A stretch of 63,817 nucleotides of DNA, counting the filler, from Stramenopiles sp. TOSAG23-2 (lineage: Eukaryota): the NCBI GenBank assembly GCA_900128395.1. It is 32 parts of 32 records of this genome, joined end to end, with 100 filler letters (N's around TTAATTAATTAA, not from the genome) between each part and the next. Parts side by side here need not be neighbours in the genome. Positions count along the whole stretch, not along the records: positions 1 to 1,909 come from LT652216.1; 31 more parts are not named here. One strand, 5' to 3'. Of the stretch, positions 1 through 63,817 are shown piece by piece; within the stretch, counting starts at the first letter, position 1; every line of letters begins with the position of its first letter. The notes under the pieces were generated by a model that saw only the letters and a list, made by a program, of their open reading frames with translations, had not been told where the DNA came from and ran no database searches. The translations under genes and the position numbers were made by a program.

Positions 1-475
1 GCTCATTCGATAGCGGTGAGGCTGTCAAAGTGAAAGATCCTGTTGTGAACAACAACCGGTAACTATCCGGATAAAGATCTTGAAGTGCACGGTTGTGGCA
101 AAAAGCCGCGGTTTTGATCACTTTAGCTTGTAGATTTCTACAAGTTTCATTGACCCATTGTGCTTTAAGCCAATTTAATTTTTGTTTCGTGGCAGAAGAA
201 AGTGTAAACTATATATATGTTAATATAAAATTTTTTTACTCCCGTTTATTAACATCTCAAATCAAAAATGATTTAAAAAATTCTCTTATTTATTTATATA
301 TATATGTGTTTTTCTCTTACTCATATGTATATATATATATATATATATAATATATATATATCATGTGATTTACAACTTTATGAAGGAGTAGCTCTTTCGT
401 CTAACTCTTGAAATAAAAATATATGAAATACACACTCACATGTTTCCATTCACACAGTTTTTATATAATATACAT

Positions 476-554
476 CATCGTCCTCAAGAATCAACATATC
501 TTTTGGTTATATTATAATTTATTTTTATATCTTGATTAGCTATCATTTTCGATG
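476..554 (-). promoter_or_regulatory. Candidate eukaryotic SECIS element (type II-like) in the 3' UTR of the MGMT-DUF3253 gene
   Basis: Minus-strand RNA reads CAUCG-AAA-AUGA-U-AG(CU)AAUCAA.G.AUAU-[AAAAAUAAA UUAU AAU AUAA CCAAAAG]-AUAU.G.UUGAUU-CU-U-GA-GGA-CGAUG. This gives helix I, an AUGA (546-543)/GA (485-484) core, helix II, and an A-rich apical loop with a ministem. It starts about 35 nt after the TAA stop. Helix II is slightly longer than canonical. Confidence 0.65.
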
Positions 555-588
555 TTTACATGTGTGTGGTCCACATAATGTATTTGAC

Positions 589-1317
589 TTATTTCAATTG
601 TAACCTAATTGGCCCACGATATTGTTCTTCAGTATCTAATACCTTGCCTTTTTGTAAAACGTTTAAAATTCCTTTCCGAACAAGACTTCTACTTGCCTGA
701 CGAACAGGATCCATATATTCTCTCCATTTCAAATTCTTATATTTTGGTTTTTTCACAATATTCCTAGGAATTTCTGAGGGTCAGCATGTCTTTCCTTTTG
801 CACGTTTTTTCAACAGCCCCACAATTTCTTGCTCAAGCATTTTCTGCGTAATTATGATTTTTCTTTGAATCATCTCCACCTTCTTTCTCTCTTTATTCAT
901 TTTATCTTTACTTTCAGAATTGCCTTTGTTTTTTTTACCCCCGGTTAATTTAACTTTTTTATATTTATACATGCATTCCATAACAACACGGCCATTATTA
1001 TCAAATTTAACACCTTCTTGTTCCAGCAAGGCAAACTTTCTTTTTACATTTGGTTGTCCTTTTCCCCACTGACCTGAAAATCCACCCAATTGACGATCTG
1101 CTGCTATTACTCTATGTCAAGGCACTTCAGGTGCAAATGGATTATGCCGCATTGCTTGCCCAACTGCTCTTGCACATGAATTAACTGATTTAGCAACATC
1201 TCCATATGTTGATACTTTTCCTTTCGGTATTGTTTTTACATATTCAAATACCTTTTCTCTAAACGGTGTTATTGTGACATGTTTTTGTTGTTGCGACTTT
1301 TCCTTTTTTACCCTCAT
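589..1317 (-). CDS. MGMT: O6-alkylguanine-DNA alkyltransferase (MGMT DNA-binding/active-site domain) fused to a DUF3253-like domain; predicted selenoprotein with in-frame UGA at codons 67 and 179
   Basis: Hand translation gives IPKGKVSTYGDVAK..ARAVGQAMRHNPFAPEVP-[TGA 1119-1117]-HRVIAADRQLGGFSG..LLEQEG, then KTC-[TGA 783-781]-PSEIPR..WREYMDPVRQASRSLVRKGILNVLQKGKVLD..RGPIRLQLK-TAA. ORFs 1117..1317 and 781..1089 are in the same frame. Confidence 0.88.
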
Positions 1318-1705
1318 CTAAATATATATATATACATATATACATGGAAACGCCTCTATGATTCTATATCTTTTTGTATATATACAGTTCGTAGTTAAAT
1401 ATGTATTTATATATACAACAAGCTCTGGAGATATTGATTTTCATACATTATTTGTTGGGGTGTATGTTGTTCTGGTGTTCTTCGGTGTTGTCCAGGTTGT
1501 TCCATATCAGTTTAATCAAGACAGTAGTATAATATTCGTACCAAGTAGTGTGTTGTGCTGTGGTTAAACTTTATTTGAGCGAGCAAGAATAAATTATATC
1601 TCCCACACGTAAATAACGTAATGTTTTTATTTTCCCCGAAACACACACACACACTCCAGCAGAGTTGTGGCATTCTCTCTCTCTCTCTCTCTTCGCTCCA
1701 AATTT

Positions 1706-1909
1706 TTAACATTTATCAGGATAATCTAAATTAGTTTTATCAAAATAGTCATCCATTTGCTCAACAACCTGTTTCAAACCGGAGTTCAACAATTCAGCTA
1801 AAACATCTTTCAATGCTTTAATTTCTCGCTCCTTCATATTTTCTTCCTCAATATACAATTGCTATCAAGAATTGGCGAGCATGAAAAGGCCTGTAAAATT
1901 TATAAAGAT
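1706..1909 (-). CDS. 3' fragment of a possible Mediator subunit MED7-like gene, with an apparent frameshift
   Basis: LYKFYRPFHARQFLI resembles the MED7 YRPHQARE motif; another frame continues EEENMKEREIKALKDVLAELL..DKC-stop. Cut by the scaffold end. Confidence 0.3.
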
Positions 1910-2009
1910 NNNNNNNNNNNNNNNNNNNNNNNNNNNNNNNNNNNNNNNNNNNNTTAATTAATTAANNNNNNNNNNNNNNNNNNNNNNNNNNNNNNNNNNN
2001 NNNNNNNNN
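1910..2009. other. Artificial scaffold spacer (first of 31): N44-TTAATTAATTAA-N44, with stops in all six frames
   Basis: The same 100-bp spacer recurs about every 2 kb, the flanking pieces are unrelated, and they are sorted by decreasing length. Confidence 0.98.
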
Positions 2010-2261
2010 ATGTTGTATTTGTAAGAAAACACAATGAAATAGAGTTGATCTATATCTAAATCTTTATGATTAGATATTCTCGTCTATAATGTATTAATCT
2101 AATTAATAATTATTCTAGAATTAAATATTATTTTTTTTGAATTGAAAAAAAAAGCACCACAGCAACCACAACAAAAGTAGAAGAAGAAGGAAGAAGTGCA
2201 ACAACCTATATTCATGAAAATCAAAAAAAAATGTTGTTGGGCGAGATCTAATATTCCATAT

Positions 2262-3268
2262 TAGTGCTGTGTCTATACTATATAGAAAACCTAAAACATA
2301 CACGAAAAGAATGCAGTCGTTTCCATTGCTGCTTGATTATTATTATTTCTGCCAGGTGCAAACGGATACACACATTTGTTTATGGTTGCTTATCTTTAAT
2401 ATCTTAATGTATGTCATTTTTATAAATGCATCAGGATACTCACAAAACTGTCTACATACAACATCATAAGCCTTGCTACCTGTATACAAGTTTAAACCCA
2501 TTGCACTTACCAATGCTACATATAACAAAAAATCATCTAATGCATTTATTAGTTTCCAATTTATGAAATTCTTTTGGATTCCTATAAAGACAAGTTTGGA
2601 TCCATCACGGAAGTGAAATATTAGATCAGCATTTGTTTCACCTTTTATTGCTTGTTCTAAATCATGTTGAGTATTAAATATTGCCAGTGATCCATTTTGA
2701 ACAAAGTGAATTTTCAATGCAAATAGCTCATATTTTTTGTCTTTGGTCTCAATTGTTAATGCAATAAGTAAAAATTGTTAATAATGCAACAAGCCAAACC
2801 TTGCTCACATTTCTGCATTGTTGGCAGCCCAGCTAACTGGGTGTTTTTAGGAATAGTTTCGTTGGCCTTGGCAAACATTACACCAGAAAAAGGCAGGTGT
2901 TTCATAAAAAAAAACAAACAAAACGATTGTTCCATAATAACAAGAAGTTGAAAAACGATATTTGGGGCACTCCAAAATAATTCTCCTCATTTTAAATAAT
3001 ACGTGAAATATTAGCAAAAACAGCAAATATTAGCAAAAATGGCACAAAATAATAACAATCTTCATATGGCCATCCATTATCAGGAGGCAATGGTCAATAA
3101 ATTGGATTGCGAGCGCAATATATCCAAATTCTACGTCAGGAATATTCAATGATGCACGGAGGGAATCAACCACCATTAAATTTTGAGGCGCAAATAACAA
3201 TATATATATGTTTACGGCGGGTGTCTCGTATAACTTGTCGTGCACTCGTTAGCATAGACACAGCATTA
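2262..3268. mobile_element. Candidate non-autonomous TIR element (about 1 kb) with degenerate internal ORFs
   Basis: TAGTGCTGTGTCTAT (2262-2276) and ATAGACACAGCATTA (3254-3268) are inverted with 1 mismatch. The same motif recurs near 3652, 26369 and 26457. Confidence 0.4.
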
Positions 3269-3302
3269 CTAATAGCTCATGCTAATCCCATCGTAGAAAC
3301 AG

Positions 3303-3851
3303 CTGGCTAGCTCAGACAGCCAGACGACACAGCCAGACGTGCAGACGACAGCACATTTAAAATTAAAAATGAATAATGACTCATCCTCTCTCCGCCTCAA
3401 GTTCGAACGGGAATAGCATTGAGACCAGAAAATCAGTATCGTTCATTATCGTTCACTCTAATTTTCCAATTTTTTGGCATACATGAAGATAATCTATAAC
3501 AATATCCGAAAAAATAAAATATAATGTGTTAAAATATTATTTCATTACACATACTATGATAAGATGATTTCCATATTTATATTTTCAGATTCCCAAAATT
3601 TAGAACAATTTTATTGAACGATAAATCTCATTTTTTCATCTTTTATCTAGCATGGACACAGCATCAGTGAACGATAATGAACGATACGGATTTTCTGGTC
3701 TCTATGCTATTCCCATGCTAAAGTATCGTTCACTGAAAAAAATAGACTGGGCTAGCTCAGACAGCCAGCTGGGCCAGACGACAGCCAGACGTGCAGACGA
3801 CACAGCACATTTAAAATTAAAAATGAATAATGACTCATCCTCTCTCCGCCT
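3303..3851. repeat. Imperfect direct repeat of about 100 bp (3303-3398 and 3748-3851) flanking a MITE-like element
   Basis: GCTAGCTCAGACAGCCAG..GTGCAGACGAC..CAGCACATTTAAAATTAAAAATGAATAATGACTCATCCTCTCTCCGCCTC occurs twice with small indels. Confidence 0.85.
3409..3714. mobile_element. MITE-like element, 306 bp, with 49-bp terminal inverted repeats (GGG...CCC ends)
   Basis: 3409-3457 and 3666-3714 are reverse complements with 2 mismatches. The interior is AT-rich and non-coding. No clear target-site duplication. Confidence 0.65.
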
Positions 3852-4018
3852 CTCCCTCGAACAACGAAGAAAGATGATTATAAATACTGTAATATCATAA
3901 ATATGATATTATACATANNNNNNNNNNNNNNNNNNNNNNNNNNNNNNNNNNNNNNNNNNNNTTAATTAATTAANNNNNNNNNNNNNNNNNNNNNNNNNNN
4001 NNNNNNNNNNNNNNNNNC

Positions 4019-5398
4019 TTGAAAGCACAACCATCCCGCCCATATAAAAAATTCTCTTATGCTCGTCCAAATATTCGCAGCGTCAAGCCTCGTCTCTCTG
4101 CACCAGGTGTGAAAAATTTGAAATTTATGATTCGAGGAAGCAATTTTGGTCCACACTTATCGAAAGTTATTGTTCATATCGGGAAACAAGAATGTAAAAA
4201 AGTGCATTTCTTCAATGACAGTGCCCTTTCGTGTATATTGCCACAAGTTCGCGTTGGTAAATTTAATGTTAAAGTTACTGTTGGTGGACAACCAAATAAA
4301 AAGAATAAATTTTTCGAAAGTTCCCCTCCAGAAATTGAAACGATCACTCCACAATCTGGTCCAAGTCGCGGTGGATACCCAATCACAATTAAAGGTATTA
4401 ACTTCATCAAGGATGCACATGCAGAACATGTAGTCAGTGTAAGTGGTTTGAAATGCAGCAATGTATTGGTATCTAGCAATACTGAACTTACATGCAATGT
4501 ACCAAAAGGTATTGCTGGCATCCAGAACATTACAGTAATTGTCAATGGTAATCCATCCGAGCCAAGCCAAGACTTTGCATATAATTCACCATTCGTAGCA
4601 GGCTCGGTGCCTAACCATGGTAATAAAGTTGGTGGACAAAGAATTATTATCAAAGGTAGAGACTTCGGCAGCCGTAGACCTAAGAAAGGTGATCTTGTTG
4701 CTTCAGTTGGCGGTAAAGCATGTCAAAAAACGAAATGGATCTCTGATTCAGAAGTTGAATGCGTAGTACCAGAAGGTGAAGGTGCATGTAAAGCAATTCA
4801 AGTACGTGTTGGCAAAAAGGATAGTCAAGTTAGCCGTATAAATACAATGTGGCACTATGACAATCCAGCTGATGCTGAGAAAAGTTTTGTTCAAGATTTA
4901 GATGAAAACAATTTTGATAAGATCGTAAACGGTGATTCACCAGTATTGATCAAATTCTGCACGCCAAAATGCGAACATTGCAGAGCATTGAAACCAATTT
5001 ACAAAGAATTAGCAAGATTGTTGAAATGTAAAAAAGTTGTTATCGCAGCTGTACGAGCAGATACACACCCAGCATTAGCAAAGAGATTTGCATTGAATGA
5101 TTTCCCAAGATTGTTATGGTTCCCAGAGGGTAGAACACAACCACAAGGTGAATTCCAAGGCAATGCTAAGGCTGAATATTTGTTAGGATGGTTAGCAAAT
5201 CAAATGGGAGTCAAAAATCAATTATACGGTAATGGCAAAGTACCAGTTGACGCAACGCAGCCACAAGATCAAGAAAGACCATTGGCTGGTGGCTTGATTG
5301 GAGCTGTACAGAGTGGCATGAAACGATGTAGTGCAAAAAAAGAAGCACCTGCACCATCGCAAATGGAAAAACTACCTACAGACATCAAAAGACTTTAA
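4019..5398 (+). CDS. Protein with three IPT/TIG domains and a C-terminal thioredoxin/PDI-like domain; 5' partial
   Basis: Repeated P-x-I-x-x-I-x-P-x-x-G-x3-GG..ITIKGxNF..C..C-x-x-P TIG pattern, followed by LDENNFDKIVNGDSPVLIKFCTPKCEHCRALKPIY..FPRLLWFP (Trx fold, CEHC). Confidence 0.8.
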   Translation: MKAQPSRPYKKFSYARPNIRSVKPRLSAPGVKNLKFMIRGSNFGPHLSKVIVHIGKQECKKVHFFNDSALSCILPQVRVGKFNVKVTVGGQPNKKNKFFESSPPEIETITPQSGPSRGGYPITIKGINFIKDAHAEHVVSVSGLKCSNVLVSSNTELTCNVPKGIAGIQNITVIVNGNPSEPSQDFAYNSPFVAGSVPNHGNKVGGQRIIIKGRDFGSRRPKKGDLVASVGGKACQKTKWISDSEVECVVPEGEGACKAIQVRVGKKDSQVSRINTMWHYDNPADAEKSFVQDLDENNFDKIVNGDSPVLIKFCTPKCEHCRALKPIYKELARLLKCKKVVIAAVRADTHPALAKRFALNDFPRLLWFPEGRTQPQGEFQGNAKAEYLLGWLANQMGVKNQLYGNGKVPVDATQPQDQERPLAGGLIGAVQSGMKRCSAKKEAPAPSQMEKLPTDIKRL

Positions 5399-6536
5399 GC
5401 TAAAATAAATGAAGAAAGTTCTTGTGAAACAACAAAATAGTGAAAACAAAAAGAAAAGAAAATCAAATAGTCAGATAGGAAAAAAAAATATGAACGAAGA
5501 GTGTATTTTTAAAAAAAAATAAAAAAATATATTTTAAAAGCTTCGTATAAATTTAATATATTTTTAATACGAAGTATATGTTACATAATCTCTACTCAAA
5601 TCTACACACATATTTAAATTTACACCATTGTGTGTTGTACGAAGCGTACGAGTATTACGTACATCTCTCGCATATATTTATATTATTTTTTATTTTATTT
5701 GTGTTCTAATATTTATTCCACATTATTTTCCATTTCTTTTTCGGGTTTTGAAAAATATTTAATCATATGATACTCATATAAAGATGTTGTATCATACATA
5801 TATTATATATAATAATATATCATATTAATATAAAGATGTTGTATAATATATATAATATCGATGTAATTATATATATACATATAAATAATATCGTCTCCAA
5901 TAATTAATATGGTAATAAATCGTNNNNNNNNNNNNNNNNNNNNNNNNNNNNNNNNNNNNNNNNNNNNTTAATTAATTAANNNNNNNNNNNNNNNNNNNNN
6001 NNNNNNNNNNNNNNNNNNNNNNNATTGAAAGATGTTGTTCAAGACGAACAACTAAATGGAAAAGAGGAAGAGGAAACACATAAAAAATAATGAGAAAACA
6101 ATTATAACACTCTGTGTGTGGAGTGTGAATGTGTGAATATAAAAAATTATTAAAACATGGAATACTGAATACATACGCATACAACACCTGGAACTCTCTA
6201 AAGCGTAAATTATAAAAAATGAGAAAACAATTAACAACACTGTGTGTGGAGTGTGAATGTGAAAATATAAAAAATATACGACTCGTAATAAAATGGAATA
6301 CTGAATACATACGCATACAACACCTGGAACTCTCTAAAGCGTAAATATTAGTTGATCTCTATATAGTCACATCATCTCTCTCATTTTTTATGTTTCCACG
6401 CGTTTCCCCTCTCCTCTCTATCGCGTTCTTTCATTTCAATGCGGGGGTTGTTTTATGTCAATTGAATTCCATTTGAACTAACAACAAATAGAAATAATAG
6501 AAATAATATTGAAATAATGTTGAAGTATACATAACA

Positions 6537-6572
<36 letters not shown>

Positions 6573-6576
6573 CAAC

Positions 6577-7632
6577 ATGGCATCCATCACAGAACAAGAA
6601 GATAAAGTGGACGACGGTGAGGATGAAATTAAAAACATATACGATATATGTGGTATACCAGGTTTGTTTAAACATATTTTAATATTTTTAAAAGTTAAAT
6701 CTATATTAAACTTGAAAGAGTCTTGTTTAGTGAAAAATTTAAATCATACAAGTTTTAATGAGTGTGTAATTGCAGCAATACGTGGGCCAAAACAGTTGTT
6801 TGAGTTATATCGAAGATATAGATTGGAATTTGAAGGAAAGTTAGCATTGGTATGTGCATGTGAAAAAGGACGTATGAATGATATGGTGTTATTTGTGAAT
6901 TTACATCGTTTTCATAAATATATTGAGATGAAAGGTGTGAAAGAAGGTAATATGACATTGAAAGAATACGTGAATCAAGTCGGTAGAAATAGTAACGGTC
7001 GTAGATGGACACCTTTAATGATAGCAGCATACTACGAACATTTCCAAATAGTTAAATATTTGATTGAACAAGGTGAAGCTGATCCTAATATTNNNNNNNN
7101 NNTAATGGTAATAATAATAATAATATGACATTGAAAGAATACGTGAATCAAGAAGGTGAAAATAGTTATGGTGATAAATATACACCTTTAATGGCAGCTG
7201 CAAGGAACGAACATTTCCAAATAGTTAAATATTTGATTGAACAAGGTGAAGCTGATCCTAATATTGCAGATAGTGAATATGGAAGGAATGCATTACATTG
7301 GGCAGCACGTAATAACAAAAAGGATACGGAGTTGATTGAGTTGTTATTAACTAATATGTCTCTTAATAGCATTAATAAGAAGACCGGGTCCAGGGGATCC
7401 ACTCCCCTGGACTGGGCATATAATAATAATAAAAGTCCAATTAAACAAAAGATCATTGATCTTATACGTTCAAAAGGTGGAAAAAAATTCTCTTAATAGC
7501 ATTAATAAGAAGACCGGGTCCAGGGGATCCACTCCCCTGGACTTGGCATATTTATATAATAAAAGTCCAATGAAACAAAAGATCATTGATCTTATACGTT
7601 CAAAAGGTGGAAAACGTGGAAGTGAATTGTAA
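6577..7632 (+). CDS. Ankyrin-repeat protein with an F-box-like N-terminus; the assembly interleaves two allelic or paralogous versions around an N10 gap
   Basis: TPLMIAAYYEHFQIVKYLIEQGEADPNI, GRNALHWAA and TPLD ankyrin repeats; N-terminal IPGLFKHILIFLKVKSILNL. Segments are duplicated around 7093-7102 and at 7490-7615. Confidence 0.75.
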
Positions 7633-8603
7633 AATGCAGATTGGTAGAAATGTAGGAGTAACGCAAAAATTAAATGATGTGATTGATTCATTAAATGAAA
7701 AACATACGAATAGTAAATTGAAAGATGTTGTTCAAGACGAACAACTAAATGGAAAAGAGGAAGAGGAAACAACACATAAAAAATGAGATTGATTTAGTGA
7801 CACGGATAATATATATATATATATGACAGCCGAAAAGATCAAAGGTGCCGATTTTACACATAGGATAATTTTTATACTCTTAGTATATTAATCATATTTA
7901 AAAATTACTTTTTTGTGCACAAAAATGCANNNNNNNNNNNNNNNNNNNNNNNNNNNNNNNNNNNNNNNNNNNNTTAATTAATTAANNNNNNNNNNNNNNN
8001 NNNNNNNNNNNNNNNNNNNNNNNNNNNNNTGGCAGTTTTTATTAAGTTAGGTTGTGTGCATCTAGCCAACATAAGAATAATTTTGTTACCCATATTGTTT
8101 TTCTTATTTATTATTTTTTTCAATTGATTTAATTGTATTGGTTTCACAGATTGTAATGATACTCTGCACGATAGTTCGGAGGATGTATATATAACAAAAG
8201 GCAATGAACATTGTTTTTTAAATATTATAAATTTATATTTATATATTTAAATAAGATAAAATGGAATGATTGATGGATCCCGGGATTAAAAATAATCGCA
8301 AATTTCACGAAATATAATAATAGCATAGATATACCATTGTGATCTTCCCAGCTTGGGTTTGAAGGTAAAGCGGTGGCATCACCAAAAATAGCAATATACA
8401 AAATCATAATATCTTTTTCTTATGTTGATTATATTAATATAAGAACATCAACTAAGAAAAAATAAAAATACTTCAATCTATATGGGAAAAGAAGATAGTC
8501 GTACCAGTTTTTTTTTTTCGTATTGTATATAGATCATAGTAACGTATCTAGAAGTGTATACATATTATAGATACTAAACAACATTACAGAAAGTAAAAAA
8601 AGT

Positions 8604-9674
8604 ATGGCACAATATATTGAAGATGATTTACCAACAAAATTAGTAAAAGATGGGTCTGTACCATTTGCAGTAATTATACCAATAACGCGTCAAATGAATG
8701 AAAAGATACCACTAATATTAAATTTACATGGTGGTGGTGGAAGTCGTGAAGGATTAAAAGAAGAAATGCCATCTTACAACCAAGGGTGGGCTGATAATAC
8801 GATTCCTAAATGTATTGTTGCTCGGATTTCAGGTAAAAATAAATTCTATTCAAATTTAAATGATGGAACAGAACAATGGAGGACATTTCTTACAGATGAA
8901 TTCATACCGTTCATTGAAAAAAAATTCAATTGCGGTGGTTCACAAAAATATAGATATGGATGTGGAGTATCAATGGGAGGACATGGGACATTAAAATTAG
9001 CTTTTCACGATCCAACACTTTTTGCCGCTATTGCTGCTATGGAGCCGGGTATTGATGCAGCAATACATCCATCTGAAATTAATGAACGAAATTATTTGAA
9101 TGGCCGCAACCTATCTAGCACCATGATCGAGACAAAATCAATGCTTGGTGGGACTGAGGCATCCAAATATGATTTGAACACATATGCAAATTGGAATCCA
9201 GCAAGTGTATTAAATAAAAATGCAAAGTTAATTAAACACAGTGAGATGAAAATTTTTTTAGAAGTTGGTGATCAAGATTGGTTAAATTTACATGAAGGGG
9301 CGGAATACTTACATCGTTTAATGTGGGATTTTGGTATTGAACATGAGTATCATTTATTTAACGACGGTGACCATCTCGGCCCTTCATTAAAAAAGCGTAC
9401 AAAAATAGCAAACGATTGGTTGTATGACCATATTAATAAAAATTTAAATCCTACAAAACCAGAAGATTTGGAACCTACACCAGACGAACTGAAATGGATG
9501 GAATGGATGATGAGTGGTGGTTTAGCAAAAGGAATTCCTATGGTAGGTAAACCAGTTGATTTTAGTACAGAACGTGGATTGAAAATGATGAGGGAAAATA
9601 CTCAAAAATTAGGAAAACCAAACGATGGACCTGATTTTATCGGTCGTTTTCGTTGGAGATCATCAAAGTTATAA
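8604..9674 (+). CDS. Alpha/beta-hydrolase, putative esterase (S-formylglutathione hydrolase/Antigen85-type family), C-terminal PTS1 -SKL
   Basis: LHGGGG, FLTDEFIPFIE, nucleophile elbow GVSMGG, EVGDQD, GDH; the protein ends SSKL. Confidence 0.85.
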   Translation: MAQYIEDDLPTKLVKDGSVPFAVIIPITRQMNEKIPLILNLHGGGGSREGLKEEMPSYNQGWADNTIPKCIVARISGKNKFYSNLNDGTEQWRTFLTDEFIPFIEKKFNCGGSQKYRYGCGVSMGGHGTLKLAFHDPTLFAAIAAMEPGIDAAIHPSEINERNYLNGRNLSSTMIETKSMLGGTEASKYDLNTYANWNPASVLNKNAKLIKHSEMKIFLEVGDQDWLNLHEGAEYLHRLMWDFGIEHEYHLFNDGDHLGPSLKKRTKIANDWLYDHINKNLNPTKPEDLEPTPDELKWMEWMMSGGLAKGIPMVGKPVDFSTERGLKMMRENTQKLGKPNDGPDFIGRFRWRSSKL

Positions 9675-10441
9675 AAAGTAATCTGACAATTTGTATTTTT
9701 GTGACAACATACGAGAGAGTAATAAAAAATACTTTATATAAAAACATATGTGTGCGTGTGTGACGTACATGTATAATCTTTGATCCATTCATTATAATAT
9801 TATGTTAGAGGGTACATAATTACGACTTAAAATGTTAGAGACCAGAGACCATCATTGAATTTATCTATATTTTTATCTATTTTTTATATTGGCCTCATCA
9901 TATTACTATACTGTGCTACTGTATTAGCATTAGCANNNNNNNNNNNNNNNNNNNNNNNNNNNNNNNNNNNNNNNNNNNNTTAATTAATTAANNNNNNNNN
10001 NNNNNNNNNNNNNNNNNNNNNNNNNNNNNNNNNNNTATATATATATATATATATATATATATTCATCCTCTCCAACTTATATCATATTTACAATATATGT
10101 CATAATAATATATAATATATATTCATGATTCATAACATATCTTTTGATCAAAAAATCAATAGTGAGTAGTGTTATTAGTATCAATAGCTAGCTATGCACG
10201 TATTATTATGTTAATGTGCGAGGAGGTATAGGAGGTATAGATATTATAGAGGAGGCGGAGATAATTATAATTATTTATTGCAAATTGCAAAGTGCAAAAC
10301 CATATATGCAAGAGTGATTACGTAGATCAGAAAAAATAGAGAGAGAGAGAATTCTGTGTGTGATATATACGTATATATACGGACGCACACACATATATAC
10401 ATCTATAGATACATTATATAGTATTTCTATGATCACAAGTA

Positions 10442-11940
10442 ATGTATTTGAATCATGGGGAATATGCAAAAAATATAAGACATACACCAAACCGAATGAT
10501 ATCACGTTCTTTATTGTTTAATAAAGATATGGATTTGAAATGTAAGAACAATGACAACAACAACAACAACAATATCAATAATAACAATACTTATAACTTG
10601 TTAGAGAATATCATGCGTGAGGATAGTGTTACATCAATGGATTTAAACTTAACTGGCTTTTATTTGGTATGTGGGACGCGATTATCAAATATAGTATTTT
10701 ATGATGTGTTTACCAATAGCATTGGACATAATATACAATTGTATAATAAAGATACGGACAAAAAAAATAAAAATAAGAAAAAAAATGGTAAATCTTTTGT
10801 AACAAAAAAATCATTTAATAAAAAATCCATATTGACATTACAATGGACATGTAAATCAACTGATGTAATTGCTGCAACAGCATCGTATGAACTTTTTCAA
10901 ATTCATGTATTAAATAATAAAAAGATACACTTTAAAAATTTCATACCCACAAGCGCAATATTATCTATATCCACACATCCAAAAATAAATAACGTTGCAT
11001 TGATTTGTTGTTTATATGAAGTATATTTCATTAAATGGGATACAGCAGATACCGATAATAAGAAAATTATACAAGAAAAAGATCTTTTATGTTCTATATG
11101 TTTAATAAAGGACGATACTAAACAATTTAGTAATTCATTCTCAATGGCAACATTTAATAAATCTAATGGTAAATATATCTATATCAGCCAAGGGCAAATT
11201 GAAACGGCATTGCATGTCTTTGATACAGAAACCAAAAAATGTCTATATAAAGAAACAAATATATTCCATAACATATCTACATCAAATAAAAAATATGAGA
11301 AATCAATTACAGATATATGTACAAGTTTGAAATGTGATAAATATTTATTAGTTGAACGTGCATCAAGTGAATTGTTTTTATACGATGTTGAACATATTTG
11401 CAAGGAAGAGAATCATTGGTCTTGTGTGGCGCATGATAATAACAATAATGGTGAGACGTCTGGTGATGATTACAACAATTTAATATCTACAAATTTGGTT
11501 TTAACATTTGAGGATACTATTAATAAATCTAAATTTTCATCATGTGGATTTTCAACAAATGATACATACATATACGCAAGTTTAATGAAATCATATACTA
11601 TATTTGTTTGGGATATTTTTCAAGGTGGTAGGTTAATCCGTACAATCACCGATCCATCTGCAAATGATGATATATATGAAATTGCATATCATCCACATAA
11701 AGCATCTATGTTTGTTTTAACTGTGGATGGAGAAATAAGCTATTGGGATCGAAAGTTAGAACATTCATATGTGCCATATGAAGTTATAAAAGACAATTTG
11801 GAATATATTGAACGTGAAGATGAGTTTGATATTGTCCCAATATCGTCTTCTAATTCTATAAAAACAGGATCGCAAAACGAATTTAATCATATTATTAGTA
11901 AAAGGATATATACAGAAAAGAACAAGCAGAATAATATATT
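10442..11940 (+). CDS. RBBP5: WD40 protein, RBBP5/Swd1 (COMPASS subunit)-like; 3' partial
   Basis: WD repeats (IFVWD, IAYHP..ISYWD) followed by DNLEYIEREDEFD, matching the RBBP5/Swd1 EN(V/I)EYxEREDEFD motif. Confidence 0.75.
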
Positions 11941-12040
11941 NNNNNNNNNNNNNNNNNNNNNNNNNNNNNNNNNNNNNNNNNNNNTTAATTAATTAANNNN
12001 NNNNNNNNNNNNNNNNNNNNNNNNNNNNNNNNNNNNNNNN

Positions 12041-12215
12041 GTGGGCCCCGTCCAAAATTGCCTGATCTAGGTGGACCAAAATTACCAGGTCTTGGTGGTG
12101 CTTGGTTTGGCGGACCTCTACCATACATATTATTTGGTGGCTGTGCTCCGTATCCACCTTGTTGTTGCCCATAAGCATTTGGAGGTGCAGAATATTGACC
12201 TGGTGGACGATTCAT
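12041..12215 (-). CDS. 5' fragment of a protein with a P/G/Q/Y-rich low-complexity N-terminus
   Basis: MNRPPGQYSAPPNAYGQQQGGYG.. is open to the scaffold edge. Confidence 0.6.
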
Positions 12216-14417
12216 TATTATTTCGTTGTTCCTATATATTATTATTACTACCTATTACTATTTTTTTTTAACAACTTTTTCGTAATTTTAATTTACACTC
12301 TTATTATTTATCACTTTCAACGATATATATATATATATATATATTATTATTATTATTATTACTCAATGTATATATATGTTGATAACTATCTAAAGTGTAA
12401 TTTTGTTATATAATAAGTATTTAATTCTATATTATTATATTCTTGTTTTCTCTATCTGATATCTATAATATTCTATGATATATGTTATTCTATTTATAAT
12501 AATTGATATTCTCACAGTTATTATTATATGTATTATAGTACATTTATTCAATTTTATTACTTGAAAAAACACATGTAAACATATTATCAGACCTCGATGA
12601 TGATGTGTGGATATCAACTCACTCATCTGATATTATTGGGAGAGATTGATGGTATGTCCATGCTTATTATTAGTATACAGTAAACTATACATGTTGATAT
12701 ATATTGACTATCCTATATATACCCAAATGATCTTAGAAATCCAAAATGATCCTCGGTGTATAGTCGTCTACCAGTATGCGTGCGTACAGTAACTATACTA
12801 TTCCTATTTGATATAATACAGTATACAATAAACATCACAGTTGATTATTCCCCCCCCCGTCTATAAAACACAGTCGTCTATACTGTATAACAAATATGAT
12901 CATTGATACTGCACATAATAATATGGATGCATGTATTAATAGATAATTATATGTACACTCATTATACTCATTACACATATATATTCATAATATATATAAC
13001 AACAACAATAAGAATAATATTATAATTCCTTTTTATTTCATCGCAAAATATGTTATTATATATGAAAAGCAATTTTTTATTTGTTGTATTTGTTTTTGTA
13101 ATTTGTTCATTCATAATAATAGATGATTTGCCATTGCTTTTGATTGATACGATGCTTAACATATGCGATATTTTATTGTTGTTGTTAATATTATTGCGAC
13201 TATCGTTGAAACTTGCTTTTGAAAAGATGTTAATAGACTTTGTGAATTCTTTTGACATTTGTTCATCATATGGTTTTTTCGAATCAATCAGAAATATATA
13301 ATGATTTGCCATGTGTGATTTTTTTTTTGTATTCGTATAAATTGTTTGATTAATGTTTTGTTTTGTGTTGTTGTTGTTATAATGTATAAGTATGTTGATG
13401 TGTTGATATGTGATTCTATGTATCTATGTGACGACTATATCTATGTATCTACATTATAATTGTATCATACAGTATAGTCGTCGTTTATATAAATGTGTAC
13501 ATTTCAATCATATATATTATTACTTGGTATACCATATAGGTGCAGGTGTATCGTGTGCTATAATTATATGTATCGCGATCAAAAAATGAAAATAAATAAT
13601 ACAGGAATACGCACAGCAGCATACAGCACCATACAGCACCACACTGTATCACCCACCCAGATCTGATCCGGCCTGTTACCTGTTATATCACCCACAAGAA
13701 TATAAAGTACTATATATAGGATATTACACAAGTACATATATTAAGTATACTATAATAAAACACCAACTTTTATTATTCCTCAAACTCCCTCCACCATTGA
13801 TCCGCCCTCACCAGAATTATATATATATATATATATATTATATGACATCTATGATATCTATAGATATACAACATATGATGTACATAGACTGAGTGACACA
13901 GATAGAACAAACATATATCATAGAAAAGAACAAGATATATATATNNNNNNNNNNNNNNNNNNNNNNNNNNNNNNNNNNNNNNNNNNNNTTAATTAATTAA
14001 NNNNNNNNNNNNNNNNNNNNNNNNNNNNNNNNNNNNNNNNNNNNTTTAAATATCTCCTCATTTATGGTATTGTAAATAGTATTTCACACCTATCTAATTT
14101 ATACTTATCATAAGTTGGGTGATTTTTGCAACTTCACACATTTTAATTTTTCTTCTTCATCACAGCTCGCATAACACACGCCTCTCTGTCTGACTCAAAT
14201 GCAACCAAATTCTCTGCCGTTAATAACTTAAATATATAATGTAGAAAATGTATAGTGATGACAAGAGGGAGAGTAGTAATATCATCCATTTATTTATAGA
14301 GGAACATTGCAATTATAATAGATATATTGGTAAATTATTCGAATAATAATAAAATTATATTTCTTTCAAGACCAATACAGTATTTTCTCTCTATTATTTT
14401 TCTAATCTATAACAGAT

Positions 14418-15323
14418 ATGGCACGGAAACATAATCCATTCAATTTTAGTAATATTAAAAATTTTCGGCTTGTGGCACCTACTTCTTTGACAGGGAATAA
14501 AATACAGTTGTATAGGACAGCAAATTTTTCAAACATCCATGAAGCAGACTTATTTAGTAATATTAAAAATTTTCGGCTTGTGGCACCTACTTCTTTGACA
14601 GGGAATAAAATACAGTTGTATAGGACAGCAAATTTTTCAAACATCCATGAAGCAGACTTAAACAAATTGGAGAAAGAAATAGGTTTAAAAACATACATTG
14701 ATTTGAGGTCGAATACTTCATATTGGGAAAAAAATGAAATGGAAAAGCTTGTAGAGAAATTAGCTCCTCGTAATATTCAATATGTTAACGTGGCTGTTGC
14801 GACTGATTTACAACCTTTGGATTCTTCAAAATTTCCTGAAGTCAAAGCATATGGGAAAACAAATGCAAGATATGATCGATATAATGATCCGACCAGACAT
14901 GCTGATTTTCTTGCAAAATACATGGTATTTGTTTGTAAATATAACGGGCACCTGATAAGAGAAGTATTGCATACCATGTCCATACCATCTAATTATCCAT
15001 TAGTTTTTGGTTGCCATGCTGGAAAAGATCGGACTGGATTGATTGCTGCTTTAGTTTTAAGTTTATGTGGATTAAATAAGCAAGATATAATGGATGATTA
15101 TATTTTAAGTAACGAAGGGTGGGGAGAAATGGATTCAAATACAAAAACATCAAGTGTATATCCAGAGAGCTTAAATGCAGTCTTTGAATGGATTGAAAGT
15201 AATCATGGAAGCGTGACTAATTATTGTAATAGTATTGGCATTACAAATGCTGAAATTCAAAATATTGTGAAAATATGTACGCATAGTGATATTATAAATG
15301 GATTACCATTGGCAAAGTTGTAG
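14418..15323 (+). CDS. Protein-tyrosine/lipid phosphatase (Y_phosphatase3, IphP/PtpB-like), C-terminal PTS1 -AKL
   Basis: NFR..LYRTA..IDLRS..PLVFGCHAGKDRTG (CX5R)..DYILSN; ends LAKL. Contains an exact in-frame 108-bp duplication. Confidence 0.88.
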   Translation: MARKHNPFNFSNIKNFRLVAPTSLTGNKIQLYRTANFSNIHEADLFSNIKNFRLVAPTSLTGNKIQLYRTANFSNIHEADLNKLEKEIGLKTYIDLRSNTSYWEKNEMEKLVEKLAPRNIQYVNVAVATDLQPLDSSKFPEVKAYGKTNARYDRYNDPTRHADFLAKYMVFVCKYNGHLIREVLHTMSIPSNYPLVFGCHAGKDRTGLIAALVLSLCGLNKQDIMDDYILSNEGWGEMDSNTKTSSVYPESLNAVFEWIESNHGSVTNYCNSIGITNAEIQNIVKICTHSDIINGLPLAKL

Positions 15324-15618
15324 AGCGTGTGCGTGTATTTTTAATACGCTCTCGTATTTTAAAAAACAACTGTAAAATATTATATTAATGCGTGATATGT
15401 GTGCGTGTAAATATTTAAATAGTGTGTACGCATAGTGATATTATAAATGGATTACCATTGGCAAAGTTGTAGAGCGTGTGCGTGTATTTTTAATACGCTC
15501 TCGTATTTTAAAAAACAACTGTAAAATATTATATTAATGCGTGATATGTGTGCGTGTAAATATTTAAATAGTGTTGGCAAAATAATTTTTTAGAAAAAAA
15601 AAATTAATTTTTTACCAA

Positions 15619-15947
15619 TCAAAAACTTCCACCGCCACTAGAAGAGCTTTTAAATGAACCCATTTCCACAAACGATTCAACACCATCCCTACCACTTTGA
15701 GTACTACGACGATAGACAACATCATTTTCAAACCCTTCATCATCATTTTTATCATTAAATTCAGTATAACTTTGTGGTGTATATTTACCTCGAAAGCCAC
15801 CCAACCATTCATTTTGAAAACGGCAAATTACTACGCCACAAAAAGATAAAGTAATAATACCAACAAATACCAACAAGATAATCATTCCTGCAGAAAGTGG
15901 TTTGTTAATATTGCATTGAATGATTTTACTTTCTTCACCTAATATTT
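15619..15947 (-). CDS. 3' fragment of a single-pass membrane protein
   Basis: Open frame from the scaffold edge through a TM helix (MIILLVFVGIITLSFCGVVIC) and a cytosolic tail. Confidence 0.55.
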
Positions 15948-16934
15948 NNNNNNNNNNNNNNNNNNNNNNNNNNNNNNNNNNNNNNNNNNNNTTAATTAAT
16001 TAANNNNNNNNNNNNNNNNNNNNNNNNNNNNNNNNNNNNNNNNNNNNAAAAAATTATTGGCTGATCTATATATCTTATATCGTGATGCACGGCCGAATTG
16101 TATATATGTATCAAAAATAATGCGTGAAGTATTTATGACGACTATATGTGGCAGGTTTAAAAGTTTTAAAATATATATATATATATGTTATATATATAAT
16201 ACAACAAATTTTTAATTTCTTTTGATCTTATTATTATTCCTTATACAAAAACAACCTGGTGAATCGTATATACATAGACACATACGATTAGAATATATTT
16301 GATAGGTATATATATTATATTTAGTATAAATTCAATAAAAAGAGAGGGTTAGGATCAGGGTTAGTAATACCATTGCAATTCCATGTTATTGTAGTGTAGA
16401 TATTCCTATAGCAGAGGTGAATACGATCCACCAGGTTTTGAAGAAGTCTGATTTGAAATTTGGTGATCTGGTGCTCTGTTGTGCACTGGTGTCTGGTGTC
16501 TACATTTTGGTGCCGTCGGTAAAAAAATCGCAGCCGGCGGCTCAAACTGTCAAATAATGATATGTCTACATGTATTGTAATGGTATTTATGTTCGCCTTC
16601 TGTAAAAAAATCGCAGCATGAATTCCAAAATATTTATTCTAAAAATAGCCGAATAATATGGAGTTGAGTGCAGATTTTCAGTACAATACAATATTTGTAG
16701 AGAAATGTTATGATTAATGCCTATGAGATTATTTGATCGCATGCCATAGTCACGTGCGCGTTTGAATTGAAATATGGAGTAGCAATATAATATACAAAAT
16801 ATAATATTACGTATATATAAATATACAGTTATCAAAATTTTTTATTTCACCGCCCGCTTATTTTTTTCTCCAGCAAATAATATTTTTAAACATATTGTTC
16901 AATCATTTCTTTTTTTTTTAAAGAAATATTAACA

Positions 16935-17949
16935 TCATTCATAGCAGGGTTCTACTCTAAATGTATCTGAATCGCCTGGAACAATATAAATAGATTGTTC
17001 CCCTATTACTTTTTCACGATTATGTAAATTAACCAAATCATCCAAATGTATCAAAGTGCCTATATCATTGTCTTCCTTTTTTGCATTGTTATTACGGTTG
17101 CTATTTAATTGAGAGATGGCGTCGTAATGTTCAACTAAATTCTTTTTAAATACCGTATCAAGATTATTTTCATTTTCTTTACCTATAACAAGCATTACGT
17201 ATTTTTTGCGATTTCTATCTAATTTTGGTCTTGTTCTTGCTTTCTTGTTCCTTTTTCGTTGTTGTAAACATGTTGGTAGATTCAAAATTGATGGTGGTCG
17301 TGGAAAAATGCTCGGTGCTATTTTAGTTGGAATTGCAACATTGGTTTTATCCAATGACAAATTGTCTGTGGATATTGAATTACTTATCATTGCAATTCCA
17401 CGCCCACAATAATTACTTTTGGAATGACCATTTTCTGTGCATAGGGGAAAACAACGCAAACTTTTCACTCCACCTTTTTTATTGTTACGTTTATAAACAT
17501 TGATAAATTCATTTACAAATTGAAAATTAATATCGGATACAATTCGTTTAAAATTTTTCATTCTAGGCGTATTATAGGAACGACTACTTTGTTGTTCTTC
17601 ATGTTGCTCTCCTTGATCTTCCTCTCGTATTTGTGGGGCTGATATTCTCAATAAAGAGTCTTGTGATATGGTTCTCTCCATTGTTGAATTATCACTACTA
17701 TTGCCATCGATTTCCAACACACCGTTACTAATTGCTTTTTCTGTCGAACCATTACTACTATTGGCATAGCCTATTTCTAACATATCTTTATCCCGGTTTG
17801 CATGATGTATATCTTCATGTTGTTCTTCTTGATCTTTCTTTCGTATTTGTGGCGCTGATATTCTCAATAAAGAGTCTCTGGTTATGGTTCTTGCCATTGT
17901 TTGTGAACCATTACTACTATTGTCACCAATTTCCAACACACCGTTTTGG
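16935..17949 (-). CDS. Hypothetical protein with a Cys/His motif (YKRNNKKGGVKSLRCFPLCTENGHSKSNYCG) and N-terminal repeats; 5' partial
   Basis: 334+ aa open frame, repeated LEI..NSS..TISQDSLLRISAPQIR units, and a C-x3-C-x4-H-x5-C motif. Confidence 0.6.
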
Positions 17950-18050
17950 NNNNNNNNNNNNNNNNNNNNNNNNNNNNNNNNNNNNNNNNNNNNTTAATTA
18001 ATTAANNNNNNNNNNNNNNNNNNNNNNNNNNNNNNNNNNNNNNNNNNNNA

Positions 18051-18758
18051 TACAACTTCCGGTCTTTTCCCTGACGAGGGAAAAGACCGAGGGAAAAGAC
18101 CGGTAGGTACATAGTGTGTCCATGCTAGATTTAGGGAAAAGACCGATCATATTTCTAGGATGGACACACCATGGGACCTTCCGGTCTTTTCCCTTGGTCT
18201 TTTCCCTCAGGGAAAAGACCGGAATTCCAGCATAGTCTATTTTACTATGTAGGGAAAAGACGCATCTCAGGGAAAAGACCGATTTTAAGCACTTGCTGTG
18301 TTCATATGAGTTTTGGGAAAAGACCGCTAAGGAGAACACAACATTACAACTTCCGGTAGGTACATAGTGTGTCCATGCTAGATTTAGGAAAAAGACCGAT
18401 CATATTTCTAGGATGGACACACCATTGGACCTTCCGGTCTTTTCCCTTGGTCTTTTCCCTCAGGGAAAAGACCGGAATTCCAGCATAGTCTATTTTACTA
18501 GTAGGGAAAAGACCGCATCTCAGGGAAAAGACCGATTTTAAGCACTTGCTGTGTTCATATGAGTTTTGGGAAAAGACCGCTAAGGAGAACACAACATTAC
18601 AACTTCCGGTCTTTTCCCTGACCGAGGGAAAAGACCGAGGGAAAAGACCGGTAGGTACATAGTGTGTCCATGCTAGATTTAGGGAAAAGACCGATCATAT
18701 TTCTAGGATGGACAAACCATTGGACCTTCCGGTCTTTTCCCTTGGTCTTTTCCCTCAG
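18051..18758. repeat. Complex tandem repeat (250-295 bp units, about 2.5 copies) built from about 23 copies of GGAAAAGACC in both orientations
   Basis: Units start at 18051, 18345 and 18598. GGAAAAGACC/GGTCTTTTCC copies were counted by eye, including 2 variants. Confidence 0.9.
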
Positions 18759-19125
18759 TAGAGTAATGTAGCTTTTAAACCTGCAATCCAGCAATCACTC
18801 CCTAAATGCCCCTCCGATTTTAAACCCTAAATTTTTTGATTTAAGTACAATATTAGTATACTACAGTATAAGCGGTAAGCACGTAACAACTGGATAAGAA
18901 GCGGCCGGTCGTCTGAAAATCGAAAATCGACGACGCGACGATGTAAAAAAACAACATGTTAAAATTTCGAACTAAAAAAGTACATTTTATTTGAAAAGTA
19001 TTATTATTTGCACATCATATTCAACAAGGAGAAGAAATATTACAATTGTTCAGAAAGAAATCGTTACTATCAATAGTATTATTATTATACATGTATTAAT
19101 CACTGAACAACAGTAACAATTAAAA

Positions 19126-19950
19126 ATGGTTGATTATAGTCGTTGGGATAAAATAATTGAAGAAGAAGAAAAAGCGGAACAATCAAAAAAGTTAACACAA
19201 GATTTAATTAAAATACAACAAGAAAAACCTGAAGCAATTCAAAAAATGAAAGAGGAACTAGAAGCTATGAAAATAAATGCTTTAAAGGTAAAAAACAACC
19301 AAAAACAGAGTGGTAATGCCGGTGATATGAAAAAGACTTTTAATAGCCAAGCTGATGTGATGCGTAGTGAATTAGAACGGTTAAAAAAAGAACAGGAGAA
19401 AATGGATGCAAAACAGAAAGAGTTAGAGCAGTTAGCTAGTGCAGGAGATGGTGCTTCGATATTGAAATTTTTTGAAGCTCAAGGACTAAGCCGTGAAGAT
19501 ATGCAACGTATGTTAGGTGGAAATAATGATGATTCTAAATCTGTAATTGAAAAAGCACAAAAGGCAAATGTTAAACTCGATCCAGAAAAAGAAAAACAAA
19601 TAGAACAATCTTTACAAATTGCAGAAGAAGTTAGTGCTATAGTTACAGGCGATGACAAGCTGGTAAAACAAAAAGCAGAAGAAGCTGATGAAAAAAGAAA
19701 AGCGAAAGAAAAAGAAGAACAAGATGATCGTAATAATAAAATTGTACAAATAATAATTCCAGAATATATTCAAAAAATTAGGAAGAAAAAAAATGAAGTA
19801 GTAATTACTGTAAATTTGCCAAAATTAAATGGACCTCAAAATTGTTTATTGGATGTATCTGCAACAACATTTCGTTTACGAGCTGAAGTGATTGGTGATA
19901 ATAATAATAATAATAAAAATGACCAAACACCAACAGCAGAGGAGACACTC
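19126..19950 (+). CDS. Putative Hsp90 co-chaperone-like protein: DYSxWD N-terminal motif, coiled coil, PIH1-type CS-like domain; 3' partial
   Basis: MVDYSRWDKI resembles the Cdc37 N-terminus; VVITVNLPKLNGPQNCLLDVSATTFRL resembles PIH1/kintoun CS domains. Confidence 0.55.
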
Positions 19951-20880
19951 NNNNNNNNNNNNNNNNNNNNNNNNNNNNNNNNNNNNNNNNNNNNTTAATT
20001 AATTAANNNNNNNNNNNNNNNNNNNNNNNNNNNNNNNNNNNNNNNNNNNNATTTGTATAATATGCATAATGCTGAGATTAGACAAGAAGTTTTTGGTGAA
20101 AATAACGCTCGACAACGATCGCCTTGAATGTGGAGATGTGTGCCAGAAATATACGAGAAGTACTCGTACACGAGAGTAATATAATATTTTGAGCGCGAGA
20201 TATATATATATAGAGAGCACTGTATATAATATATATATGTAAGATTAATTATTCTCAAGAGATATGATAGTAATATCATATCGTCTCTCATTAAAATCTA
20301 AGGATCTACTCGAACAAAGAGAATATATAAAATATTATACGAAGCTTCGTACACACACCCACAGTATGATTAATTATTTTATGATATTGTTTTTTTATCA
20401 TACACACACCATTTCTAAATGTTTTATTTTCCTATTCACACATTACATACCATATCATAATATTATTTCTTTTTTCACTAACACATTTTATCAAATATCC
20501 TAATTTCTATATACTAAATCATTTCTCTAACACACACCATTTCTAAATGTTTTATTTTCCTATTCACACATTACATACCATATCATAATATTATTTCTTT
20601 TTTCACTAACACATTTTATCAAATATCCTAATTTCTATATACTAAATCATTTCTCTATAAATTTCTATCACTATATACATTATATACACTACAATTGCTA
20701 TTTATTATTACCTATTATTTACGTATCTATATTTTCGCATATATATATCATACGACACTATACTAATCTTATATTCTAACTTTTTCTATCTATCATTTCA
20801 TTATTATTATTATATTATTATTATTATTATTATCTAACTATTTTCGAAGGTTACATTTGTTTTTCATTTAATAAATTTTT

Positions 20881-21318
20881 TTAAAAAATACCTTCAAGGG
20901 ATGCGCCGCCAGTGCCGTTATTTGCACGTGCTTGCCTGTTTGTTTGCTGGATGGAACGGATTGCAGCAGAATGATCCCCGAATTTGTTCACGTTTGCAAA
21001 TCTATCATCAACACCACCAGTTTGTTGCCAAAGTGAAGTGTTTGGTTGTGCTTTTTTCTTTTTCTTTCCACCGAAACCAGCGCCACCCTGAACATCGTCC
21101 CATGGTGCAGGTACACGTTGCTGTTGCATAACATTTTCTTTCACTGGCAATTCAGAATCTGTTGCCCATGGACATACGCTACGTGGTTTGGTCTTTCTTG
21201 TTTTCACGACAACAGTTTCCGCTTGACCCCACGGACATGTATTTTTTACTTGTCCTTTTGCAAATTTTTTTGAGGTAGCTTGTGCCTCGTTATCGTTACC
21301 CCATGGAAATGATGACAT
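20881..21318 (-). CDS. Hypothetical 145-aa protein with repeated xPW motifs
   Basis: Complete GC-enriched ORF in an AT-rich context, containing FPWG, CPWG, CPWAT and APWD. Confidence 0.7.
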   Translation of the reverse strand: MSSFPWGNDNEAQATSKKFAKGQVKNTCPWGQAETVVVKTRKTKPRSVCPWATDSELPVKENVMQQQRVPAPWDDVQGGAGFGGKKKKKAQPNTSLWQQTGGVDDRFANVNKFGDHSAAIRSIQQTNRQARANNGTGGASLEGIF

Positions 21319-22050
21319 ATTGTTTGTTTCTTTTATTTTTTAATATTGTTTGTTAATATTGGTTTTATTATTGATATGTTTATGTATATTTTTTGATAAA
21401 TATATATGTATATATATGTTTCTACATCCTTCCCGTTATACTATATATTGTTTACAAAAGTCTATAGTTTGGTTTTATTATTGATATGTTTATGTATATT
21501 TTTTGATAAATATATATGTATATATATGTTTCTACATCCTTCCCGTTATACTATATATTGTTTACAAAAGTCTATAGTACTGTGTGAGGTAATAAATAAT
21601 TTTATTCTACAAAATCGAAAAAGGCGTCTTTCACTAATTGAAAGTACTTTTAGCATAGCCACAACATTAGCATTGTCCAGTGTTCTAAAATTATTTTTAG
21701 CTGCTCTTTTTCAAAGCAGTATAGCTAACTGCCACATTTAGCGACGTCTCTGGTAGTGTTATTTATATGCTATGCAGCAGCATGGATATACTATTAATAC
21801 TAAATACGCGGAAGATTTGACTTCCTTATTTTTTACAAAAACTCTTAAAAAATTCATTCTAATAATAAATAATTCAAAAAAAAGAGAAGATTTTATATAT
21901 TGTAGATCATAATATACGTCGTTATAAATAGAAAGAAAGTGATGAGATATNNNNNNNNNNNNNNNNNNNNNNNNNNNNNNNNNNNNNNNNNNNNTTAATT
22001 AATTAANNNNNNNNNNNNNNNNNNNNNNNNNNNNNNNNNNNNNNNNNNNN

Positions 22051-23950
22051 TTGACTTGCAAATGACTTCTAGAGTGGTATTTGCCATTTTGAATATTATC
22101 TTCTATTTCATTGCTGAATATTTCTAAACTATCATGCTCACTATCATACTCTCGTATTTGATCAAAGCAATATTTGATGCTAACCCGTGTTATTTCAGCT
22201 GAATCAACAAGTAAATTTCCATCAGCTTTCAATCTTGCAGTTCTTCGCATAATCGATTGGTATAATTGATAAGATGCAGTAAAATGTGGATTGTACCTAC
22301 GCGGAAAGACATCTGGATCTGTACATGGTGCACCATCTAAATTCAAAAATTCTCCTCTGCTCATTACAAAATGGCGCTGGCCACTTCCAAATAATAATCG
22401 TTTTCCAGCATTTATTACATTCATTAACCCGGAAATTAAACTTCTATTTTCTTTCTCTTCTTTCTGATTTTCCCAATACATCTTAGCTTTCAAATCAAAT
22501 GCTTTCATCCATTTTTCATACCTTGAAGCAGTGAAGAAAATCTTTCTAGGAATTAAACGATAAGCATCGTCGTGATAATTTGCATCTAATTTTCTATTAT
22601 GAGTCAAATATGTATAATACCTGTGTTGAATGTGATCATATTGTTTTACATTGTCACCATACAAAAATCCTAATATCGTAAACATTACTAAGCCATCATA
22701 ATTATACATTTCATGAGAATGGAACGCATCTTCAATAATTTTTCGAATGAGTTGAGTGTAATGTGGTGGCTTTAAATTGTTGGTCAATTGAACAATGTGA
22801 TTTGAAATTGTTGGGAAATCAATCTCTGGTTCATCTAGGCCATTCCTCCACTTCTCTAGTTCATTCAAAGCAGAAAAAAATGCGGTGGCTTCAAATTGTT
22901 GGTCAATTGAACAATGTGATTTGAAATTGTTGGGAAATCAATCTCTGGTTCATCTAGGCCATTCCTCCACTTCTCTAGTTCATTCAAAGCAGAAAAATCA
23001 TATACAAAGGAAGACCTATAATTTTCGCATAATATTTTTCTTTCCAGTTTAAGAACTGCTTTTGCAAGGAACACGGGCGTATTAATCTTCAATAAATATT
23101 TTCTAGATTTGCTCTTTCGTTTGCTTTTGAACGTAGTTAAATCATCATCCAGTAGCAATTTTGTCTCCAGAGTAAACAAATGCCTCAACGATTGGGTTAA
23201 TCCTGATAGTTTAAGAACTGCTTTTGCAAGGAACACGGGCGTATTAATCTTCAATAAATATTTTCTAGATTTGCTCTTTCGTTTGCTTTTGAACGTAGTT
23301 AAATCATCATCCAGTAGCAATTTTGTCTCCAGAGTAAACAAATGCCTCAACGATTGGGTTAATCCTGATCTCCGTTTGAAAGCTTTTCGTTCTTCAACTG
23401 CATCATATCGAAGCTTCAATGCCACTACTATCGCAATCATCATGATTATAATAGATGAAATTAACCATGGGATTAGATAATTTTTGCCATTATCATCTTC
23501 ACCATCGCCAGTAATACCCTTGTCAATATACATAAAAATACATCCACATAAACCTATTAATGAGCTAGCACTATGCAATGGAATAATCCAAGGAACGCTG
23601 GACGGATTTCGATGAAATATAGCAAAGTAACAAAGGTTCCATATAACTATGACAGCAAATATAATAATTGCCCCGATTGCGACCACATTGATATCATCGT
23701 CTTCACCATTATGGAATATCAGGCACAGGAATAGAAATATTGTAGATAAAACGTGTGACATTAAATTATATAATTCTGTATATTGAATATCGTGACCAAC
23801 ATCTGTTGTTTCTGCCCTTACTGTTTCTTCCGCACCGCGATTTTTAGTTGATTCTGCAAGTGTTGTAAATAGAAAATAAACCATTCCAATTATAACACAC
23901 GTTAATAAATCTTTTGCTGGAATTCTACCGGTGTAATCAGGCTGAGATGG
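22051..23950 (-). CDS. Hypothetical multi-pass membrane protein, partial at both ends; probably one gene split by duplication artefacts
   Basis: ORFs 22865..23884 and 21999..22868 share a duplicated 120-bp segment (NELEKWRNG..PPH). Several TM helices are present. Confidence 0.65.
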
Positions 23951-24050
23951 NNNNNNNNNNNNNNNNNNNNNNNNNNNNNNNNNNNNNNNNNNNNTTAATT
24001 AATTAANNNNNNNNNNNNNNNNNNNNNNNNNNNNNNNNNNNNNNNNNNNN

Positions 24051-25616
24051 GTTTAAAGCAGCAAATTTCTAAATTAAAAGATGAATATGAAAAATACCAA
24101 AGCAAGGCACGCATTGCCCTTAAAGCTCAAACCGATACTGAAATCGAGAAAACAACAGGCTTAAATGAACAATTGAAAAACATGAAGGAGCAAAATATAA
24201 ATTTAGAAACGAATTTAGCGACAAATAAATCAAAAATGAAAGACTTATTGCACAAGTTAAAGTCTGTTAAGGCGAAGGCAAAATTAAATGAACATCGAGT
24301 AAAGGACTATGAAGTAGAAAAACAAAGTCTTATTGATAAACTATCAAATTTGGATGATAATCATAGTAAATATTTACAAAAATAAATTATCGACTTTATC
24401 AAGTATTGGTGTTATTAGAAGTATTATTGAGGAGGATAAAGACAAAAATAATAATGATGATGATGGTAATCACAAGTACAATGAAAATACTCCTTCTTCG
24501 TCATCATTTGGCATGGACGCTTCAATTGCTACGAAATTAATCAATGATGTATTTAGGGATAACAATGGCATAGATAATAGTGAAAATAGTGAGTTGAATG
24601 ATAATAACGATTATAAAAAGAATGTTGCTCAACCTGATAATACTACAACTTCATTTGGTATGGACGAAAATGTTGCAAAAAAGCTTATTGATAATTTGTT
24701 TGCAGATGATGATAGAAGCTTTTCACGCGTTGAGGATGATAATTATAATAATGATGATAATAATAACAATGAGGTCAATAGCAATGGTAATGGCAATAGT
24801 CACTTTATGAATAATTCATCGTCACGGTTACTTGATATGGTCGTAGTAAATCCATTAGAAGGTTTAACTACCGGGATTTCAACTGTCGCTGATGGCATTG
24901 ATAGTAATACTAATAGTGAGGTTGATGGCAAATATGAAGGTAAATATAGTGATATGCCGCCTAATAACGACAACAGCAGTCGTATCGCTATCAAAACAAA
25001 GCTTGATGATGAAGATGATGTAAAAGGCCAACAAGAACATTTATTATTAGCTGCTGTAAATGCAGCTGTTCGCTCTACTTCAACGTTGGATTTACTGGAA
25101 AAGACTGATGAGAAATTTATTGATGCACGAAATGATGTAAATAATGGCAATAGTAACAATTCAATTAAGACTTTAAGTCTTCAAGAAAGGTATGATGTAA
25201 ATAAAAATGAACTTGCTCAATTAAAAGTGGAATTTGAAGAAATGAAACAAATGAATGATTTGCATTTAGAACAGCAAGAAGTTTTAAAAGAAGAAATAAG
25301 GGAATTGCATAGGAAGATAAAGCGAAACGAAACTTTATTGGGAAATGGGAATCATGGCGAAAGTAGAAATAGTGATGCTGGTGATGGTGAAGTTGGAAAA
25401 AATTTAAATTTGGAATATTTGAAAAAGTGTGTTTATCAATTTATGATTGCGGATGAACCTAATGAACGCCTAACATTGGTAGATCCGATATGTACAATAT
25501 TAAAGTTAAGTCCTAGTGAGACTGGCCGTGTGAAAAAAGTTGCAAATTACGAAGCTAATGCTGGTGTTTTATCTGGGGTTGTAAATTTTTTTTCGCCCTA
25601 CACTCCAACAAAATGA
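24051..25616 (+). CDS. GRIP-domain coiled-coil golgin-like protein; 5' partial, with a 1-bp frameshift near 24380
   Basis: C-terminal NLEYLKKCVYQFM..ERLTLVDPICTILKLSPSE is a GRIP domain. The frames join if one A is removed from CAAAAATAAA. Confidence 0.8.
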
Positions 25617-25903
25617 ATCCTGCCGTTTAAAAAATAGTGTATGTGTGTTATAATGTGTTTTTTTAAATACTGGTATAATTTTTTGATAGAACTGGGTACT
25701 TATAGGTGCATATATATTCTATCTATAAAATTTCTATAATTTTCCAGGGTGGGTGCGGCGTACCACGTACCACAATACTAATACTATAATACTGTAATAA
25801 TACAAGTAGTATTACGTATTACCCTACCACCGGTGGTAGACTAAGCTAGTACAGTAGAGCTATATTATCCGATAAAACACGGAAACAAAAGGAATAATTT
25901 CAA

Positions 25904-25949
25904 TATTGCTATTTCATTTAACGATGACCCTCCCATGTCAGGTGGTCTT
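25904..25949. repeat. Interspersed repeat at a scaffold end (second copy at 29893-29938)
   Basis: Identical 46 bp TATTGCTATTTCATTTAACGATGACCCTCCCATGTCAGGTGGTCTT lies at the right end of two unrelated scaffolds. Confidence 0.85.
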
Positions 25950-26051
25950 NNNNNNNNNNNNNNNNNNNNNNNNNNNNNNNNNNNNNNNNNNNNTTAATTA
26001 ATTAANNNNNNNNNNNNNNNNNNNNNNNNNNNNNNNNNNNNNNNNNNNNCA

Positions 26052-26186
26052 TTAAAATGGTTGACCCTAGGTAATAATCAACTTAGTGATAATATGAAAT
26101 CACAATTAAAAGCTATAGAACAATATAAAAGAGATGGATCAAACGGGTATCAACAAGTGGTAGAGATGGAGATATGGACATGGTAA
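26052..26186 (+). CDS. 3' fragment of a leucine-rich-repeat (RNI-like) protein
   Basis: LKWLTLGNNQLSDNMKSQLK.. fits LxxLxLxxNxL. Confidence 0.5.
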   Translation, partial: LKWLTLGNNQLSDNMKSQLKAIEQYKRDGSNGYQQVVEMEIWTW

Positions 26187-27060
26187 TAGGTAATAGGGAC
26201 ATAGGACATAGGGACATAGGACATAATAATTAAATAATTAAATACATATATCTATATACTACCAACTACAATAAACCTATATAAGATAATAATAATAGTA
26301 TCATAGTAGTTATAATATAAAATGTTACTTACATCAGTATACCCTAAAAAAATAACAGTTTTTATTACATAGACACAGCATTATTATCCGGCGCACATAG
26401 AAACCTTTTTCTTATAGTACCTTTCCTCGTACTTAAAAAATAACAGTTTTTATTATATGGACACAGCATTATTATCCGGCGCATATAGGAAACTTTTTCT
26501 TATAGTCTTTCCATGTACTTAAAAAAATGCAGCCCGACGTCAGATGTCAGAAAAAACAAAAAAGAGGGACCGATAAACATGAAAATCCCATACATAAACG
26601 TTTGACCATATTGTATCCGTGTGGAATAATATTATTTCAATACTATTCATATATAAACTATGGTGTCCATACGAATAAAATATGGACAATTATATATTAA
26701 AAACCAAAACATATATTTATGATGAAAATGAAGAATGATCAATGCAGCTTGACGCGTTGCATTCAGTCAGTCAGTCAATAGAAACAATTTAATAGCTTTT
26801 CTGTTTGTGTGCTTGTACGTGTGTGTCTCTGTTTGTGTGTGATCTCTGTGTTGACACTCAATATCAATAGTAAAACAACTAATCGTTTGTTTCTGTATCT
26901 GTCTCTGTGTGCATTGTCGGAAATTTGCAATAGATAGGTTATTATATATATACATTTCATAATAAAAAAAATACCTGTAATAGTTTGTGCTGCTTACGTG
27001 TATCTCTGTGTGCATTGTCATAAAGTTGCATTCAATAGATAGGTTGTATATATATACATC

Positions 27061-27717
27061 ATGAAATATAATAATCATATGTTGATAGTAGTAATGATAT
27101 TCACTATGGTGAATATAAAGAATAACATTTTTGTAGTCAATGGAAACACCATACGTGGTAAATCCATGGAAGGAAATAGATTTGGTCCAGCATATAATGC
27201 AGATCCAGGTACAGGTACATCATATTCTACTCCAAGTTCTGAGGTAGATGGTTCAATTAATACTGAATGTCCATATCCACCATGTCGTCAACTTCGTGCC
27301 GATTTAATTTCGTCACAAACCAACCAACGAAAACGTAAACAATTCGTTAAAGAAAATGAGAAAGATACAAAATTTGCACATTTAAGTGAAGCAGAATTTG
27401 ATGATAGGTTAAAACCATCCCCGTTGAACAAAGTACAAGGTGGTCGTGATTGTTTAACATGTGAAGAGATTTTATTAGGTGAAAACATTAACCCACGGAA
27501 CATGGATAACATGGAAGCAAAAATTAAAGAATACAGTGACATCGTTGAAAATAAAATATTAAAACAAAGACCAAATTATGAAGCATTGAAGAAACATTTA
27601 AAGAATGTACATTTATGTGGCAAAGCATTTTCCGATCACCGTTGCAGCGTGATTGGGAAGATTAATGTAATCGAACCAGTTGCACCACAACCTGTTAATT
27701 TACATGGAGATGATTAA
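27061..27717 (+). CDS. Hypothetical secreted protein, 218 aa
   Basis: Hydrophobic N-terminus, paired cysteines, complete ORF. Confidence 0.7.
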   Translation: MKYNNHMLIVVMIFTMVNIKNNIFVVNGNTIRGKSMEGNRFGPAYNADPGTGTSYSTPSSEVDGSINTECPYPPCRQLRADLISSQTNQRKRKQFVKENEKDTKFAHLSEAEFDDRLKPSPLNKVQGGRDCLTCEEILLGENINPRNMDNMEAKIKEYSDIVENKILKQRPNYEALKKHLKNVHLCGKAFSDHRCSVIGKINVIEPVAPQPVNLHGDD

Positions 27718-28108
27718 AACATATTTTTAACTACTCTAGACTCTAGAAAAAGGAATTTCTCGATGATGTTTCCAATTAATATTTTATTTTTTTATTCTTT
27801 CAAACAATGTCCTTTATCCTTTTTTCAAATGTCTTTACATCGCTCCCCGCTCGTAATATAAATCTCTTAACTCTCTTAAAGCTGTTGAACTACCTTGTTA
27901 TACGTGTTAATTTAATGCTAAGCCCATGGTAGGATACTGCCTCGAAACNNNNNNNNNNNNNNNNNNNNNNNNNNNNNNNNNNNNNNNNNNNNTTAATTAA
28001 TTAANNNNNNNNNNNNNNNNNNNNNNNNNNNNNNNNNNNNNNNNNNNNTTTACATACTTTCTTATGATTTTTCCAATCTTTTTTTTGACACTTCTTTGAA
28101 CAAAAAAG

Positions 28109-28822
28109 GCATTTCCAAATTTACGCACTGCAGCTGTATTGAACTGGAGTCCTATGCCTGTTGATTTACCTGTTGATATTTGGATATTACAATATGAAGA
28201 ATTCAATTCTACAAATTCAAAAGAATGGGTTGCTGCAGGGAAAGAGCAATGGCAATACCATTGCATCGAACCGCATGATCTTGGTAGTTTAAATACATTT
28301 ATTGAACGACCTGGGATACAAAACCGATTGTTATTTTGGCTTGCTTCACTTTTTAATTTAAAATACGGTGCACCTACAGGATGGTTGTACTATGCTGTAA
28401 ATTTATGGAGACCTTGTAATGATAAAAAATGTGGTGGTCCCGTTACCCCCAGTCCATTAATTGTGAATAAAAGTTCCCCATATACAAGTTTCCCTGTAAG
28501 TAATTATATCTGGGAACCGAAATATTATGATATATTTGCAAATGGTGATGGGCAATATTTATACCCATGTGAAGGTGGTAAACCATGCTCTTCTATTCGA
28601 TTGTCAAATATTAGGGATGGATTGGAAGATTGGGAATTGTTTTCACAATTAAAAAAGAAATCACATCATACATCATCACTAGTAAAAAGTAATGATGATG
28701 TTGAATATGGTATAGGATTGATTGAAGAAATAGTACGTGGAGCAAGAGATTGGGAAAATGTTGGAAATCGAAAATTGGAAATTATAAGAGAAAATATTGC
28801 AAAGAGACTTGAAAAATGTTAG
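28109..28822 (+). CDS. DUF4091 / GH123-like glycoside hydrolase C-terminal region; probable last exon
   Basis: WQYHC..N.FIE.P..NR...GWLYYAVN..NGDGQYLYP..SSIRLSNIRDGLEDWELF. It is preceded by a T-rich tract and AG at 28107-28108, with an in-frame stop upstream (probable intron). Confidence 0.75.
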   Translation, partial: AFPNLRTAAVLNWSPMPVDLPVDIWILQYEEFNSTNSKEWVAAGKEQWQYHCIEPHDLGSLNTFIERPGIQNRLLFWLASLFNLKYGAPTGWLYYAVNLWRPCNDKKCGGPVTPSPLIVNKSSPYTSFPVSNYIWEPKYYDIFANGDGQYLYPCEGGKPCSSIRLSNIRDGLEDWELFSQLKKKSHHTSSLVKSNDDVEYGIGLIEEIVRGARDWENVGNRKLEIIRENIAKRLEKC

Positions 28823-28959
28823 AAAACTAAAATACATCGTAGAGGTTAGATATTAATAAATGATTTTATATAAAAATATACGATACCATGTTTAATAATA
28901 TTATTATTTTAAAATAAAAATTATGTCCCTTCAAGAATTCACGTAAACACACAAGCACT

Positions 28960-29613
28960 TCAATTTTGCTCCTCGTCGTTCTGAACAATGTAATGAAGAA
29001 AAATAGATTTTAAATTATTACTGAATGGCTTGTACATTTCTGGCAAAGTTAAATGAAACTCCGTGTTGTTATTAGAATTATTATTGACTACATTTTTCAA
29101 TGCAATGATAGAGGTACTTTTATCGAAAAACAATTTCATCAATTTAATAGTTGTCGGTTCACCAATGTTATCATACAAACCACCCCTATCCCTATTATTA
29201 TCATTAACCATCATATTGTTATTATTTTGACTCGTCTTCATTAGTTTACATTCTGTACATCTTCCACATCCGCAAGGTATGGCATGTTTAGCAATTAATT
29301 CAGGCGTGTTGCAATGCGTGCAGAGTCCATTCGGTTTGGTCAGACTCATCCCAAACCCCCTGCATGAGTTACATTGAGTCATCATTTTAATCACCGGAAG
29401 CCGGTCCGGTTGAAGGATTTCTAGCAGGAAAAACCTCATCCATACTAAATTCGGTATTTCGTTTGAAATTTGTAACTTATGTATTTTTGAAATGAGATGA
29501 ATTTTTTTAGCACATTCCGTGAACGGTATGTATTGCAAGACATGAATGTATAGGCTGATTGGAAGACTCGATAAAATATCTTCCATGTTGCAACTCTGTC
29601 CTAGTTCTGCCAT
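28960..29613 (-). CDS. F-box-like protein with a Cys-rich putative zinc-binding segment
   Basis: LSSLPISLYIHVLQYIP (F-box-like), followed by CNSC..CTHC..CGCGRCTEC. Confidence 0.6.
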   Translation of the reverse strand: MAELGQSCNMEDILSSLPISLYIHVLQYIPFTECAKKIHLISKIHKLQISNEIPNLVWMRFFLLEILQPDRLPVIKMMTQCNSCRGFGMSLTKPNGLCTHCNTPELIAKHAIPCGCGRCTECKLMKTSQNNNNMMVNDNNRDRGGLYDNIGEPTTIKLMKLFFDKSTSIIALKNVVNNNSNNNTEFHLTLPEMYKPFSNNLKSIFLHYIVQNDEEQN

Positions 29614-30047
29614 TTTACTTATCGAAGAAACAAACAAAAGTCCATTTATTCTTTCATACTACGACAGACGACAGTATATAAAACCTCTTGGAATAATGTT
29701 GAAGTATAAGAAGAAAAGCTATATAATATAAAGAAGCTGCAAACTTAAACTGGCAAAAAAAAAGAAAGAAGACTGGAGGAAGAAAAAGACCACAGAACGT
29801 GCGAAAACCAATTTTATAACCTGGAAATTGTTCGGATAAATTATTCATTTCTAGATATACCAAAATGGGAATGTTGGTAATTTAAATTATGTTATTGCTA
29901 TTTCATTTAACGATGACCCTCCCATGTCAGGTGGTCTTTTTTTTGGGNNNNNNNNNNNNNNNNNNNNNNNNNNNNNNNNNNNNNNNNNNNNTTAATTAAT
30001 TAANNNNNNNNNNNNNNNNNNNNNNNNNNNNNNNNNNNNNNNNNNNN

Positions 30048-31945
30048 TCCAACCATTGTTCGGCTGTCTTGTCTAGCTAATTTTCTAATTTTCGATGCGG
30101 ACGTATGTGACATCACAGGTGAATTACTTCCATCATTATTCGTATTGAAATCACCTGGGTGTACATTTTCTTCTTCTGTATCGGATGGTCTCCATCCACG
30201 TCGACGAAGTGCTTCTGTGACATCATTTCTTCTTGCAGTATCTTTACCAATCTTCTTCTTCTTCTTTTTGCTTCCACCTTTATTAGATGATGAAGATGAT
30301 GGTCTTGAATTCCTACCGCTTTTTTTACTATGGCTACTATTGCTCTTAACATCACCCAATGGTGTACCATAAGAGCGATCAATATCTTTTCTTTTACTTT
30401 CATGATATGCGGATGAATGAACATCATGTTCTTGTCGTGGACGTTTTAAATTATGTTTTTTAGAAGACGAAGGGTTACTTTTTTTATTACTACGCTGCGT
30501 ACTCTTTTCACCAGAACCGGTTAACGTTTGCAGTGCATGTGTCAAACTTTGAACAGATTCTGATAGATCTTGATTTCTTCGCCGTAATTGCTCGAGTTCT
30601 TGTATGGTACTAGTATGGTTTTGATATGCTTGCCGTTCCGTTTCTTTGCGCTTTTGCGCTTCTTGACGCAATGCTTCTGACATTTGTTGTTCTTTCGAGT
30701 GGATTTCATCTTTTGCGCCTTGTTGAAGACGAGTTATTTCTTTCTTTCTCCATTCTTCCTCTGATTTTAAAATATTTATTTGCCGTCTTAATTCATCTAT
30801 TTCACGTGAACTAGCTCGTAATTTTAATCTCAATTTTTCTGTATCTTTGCTATTATCCATTTTTTCTTTGCGCGTTGATGCTAATTTCTCTTCTAATCGA
30901 TTCACATCGTTTGCACGATCTTGGCGTACACGAGACATTTGTGTTTCCATGCCATTTATTTCTTCTTTCATTTCAGCTTCCCTTCGCTGTGCTTTTTGTA
31001 TTATTAAATCCTTTGTCTCTACATCAACTTTCAACGCTTCGATTGTTCTACGAAGCTCTGCAGAATGTTGCTCTTCGTTTTTTAAATCTTCCTGAGCACT
31101 TTGTAAGGTGTTTAATACTTCTTGATTATCTTCATGGAAACGTGCTTGCTCCTTTGCTTGTGAATTCAAGACTTCATCGATTTGTTTTCTCATTTCATTT
31201 TTTGATTTATCAAATTCTTCATATGTTTGTTCATTTTTTTTACGTAAATCTGCTATAATTCTCTCTCCATCTTCCGCACGTCGTCTCATAGATGCTAAAT
31301 CTTGTCTTACATTGTCAATTTCCAGATTAGATTGTTGGGAAAGTCGTTGATATTTGCCTCTTTCTCTTTCCATTTCAGATGCTACTCGTTTCCGTGCTTC
31401 CGTTTCAGCTGTTAATTGTGCTTGTACACCTAATTTTTGTTTTTCTATTTGGTCTATTTCTTCTTGTAAATTTTGATTACGCTCCTCTAAAGAAGATGCA
31501 CTGGTCAATACGCTATCAAGTTGCGTACTAGTCTTTTGTAAATTGTTCTTTAAAATGCTGATTTCTTCTGTTAGTTGTTCTTCCAAAAGTTTTTTGGTAT
31601 CAATGGTTTGCTTCAATTCTATTGCACAATTTTCGTATCGTTCATTCATTGTCATACTTTCACGCTTAACAAGGGCAAGGTCGTTCATTAATTTATTTAC
31701 TTCTACGTCTTTGCTATTATACGCACTTTCTAAATCTTTATATCGTTTTGTTTGCTCTATTGTTTGTTCAGCCGAATCTTTGGTAATTTTTTTCAACTCA
31801 GATCGTGTTTCACGTAAATCCATTTCAAAATCACGTATTGTTGACTGATACTGTAAAGCTTCGCGTGATAATTTATCATTTTGCTGCCTTTGATCCTCCA
31901 TTTGTTCGCTCAAACGCTTAATATCTTCATTCAAATATTTTTCAT
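30048..31945 (-). CDS. Long coiled-coil protein; partial at both ends
   Basis: Over 630 aa of open frame rich in E/K/Q/L heptads. Confidence 0.8.
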
Positions 31946-32376
31946 NNNNNNNNNNNNNNNNNNNNNNNNNNNNNNNNNNNNNNNNNNNNTTAATTAATTA
32001 ANNNNNNNNNNNNNNNNNNNNNNNNNNNNNNNNNNNNNNNNNNNNTTAATATATATAAAAAAAAGTATGACGGATTTCAGAAATTTTTCCTTATGTACGA
32101 TATTATATATATACTTAAAATAATAACAAACTAAAACTAAAATGTAAACACGTAAACGGCGGCACAGAGGCGTTTAAGGTTGTAAGGCTATTTCATACTA
32201 TGATATGTTTTGTAATAATGATATTTAGCTGCTATTCTTTAGTCGTGCTAATATAGTTTTAAGTTGTTTATATATATATTATATGCAAAATAATAATATA
32301 TATGTGCAACTCTCTCTCTCTCTCTCTGGTGGATATTAGCTTTTTGATATATATATACATATATATATATAAAAAT

Positions 32377-33123
32377 ATGTCAAATGAAAAAATTGATTTT
32401 GATATTGATTATTATCGTATATTAGGTGTGGATGAAGAAGCAAATGAGAATGAAATTAAATCAGCATATAGAAGATTAGTCAAAGAGAACCATCCAGATC
32501 GTAATAAGTCCCCAGAAGCCATTGATGTGTTTAAAAATGTACAAGATGCATATACTATCTTTAAAGATCCATCGTTAAAAGCTACATATGATGCATCACG
32601 TGCTATGTTACAAACCGGTTTACCACATTTTCATCAAGAAAGAAAAATTGATTGGGGAGCAGAACAAATAAAAAAAGAATCTGGGAAACGTACTGCTAAA
32701 AATTTAGCCATTTTTGAACAAATTACAAGACCACGAACTGTTTTAATGTTTGGTCTTCCATTATTATTTGGTTATTTAGCATTTTCATCTAGTGGTGATG
32801 ATAATGTAAATAAATATAAAAATGCTAAACCTATGTTAAAACAACGAGTATATTCATCTATTGCAAACGATAATAATGATTATTTATTAAAAAAGAAGAA
32901 GGATAATAATAATAATATGAAAACAAATAATAATAATAATAATAATACAAGAAGAAGAGGTAATGGTAGTGGTGGAAAACAAGTTGCTGAAAAATATATA
33001 TCAGTTTATAAAAATCCTAAAACAAATCAATGGGAACGACCAATTGTTGCAAATATGGCAAGTGGTGTATATAATACATGGGAAGTTAAATCAATTAAAG
33101 TTTCTGTTGATAATAATGAATGA
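32377..33123 (+). CDS. J-domain (DnaJ class C) membrane protein
   Basis: DYYRILGV..IKSAYRRLVKENHPD..AYTIFKDP..YD, plus one TM helix. Confidence 0.88.
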   Translation: MSNEKIDFDIDYYRILGVDEEANENEIKSAYRRLVKENHPDRNKSPEAIDVFKNVQDAYTIFKDPSLKATYDASRAMLQTGLPHFHQERKIDWGAEQIKKESGKRTAKNLAIFEQITRPRTVLMFGLPLLFGYLAFSSSGDDNVNKYKNAKPMLKQRVYSSIANDNNDYLLKKKKDNNNNMKTNNNNNNNTRRRGNGSGGKQVAEKYISVYKNPKTNQWERPIVANMASGVYNTWEVKSIKVSVDNNE

Positions 33124-33429
33124 ATTGAAGGTGTTATAATCAAGAGATGTGAGTTGAATTTGTATTTGATTTATTTTCTTAGTTCGTCGAGAGTCGATTT
33201 TAATTCATTTTTCAATTCAAAAACGAGTCAAAAATGTATTGTATGAAAAAAATTAAAGGTGAAAAAAAGAGAGATGAGGTTGAAGAGAAGGTTTTAATGA
33301 AAGAGAGGATGCAGGTGTGTCAGATGATGTTTACGCGTAATACAAATATGGTTGCTTTAAAAATATGTTATTATAATGCAATGTTTATATATGCATGTGT
33401 TGCTACTCTCTTTTCTTTTCCTTGTTTTT

Positions 33430-33941
33430 TTAATAATCGTCTTCATCTTCTGATTCTGATTCTATTTCATTACCATTTTCATCAAATTTATTTGCAATTC
33501 CACCTTTTGAACGTAAAAGTGCAATGATTTCTTGGCGAATTGGACTATAATTATCTCTATAACATTGATCTAATGGAGTGAGATCTCCCCACTTCTTATT
33601 AATACTATCAATTGTGATATGATTTAATAAGAATTGAATCAAATCAGTATTAGTTCTGTTATTACCTGCTGCTAAATGTAATGCATTACATCTAAAACTA
33701 TTTGCAATATTAGGATCAGCTTCACCTTGTTCAATTAAATATTGAACAAGTTGGAAATGTTCGTTCTTTGCAGCTACCATTAAAGGTGTACGTTCCCAAC
33801 CACTACTATTTCTACCTTCTTGATTCACCATCTCGTTCAATGTCATCTCATCTCTGTAGCCATTCACATCACGATTAGCAATATACTTGTGAAAAGGATG
33901 AAGATTCACAAATAATTCTACATCATCCATACGTCCGTGTT
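33430..33941 (-). CDS. Ankyrin-repeat protein, paralog of 6577-7632; 5' partial
   Basis: Shares LFVNLHxFHKYI, MTLxExVNQEG, TPLMVAAKNEHFQLVQYLIEQGEADPNI and LRSKGG. Confidence 0.85.
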
Positions 33942-34641
33942 NNNNNNNNNNNNNNNNNNNNNNNNNNNNNNNNNNNNNNNNNNNNTTAATTAATTAANNN
34001 NNNNNNNNNNNNNNNNNNNNNNNNNNNNNNNNNNNNNNNNNATATATTTATTTTACAGATTAGCACAATTTATAAAATGCTTTTCAAACAATATGGAGGA
34101 TAGAATCAATTTAACTGATAAACGTGTTAATCGACCAAGTTATTTGCGACAAAAAACTCGTGAACGCATTCGATAAAAACATTTGTATTTGTGAAAAAAG
34201 AAATTATGTCAAGAGAGAAAAAATGATTTTGAACACACACACACACACTATTTTATTTTGTTTTATTTAAATATTAAAAGTATTTATATTCTCTTCTTTT
34301 TTGGTTCTTCTATTTTTTATATTACCAGGTTAAGGTACCAGGAGAAAAAATCAAAAAAGGGGTCAAAAATATATTAAGTATGAATTTTGTATACTAATAT
34401 TGCGATTTGACCAAAAATCATCACATTTAATAAATTGGAATGCCAGGACATGGAGAAGAATGGTTAACAACAACAACAACAACAACAACAAAAATTCTTT
34501 GAATATATAAATAATATTATTACACACATTAACATATCGTACGTATATACACATTTAGTATATATATATATATAAATATAAATAAAATTTAACTCATCAT
34601 AAACACACATAAATCGTTTTCATTGTTAGATCGAAAAAAAC

Positions 34642-35805
34642 ATGACGAGTCAAGTGGAAGATGATCTACAATTGCAGAAAGAAGCAGAGTTATTGGCGGA
34701 GGAACAAAGAAAAAAAAATGAAAATGCTATGAAAGATGAAGCAATAAAAGCTTTAAATGAAAAACGTGAAAAACGTCAAAGAGGGAAACAAAAAAAACAA
34801 GATATTATGGATGAATTTGAAGATGACGATGAAGACGATGATGATGAAGACGAAGACGATGAAGGGGACGATGTTAAAAAGGATGGTGATACAGAAAGTT
34901 TATGGAAGGAGATACTTGATTACATAAAAGCAGAGACAGATAATAGTAATAATAATAATAAAATTATAGGAAAAGATTATTCAAAAATAAAAAAGAAATT
35001 TGAAGTATTGCGAGAAGGTGGAAGTAAAAAGTTGCAAATTATATCTGATTTTGATCGCACAATATCAAGATATTTTCTATTAGATGGCAAAACAAAGGGT
35101 GAAAGTTGTCATGGGGTATTGAAAAATTGTGAATTGCCAAATTTTGCAGAGCAAGCAACAAAATTAAGTGAAAAATATTACCCTATGGAAATATCAACTG
35201 AATTGTCATTGAAGGAAAAAATTAAAGCATGTGAAGAGTGGTGGGGTGCAAACCATTCACTACTTATCAATTTAGGATTAACACGAGAAAAATTGAAAAG
35301 AGCAGTTGATTTAAGTGTCGGTGAAATTATATTACGTGATGGTTATAAGAAATGGGTTGATTTCTTAGAAGAATACAATGTCCCATTGCTCATATTTTCA
35401 GCAGGAATTGCTGATGTTATTGAAGGAATTTTACAAAATTTAGAGTATAAGAATACAAATGTAAAAATTTTATCAAACAAAATGAAATTTGATGAAAATA
35501 CAAACAAATTGATTGGCTTTAACGAGAATTTAATACATACATTTAATAAAGGTTTAGTAGCCTTTGAGGATTTGGAGAAAATCATTGATATGGAACGAAA
35601 AAATATCATTTTAGTAGGTGACAGTGAAGGCGATGTGAAAATGGCTGATGGAATAGATGCAAATGTTGTATTTAAAATTGGATTTTTAAATCAAAACGTC
35701 GAGAAACTTTTAGATAAGTACTTGGAGATATATGATATAGTTCTTTTAAATGATCCTGATATGAAGTTTGTCGATATGTTTACGAAGAAAGTATGTATGT
35801 TGTAA
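34642..35805 (+). CDS. NT5C3: Cytosolic 5'-nucleotidase III / pyrimidine 5'-nucleotidase (HAD superfamily)
   Basis: LQIISDFDRTIS, YYPMEI, EEWW..H, IFSAGIADVI, IHTFNK, GDSEGDVKMADG, IGFLN. Confidence 0.92.
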   Translation: MTSQVEDDLQLQKEAELLAEEQRKKNENAMKDEAIKALNEKREKRQRGKQKKQDIMDEFEDDDEDDDDEDEDDEGDDVKKDGDTESLWKEILDYIKAETDNSNNNNKIIGKDYSKIKKKFEVLREGGSKKLQIISDFDRTISRYFLLDGKTKGESCHGVLKNCELPNFAEQATKLSEKYYPMEISTELSLKEKIKACEEWWGANHSLLINLGLTREKLKRAVDLSVGEIILRDGYKKWVDFLEEYNVPLLIFSAGIADVIEGILQNLEYKNTNVKILSNKMKFDENTNKLIGFNENLIHTFNKGLVAFEDLEKIIDMERKNIILVGDSEGDVKMADGIDANVVFKIGFLNQNVEKLLDKYLEIYDIVLLNDPDMKFVDMFTKKVCML

Positions 35806-36037
35806 ATGTGTATTAGTGTATGTAGTACGTAGTAAATTTATTCAGTGTACTGGCCATTTATTAATATATAATTTAATTTACGCATAATTTATTGTTTTAA
35901 TTTACTCATGATAATTCCTACTCTTCAAAAGAATACANNNNNNNNNNNNNNNNNNNNNNNNNNNNNNNNNNNNNNNNNNNNTTAATTAATTAANNNNNNN
36001 NNNNNNNNNNNNNNNNNNNNNNNNNNNNNNNNNNNNN

Positions 36038-36499
36038 TTTCTTCTTCTTTTTCTTTGTATGATTGTATAATTGTATATTAAAATCATTTGTATCCATATT
36101 TTTTATAATGGTTAATATGGATGTTAATAAATCATACATGGTGTTGTTTTTGTTGTTGTTGTTGTTGTTGTTGCTATTGTCGTCGTTATTATTATCATAT
36201 TTTATTGATAAATTATTTTGTTTAAAAATTTGAAATTTGTTATTATTATCGTTATTATTAATTTTATTTGTTGTTGATGTTGTATTATTACTAATAGGAA
36301 TATTTTTCGATGTGATAACTTTTATTGGTTTTTTTGGTGTATTATTAATTAATTGTTGTAATGGTTTACGTTTGATTTTGTTATTCATACGTTTATTGGT
36401 TGTAGTAGTAGTATTTTTTTTCGTTGGTTGTAAACCAATACTATTGTATGGTCTTGCATTTTTAACTGCCAATTTTGTTGGATTTGTTGAATGTTTCAT
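36038..36499 (-). CDS. Asn/Lys-rich hypothetical protein; 3' partial
   Basis: Open frame to the scaffold edge; low complexity. Confidence 0.4.
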
Positions 36500-36534
36500 G
36501 GTTGTTGTTTTGTTGTTCAAAAATATTTATAGTG

Positions 36535-36566
<32 letters not shown>

Positions 36567-37046
36567 TATAAAATGATTAAATATACACACAGAACGTTGT
36601 ATGATTAAAAATATATCTATGTCTCTATTTCGTCACAGTTGATGTATTCATATAACTTCTTTTAACTCTCTTTGCACTTTTCACCATACATCATTTGGAT
36701 TCGCGGCACTTGAAAGTACACATGACCCAATTTTATAGGAATCATCCTGTTTAACCTGTGCTATTTATATATTACTGTTATGTAAATCCCTTATAACAAC
36801 AACTAGTTTCATCAAAGTCTGGTTGGAGATTAAAAACAGTTGCATGCTATTTGCATACTATTCGAGGGAAAAATTTAACGATATTTTTAATATTGAAATA
36901 CCATTGGATAGGATTATGTGGTGGTATTGACCTGCTAGTATATCAGGAGCCTTATTCTACATCGAATAGTAAAGGCATAGCATTAAGATTATTCGGATCC
37001 AAGCTCAACACGTTTGGGATTTTGGTTGTCAGCGGTCCAATCTGGC

Positions 37047-37254
37047 AATCCAGCAAGTAATACTGCAATGATGTTCTGCAATGATGCTGCAATATTGTAA
37101 AAGATGGAATCCAGCAATTAATACTGCAATGATGCTCTGCAATGATGCTGCAATATTGTAAAAGATGGAATCCAGCAATTAATACTGCAATGATGCTCTG
37201 CAATGATGCTGCAATATTGTAAAAGACGGAATCCAGCAATTAATACTGCAATGA
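37047..37254. repeat. 61-bp minisatellite, about 3.4 copies
   Basis: AATCCAGCAATTAATACTGCAATGATGCTCTGCAATGATGCTGCAATATTGTAAAAGATGG starts at 37047, 37108, 37169 and 37230. Confidence 0.9.
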
Positions 37255-37255
37255 G

Positions 37256-37435
37256 GCCAGATAGCAAGCCAGATAGCAAGCCAGATAGCAAGCCAGATAG
37301 CAAGCCAGATAGCAAGCCAGATAGCAAGCCAGATAGCAAGCCAGATAGCAAGCCAGATAGCAAGCCAGATAGCAAGCCAGATAGCAAGCCAGATAGCAAG
37401 CCAGATAGCAAGCCAGATAGCAAGCCAGATAGCAA
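37256..37435. repeat. 12-bp tandem repeat (GCCAGATAGCAA)x15
   Basis: Perfect array read directly from the sequence. Confidence 0.95.
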
Positions 37436-38122
37436 GGCTATTATACTACCAAACAAAAGAAGTGAAAAGAAGAATTTCAAGCCTGCCCTAAGGCCTGCCC
37501 TAAGGCCTGGCAAGAATAAGAAAATGAATGAGTGGAGCAAAGAAGTATTTAGTGCCATGAAGTGCCAAACAAAGGCCAAGAAGGCAGCCGCCCAATAATA
37601 ATAACACGGCCATACCATAGAGAATATCTATATATATATATATCGATAGATAGATATATATCTGAAATAGAAATAGTTTCAATCATTATTATCATTACAT
37701 ATTGTATATATATATAAATTAGATATACAATATTATACAATACTTTCATCACATATAATATATATACAATATATACATACAGTAATTGTTTGTTTTTTTT
37801 TTTTTTTTAACAAAAACAACAACAAACCAAAATAATATAATAATAATATGGCATCATTTACTGCACAACCACCAACTAAAAGTGAAGATTGGGAGTCGAA
37901 TTTAAAACGTTTAAGGAAACTATTAAAATTAANNNNNNNNNNNNNNNNNNNNNNNNNNNNNNNNNNNNNNNNNNNNTTAATTAATTAANNNNNNNNNNNN
38001 NNNNNNNNNNNNNNNNNNNNNNNNNNNNNNNNGCAAAACATTTTCACTTGTTGGAATCATTTTGTTTTTCACAATTGTTGCTTCCGAGGGCAGATTAGGA
38101 AGACGTAATTTATTTACAAAAC

Positions 38123-38560
38123 ATGGTACTCCAATTCATACCCCCCCGTGGTGCAGATATGATGTGGGAGGATGAGGAAGACAATTCAGTTGGAAGAAGA
38201 TATATATATGATATGCACCATGATGATGGTCATAATATGGACGTCTATGATGATAATGTTGAAAGGAAAAACTATTGCTACATCTCCCCTCTAGCTCCAA
38301 ATTGCAAAGAAATTTTATATTGTACGGATAAAAACTTTAGAAACCTGATGCAACAAAATTTGAATACATGGAGAAACAAGAAACAAGAAAGATGGAAGAG
38401 AAGTTACCGACAGTGGGCAAAAGCCATTTTTAAAAACATATGCTCTGATTGTGGGGATGACATAGGTTGTTATAATCGTGTTATCCTCCCGTATCTTAAA
38501 TCGTTTCGTAAATTTTATCCTGATGAGGAAGAGGATGAAAATATTCGCTTTGACGAGTAA
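38123..38560 (+). CDS. Hypothetical protein, 145 aa
   Basis: Complete ORF with coding-like composition. Confidence 0.5.
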   Translation: MVLQFIPPRGADMMWEDEEDNSVGRRYIYDMHHDDGHNMDVYDDNVERKNYCYISPLAPNCKEILYCTDKNFRNLMQQNLNTWRNKKQERWKRSYRQWAKAIFKNICSDCGDDIGCYNRVILPYLKSFRKFYPDEEEDENIRFDE

Positions 38561-38741
38561 GCAAATTAAATATGATCGGTTTAATTCTGCCGGAAATAAT
38601 AATATATAAATTTTCACTACGTAGATTTTAATTTTATATATTCAAATCATTCACAATTTTAACACTCACTAATAAATGATGGTTAAAATCTAAGTTATAA
38701 TACTCACTAATATAATACACATTTTTTTATATTAGCACACA

Positions 38742-39698
38742 TTACATTTTACCATGGTTCGCTCCAATATCAAAGATAAATTCACCACCCTCCTTTCCAA
38801 AATCTTTTTTCACTAAACCACAACTTGGTTTTGCGAAATGTGTGCCGAATAAAATAGTATTTGTTCCAGCTAATGATCCAAGTAATGTTTTACGTGTTTG
38901 TGCACCAGCTGCTTCATCTGTATCAAAATTAGATGGCCTTGATGTTTTTTGTATTTGTAAAGGATGATGAATACAATCCCCAGTGATAACCCCACGTGCC
39001 CCATTGGATTCAATGACAACACTACAATGACCAGGTGTATGCCCTGGGGTGGATATTAAATATATACAACATTTATCACCTTCATTTGCTATGATATATG
39101 ACGAATCAATTAATTCATGCAAATTCGAATCAACAATTGGTTGTACACATTCTCCCATAATTGCTTGATCCGTTGTTGATTGTGAACCACCACCACTTGC
39201 AACAATCTCTTGCCAATGATTAAATTCTTCTTTATTAAAAAGATATTTTGCATTAGGAAACGTTGGGATAAATGTACCAGTATCTGGATCTTTCATCGTA
39301 TTCCATCCAACATGATCAACATGTAAATGTGTACACATAACATGTGAAATAGTTTCTGGAGAACAATCTACATGTTTTAACGTCTTTAAATAATTAGTTG
39401 ACAACATATTAAATGCAGCAGATTCACGATCTCTTTCATTACCAGCACATGTATCAACAATAATTTTTTTATTATCAGGTGTTACAATAATAAATGATTG
39501 TATTACTAAATAAACATGACCTTTTTCATTTGCAAATGTATTTACTATCCAAGGTGTATTAATACATGCATGTCTTAATTCACGCGCTTCCTCTTTTGAA
39601 TTTGCTTTTAACAAACCATGTGGTGGGAACACCATAGTAGTCTCTTCAATCCGATGTATGGTACATGCACCTAATGAATATGTTTGCAAAGGTTGCAT
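38742..39698 (-). CDS. Metallo-beta-lactamase-fold hydrolase (bacterial AHL-lactonase/OPHC2-like group)
   Basis: IVDTC, THLHVDHVGWNT, PTFPNAKY, TPGHTPGH, TGDCIHHP, GTHF. Confidence 0.9.
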   Translation of the reverse strand: MQPLQTYSLGACTIHRIEETTMVFPPHGLLKANSKEEARELRHACINTPWIVNTFANEKGHVYLVIQSFIIVTPDNKKIIVDTCAGNERDRESAAFNMLSTNYLKTLKHVDCSPETISHVMCTHLHVDHVGWNTMKDPDTGTFIPTFPNAKYLFNKEEFNHWQEIVASGGGSQSTTDQAIMGECVQPIVDSNLHELIDSSYIIANEGDKCCIYLISTPGHTPGHCSVVIESNGARGVITGDCIHHPLQIQKTSRPSNFDTDEAAGAQTRKTLLGSLAGTNTILFGTHFAKPSCGLVKKDFGKEGGEFIFDIGANHGKM

Positions 39699-40041
39699 TT
39701 TCTTTCCTTCTGATGGAATATTATAAATGAATTAAATTAAAATATATTATATATAGTATGAATGTTAAAATACTTTATACCGTGTGGTTTCCTATAGTAT
39801 TATTTTTTTCTTTGTCAAATTAAAGACGATAGATGTAAGAATATGATCGTTTCCCATTACACCCTTGATATATATTCTTATTTTCCACTATCGTTTCTAT
39901 CTAGAAGATATGTAGAGCCTCCGTCCANNNNNNNNNNNNNNNNNNNNNNNNNNNNNNNNNNNNNNNNNNNNTTAATTAATTAANNNNNNNNNNNNNNNNN
40001 NNNNNNNNNNNNNNNNNNNNNNNNNNNCTGCTGGAAGGCCA

Positions 40042-41022
40042 ATGGTATTGACTTGGTTATTTACGCACAAGGTAAAAATCCGTTTGAATCGTGATCGCAC
40101 GCTAATGGTTGATGGTGCAAAAAATGATAGACTTCTATTATCTATGTTTGGGGAGTCTCAAGTAAATGCAAAAATGGATGCACTGGTTGCAGGATTTCTA
40201 AGTATTCCGTATCCAACTATGGTATGGAAAGATGTTTGCAAGGTAGTTGTGGTAATTGGAATTATAGCTATACTAACTTTAATTAATCCAATTATGCTTT
40301 TGTTCATTTTTTCATGTTGTTTAGTCCGTGGTGTCTGTGCTTGTTTAGGCTGTTGCCCAGAGGACAGTGTTCTTCCACACACCAAGTCACGCAAAGCAAT
40401 AAATAGAATGATGAGGAAACAAGATCAATTACTGGAAAAAGAACTCGGTGATTGGAAACGGGGACACATCAGTGTGGAGAATGATATTACAATTGTCACG
40501 GAGATATATATGGTTACTGAGGGAGGGAACAGCATGACCAACGAGAGTCCAAGAGAAGTGGCCAAGTGTAGGTATTATTTAGAAGGTGAGATAATTTTAG
40601 GCTTTAAAAAAGGGTGGCAAGATAATAATAATGAGTCCGAAGTGCTTGCACGGAAAACCACCACAGCCGACTCAGCAGCGTTAGACAAAGTCACTGCGAG
40701 TCCTGCAGACTTTGCATTGATGCTCTCCGGTCATCATGATCACCCGGCGTGCAATGGCAAGTACCTTTTTGTGGGCATGGAGAATGGCAAGACCAAATGG
40801 GAAAAAGCAGGAGACTCCAGCATCAAAGTCTTTTGGACGGGTCATTCTTGGGACTGCTTTTGGGGGGGCTATTCCCCGGAAGCATGGGTGAACACGCCAG
40901 TGCCCCCTCTTACCGGCTACGATTTTGACAAACGCAGCACTGAAATTGTCGTCAAGTATGAGTACTTGAAGGCCAACAACATGAACAACCACGACAACCC
41001 CACAAACAGTTGCTACAACTAA
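40042..41022 (+). CDS. Hypothetical membrane protein with a GC-richer C-terminal beta-type module; possibly 5' partial
   Basis: TM segment plus Cys cluster; C-terminal CNGKY..G..NGKTKWEK..W..W..PPLTG module. Confidence 0.6.
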   Translation: MVLTWLFTHKVKIRLNRDRTLMVDGAKNDRLLLSMFGESQVNAKMDALVAGFLSIPYPTMVWKDVCKVVVVIGIIAILTLINPIMLLFIFSCCLVRGVCACLGCCPEDSVLPHTKSRKAINRMMRKQDQLLEKELGDWKRGHISVENDITIVTEIYMVTEGGNSMTNESPREVAKCRYYLEGEIILGFKKGWQDNNNESEVLARKTTTADSAALDKVTASPADFALMLSGHHDHPACNGKYLFVGMENGKTKWEKAGDSSIKVFWTGHSWDCFWGGYSPEAWVNTPVPPLTGYDFDKRSTEIVVKYEYLKANNMNNHDNPTNSCYN

Positions 41023-41655
41023 CGAAACAAACGTTATTGATAACGAATTAAGTGCTGGTATTCCTTCAAAACGATACTGTGAAATGCCGTCAGTAGCAGT
41101 TGTTTTGGCAACGATGTGGATGTTCATACATTAGAGAGAAGATGAATAGTGTTTATAAAAACAATAAAAAAACAAATTTTAAATTATTGTATATATATAT
41201 ATTTATGCTCCGCTTATAAGTACATTACCATCTTTCATAGTCATCACATTTTTTCACATTCTGCCCACAAAAACAAGTCATATTTACCATTTTTCTGTAA
41301 AGTTCTTCCTCTAGTTTGTCTCCAAACTACTGGATTATTACTGTCAATCGCCGTGCCAACAATAGTAGTCCAATTAGGTTCATTTTGACTATTATAATAC
41401 CTTTAGTTGCTTTACTGGCTAGCTAGCCACAGCTGCACAGCCCACAGCCCCCACCAGCCCACAGCTATAGCTCTAGCGGCTAGCTACTAGCTACTAGCTA
41501 GCTAGCTCTAGCTCTAGTCCACAGTAGAGCACATCAGTCCAGCAGTGATCAGTGCCACATCAGGAGGATGATGAGTTTATACTATAAGCTCCCCCGGTTT
41601 TGACGTTTCTCTTCCATTTTCGGCGTCAACTTTCGTACTATTGATACAGCAGGCG

Positions 41656-41729
41656 TACTCAGGAAACCCCGCTATGCTATTCGTATATACAGTATGGCAG
41701 CTGTCGCTGCCATACTGTATATACTCAGG
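41656..41729. repeat. Interspersed repeat containing a perfect 19-bp-stem palindrome (second copy at about 52430-52497, opposite orientation)
   Basis: GTATATACAGTATGGCAGC-TGTC-GCTGCCATACTGTATATAC at 41683-41724, preceded by TCAGGAAACCCCGCTATGCTATTCG. Confidence 0.85.
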
Positions 41730-42638
41730 TAATGAATGGCACTATGCTTGAGTATTTTTTTTTTCAGATCGAAAAAATATCGACATACAAATTCCAAAAA
41801 TGACATCACTGATTTTAGTAAAATTTTGAATGGAAAATATCTTTTCAAAACTATATATATTACTATTTAAATGACTAAAACGACAAATAACTTGAAAAAT
41901 TAAATTATTTAATATGATAATANNNNNNNNNNNNNNNNNNNNNNNNNNNNNNNNNNNNNNNNNNNNTTAATTAATTAANNNNNNNNNNNNNNNNNNNNNN
42001 NNNNNNNNNNNNNNNNNNNNNNATCTTTGAAGGATTAGGTGATTCACACATGTCACATTATATTATATTGATTATTAATTAGCCATTTTTTTTTAATTTT
42101 TAAAATCCTCTCATTCATTTTAATAATCAAGATTTAATTTTTGGACCGAAGCCAATCTGATTATTAGCTTATTATACCTGGTACAATACCTGGTATAGTA
42201 GTATTATAGTAGTCGTAGTACCTGGTACTCTATTAAAACTAGTTGAACATCACACGTGCACACTGCACACCTACTATAGATCTACCAGGTATTTACAGTG
42301 TAACGTGGACGTGGACACATATCTTGCTATTAAACACATTCCAATACATTGGCCACATTATATACAGAGTAATACATTTATATTTGACTAAGTCCTACCT
42401 ACAAACGAAAAATATATCCACACCAGAGATACATCGAGGAAAGGAATATAGACGTACATCATATTAACTTAATATTATGGTGTGACGATGGTGGATGTGT
42501 AAAAGGGGACAAAAGATGGATTGATTTTTAGATGCAACATCGAAAAGCAAAATCGTCAAAAAAAGTACGAGAGTAATATTGGAATAAAATAACGCACACA
42601 CACGTGCTGATACTGTTAAAGGAACAAAAGAGGAACGA

Positions 42639-43259
42639 ATGTCTGAAAAAGTAGCATTAGCACAGCAACGAGAAGAGGAACGTAAGGAAAGAATAAGAAG
42701 AAAAAAGGAACAAGTATTATTAGAAAAAATGGCTAAAGCGGCTGTGTATGATGACGATGAAGAAGAAAGTGATTATGATTCCGAAGCGGAAGACAATCGT
42801 ATTGGAGACGAAGAACCAGATGATGATGATGAAATTGTGTGGCATGTAGGCAAACAAATACGCCTTGGAGACTTAAAAGCTCTTAAAAAAAAAGAAGCAG
42901 AGGAAAACCAATTGCTTCAAACGAAGAAAAAATCAGTTATCATGGAAACATTAGAGGAAATAAATCCAATAACAAGTACCAAAGTAGCAGTCTACTCAAC
43001 TATGCGTGATAATTTAGATAGGGAAACAAAAGCAGGAAAATGGATAGAATATATATTCGGTACAGATATTACAGACAGTGTCCAATCAACTGATAAGAGA
43101 ACATTATTGAGTGGGGGTATTCAGTGGAAAAAATCTCTTTATCAAGAATACGAGGAAAAAGCCGATGAAATAGAAAAACACAAACAAAAAAAATTAAAGA
43201 AACAACGAAGGGCAGCGAAGAAACAACAAGCATTGAAGGAGCATGAGGAAAGTGGGTGA
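42639..43259 (+). CDS. Hypothetical charged (E/K/D-rich) protein
   Basis: Complete 206-aa ORF. Confidence 0.7.
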   Translation: MSEKVALAQQREEERKERIRRKKEQVLLEKMAKAAVYDDDEEESDYDSEAEDNRIGDEEPDDDDEIVWHVGKQIRLGDLKALKKKEAEENQLLQTKKKSVIMETLEEINPITSTKVAVYSTMRDNLDRETKAGKWIEYIFGTDITDSVQSTDKRTLLSGGIQWKKSLYQEYEEKADEIEKHKQKKLKKQRRAAKKQQALKEHEESG

Positions 43260-43658
43260 AGTTTTTATTTGCGTACGTTCACAATTTAATATAATTTTGG
43301 TACGACGACACTATCTACTGTGAATTAAGTTTTGTGTAATTCGAGGTCTGTATTTTTATAAACTTCTTTTTTTAAAAAAGCACGAGACGTCAGTTTGTGT
43401 GTCTGTGCATATGTGTGTAAAATACGAATCGTATGATATGGATTTTAATTTTTAATTTTATCATATTATACTATCCTCACTATGAGATATGATACGGGAG
43501 TGTCAGTGGATTTTATTTTAATATTACGTATTTAGCTAGTCGCACAGTCTATGATCTACGTGGCATTTTCTTAGCTTAATTTTATAATCTTAACTCAACA
43601 AGTGATATATATCATTTAATATTATAAATTAATCTTTTTTTTCTTTTTACTTTTTTTT

Positions 43659-43916
43659 CTAAAAATCTTTCTTCCTTCCATCAACAACTTTTGCCCCACC
43701 ACTAATAGTTGCATCATCTTTTCTATTAATTAATCTTAAGCATGTGCCAACAGGAATGGATAGACTACCAATACCAATATTCGTTAACCACTGATTACGA
43801 CTCAATGGTGTAGTTTGACACCAATCGCCACCATAATTAACCATCAATATTTGACCAATAATAATAATCAATATAATATAATGTGACATGTGTGAATCAC
43901 CTAATCCTTCAAAGAT
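43659..43916 (-). CDS. C-terminal fragment of a P-type Ca2+-ATPase (PMCA/type IIB-like)
   Basis: IFEGL..IIIIGQILMVNYGG...TTPLS..QWL..IGIGSLSIPVG..LRLI matches the last TM helices of PMCA. Confidence 0.75.
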   Translation of the reverse strand: MFEGLGDSHMSHYIILIIIIGQILMVNYGGDWCQTTPLSRNQWLTNIGIGSLSIPVGTCLRLINRKDDATISGGAKVVDGRKKDF

Positions 43917-44142
43917 NNNNNNNNNNNNNNNNNNNNNNNNNNNNNNNNNNNNNNNNNNNNTTAATTAATTAANNNNNNNNNNNNNNNNNNNNNNNNNNNN
44001 NNNNNNNNNNNNNNNNGTTTTAGTCTATATTAGGTGATAATAATAATAATACTAATAAACTTATACGAACAACACACTCTCGCATCGATAAATATAAAAA
44101 AAATAAATAAAAACACCAAACAAAGTCAATATAGCATCAAAA

Positions 44143-44883
44143 ATGGAACAATTAACTGTAAGTGAAGTTGTTGAACAGAGAAAGTTTAAAGAAATAAAAA
44201 AACTTTTAGATTTAAACTTGGAAACACAATTATTACAAAAATATCAATACATTAATGTCCATGATATTGATCGGACAAATATTGCAGACATAAAATTATT
44301 ATTGGATCTTCATGTGAAAAGGTATAATATTCACAATCGTTTTTCTATGTCTTCTACTTTAGTGCGAGGTAGGAAAACCGCAAATGATATTTTTATAACT
44401 CCATTGGAAGTTGCAAAATTACATATTGATATTGTAGATAAACACACAGGAAGAAATAAAAAATTAGTGTGGTATGATCCATTTTGTGCAACTGGTAGAT
44501 ATTATAACAACTTTCCGCAACATGTTAAAAAATACTGGAGTGAAATAACTGATGGAAAAGACTTTTTTTATTTTAATAAAAAGGTAGATATTATATGTAG
44601 CAATCCACCATATTCCATATTAAAGGATGTAATTAATAAGGCAATTGAACTGAGGCCTAATATAATTAGTTTTTTAATTCATCATCATAATTTTTCGCAT
44701 CAGAGAATATCCACGTTTAATGAAAGTGGTTATGAATTAATTCACTTGCACATGTTAAAAATACGTCCATGGTACGCTAACAGCTACATAATTGTTTTTG
44801 CGAAGGTGGAGAATGAAGAAGCTGGAACAAGACAAGCTGACTGGATTAGATTTGGATATACACCAAGAGATTTTAAAGTTTAA
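44143..44883 (+). CDS. Phage/virus-type DNA amino-methyltransferase (probably N6-adenine)
   Basis: DIFITP, motif I WYDPFCATG, DFF, motif IV DIICSNPPYS. Confidence 0.75.
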   Translation: MEQLTVSEVVEQRKFKEIKKLLDLNLETQLLQKYQYINVHDIDRTNIADIKLLLDLHVKRYNIHNRFSMSSTLVRGRKTANDIFITPLEVAKLHIDIVDKHTGRNKKLVWYDPFCATGRYYNNFPQHVKKYWSEITDGKDFFYFNKKVDIICSNPPYSILKDVINKAIELRPNIISFLIHHHNFSHQRISTFNESGYELIHLHMLKIRPWYANSYIIVFAKVENEEAGTRQADWIRFGYTPRDFKV

Positions 44884-44889
44884 ATTAAT

Positions 44890-45831
44890 TTAATTTTTTA
44901 TATACACTAACAATGTCTGATGAACCTTCATGCTATATCCAAACCTTTTTGTTTGGCCTATTAATTTTTGAATCGGTGTTATCTTTTTTGATGATAAAAT
45001 AACTTTATCAAACGCAGTTAAACCCAACTCTAAAAATATTCTCTCAGTTTCATATGTTAAGTTGTAAAAAATATGATTTCTTCTAAAATTACCAACTACA
45101 ACACAATATTTTGTTCCTTTTTTACCTTTTCTAACAACTCTTTTCCAAATTTGTTTGTATTTTATTAAAAAATCTTCCCATGCTTTAATGTGACTTAGGC
45201 CATTTCCAGCATATTTTTCCAAGTTCCAGTATGGAGGACATGTGATCAATCCGTCGTGTTTGGGAATTTTCTTTATACTACTATCTCCATAAATGTTATA
45301 AACACCAAAATGATTTAAAGCAAATGTAATTGCTTGGTTGGAACAATCAAATCCAATATATTTCTTGTTTTTTTCAATAGCAACTTTATGTCGCTCTCCC
45401 CAACCAGCAAACGGATCAAATATAACAGTTGCATCACGTAAATAAAATTCTATTATAAACATGGCCACGTCTAATGGAAAAGGACTAAACGACGCTCGTG
45501 AAGATTTGGTATAATCTCTTTCTCTAACTTGATTTATATTGCTTTTATTCACATCAAACACAGAAATAGGTAAATGTTTGTATGATTGATAATTATAAAC
45601 ACTAAAAAAACGTGTTGGTTTAAAATTTATCATCATGTCTAAATAGTTTTTTACTTCACTTATAGAATTCCTACTTTTAATGATATCATGCACATTTAAA
45701 TTTTCTATTTCATCATTGTCCATACGCACCAGTTCTCTTTGTAAATATACTTTTAATTCATTAATTTTGTTTTGTTCAATTACCTCTTGAACATACAAAT
45801 CTCTTAAATTATCCATATTTTTTGTTGTCAT
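44890..45831 (-). CDS. Phage/virus-type DNA amino-methyltransferase (N4-cytosine or N6-adenine)
   Basis: FSPFP..IIEFYL, motif I IFDPFAGWGER, YIGFD, motif IV LITCPPYWNLEKY, CVVVGNFR, K.HQ.LLV. Confidence 0.82.
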   Translation of the reverse strand: MTTKNMDNLRDLYVQEVIEQNKINELKVYLQRELVRMDNDEIENLNVHDIIKSRNSISEVKNYLDMMINFKPTRFFSVYNYQSYKHLPISVFDVNKSNINQVRERDYTKSSRASFSPFPLDVAMFIIEFYLRDATVIFDPFAGWGERHKVAIEKNKKYIGFDCSNQAITFALNHFGVYNIYGDSSIKKIPKHDGLITCPPYWNLEKYAGNGLSHIKAWEDFLIKYKQIWKRVVRKGKKGTKYCVVVGNFRRNHIFYNLTYETERIFLELGLTAFDKVILSSKKITPIQKLIGQTKRFGYSMKVHQTLLVYIKN

Positions 45832-46317
45832 AGCATCAAATTATTTGTTTATTTTCGTATTTTTCTATATATTTGGTGTCTTTTGATAATATCAAACATA
45901 TATATATAATNNNNNNNNNNNNNNNNNNNNNNNNNNNNNNNNNNNNNNNNNNNNTTAATTAATTAANNNNNNNNNNNNNNNNNNNNNNNNNNNNNNNNNN
46001 NNNNNNNNNNAATAATGTCAAATTCATATACCTTAACTTTGGTTTAACATATACACAGCATTGTGGTTTTTATAAATACAAGAACCAGGGAGAACACACG
46101 ATGCACAAACAACCATCACAGAAAAAGAAAAAGTGAGATGATGAAAAAAAAGTCGAAGCCTTATATGTGCCCTTCTTTCTTCTTTCCGTACAAAATATAC
46201 CTGGTATAACATTTCTCACTTTGCATATCTCTCTGGAACACAATCCTTATATCAATATATATATATACAATATACAACATGACCAATTAGATAAATTAAA
46301 ACTTCATCGATCATACA

Positions 46318-47417
46318 ATGTTTAAATTCAAATTTAATCGATTATCATCTCTATTAAGAAACAATAATAAATCAAAAAGTAACCATCAACTTTATACGAA
46401 AATTAAATGTAAAAATAATAATAATAATAGATTTTATCATTCAGGCCATCGTCAACAATATAATCATTATAATAAAAATATCTATTAAGAAACAATAATA
46501 AATCAAAAAGTAACCATCAACTTTATACGAAAATTAAATGTAAAAATAATAATAATAATAGATTTTATCATTCAGGCCATCGTCAACAATATAATCATTA
46601 TAATAAAAATAATTTATTACGAGATGGTATTTTCACTGTTGGTGTTGGATTAACTTCATTTGCACTTGCAGCTGTTGTAAAAAGTGAAAAATTGGATAAT
46701 ACTACAAATAAATTGTGGAGACGATTTTATAATTTTTGTAATAATAATAATTTGCAAGAGTATTTTAAACCGATTTATGACAATACAACAGTTACAAATT
46801 CAATATTAGCTTCACACGTCGCAATATTTGGTATGCATCAAATCCCAACGTTTCATGGTGTCATGAAACATAATTTTATGTCTTCTATTTACAATGTACA
46901 TTCTCGTGCACTTTTGTTATCTACATTTTCACATGCAACATTACCACATTTAGCATTGAATTCAATCGCATTGTATAGTTTTGGTCCAATATTACTTTCA
47001 CGATTGAATTATTCACATGAAGATTTATTAGCATTATATGTTACCGCAGGTACATTTTCTAGTTTTGGTGCAAATGTTTACAATACCATACGTAAACCTA
47101 TTCATATGGGAATGCCAGGTTTAGGTGCATCTGGTGCATTACTTGCATGTGCAGCTATTTTGAGTCAAGATGATAATATAGCATTTAGTATTATTTTTTT
47201 ACCAATGATATCAATGAGTGGTAAACAAGTTGTTGCTTTAATATCTGCAGTTGATGTTGTTGGATTAATAAAGGGATGGACGACGATTGGGCATGCTGCA
47301 CATTTATCTGGAACATTATTTGGCTTATGGTTTGCATATAGTAATGGACGTGATTTGATCAGTAAATATGAAAATTTTATTTTCCGTGAATATAGAAAGA
47401 TGCGTAATCGACGATAA
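46318..47417 (+). CDS. Mitochondrial rhomboid protease (PARL/Pcp1-like); frame broken by a 131-bp duplication artefact
   Basis: STFSH..HLALN, LGASGA (catalytic Ser) and GHAAHLSG (catalytic His). The basic N-terminus from ATG 46318 resembles a mitochondrial presequence. Confidence 0.85.
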
Positions 47418-48130
47418 TATATAATATGAAAATTTCATTTTCCGTGAATATAGAAAGATGCGTAATCGACGATAATATGTAAAAAAGAATATATAAAAGT
47501 TATGTGTATCTAGAGAGAGAGAGAGAAATTTTATATTAATAATTTTATTAAATCGTAGATTTAACAAAATATTTTATTATTAATAATAATAATTAATATA
47601 TATATAATAATACCAGGATTATACTAAAATTCTTATTATTTTAAAAAATATATTTATTGGAAACAAAAATATCCATTATATATCTTAAAAATATATATGG
47701 AAGTAAACATTCCTTTCATAATTTTAAAATATAGATGTTTCATATTATTCTTATATTATTGTTATTAACAAATATTATTGAACAATAGGATAAAAACATG
47801 ATACAAACAAAACAAATACCTTCTTATTGGTGTTGGAATGCAATGACGATATTATTATTATTATTAATGAATGTAACCATTGTAAATGGCAAAATTGATG
47901 CAAANNNNNNNNNNNNNNNNNNNNNNNNNNNNNNNNNNNNNNNNNNNNTTAATTAATTAANNNNNNNNNNNNNNNNNNNNNNNNNNNNNNNNNNNNNNNN
48001 NNNNAAAAGAAATTTATATAATATATGAGTAAGAGAACATTTTATATATATATATATATACTTCGTACTGTATATTATGCATATTATTATCAAATTTTTT
48101 ATAATATTTTTTATTTTTTAGTCCTGCTGT

Positions 48131-49429
48131 TTATTCTTCCTCCTCTACAAATTCAACATCATATTGACCTATTTGCACTTCACCAGAAACAACATTAAAT
48201 GATGACGTGGATTTATCATTCAAGCATTTTGCTATAAAGTACTGATTATTTGGAAAGTTAGGACAATTCAATAATGATCTTGATATTGAACCTGAAAAAG
48301 ATGGTTTACCAATACTGTTTTGATTATTTTCATACGCATTATTATTATTCAACATGCTGTTATTGTTTCCACCTGATAATTCAACAAATTGTGGGTGATG
48401 TAACAAGCAATCATCAAACTGTAACCATCCAGGAACATTACAATTAATTGGTGTAGTTATACATGGGGATAAGAAGGTGATGTTATTAAATCGTACTTTT
48501 GCATTATCACGTATAATTAAAGCAGAGCGATCAAAAATAATATTTTTTGGATGTTTTCCAACTCCAATTATTTCAATCGATTTTGATATAAATATAGCTT
48601 TTTCACTACTATATGTGCCAGGTTTAATTAGAATTAAATCAAATGCGGAAGCAGCAGCAATGGCATTATGAATCGTTTTGAATTCTTGATTCTCGCCAAC
48701 GATTATAGTTTCACGATCAGCTATTAAATCTTCAGCTACGATATTATTATTGTTGCCATCTTTCTTCTTATTATTTTTATTACTTCTAGCACTACAAGTT
48801 AACCATGCCCGTTCACTTCTTTTCCGTTGAAAATATAATTTTTTCATTGAGTTGTTGTTGCTGTTGGTTAAAGTAGTAGCTTTTGAAATGAAAAAACCTT
48901 TTGGTTGAGAAATAAAATGTTTCTTGTATAACCTATTCCATAGAATTTTTTCATTTAAATTATGAAATAAAAAGTGCTTCCAAAATTTTGATACATATTC
49001 AGTTTTGACTAACAATTTTGCATTGGAAAATGAACATATAATCAATAACAATTCATTTGGCAAATCTTGAATTTGTTTTTTACCAGGAACAACAATAGCA
49101 GTAGTAACTGAGGCTGCTATTCCTTTCTTCTCGTCGTCGGTAGTTGTTGTATTTGCCGTTTTCACCATCAACATTGTTGTTTTTAAATCATAAGTTATTT
49201 TCTTCTCATTATCGTTTTTAATACTTTTAATAGTATTTTTGATATCTTTCAATGGAAAATCCAACAAACTAAAATCATCTTGGTCATCTTTATTGATATG
49301 TGCATCCATTTTATACCTTGGAACATGTTGTTGTTGTCGTTTTTTTTTTAAATTATTTCCATTTTTTTTTTTATTCTTTTTCTTCTTTTTAGAAGATTTT
49401 TTGCTTTTTCCTCTCACAATACGATTCAT
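48131..49429 (-). CDS. F-box protein with a beta-helix (FBXO10/11-like) region
   Basis: IQDLPNELLLIICSF..VSKFW (F-box); FKTIHNAIAAA..DLILIKPGTY..SIEIIG. Confidence 0.8.
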   Translation of the reverse strand: MNRIVRGKSKKSSKKKKKNKKKNGNNLKKKRQQQHVPRYKMDAHINKDDQDDFSLLDFPLKDIKNTIKSIKNDNEKKITYDLKTTMLMVKTANTTTTDDEKKGIAASVTTAIVVPGKKQIQDLPNELLLIICSFSNAKLLVKTEYVSKFWKHFLFHNLNEKILWNRLYKKHFISQPKGFFISKATTLTNSNNNSMKKLYFQRKRSERAWLTCSARSNKNNKKKDGNNNNIVAEDLIADRETIIVGENQEFKTIHNAIAAASAFDLILIKPGTYSSEKAIFISKSIEIIGVGKHPKNIIFDRSALIIRDNAKVRFNNITFLSPCITTPINCNVPGWLQFDDCLLHHPQFVELSGGNNNSMLNNNNAYENNQNSIGKPSFSGSISRSLLNCPNFPNNQYFIAKCLNDKSTSSFNVVSGEVQIGQYDVEFVEEEE

Positions 49430-49997
49430 CTGATATTTGTATTAATAATAATAATAATATCAATAACAAATGAATGATGAATAATATTTTAAAAACCAAC
49501 AGGTAATCTTTATGTGTTTGATTATGTGTTAGATGCATTTCAACACAACAATGTAAAATGAACTTTCTACCCCGTTACCGTGCGTAAAAAAATATATAAA
49601 ATCGTTGTATGTGTAGTGGTATGAACCTGCTAATTTTTAACTGCTACTTTAATTTATTACTCATTATTTATTGAAATTATTTCGAAATTACGAGAGATTT
49701 CCTGGATCTCTCTGATTTCTCCGTGTTCCAAAACACCTTAAATAGATGGAAAAAAAAATAGATAAGTCTAGCCAGACATATCTAGCCCGCTAGGACCTAG
49801 ATGATTAGTCCTAGACTTTTCATTATTATATAGGATACGCACTACTCGATAATCTAATGGCAGACCTTCTGCCAGATGAGAATAACCTTAAATTTATNNN
49901 NNNNNNNNNNNNNNNNNNNNNNNNNNNNNNNNNNNNNNNNNTTAATTAATTAANNNNNNNNNNNNNNNNNNNNNNNNNNNNNNNNNNNNNNNNNNNN

Positions 49998-51890
49998 TAT
50001 AAAATTATATATAATACAGTACAGATAGATATATGTTATATATATATATATATATTTATTTGTTACTAGTAGAATTCACATCTTTATATATATATATATA
50101 TATAAACCAGCTGGTACAATAAAAGTTTAGTACAATATAATTAGAAATATTATTTTATAAATTGATATATAAACCATTCTATCGATAGACACACAGATTA
50201 ACAACAATTTACACCAATAAAATTATAGAGGTTCCAAACAATTCAACATGGTATTTCCACCTACCAGAGCTGCATACGACGCACTTGTCAATGAAGTCAA
50301 ATTGCTAAAAGAAGAAGTCAAGCAGTTAAGCAATGAAAAAAAAGAAACCAGTAGATCTACGTTACATATTGAGTTAGAACCTGAAAAGAGAGATGGTAAA
50401 GCGAGTCGCAACTCATGGGCAGAAATTTATCATAATAACACGGTACTGCGTAAAAGTGTGAAATTATTAGGGGAAGATGTTGCAATGGATGAATGGTTGG
50501 ATTGGCGTGTAAAATGGGGAAAACGTGGGATAGGACTCGTTGGTTTGATGACTTTGGTGTGTTACATTGCTAGTGAAATACACAATGTATTGAAAATTGC
50601 AGCCAATGTACTTAGTGTTATTACATTAATATTTGGTGGTATGTTGTATTATAAAAATGTATCATTCGTGATTATAAAACGATTGTTAAAAGAAATAAAC
50701 GTTTGTGTTATTGTGTTATTAAGTATTTGTAATTGCATAATGGAGATTACACGACCAATGACGCCTATATCACCAATTAATGGAGTAATATACATGTTGA
50801 TAATAAATGCTTTTGTATTTATTGATGCAATAAAATTAAAAAGTCGTATATTTGTGATTATTGTTGGAAGTATGGTCACATTATTAAATTTGTATAATAT
50901 TTATTATAATACATTTTCAATTTGGAATAGAGGTATTGTGTTGTTTAATTACACTATACAAGGCGAAGAATATATATTAATGAAACGTTCAATACAACGA
51001 TCACTTTTTTTCCAAATTTTATTATTTAGCATGACTGCTGTATATACAATGTTTAAAGATAAGAAAATGGAATTAATGATATTTGCTACTGGAAATATAC
51101 ATCGTGAAACTGGAACGGCATCAAAAGAGGTGGAAGATAAAACATTTTCAATGGAGATCAAATTAGAGAAGGAAAAATCCATAGACCAAGCCAGAGTGTA
51201 AAACACGTTATCGTAGCACGAATATTTATTTTTAAAATTATACGCACCACACATTTACACTAACTTGAGGATATTGTTTCAACCGTCTAGTTATTCTGTC
51301 GAAAAAGCATTTTAAATATGTATTGGGGTGTATACTGTATACACTTTTTATTTTTTATCCACTTCGTAAACATTTTTAAACATCTTGTATTTCTTTATTT
51401 TTTTACACTATCTATATTGGAATGAATAAAACTGATTCGTGTATGATATATTAAAGAGGAAAAACAAAGAAAAGTTACAACTCTTGTATATACATCCTAC
51501 TGTACATTGAATTGATTACAACATTATCCATTAATTTATCAATTCTCATACCCACGCATCAAATGCAAAGAATGATGAACAGACCTTGCAATAAACTTTA
51601 CCTTGCCTGCTTGATGTGACGAAAATTTATTTTACTTAAAGATTATGATATGTACAAAAAAACATATTACGACGAACGTTGATGTTTCAATTGTTGATAT
51701 ATACAAAATATATCTACATAACAAGCATACACTTGTAGAAATACTTGTTCAAAATAAACCACTGTAATTATATATATATATACAAATATACGACTCTACT
51801 AGTAAGAAATATATGTATTATCTATATCGGCTATCTATATATATATATATAACATATATCTATCTGTACTGTATTATATATAATTTTATA
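49998..51890. repeat. Inverted repeats at both scaffold ends (about 55 bp identical, then diverged similarity to about 110-130 bp)
   Basis: The scaffold start TATAAAATTATATATAATACAGTACAGATAG.. is the reverse complement of the end, and TTACTAGTAGA is shared further in. Confidence 0.8.
50248..51201 (+). CDS. Hypothetical multi-pass membrane protein, 317 aa
   Basis: Complete ORF with about 6 hydrophobic segments. Confidence 0.75.
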   Translation: MVFPPTRAAYDALVNEVKLLKEEVKQLSNEKKETSRSTLHIELEPEKRDGKASRNSWAEIYHNNTVLRKSVKLLGEDVAMDEWLDWRVKWGKRGIGLVGLMTLVCYIASEIHNVLKIAANVLSVITLIFGGMLYYKNVSFVIIKRLLKEINVCVIVLLSICNCIMEITRPMTPISPINGVIYMLIINAFVFIDAIKLKSRIFVIIVGSMVTLLNLYNIYYNTFSIWNRGIVLFNYTIQGEEYILMKRSIQRSLFFQILLFSMTAVYTMFKDKKMELMIFATGNIHRETGTASKEVEDKTFSMEIKLEKEKSIDQARV

Positions 51891-52532
51891 NNNNNNNNNN
51901 NNNNNNNNNNNNNNNNNNNNNNNNNNNNNNNNNNTTAATTAATTAANNNNNNNNNNNNNNNNNNNNNNNNNNNNNNNNNNNNNNNNNNNNGTGTAGTTTT
52001 ATATTCGATATCTCTTCATAGTGTAAAATAGGATTTGATAGGTCTTACATCAAAGGATTTCCCAGTTCCGGTTCCAGGTGAAATGGGAACCAACCGAAAA
52101 ATTAGCATCGATATAGCATGAAGCGCCAGTTGCGCTGATTGGTTGCGATGTAAAAGTATAGGACTGGAATAGCACTAATTCCACCATAGATTATATAGTG
52201 TTACAAAAAAGGGTTTTGCAAATTAGCTTCGAAAATTTATGAGCTACTCCTTTCAACTCACGGTTAAACAGAGGCAAACCGAGCTCACGGTATGGTTAAA
52301 CTGTTTCGGTTAAACCGTTTGATAACCTATTTATAACACGACCGACGGTTATGCCGAACCATAATGGGAACTCGAACGAATTATTATATTCCATAAATGA
52401 TACAAAATACGTAATTCAATTTGCAGTTTCTATGGCAGCTGTCGCTGCCATACTGTATATGCGAATAGCATAGCGGGGTTTCCTGATTCCTGAGTAATCA
52501 AAATGATCATAGATCATAGACGTGTTAGACTC

Positions 52533-52856
52533 CTTGCTCGTCTTGTGGTATCGCCCTGCTAAATTTTCTAATTTTCATTTAGGATTCCTAGCAGGCATGT
52601 ATCATTGGACGAGCAAGCCTGGCCCAGCTGGCAAGCACTCTAGCACATTTTTGATTGCCAAATTGTCTTAGACACTAAGCGCGGCTAGTGATATGACCCT
52701 GCTAAAATTTCTAAAAATAATTTAGGATTTTAGGCATGTATCATTAGCCGCGCAAGACTGATTGTCTTAGACTCTTAGCTCGTCTTGTGGTATCACCATG
52801 CTAAATTTTCTAAAAAATATTTAGGATTTCTAGCAGGCATGCACCATTAGACGAGC
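52533..52856 (+). repeat. Three tandem, diverged ~80-nt hairpin units (possible structured RNA)
   Basis: Units at 52533-52617, 52679-52753 and 52778-52856, each self-complementary. Confidence 0.75.
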
Positions 52857-53255
52857 AAACACTCTAAACTCTAAACCATCTGGAGAATTTTTTAGAACCA
52901 TTTTATTGTTTGTACACTATGGATATTAATATGGATAATGCATACTCACGAGGTGCCTACCAAAGTGGTGTAATATAATAAAAATGAATTGAGAAATATA
53001 ATATTATAAATAATAATTTAATCTATTATTTTTTATTATTATTATTTTATTTTATTATTATTATTTTTATTATTTTATTATTTTTATAAAATATTATTAT
53101 TATTAATGAATAATCTACAATACTATATTCTCCAGCAACACTTCCCCCACTGTATTCATGGTGTCAAACACGATACTTGGTGTAGTCTCTGAAGGTTGAA
53201 TTGATGAATTGAGAATATTATAAATAATTTAATCTTACCATTTTTATTATTATTA

Positions 53256-53883
53256 ATGAATAATCTACAATATATTCTTCAGCAACACACACCAACCCAA
53301 TCGCTAGACGTGCCGTGGTATGTTTCCAACCGAGTGAAAAACCATCAAGCGCCCAAAAACACTCACCAACTATTATCATTTGTCATGGACGTGCTTGATA
53401 ACCCAGCTGACCCGAACGAGGTGGAGCTAACGGAGGTAGATAAAAAAACACTACCAGAAAATAAAAAGCCAGAGCAGCTGATCATAAACGTCAATATCAC
53501 TTTTTGCACCCACGTCGGTTGGGACGGAGTGTTGGTGATACTTTTCTCGTTGGGGATTGGTAGTCTGTTTGTATATATTGCCTTTGAGTATACCAAAGGC
53601 TTTCAAGCGTGGCATCGACCCGGTGTGTGGGTGTTTATGGTGTTTGCGGTGCTGTATGTATTGTTGGTGGTAAAGTGTTTGTGGACGTGGAGAAAAGTGG
53701 CGACAGCCTTTACGGAACAGCAACAGGCGGAGAAAGAAGAAAATCAAAGCCGTTTAACACGTTCCAAGTCTGCCGTAGAACGTGCGAAACAAGCTGCTGG
53801 CAAGGCCAAAAATGCATATCAAAAATTACAAGTGAATGGGCAATGGTTTTTGTGGAAGTTGTATGTTTCTGAACTGTTTGAGT
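53256..53883 (+). CDS. Hypothetical membrane protein; 3' partial
   Basis: Open frame with two TM helices, GC-richer than its flanks. Confidence 0.6.
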
Positions 53884-54723
53884 NNNNNNNNNNNNNNNNN
53901 NNNNNNNNNNNNNNNNNNNNNNNNNNNTTAATTAATTAANNNNNNNNNNNNNNNNNNNNNNNNNNNNNNNNNNNNNNNNNNNNTTAAATGGGATTGGATT
54001 GGATAGAAATGTATTGTTTGTTTTTGTTGTCATCGATGTCATCTTTGTTGTTGCTTTTGTTGTTATTTATGTTGTTGTGTGGTATATAGGGAATTATTAT
54101 AATTATAAACAAATCTTGATAATTTGTTGATAATATTGAACGAAAATTATAAAATTAATCTATACTGTAAATAAAAAATAAAAATATATGTTTGTATGAT
54201 AAATTAGTCGGACAAGGGGAGGGAGAAATATATATATGATGTATGTGTATTATTATTATTATTATATATATATTCGTGATTCTTTTCACGCTGTTTTTTT
54301 TTTTTACGATATATATATATCATAATATTTGTCATTTTTATTTAAAGAGACATTTATGAGACGTTTGTCTATATTAAACGAAGAAGGGGTAATTATTTTA
54401 GTAAAAAATTACAGGTAAAAATGTAAAAAAACAATAAGCAACAAACAATTACCATAAAGTAAACACATATACATATTAGATGTTTTAAAATCTACGGCTT
54501 CGTAAGTTATATATATATATTTTTAATAAAATTTTTATTCTCTGGGCACAAATTAACTATGTTCAATACTCAATCTTAATGCGCCGCCGCAAGCTAATGA
54601 CTTTATAAGCACAAGTAGGTCTGAATCCAGCATGACACACTCGATGAAAGTGATATGGACAGTCCAAATTTGATGTGTTTGAATTTCCCAGGGCTGGATT
54701 CGTAGCAACCAGCAACCTAAATA

Positions 54724-55874
54724 TCAAAGCCTACAATCACCTTTACTACGATCTTGTAATATTCTTCTTCGTCTTCTTCTGTTCACATCATAGGTACTCT
54801 TCAATTCATATTGTGTTCCCGTCAATACTATATCTTTTGAATAGTGCTTATTTATCTTATTGTTCAATGGCTTGAGTTTATCATCAGTACATCCATTTAC
54901 TTCTATACACTTCTTGTAATCTTTCAATCCATCGCAACACGATGTATCATCAACATACGCTTTCACGTTTACGTTGGAACCAATTAAATAATTTCGCACT
55001 TTGCAATATGGCAATTCACTTTGTAAATAACCATTTTCAGATTTTGTATTTAAATTTACCACAGCAACCCATTCTTTTTTTTTACCTAACGTATCCATAT
55101 TCACTTGTTGTATGGAAATATCGTTTGCTGTAAATAATGGTGCAGCTGAGCAACTATTATCTTTAATATCATATCGTAATGATTCTTTTAAATTTATCAT
55201 ATATTTTTGATATTTTGAAGAAATGTCATTTTTTAAATAATGAATTGCAATATTTTTAATATTAGTCGTAGATAAATCTAAATGATTCGAACCTCGACAA
55301 TACCATTGCTTTTTTTTGGCTAATTCTGTTGGTCCAAATTTAATACCCGGTCTGCATGTATCATCCGTTTTACTATTGCTACTTTTACTCTTTGTTTGCA
55401 TCATCTTTCCCATACCTGGAATTATCTTACTAGTTTTACCAATACGGCCTTTACTTGATATTTGACGTTTTAATAATTTACTTTCTATCGTTTCAAGAAA
55501 TAAGGAACTTTGAACTGTCATCGGTTTAACTACTAAATGTTCAATTAAATTGTAAAATTCTTTCATTGAATGCTTATATGGGACAAACAATTCACACAAT
55601 TTAATTTCAGTTTTACCAGGTTCATCAACAATTCGTGGTCCACATAAGGAAACATCCTTGAAAAACGAATTGACTAATTTGTTTGCATATCTTGTCTTAC
55701 TTCTTCCAAGCGAGCGTAGTAGTTTTTTCATACCACTATGTAAATAACCATTATATTTTATTGTATCTGCCACTTCAACATATAAATTATGACGACTGTA
55801 TTTTCCACCTGATGATAATGCAAATGGTATAATGTCACCACGAGCTAATTTACCAGATGGATCCTCACAAACAT
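54724..55874 (-). CDS. Cys-containing, probably secreted hypothetical protein ending RRRRRRILQ..GDCRL; 5' partial
   Basis: 349+ aa open frame extending to the scaffold edge. Confidence 0.75.
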
Positions 55875-56055
55875 NNNNNNNNNNNNNNNNNNNNNNNNNN
55901 NNNNNNNNNNNNNNNNNNTTAATTAATTAANNNNNNNNNNNNNNNNNNNNNNNNNNNNNNNNNNNNNNNNNNNNAACCCTAACGTTCTGTTTTTCGTACA
56001 CATCAATAAAATATTTATACAAAATCTATATATGCAAATATATATATATATATAC

Positions 56056-56448
56056 TTATTGACGTGTGTATCGACTACGTTTTTCTTTTTTTGTACGTGT
56101 ACCAACTTTAACTTTGGATGCTGCGTTTAATTGACTGTATCTTGCCATTGCTTGCCTTGCTAAGTCAGCACGGTATGCAGAAGTGGTTTTCTTAATAGTT
56201 CCATTCAATTTACGGGAATTATTTGATGCTAATGATACACTATCTTTACCTTTTAATTTCATGGTAATACCACCTTCGCCACTAGAAATATCAACAGCTT
56301 TGCCGTTTACTAAACCACTACTTGTAAAACGATTTTTGTTATCCAAATTATATGGTTCCAGGGATAATTGGTGACCACCAGAGTGACGTTGTTTTCTTAA
56401 AAAACAATTGTTGTTTTTAACAAGCATCCATGTAAGTGAAGCAGACAT
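56056..56448 (-). CDS. RPL28: 60S ribosomal protein L28 (eL28)
   Basis: MSASLTWMLVKNNNCFL..SLEPYNL.N.N.F..SGLVN.KAV..YRADL...A.AR.S. Confidence 0.92.
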   Translation of the reverse strand: MSASLTWMLVKNNNCFLRKQRHSGGHQLSLEPYNLDNKNRFTSSGLVNGKAVDISSGEGGITMKLKGKDSVSLASNNSRKLNGTIKKTTSAYRADLARQAMARYSQLNAASKVKVGTRTKKEKRSRYTRQ

Positions 56449-57965
56449 ATTTTCTTGTTTGTTGTTTGTTTGTTTGTTTGTTACTTATTGATTTGATATA
56501 TTCTTTGTTATTATTGTACAGATATAAAATTGCACATATACCACCACCACTATGATGTCCAGCCTCTGCAAATAACTATATATTTTATATTTTTTTTTTA
56601 CAAATTTGTCAGGCCAGCAGGAGGAATTTGACTGGTGGTGAATCACGGCCGCCTTTGTATGGATATTTACTAATATATTATAAGTATGGTATATATATTT
56701 GTGTCATTCTTTCCATACGAATATTAAATGGGCCATTTCACCTCCGATCACATTTTCCCCGACATAAAACAATTTTAGATCTAAATCTAATTTAAAATCC
56801 TCTCTATCCAGATGGTGTGTCCATGTTCATTTTTATAACTACTCACTATTGATTTTGGATCAAATAAAAGGGGTGAAATCTATATTATGTACTTGCTGGT
56901 ATTTGATACGATAACGTTTTGTACTATTTGGTACTGTAAGCGGAGGTATGAAGTATATGACCTATTATAGGAAAAGTTGACTGGGATATTAGCATACCAA
57001 CAAGATTAACTGCTATTTATATACTAATTAGGTAAATTAAGGTTTTCATATTTAGCATATAAATAGCATTTAATGTTATTTGTATTCTAATCTGTGACAC
57101 GGAATTAGAATGAAGATATAAAGATAGGGGGGGAAATCGATGATGAAGTATGATATTCTGATATTCTAATTTTCACTTTTCAGTATAAAAATGTATAAAG
57201 TATAAATTATATTAGTCATTTGATAGAGGGAAATCGAGATGCAGAGGTACAGAGGTACAGAGAATTTATTAGATCTAGCTAAATTTGCATCTTAGCTAAT
57301 CTTTGTTGGATAAAACTGTTGATAAATTTAACACATATTACAATGGGGATAAAACTAATACTGTGATCTATATAATACAAATAAAAATTGGATGTTCAAA
57401 TATTTAACACGTATAACAATGGGATTTAATTTTATAATGAGTATTTTGGATCTTCTTCCCGTGTTATAATCCATATATTCCAATTATAAAGTAAAATATG
57501 GATAAAATGGATATCATACCATAATATTTTTCATAATATGCATTTATTTACAATATTATAAAATACTATAAAATATTACATTTTAATTCCTCTAATGGTT
57601 ATATTTAATTTCTAATTTATTTTTTTTCGATGACATTTCCCCCTAGCCTTACACATAACAATTCTAACCACATAAATAATATAGATTGTAAAAAATGAAT
57701 GAAAGGGGAGGGACGTTGTGATTGACAAACGAATTGTAGAAGAAGTAGATCAATACAAACGTATATCATATTATATTTATTAAACACAATACTACACATA
57801 TATATATATATTATCATTGAACAATATAAACATGTTTGCACGTGTAGCAAGATCAATTCAACACANNNNNNNNNNNNNNNNNNNNNNNNNNNNNNNNNNN
57901 NNNNNNNNNTTAATTAATTAANNNNNNNNNNNNNNNNNNNNNNNNNNNNNNNNNNNNNNNNNNNN

Positions 57966-59049
57966 CACATACTAAATAAAATGTTACATTTTCAGTGAAC
58001 TCACTTCGATGATGCTCTGCTACATTATCTAAGATACGCCCAGTGTAATGTGGTAAAATTAGATTAGTACCGCAAGTAATAATTAAACATGCAAATGAAA
58101 TAGCCACTAACCATGTATGTTTCGCAGTAAATCCTAAAGCTCGGCAAAAATATCGATACGATGTAATTTCTTTTTGCTCTTTAATGCCTTTATCACCTCG
58201 AATCAAACCTTCCGCGCCACTTTTATTCGATCTCATAGCACAATGATTGCAAACATCAAAATCACATTGATTGCAACGCCAACCTTGCTTGTCTTGAATT
58301 CGCTTATGACATAAATCACACCAATTGCATGGTAGATCTTTTAAATGCAAATGGTGATGATGGACACCTGGAAAAAAACGACCTTTTTTTTTAACTGCTT
58401 CGTTAGCGTAATTTCGCATTGAAAAAAATTGCAAATTCATCCAAATAGGCAAAGTACAAAGTAATATAGCTGCTATCATAGACTCTGCACCATTTCCAAC
58501 AAAATCAAATGTAATACATTTAATGCCAGTAAAAATGGAGCATGCAGAACATAATACAAAACACAATCCCAATACAACATTTTTTCTTTGTTTTGTAATT
58601 TGCTTTACATTCAGTTTTTTTGCTTGCCGCAGTACAGTTGCTCGCCCACGTTGCAGGCCTGGTCCTAATGGATCCTTAATAATAGTTTCAAAATCGTTAG
58701 ATTTATGTTCATCGAAGCCGTCAAGAGCTACATAATCTGTAGAGTTTTGTATCGTTTGTTTTCTTAATTTTTTCGCTTCCTCATTTTTTACATATTTTTC
58801 CTCATCCCCAACATTAACAGCGGTGATTGTAGCTATTACAACAAGGACAATGCGCACAATACATAATAATGAAATATCAAACGTTAACCTTGTAAAATTA
58901 AATAAAAATTGCAATAGTTGAATTGGTTTTTCATGTGAATTTTTAAAATAGGTTAAATATAAAAGTGAGCCTGAGGCTGCAAGATCAATAATTATTGCTC
59001 CAACAAGAATCACCAGCCATTTTGTTTTGGATGATAACGATATGCACAT
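57966..59049 (-). CDS. ABCB (TAP/ABCB9-like) transporter N-terminal part with an inserted C1/ZZ-like zinc finger; 3' partial
   Basis: Four N-terminal TM helices, then H.H.L..WCDLC..WRC..CDFDVC..C, then NLILPHYTGRILD (start of the ABC membrane domain). Confidence 0.7.
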
Positions 59050-59540
59050 TGTTATTAGGATGATGTAATGATGTATTAATTGCTATTGGTTTATAGTATT
59101 ATCGTTGTGTTTCTGATTTGATGTTTTAATTTTGAAATTGTTTATATATTTTTCTTTAATAATTATTTTTTTGCTTTTTCTTTTAGTTTATAAATCTTAC
59201 ATAAATAATATATACGCACATACCTTCCTTTATATTTATTTATTATTTCGAATTCAATCTTCCTGGAATTTATATACTACTGTATGGCACTATGTGTTGT
59301 GGTAGTATTATTACTTTTTATAATATTATGAAATAAGGTATTTAATATGTGCGTCGTATAATTAATAGTATATAAATCCTATATGTGCATATGGTCCTAT
59401 CCCCGTGTCAAATCGGGTCCTCTCTTTTATTGTCTTATAGTAATATTACTCATACACGCACACACAAACAATACATATTTTACATTGGACATATATAAGT
59501 ATATTGCTACATTGAATATCAGATTCGTGTATATTATTTT

Positions 59541-59850
59541 TTAATCATTGCTCATTGCATTTATCCATATTTTATAATAATCATCTCTACTCAACCTTAT
59601 TGGATTTGTAAAACCAGTAGAATTCGCTTCTGCTTTTATTGATATTGACTTGCCATCAGCTTCCACACTTTCATTCACTGTTACAATGGAAGATAAGTTT
59701 TTAGGAATATTACATTGTTTGGATAACTCATCAACCCAAAAGATTACTTTCATGTACCCTCGACTACTATCATCATCTTGGCTTTCATTTTCTTCCTTGT
59801 AAAATGTATCAGGTGGTGTTGATAAATTTAAATATTGTGCAATATCATTG
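59541..59850 (-). CDS. C-terminal fragment of an iron-containing alcohol dehydrogenase-like protein
   Basis: IAQYL..WVDELSKQCNIPKNLS..A..NPIRLSRDDYYKIWINAM fits the Fe-ADH C-terminus. Confidence 0.5.
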
Positions 59851-61039
59851 NNNNNNNNNNNNNNNNNNNNNNNNNNNNNNNNNNNNNNNNNNNNTTAATT
59901 AATTAANNNNNNNNNNNNNNNNNNNNNNNNNNNNNNNNNNNNNNNNNNNNGACTGACACCATTTGCCTGGTGCTCTTTTACAATGGATGACATTGTTACA
60001 TTAGGTATTCGACTTATTTAATACCAGAATTACAAAAAAAAACTGTTATTGCGGCATTTCCATTATTGTATTTTATTACAGCAGAAGGTATTTTTTTTTT
60101 TTTTGTAGATCTATGTTTATGCTTACCTGGCTGGGCTTAGGCTGGCTTAATTTATTATTATGCTCAAAATTTTTGTACTTTTTTTTTTTTTGAATAGAAG
60201 TTTACTCCTTAATTCTAGAAGTAAGTTTGAAATTCCGTCAAAACCACCTAAAAACAACCGCTTTTGACGGAATTTTGTACTTTTCTTCTGTGTAGTATAT
60301 GACACAAAATCTCCTATGTCTTTTTTTTAAGGATACATCGAGCCTATTTAAACCAGCATAGGCAGTCCAACTGCCTATTTGGCACTCTAACAATACGAAC
60401 GTCCAGGCAGGGAACCTCAGGGACACACCACCTCCCGAAACAGTGGGCTCAGATTAAAACCCACCTTCTCCCGACCGCCCCGTATACCAGCGATCACGTC
60501 CGATCGCTTAACGGTGTCAACTCGCCCTGCTGGGCCGAATCTGACTAATGACTAAACGCATACTACTAATCAAAAAATACCAAGGACCGAAGTCCTGAAC
60601 CAAATTAATGTTTACCGCAAAAAGCCCGGAGGCAAAAAAGCAAATAATAGTAAACAATAATTGAACCAATATTACGCCATTCGTCGATGGCCACCGATAA
60701 TTCAATACATTGAAAAAAACGCCGTCACTACGTTGTTCTTTTGAACTACGATCCGATTTTGCTCTATGGTACGGAATTGCACATCGGTTACTGGACTTAT
60801 AAATCACCGAATTAACACCGAGAGGATATATAATGAAGGTAACCCCTGCCGTCTTCGTAATACTAATTTTTCCATTTTCAAGGCAAGCGAATTCCGGAGA
60901 AACCTCAATGCCAACCTGCCGGCAAATCTGCTTCCATCGTTCCTCCGGTTGTCGCCGGATAGATTCTTCGCTAACACCAGATGAATCATCGGCTTCCTCC
61001 TCATCCATCACACTATCATCATCTGATTCTAGAATACCT

Positions 61040-61360
61040 TGTATATTTTCAATGATTCTTAGAATTATACAATGACAGAGCTAATAAAGATTGGAAAAAT
61101 ATATCAGAAGCTATAAACGCTTGTGATGGATGTAATAAAACTACACATCAAGTATATGATCATATGATCATTATGCCTATATCTGTAATCTGTATAAAAG
61201 AAAGAAAAAAATAAATTATCCAATTAATAATTTCAATTCATTGAAAAAAAAAGAAAGGTACAAGCTATGGATGAAAGAAGAAGAAGCAAAATTTCAATGA
61301 TGTCTTAAAGCAGTGGTAGACAAGTTTATGAAATCAAAAAAAGTCAACAGAAAATAATGA
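61040..61360 (+). pseudogene. Degenerate Myb/SANT-domain sequence
   Basis: KDWKNISEAI..NKTTHQVYDH and LWMKEEEAKFQ-stop-CL occur in broken frames. Confidence 0.3.
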
Positions 61361-62017
61361 ATAATAATAGTGAGGGTAGTTCTGGTAGGGATACTATACA
61401 AAGGTATTGTATATGATCGTGATATATTAATGAATATGGTTAACTCAACAAGTAGCATTCCAGCAGAAGCTGGAATGACAAAAAAGGTTGATGGTGAAAT
61501 CAAAGCAACGAGTAGCGGTCCAGCGAAAGCTGGAACAACAAAAGTGATTGATGGTGGAATCAAAGCAACAAGTAGCGGTCCAGCGAAATAGTATAACTAT
61601 TTTCATGTTTCGATGAGGGTTCTATATTTACTATAGACATATGCACATATCATAATTTAGTCGGAACACACGACGCTCAGAAAATCATAATTTATTATAC
61701 TTAAAGTGGCAATTAGAATACCAAAATTACTACCTTTTCACAAATTTATACCACAATATATATATCATTACTAAAACAAAAAAGAAAGAATTAAAAAAGA
61801 TATAGATCGACAGACAGATAGATAGATAGATAGANNNNNNNNNNNNNNNNNNNNNNNNNNNNNNNNNNNNNNNNNNNNTTAATTAATTAANNNNNNNNNN
61901 NNNNNNNNNNNNNNNNNNNNNNNNNNNNNNNNNNACCAAAAAATCACCAGAATATTAAAAAATTATCAGAAATATCACCAAAATACAATATGTCAATTTT
62001 TTCTATCTAAATCTTCT

Positions 62018-62642
62018 ACAAATTAATTCGAAATAAGACACATCTCTCAACACATGTCTAAAGGAAAGAAGTGCATGAATATTTTGATCTAATTATGTTT
62101 TAAATGAAACTGACAAGGTAATGAATTTTTTTCAAAATGGTGATTTTTTTAAAAATTAGTATCGACATAGGCTTGACTAAAAATGAAAAATTTGAAAATT
62201 GCAAAAGGTATTTTTTTGGAAATATACATACATATATTTATCAAAATAAGTATCCACGATCAATTTTGATATACTTGGTAATAAATACACGAGGTACATT
62301 AATATTTGTATATCAACTTCACATTTGAAAACAAATTAATTCGAAATAAGACACATCTCTCAACACATGTCTAAAGGAAAGAAGTGCATGAATATTTTGA
62401 TCTAATTATGTTTTAAATGAAACTGACAAGGGAACGAATTTTTTTCAAAATGGTGATTTTTTTTCAAATTAGCATGGACATAGGCTTGACTAAAAATGAA
62501 AAATTTGAAAATTGCAAAAGGTAGTTTATTGTATATACATATACATAACATTAGTAAAGTAAGTACCCACGATCAATTTTGATGTGCTTGGTAACAAATG
62601 TACGAGATACATCAATATTTTTGTATCTACTTCACATTTGAA
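62018..62642. repeat. Diverged tandem duplication, about 313-bp unit x2
   Basis: Units start at 62018 and 62331; they are identical at the start and carry many substitutions later. Confidence 0.85.
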
Positions 62643-63537
62643 TATCCGTTAAAAGTTGAAAAAAACGCGTAACCCTATAGCTGTAACACTACTTGATAGG
62701 TACTTTTCACTTGTAGTGTCGGCTCTGTCTTACACTTGTTAGTACAAAATTATTATACTGAATTCTTGATAGGTTTCAATATTCCAAAAATGATATTTAC
62801 AATTTATGTAAAAAAGTGAATTTCCATCTAAAATATGACATTTTGTATGATTTCATATTAATGGTATTTATATGTAATTTTAAGAAAAGGATGAAATTGT
62901 TAAAATGACGAGTAATTTTTACATGTATTTTGTGTTTTAAAAAATGGATATTTTTATAATTTAATGATTAAAAATGGATATTTTCATAATTTAATGATTT
63001 CTATGAATTTTATACTTTATTTTAATCATTTCTGTAAATTAATAATTTATTTAAGTACAGATTTTAATGTATAAATTTGATGCCACAAATTCTGCTATCC
63101 CTAATTTCTGAAAACGTGAAATGTCAAAATTATTTTGCCAATTGATAGGAAAAATGGTATACTAGTGGAGCCTAAGTTTAAAAAGGTATTTTCAATGTTT
63201 TTCCTTTGTTTTCATGTAATGAAATGAAAAATCCATCATCAAAACAATGAAATATAAGAATTTTGGTTGAAAATGTTAAAAATGATAAAATTTGATGGAA
63301 AATTTGCGAGTTGTAATGGTATTGCAGTGTATCCCAAAAAACTTATACTTAACGTTATAAACCAACAAACAAACAGTTGCTGTGAATAAGAATAAATATA
63401 TTTGAAGGAAGATGTAAGAGATATATATACCAAAAACATAATTTAAGAGATACATTAGAAGGCAAAGTATACAAGAACTGGAATAGAGGATATATATAAA
63501 TATACATATACTTGATAGAAGAGACGATAGATAAAAG

Positions 63538-63817
63538 ATGAAGATGTTTAATTGGAATCGTAATAATAATATGAATAATAACATTCTAATTGTTGTTTTT
63601 TTGATATTAAATATCTTTATACATGGTACTATAGAAATACATGCAATTGAGAATGAAGGTTGTTCATGGAAAGATCCAGAAACTGGTAAAGTATATGATA
63701 TAAGCTCGTTGACAAATACAAATGTTGGTGAAGAATACATGTTTACCAGTGGTGAATTTATTTACAAAGCAAATATATGTGGTCGTGTAACTAGTAAATG
63801 TAACGCAGACATTCCAC
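63538..63817 (+). CDS. Mannose-6-phosphate-receptor-homology (MRH; CIMR/ATG27-like) protein; 3' partial, absent from the ORF track
   Basis: Signal peptide, then CSWKDPETGKVYDISSL..YKANICGRVTSKC. Confidence 0.7.
   Translation, partial: MKMFNWNRNNNMNNNILIVVFLILNIFIHGTIEIHAIENEGCSWKDPETGKVYDISSLTNTNVGEEYMFTSGEFIYKANICGRVTSKCNADIP

What the first reader, a model, noticed from the sequence alone, without database searches (positions are those of the whole stretch)
589..1317. Two-selenocysteine MGMT-DUF3253 fusion: a candidate new eukaryotic DNA-repair selenoprotein
Seen: the ORF track splits this gene, but it is one frame interrupted only by two TGA codons. TGA-1 (codon 67) replaces the catalytic Cys of the alkyltransferase PCHRV motif, giving PUHRV. 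TGA-2 (codon 179) replaces the conserved Cys of the DUF3253 T-x-C-P-S-E motif, giving T-C-U-P-S-E, and the rest of that domain (WR..M.PVR..QKG..RGPIRL) is intact up to TAA. Two nonsense mutations both hitting conserved Cys by chance is unlikely. TGA is a normal stop in other genes here (25614, 33121, 43257), and Cys and Trp use TGY and TGG. Known: MGMT is a suicide enzyme that accepts an alkyl group on that residue, and Sec is a stronger nucleophile than Cys. I recall Sec forms of MGMT from prokaryotic metagenome surveys, but not a Sec-DUF3253 or this fusion; this recollection is unverified. Inference: DUF3253 has a reactive Cys/Sec and works in alkylation repair, either as a second alkyl acceptor or as a redox partner.
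Basis: partly seen in the sequence, partly recalled or inferred. Interest (0 to 1): 0.93.

Follow-up and report, generated by a model that had tools for sequence, protein, structure and literature searches.

The report
Two-selenocysteine DNA-repair protein in marine protists
Several marine single-celled eukaryotes carry a DNA-repair gene whose two internal 'stop' codons almost certainly encode selenium-containing selenocysteine, and one of them sits in a small, unstudied DNA-binding-type domain not previously reported to use selenium.

Summary
Both TGAs are kept in 8 of 8 full-length homologous loci from six lineages (33-98% identity), while third codon positions have drifted. Each lineage has an AUGA...UGA SECIS-like hairpin 35-89 nt after the stop (0 of 20 control 3' ends), though Rfam detects none. 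RNA-library contigs carry both TGAs unspliced. TGA still serves as a stop; Trp and Cys use TGG and TGY. A selenoprotein reading is about 95% likely; Sec machinery could not be checked. Sec-MGMT is already described in bacteria and algae. Sec in DUF3253, and the double-Sec fusion, were not found in the papers searched. DUF3253 is a basic winged helix. Its bacterial members lie beside or are fused to photolyases, never MGMT (0 of 106 loci), so it links to DNA damage, not specifically alkylation. The fusions always pair Sec with an adjacent Cys, suggesting a redox-active Cys-Sec switch on a DNA-binding module; a second alkyl acceptor is the main rival.

The parts
589..1317 (-). CDS of a 242-aa MGMT-DUF3253 fusion with two in-frame TGA (Sec) codons, ending in TAA
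1009..1266 (-). O6-alkylguanine alkyltransferase C-terminal (DNA_binding_1) domain, residues 18-103; no N-terminal AGT domain detected
1117..1119 (-). TGA-1, U67, at the catalytic Cys of P-C-H-R
862..957 (-). Lys-rich, low-confidence, poorly conserved linker (residues 121-152)
595..840 (-). DUF3253 winged-helix domain, residues 160-241, pI about 10
781..786 (-). Vicinal Cys178 (TGC)-Sec179 (TGA) pair between strand 1 and helix 2 of the winged helix
472..555 (-). SECIS-like element in the 3' UTR: helix I, A-UGA-U core (546-542), 12-bp helix II, A-rich apical loop, UGAG (486-483)
   Evidence: not detected by Rfam

Best explanation
A eukaryotic DNA-repair selenoprotein with two Sec residues. Step 1 (strong inference, about 0.95): one 3'-UTR SECIS recodes both UGAs as Sec. 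Step 2 (inferred, about 0.8): the N-terminal domain flips O6-alkylguanine into its pocket and transfers the alkyl group irreversibly to the U67 selenolate, as engineered Sec-AGT does. Step 3 (fold predicted, function inferred, about 0.45): the C-terminal DUF3253, from a bacterial family that travels with photolyases, is a basic winged-helix DNA-binding module that takes the place of the missing N-terminal domain in holding the enzyme on DNA. Its Cys178-Sec179 pair, at the start of the helix-turn-helix, cycles between a reduced form and a selenylsulfide. It would act as a redox switch on DNA binding, or keep U67 reduced, in sunlit oxidising surface water. The confidence given is for the whole chain.
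For: TGA at both sites in 8 of 8 full-length loci from six lineages at 37-60% identity to the window protein; site 1 also in the cut-off L009. In the 4 between-lineage pairs, identity after each TGA is 0.69-0.91 at codon position 2 but 0.38-0.56 at position 3. In 9 fusion CDSs, Trp is TGG 24 times and Cys is TGY 36 times; the 18 internal TGAs fall only at the two sites. A SECIS-like hairpin lies within 110 nt of the stop in 6 of 6 lineages, all with AAUGAY, and the two pairs closing the core change compensatorily. Controls: 9-59 of 500 shuffles per lineage, 0 of 20 other window 3' ends, 8 of 533 window tiles. An oligo-dT contig spans 408-1309 and polyA contigs cover each TGA, with no joint. 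AGT residues Y38, R50, N59, H68 and E101 are invariant in 8 of 8 aligned sequences (roles and recalled). Sec-substituted human AGT repairs MNNG damage (PMC4150793, passages). AGTs lacking the N-domain but fused to other modules are active (PMC10779285, passages). The model's C-domain matches 2ns0 (Z 14.6, rmsd 1.7, 81 residues), then generic winged helices and Z-alpha domains (Z up to 8.7). A Cys precedes the Sec in all six lineages and in two Cys-MGMT lineages whose database proteins end exactly there. In bacteria a Cys-Cys pair is rare: 8 of 81 in the pattern-selected set and 0 of 26 in the profile-selected set. Photolyase-type genes lie within 4 kb in 16 of 80 bacterial loci, plus one more fused; fusions are in L075 and L036. 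In the profile-selected set they lie within 1.5 kb in 4 of 23 non-seed loci, against 2-3 such genes per 2.4-6 Mb genome.
Against: No genome was held, so tRNA-Sec, eEFSec, SBP2 and SecS were not checked. Rfam finds no SECIS in the window or in 5 loci. The window's hairpin is no more stable than shuffles (z -0.29; only L004 is, z -4.95). Only 2 of 6 cores fit the published UGAN/KGAW consensus, and L005 lacks the apical AA. My SECIS rule was set after looking at the data. Within the window's own species, 6 of 8 coding polymorphisms are non-synonymous, close to the 573:147 site ratio. RNA data are contigs and could include DNA. The DUF3253 Cys is not invariant: 20 of 26 bacterial members have it (17 of 23 without seeds); the others have S, D or E, typical helix-capping residues. 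12 of the 17 photolyase-linked loci in the first sample are Bdellovibrionota or group with them, so they are not independent. Nothing tests redox activity or DNA binding.
Confidence: 0.5

Rival explanations
1. Same selenoprotein, but U179 is a second suicide acceptor. The winged helix places the selenolate at the DNA backbone and takes the alkyl group from a methylphosphotriester or another adduct. The protein would then be a zinc-free functional analogue of two-acceptor Ada.
For: DUF3253 and MGMT are fused in both orders; P0139 is DUF3253(Cys)-MGMT(Cys). Sec appears to be kept at site 2 where site 1 is Cys (inferred from where the proteins end, DNA not seen). The residue sits at the start of HTH helix 2, a position that often faces backbone phosphates (recalled). 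Ada's two-acceptor design is described in PMC10779285.
Against: No MGMT near bacterial DUF3253 in 0 of 80 and 0 of 26 loci. None of Ada's Cys4-zinc motifs is present. The added vicinal Cys suggests a two-electron redox pair rather than a single acceptor. P0139 is one sequence, and neither tree resolves whether it is a separate fusion.
Confidence: 0.2
2. Same selenoprotein, but the Cys-Sec pair binds a metal or only caps the helix; the domain is an accessory DNA-binding module.
For: 6 of 26 bacterial members have S, D or E at the site. DUF3253 is often fused to or beside the Cys-rich DUF2256 (17 of 80 loci).
Against: Sec is kept across six lineages with saturated third codon positions. Known Sec residues are almost always catalytic or redox-active (general knowledge).
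Confidence: 0.2
3. UGA is read as Trp or Cys by a changed code or by readthrough, giving an ATL-type PWHRV protein.
For: Database proteins P0002-P0004 show W at both sites. ATLs have PWHRV and no N-domain.
Against: TGA occurs only at the two family-Cys sites while 24 Trp codons are TGG and 36 Cys codons are TGY. A GRIP golgin ends at TGA in the window, and L005/L006 appear to end on TGA. Fragments in the same clusters stop at the sites. Trp at the DUF3253 site occurs in 0 of 26 bacterial members. The SECIS-like element would have no purpose.
Confidence: 0.03
4. Pseudogene or assembly artefact with two nonsense mutations.
For: Polymorphisms in the window's species are mostly non-synonymous, 6 of 8.
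Against: The same two TGAs occur in six lineages, with purifying selection past both. No frameshift or extra stop in L001-L008. Both TGAs are unchanged in the 4 runs laid. Thirty other codons are one change from TGA and none is hit.
Confidence: 0.01

Closest known systems
Sec-containing methylated-DNA-protein-cysteine methyltransferase (MDP, PF01035) of bacteria and algae (PMC13188914 table passage; PMC2398784 table passage; PMC7539508 passages)
   Same: Sec in a PF01035 alkyltransferase, predicted by genomics.
   Different: The bacterial family is listed with one Sec. No DUF3253 or second Sec is mentioned in the passages read. The algal paper's figures, supplements and database were not seen and could hold this fusion unlabelled.
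AGT fusions lacking the N-terminal domain: Ferroplasma AGTendoV, C. elegans AGT-2 (PMC10779285, passages)
   Same: A catalytic C-terminal AGT domain joined to another DNA-acting module.
   Different: The partner here is a DUF3253 winged helix, and both domains carry Sec.
E. coli Ada (PMC10779285, passages)
   Same: Two reactive chalcogen sites in one alkylation-repair protein.
   Different: Ada's second acceptor is a zinc-bound Cys in an N-terminal domain. Here it is a Cys-Sec pair in a C-terminal winged helix, and acceptor activity is not shown.
Bacterial DUF3253 (PF11625; PDB 2ns0, Rhodococcus RHA04536)
   Same: Sequence (E 6e-21), fold (Z 14.6) and the x-C-P-S-[ED] motif.
   Different: The bacterial members seen are Cys or non-Cys forms, with no stop inside any of 26 matches in 303 genomes. 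They are stand-alone or fused to DUF2256 or DPRP photolyase.
Thioredoxin reductase C-terminal Cys-Sec motif (recalled)
   Same: A vicinal Cys-Sec pair able to form a selenylsulfide.
   Different: Unrelated fold and position; an analogy only.

Membership tests
Eukaryotic selenoprotein | In-frame UGA aligned to a conserved Cys of homologues | tested here: met
   Site 1: 238 of 247 database hits have Cys. Site 2: 20 of 26 profile-selected bacterial members, 2ns0 and P0139 have Cys.
Eukaryotic selenoprotein | UGA and the coding sequence past it conserved across species | tested here: met
   8 of 8 loci, six lineages; codon-position pattern.
Eukaryotic selenoprotein | SECIS element in the 3' UTR | tested here: inconclusive
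   Custom scan positive in 6 of 6 lineages and 0 of 20 controls. Rfam negative; KGAW met in 2 of 6; window hairpin z -0.29. SECISearch3 was not available.
Eukaryotic selenoprotein | UGA present in unspliced mRNA and otherwise used as a stop | tested here: met
   RNA-library contigs from 2 studies, no joints (contigs only). TGA ends 4 of 18 window ORFs.
Eukaryotic selenoprotein | Sec machinery in the genome and Se in the protein | not testable with these tools
   No genome held.
O6-alkylguanine-DNA alkyltransferase | HTH with Arg finger, Tyr, Asn hinge, P-[C/U]-H-R and Glu | tested here: met
   (TIGR00589 above cut-off).
O6-alkylguanine-DNA alkyltransferase | N-terminal RNase-H-like domain (not strictly required per PMC10779285) | tested here: not met
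   The matched domain starts at residue 18 and no N-domain family was hit.
O6-alkylguanine-DNA alkyltransferase | Alkyl transfer activity | not testable with these tools
   Needs an assay.
ATL | Trp or another non-Cys residue at the active site | tested here: not met
   The codon is TGA, not TGG.
DUF3253 (PF11625) | Profile above the curated cut-off and 2ns0 fold | tested here: met
   74.2 bits against a cut-off of 22.1; Z 14.6.
Ada-type phosphotriester methyltransferase | Cys4 zinc site (CRPSC, PCKRC) | tested here: not met
   Motifs absent from the sequence; motifs.
Z-alpha Z-DNA-binding domain | Z-alpha fold with conserved Z-DNA contact residues | tested here: inconclusive
   Fold Z 7-8.7, in the range of generic winged helices; no sequence match; contact residues not examined.

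The most novel reading that the evidence does not exclude
DUF3253 is a new selenoprotein domain family, and its Cys/Sec is the active site of an undescribed direct-acting DNA-damage chemistry: a zinc-free adduct acceptor or a redox switch in a winged helix. Bacteria use it beside photolyases; marine protists upgraded it to Sec and fused it to a Sec alkyltransferase.
Probability: 0.35. Interest if true: 0.88.

Novelty: new variant of a known kind. Interest (0 to 1): 0.72.

Why it matters
New eukaryotic selenoprotein families are rare, and nearly all are thiol oxidoreductases; this one puts Sec in a winged-helix fold. Sec marks the reactive residue, so a domain with a solved structure but no hit in the literature searched gets a testable active site and a link to DNA damage. 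It also gives a natural case of a single-turnover enzyme spending two selenium atoms per molecule. The gene is split or mistranslated in the protein databases seen, which may explain why it was missed.

Tried and rejected
Rfam scans found no SECIS. My first, ungapped SECIS scan missed the window's element and 3 other lineages; allowing bulges found them. A hairpin at about 400-490 was first considered and dropped because its AUGA is Watson-Crick paired. MAFFT could not align the SECIS elements in register, so no covariance model or pair count was made. Two word-based searches for the DUF3253 part returned only near-identical pieces. No DUF3253 relative was found in viral contigs or phage records. 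The single-sequence fold of the DUF domain was poor (pLDDT 52) and was not used. Domain trees are mostly unresolved, and the one-clade test did not finish. They show only two things: WIN, L002, L003 and L004 DUF domains group (99/91), and two-Sec L004 groups with Cys-MGMT P0147/P0271 (99/97), so Sec and Cys have exchanged at site 1. The number of fusion origins and the donor are not settled. The Cys count in the 80 GTDB loci was not used for conservation because the search pattern required Cys. The Atlas on P0139 gave only DUF3253 clusters, scores under 0.9. No other convincing selenoprotein frame was seen in the window (by eye). The host lineage was not determined (eukaryotic only). Two look-ups for an Aureococcus selenoproteome paper, with ids from memory, found nothing. 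No complex prediction was run.

Full report
Observation. The plus strand at 589-1317 is closed. The minus strand holds one frame from ATG 1317 to TAA 589 with two internal TGA codons, 67 and 179. Read through, the 242-aa protein scores above cut-off for DNA_binding_1 (18-103) and DUF3253 (160-241) and for TIGR00589 ogt. It matches solved AGTs and PDB 2ns0. U67 stands in P-x-H-R, where 238 of 247 database hits have Cys; 3 have Trp (the fusion entries), 3 another residue and 3 no motif. The window is eukaryotic: a GRIP golgin and a eukaryote-type nucleotidase, and polyA runs hold the gene. It occurs in marine samples: 20 of 24 listed runs hold it, from 15 studies. No genome was held, and I did not determine the lineage.

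Not chance, not a pseudogene. A metagenome scan returned 19 loci: 8 full-length fusions, 1 cut-off fusion relative, 9 Cys-MGMT genes and 1 bacterial DUF3253. All 8 full-length loci have TGA at both sites, and L009 has it at site 1. They fall into six lineages, 37-60% identical to the window protein. In the four between-lineage pairs, codon position 2 is 0.69-0.91 identical after each TGA and position 3 only 0.38-0.56, yet the TGAs never change. Against this, 6 of 8 coding polymorphisms within the window's species are non-synonymous, near the neutral site ratio; the numbers are small, and no frameshift or extra stop was listed in the CDS.

Not a changed code. Across 9 fusion CDSs Trp is TGG 24 times and Cys is TGY 36 times, and TGA occurs only at the two sites. 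Four of 18 window ORFs end in TGA, one of them 28 residues after a C-terminal GRIP domain, and L005/L006 appear to end on TGA themselves. The W seen in P0002-P0004 is a gene-caller reading: their clusters hold fragments that end exactly at the sites. The DNA behind P0004 itself was not seen; its nearest relative L003 has TGA.

Transcript and SECIS. An oligo-dT contig covers 408-1309 with no change at either TGA and no joint, and polyA contigs of a second study cover each TGA. These are contigs and cannot exclude DNA in the library. A bulge-tolerant scan finds an AUGA-N...UGA hairpin starting 35-89 nt after the stop in 6 of 6 lineages, at 546-483 in the window. All begin AAUGAY, and the first two pairs vary as A-U, G-C, G-U and G-C, A-U. 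The same rule fires in 9-59 of 500 shuffles per lineage, 0 of 20 other window 3' ends and 8 of 533 tiles. Free folding gives helix-loop-helix around the AUGA in all six. The caveats are real: the rule was set after seeing the data, Rfam finds nothing, only L004 is more stable than shuffles, only 2 of 6 cores fit the UGAN/KGAW consensus (PMC3753652, passages), and L005 has no apical AA. The element is convincing as a set, not in the window alone.

Variants. P0147/P0269 and P0148/P0271/P0272 have Cys at site 1 and end exactly at K-T-C. P0271 comes from a cultured-eukaryote transcriptome and is labelled complete. I infer a TGA there; the DNA was not seen. They group with two-Sec L004 (99/97). P0139 has both domains as Cys forms in the reverse order.

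What DUF3253 is. The model (pLDDT 77, pTM 0.45) has two independent domains and a disordered linker. The second domain is a winged helix matching 2ns0 (Z 14.6, rmsd 1.7 over 81 residues), then Z-alpha and other winged helices at generic scores. It is basic (22 K+R against 8 D+E). C178-U179 lies between strand 1 and helix 2. In 80 GTDB loci (selected by a Cys-containing pattern), 16 have a photolyase-type gene in the flanks, one more is fused to the C-terminal part of one, 17 have DUF2256 and none has MGMT. Twelve of the 17 photolyase-linked loci are Bdellovibrionota or group with them. A profile search of 303 genomes in three phyla gave 26 matches, 3 of them seeds, none with an internal stop. 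Twenty have Cys at the site and none has Cys-Cys. Of the 23 non-seed loci, 4 have a photolyase-type gene within 1.5 kb (one a broken fragment) and 6 have DUF2256. Five such genomes hold only 2-3 photolyase-type matches each, so chance adjacency should be about 1% or less (my estimate).

Mechanism. Shown elsewhere: human AGT with Sec at the active site repairs MNNG damage (PMC4150793, passages), and AGTs without the N-domain work as fusions (PMC10779285, passages). Inferred here: U67 is the suicide alkyl acceptor, and DUF3253 supplies extra DNA binding. Its Cys-Sec pair, acquired with Sec in these eukaryotes, is most likely a redox switch or reductant (about 0.45). A second, Ada-like acceptor (0.2) and a metal-binding or structural role (0.2) remain open. 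None of this is tested.

Comparison and novelty. Sec-MGMT is listed for bacteria (PMC13188914 and PMC2398784, table passages) and algae (PMC7539508, passages and section 5). The algal paper names three selenoprotein fusions, none of them this one, and 'DUF' does not occur in its main text. Its figures, supplements and database were not seen and could contain the gene. Full-text searches for DUF3253 and PF11625 returned 0 papers; DUF2256 had 0 occurrences in the 8 papers listed. Searches were seen as listings, with only the papers cited here opened, and showed no report of this fusion. Most subscription journals are not covered.

Verdict. A real, conserved double-Sec DNA-repair protein: a new variant of a known selenoprotein that carries what appears to be a new Sec-bearing domain. 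Interest 0.72.

Noticed in passing
window 1-270 and around 408: A high-copy element lies just past the 3' UTR (depth in the hundreds to thousands against about 9 over the gene, in DNA and RNA runs). L001 has a different flank beyond about 170 nt after the stop, so this may be a polymorphic insertion. No Rfam match.
   Followed up: partly
window 4019-5398 (+): Three IPT/TIG domains fused to a thioredoxin domain with a CEHC motif.
   Followed up: partly
window 44143-44883 (+) and 44890-45831 (-): Two convergent ORFs with amino-methyltransferase-like motifs (NPPY; DPFAG and CPPY), possibly virus-derived DNA methyltransferases (motif reading recalled).
   Followed up: no
P0165 and P0159: Other MGMT fusions: with an adenosine-deaminase (editase) domain and with D-glutamate cyclase.
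   Followed up: partly
L075:2306-4261 and L036:3-833: Alphaproteobacterial DPRP (FeS-type photolyase) fused to DUF3253; DUF2256-DUF3253 fusions also occur in Bdellovibrionota, Actinomycetota and Myxococcota.
   Followed up: yes
window 14418-15323, 22865-23884, 37118-37618: ORFs with exact internal duplications or repeated LSGL units, possibly assembly artefacts. A TTAATTAA linker sits between N runs near 1954-1966.
   Followed up: no
P0002-P0004, P0122-P0138: Protein databases hold this gene either in three fragments or with Trp at both Sec sites, which mimics an ATL.
   Followed up: yes
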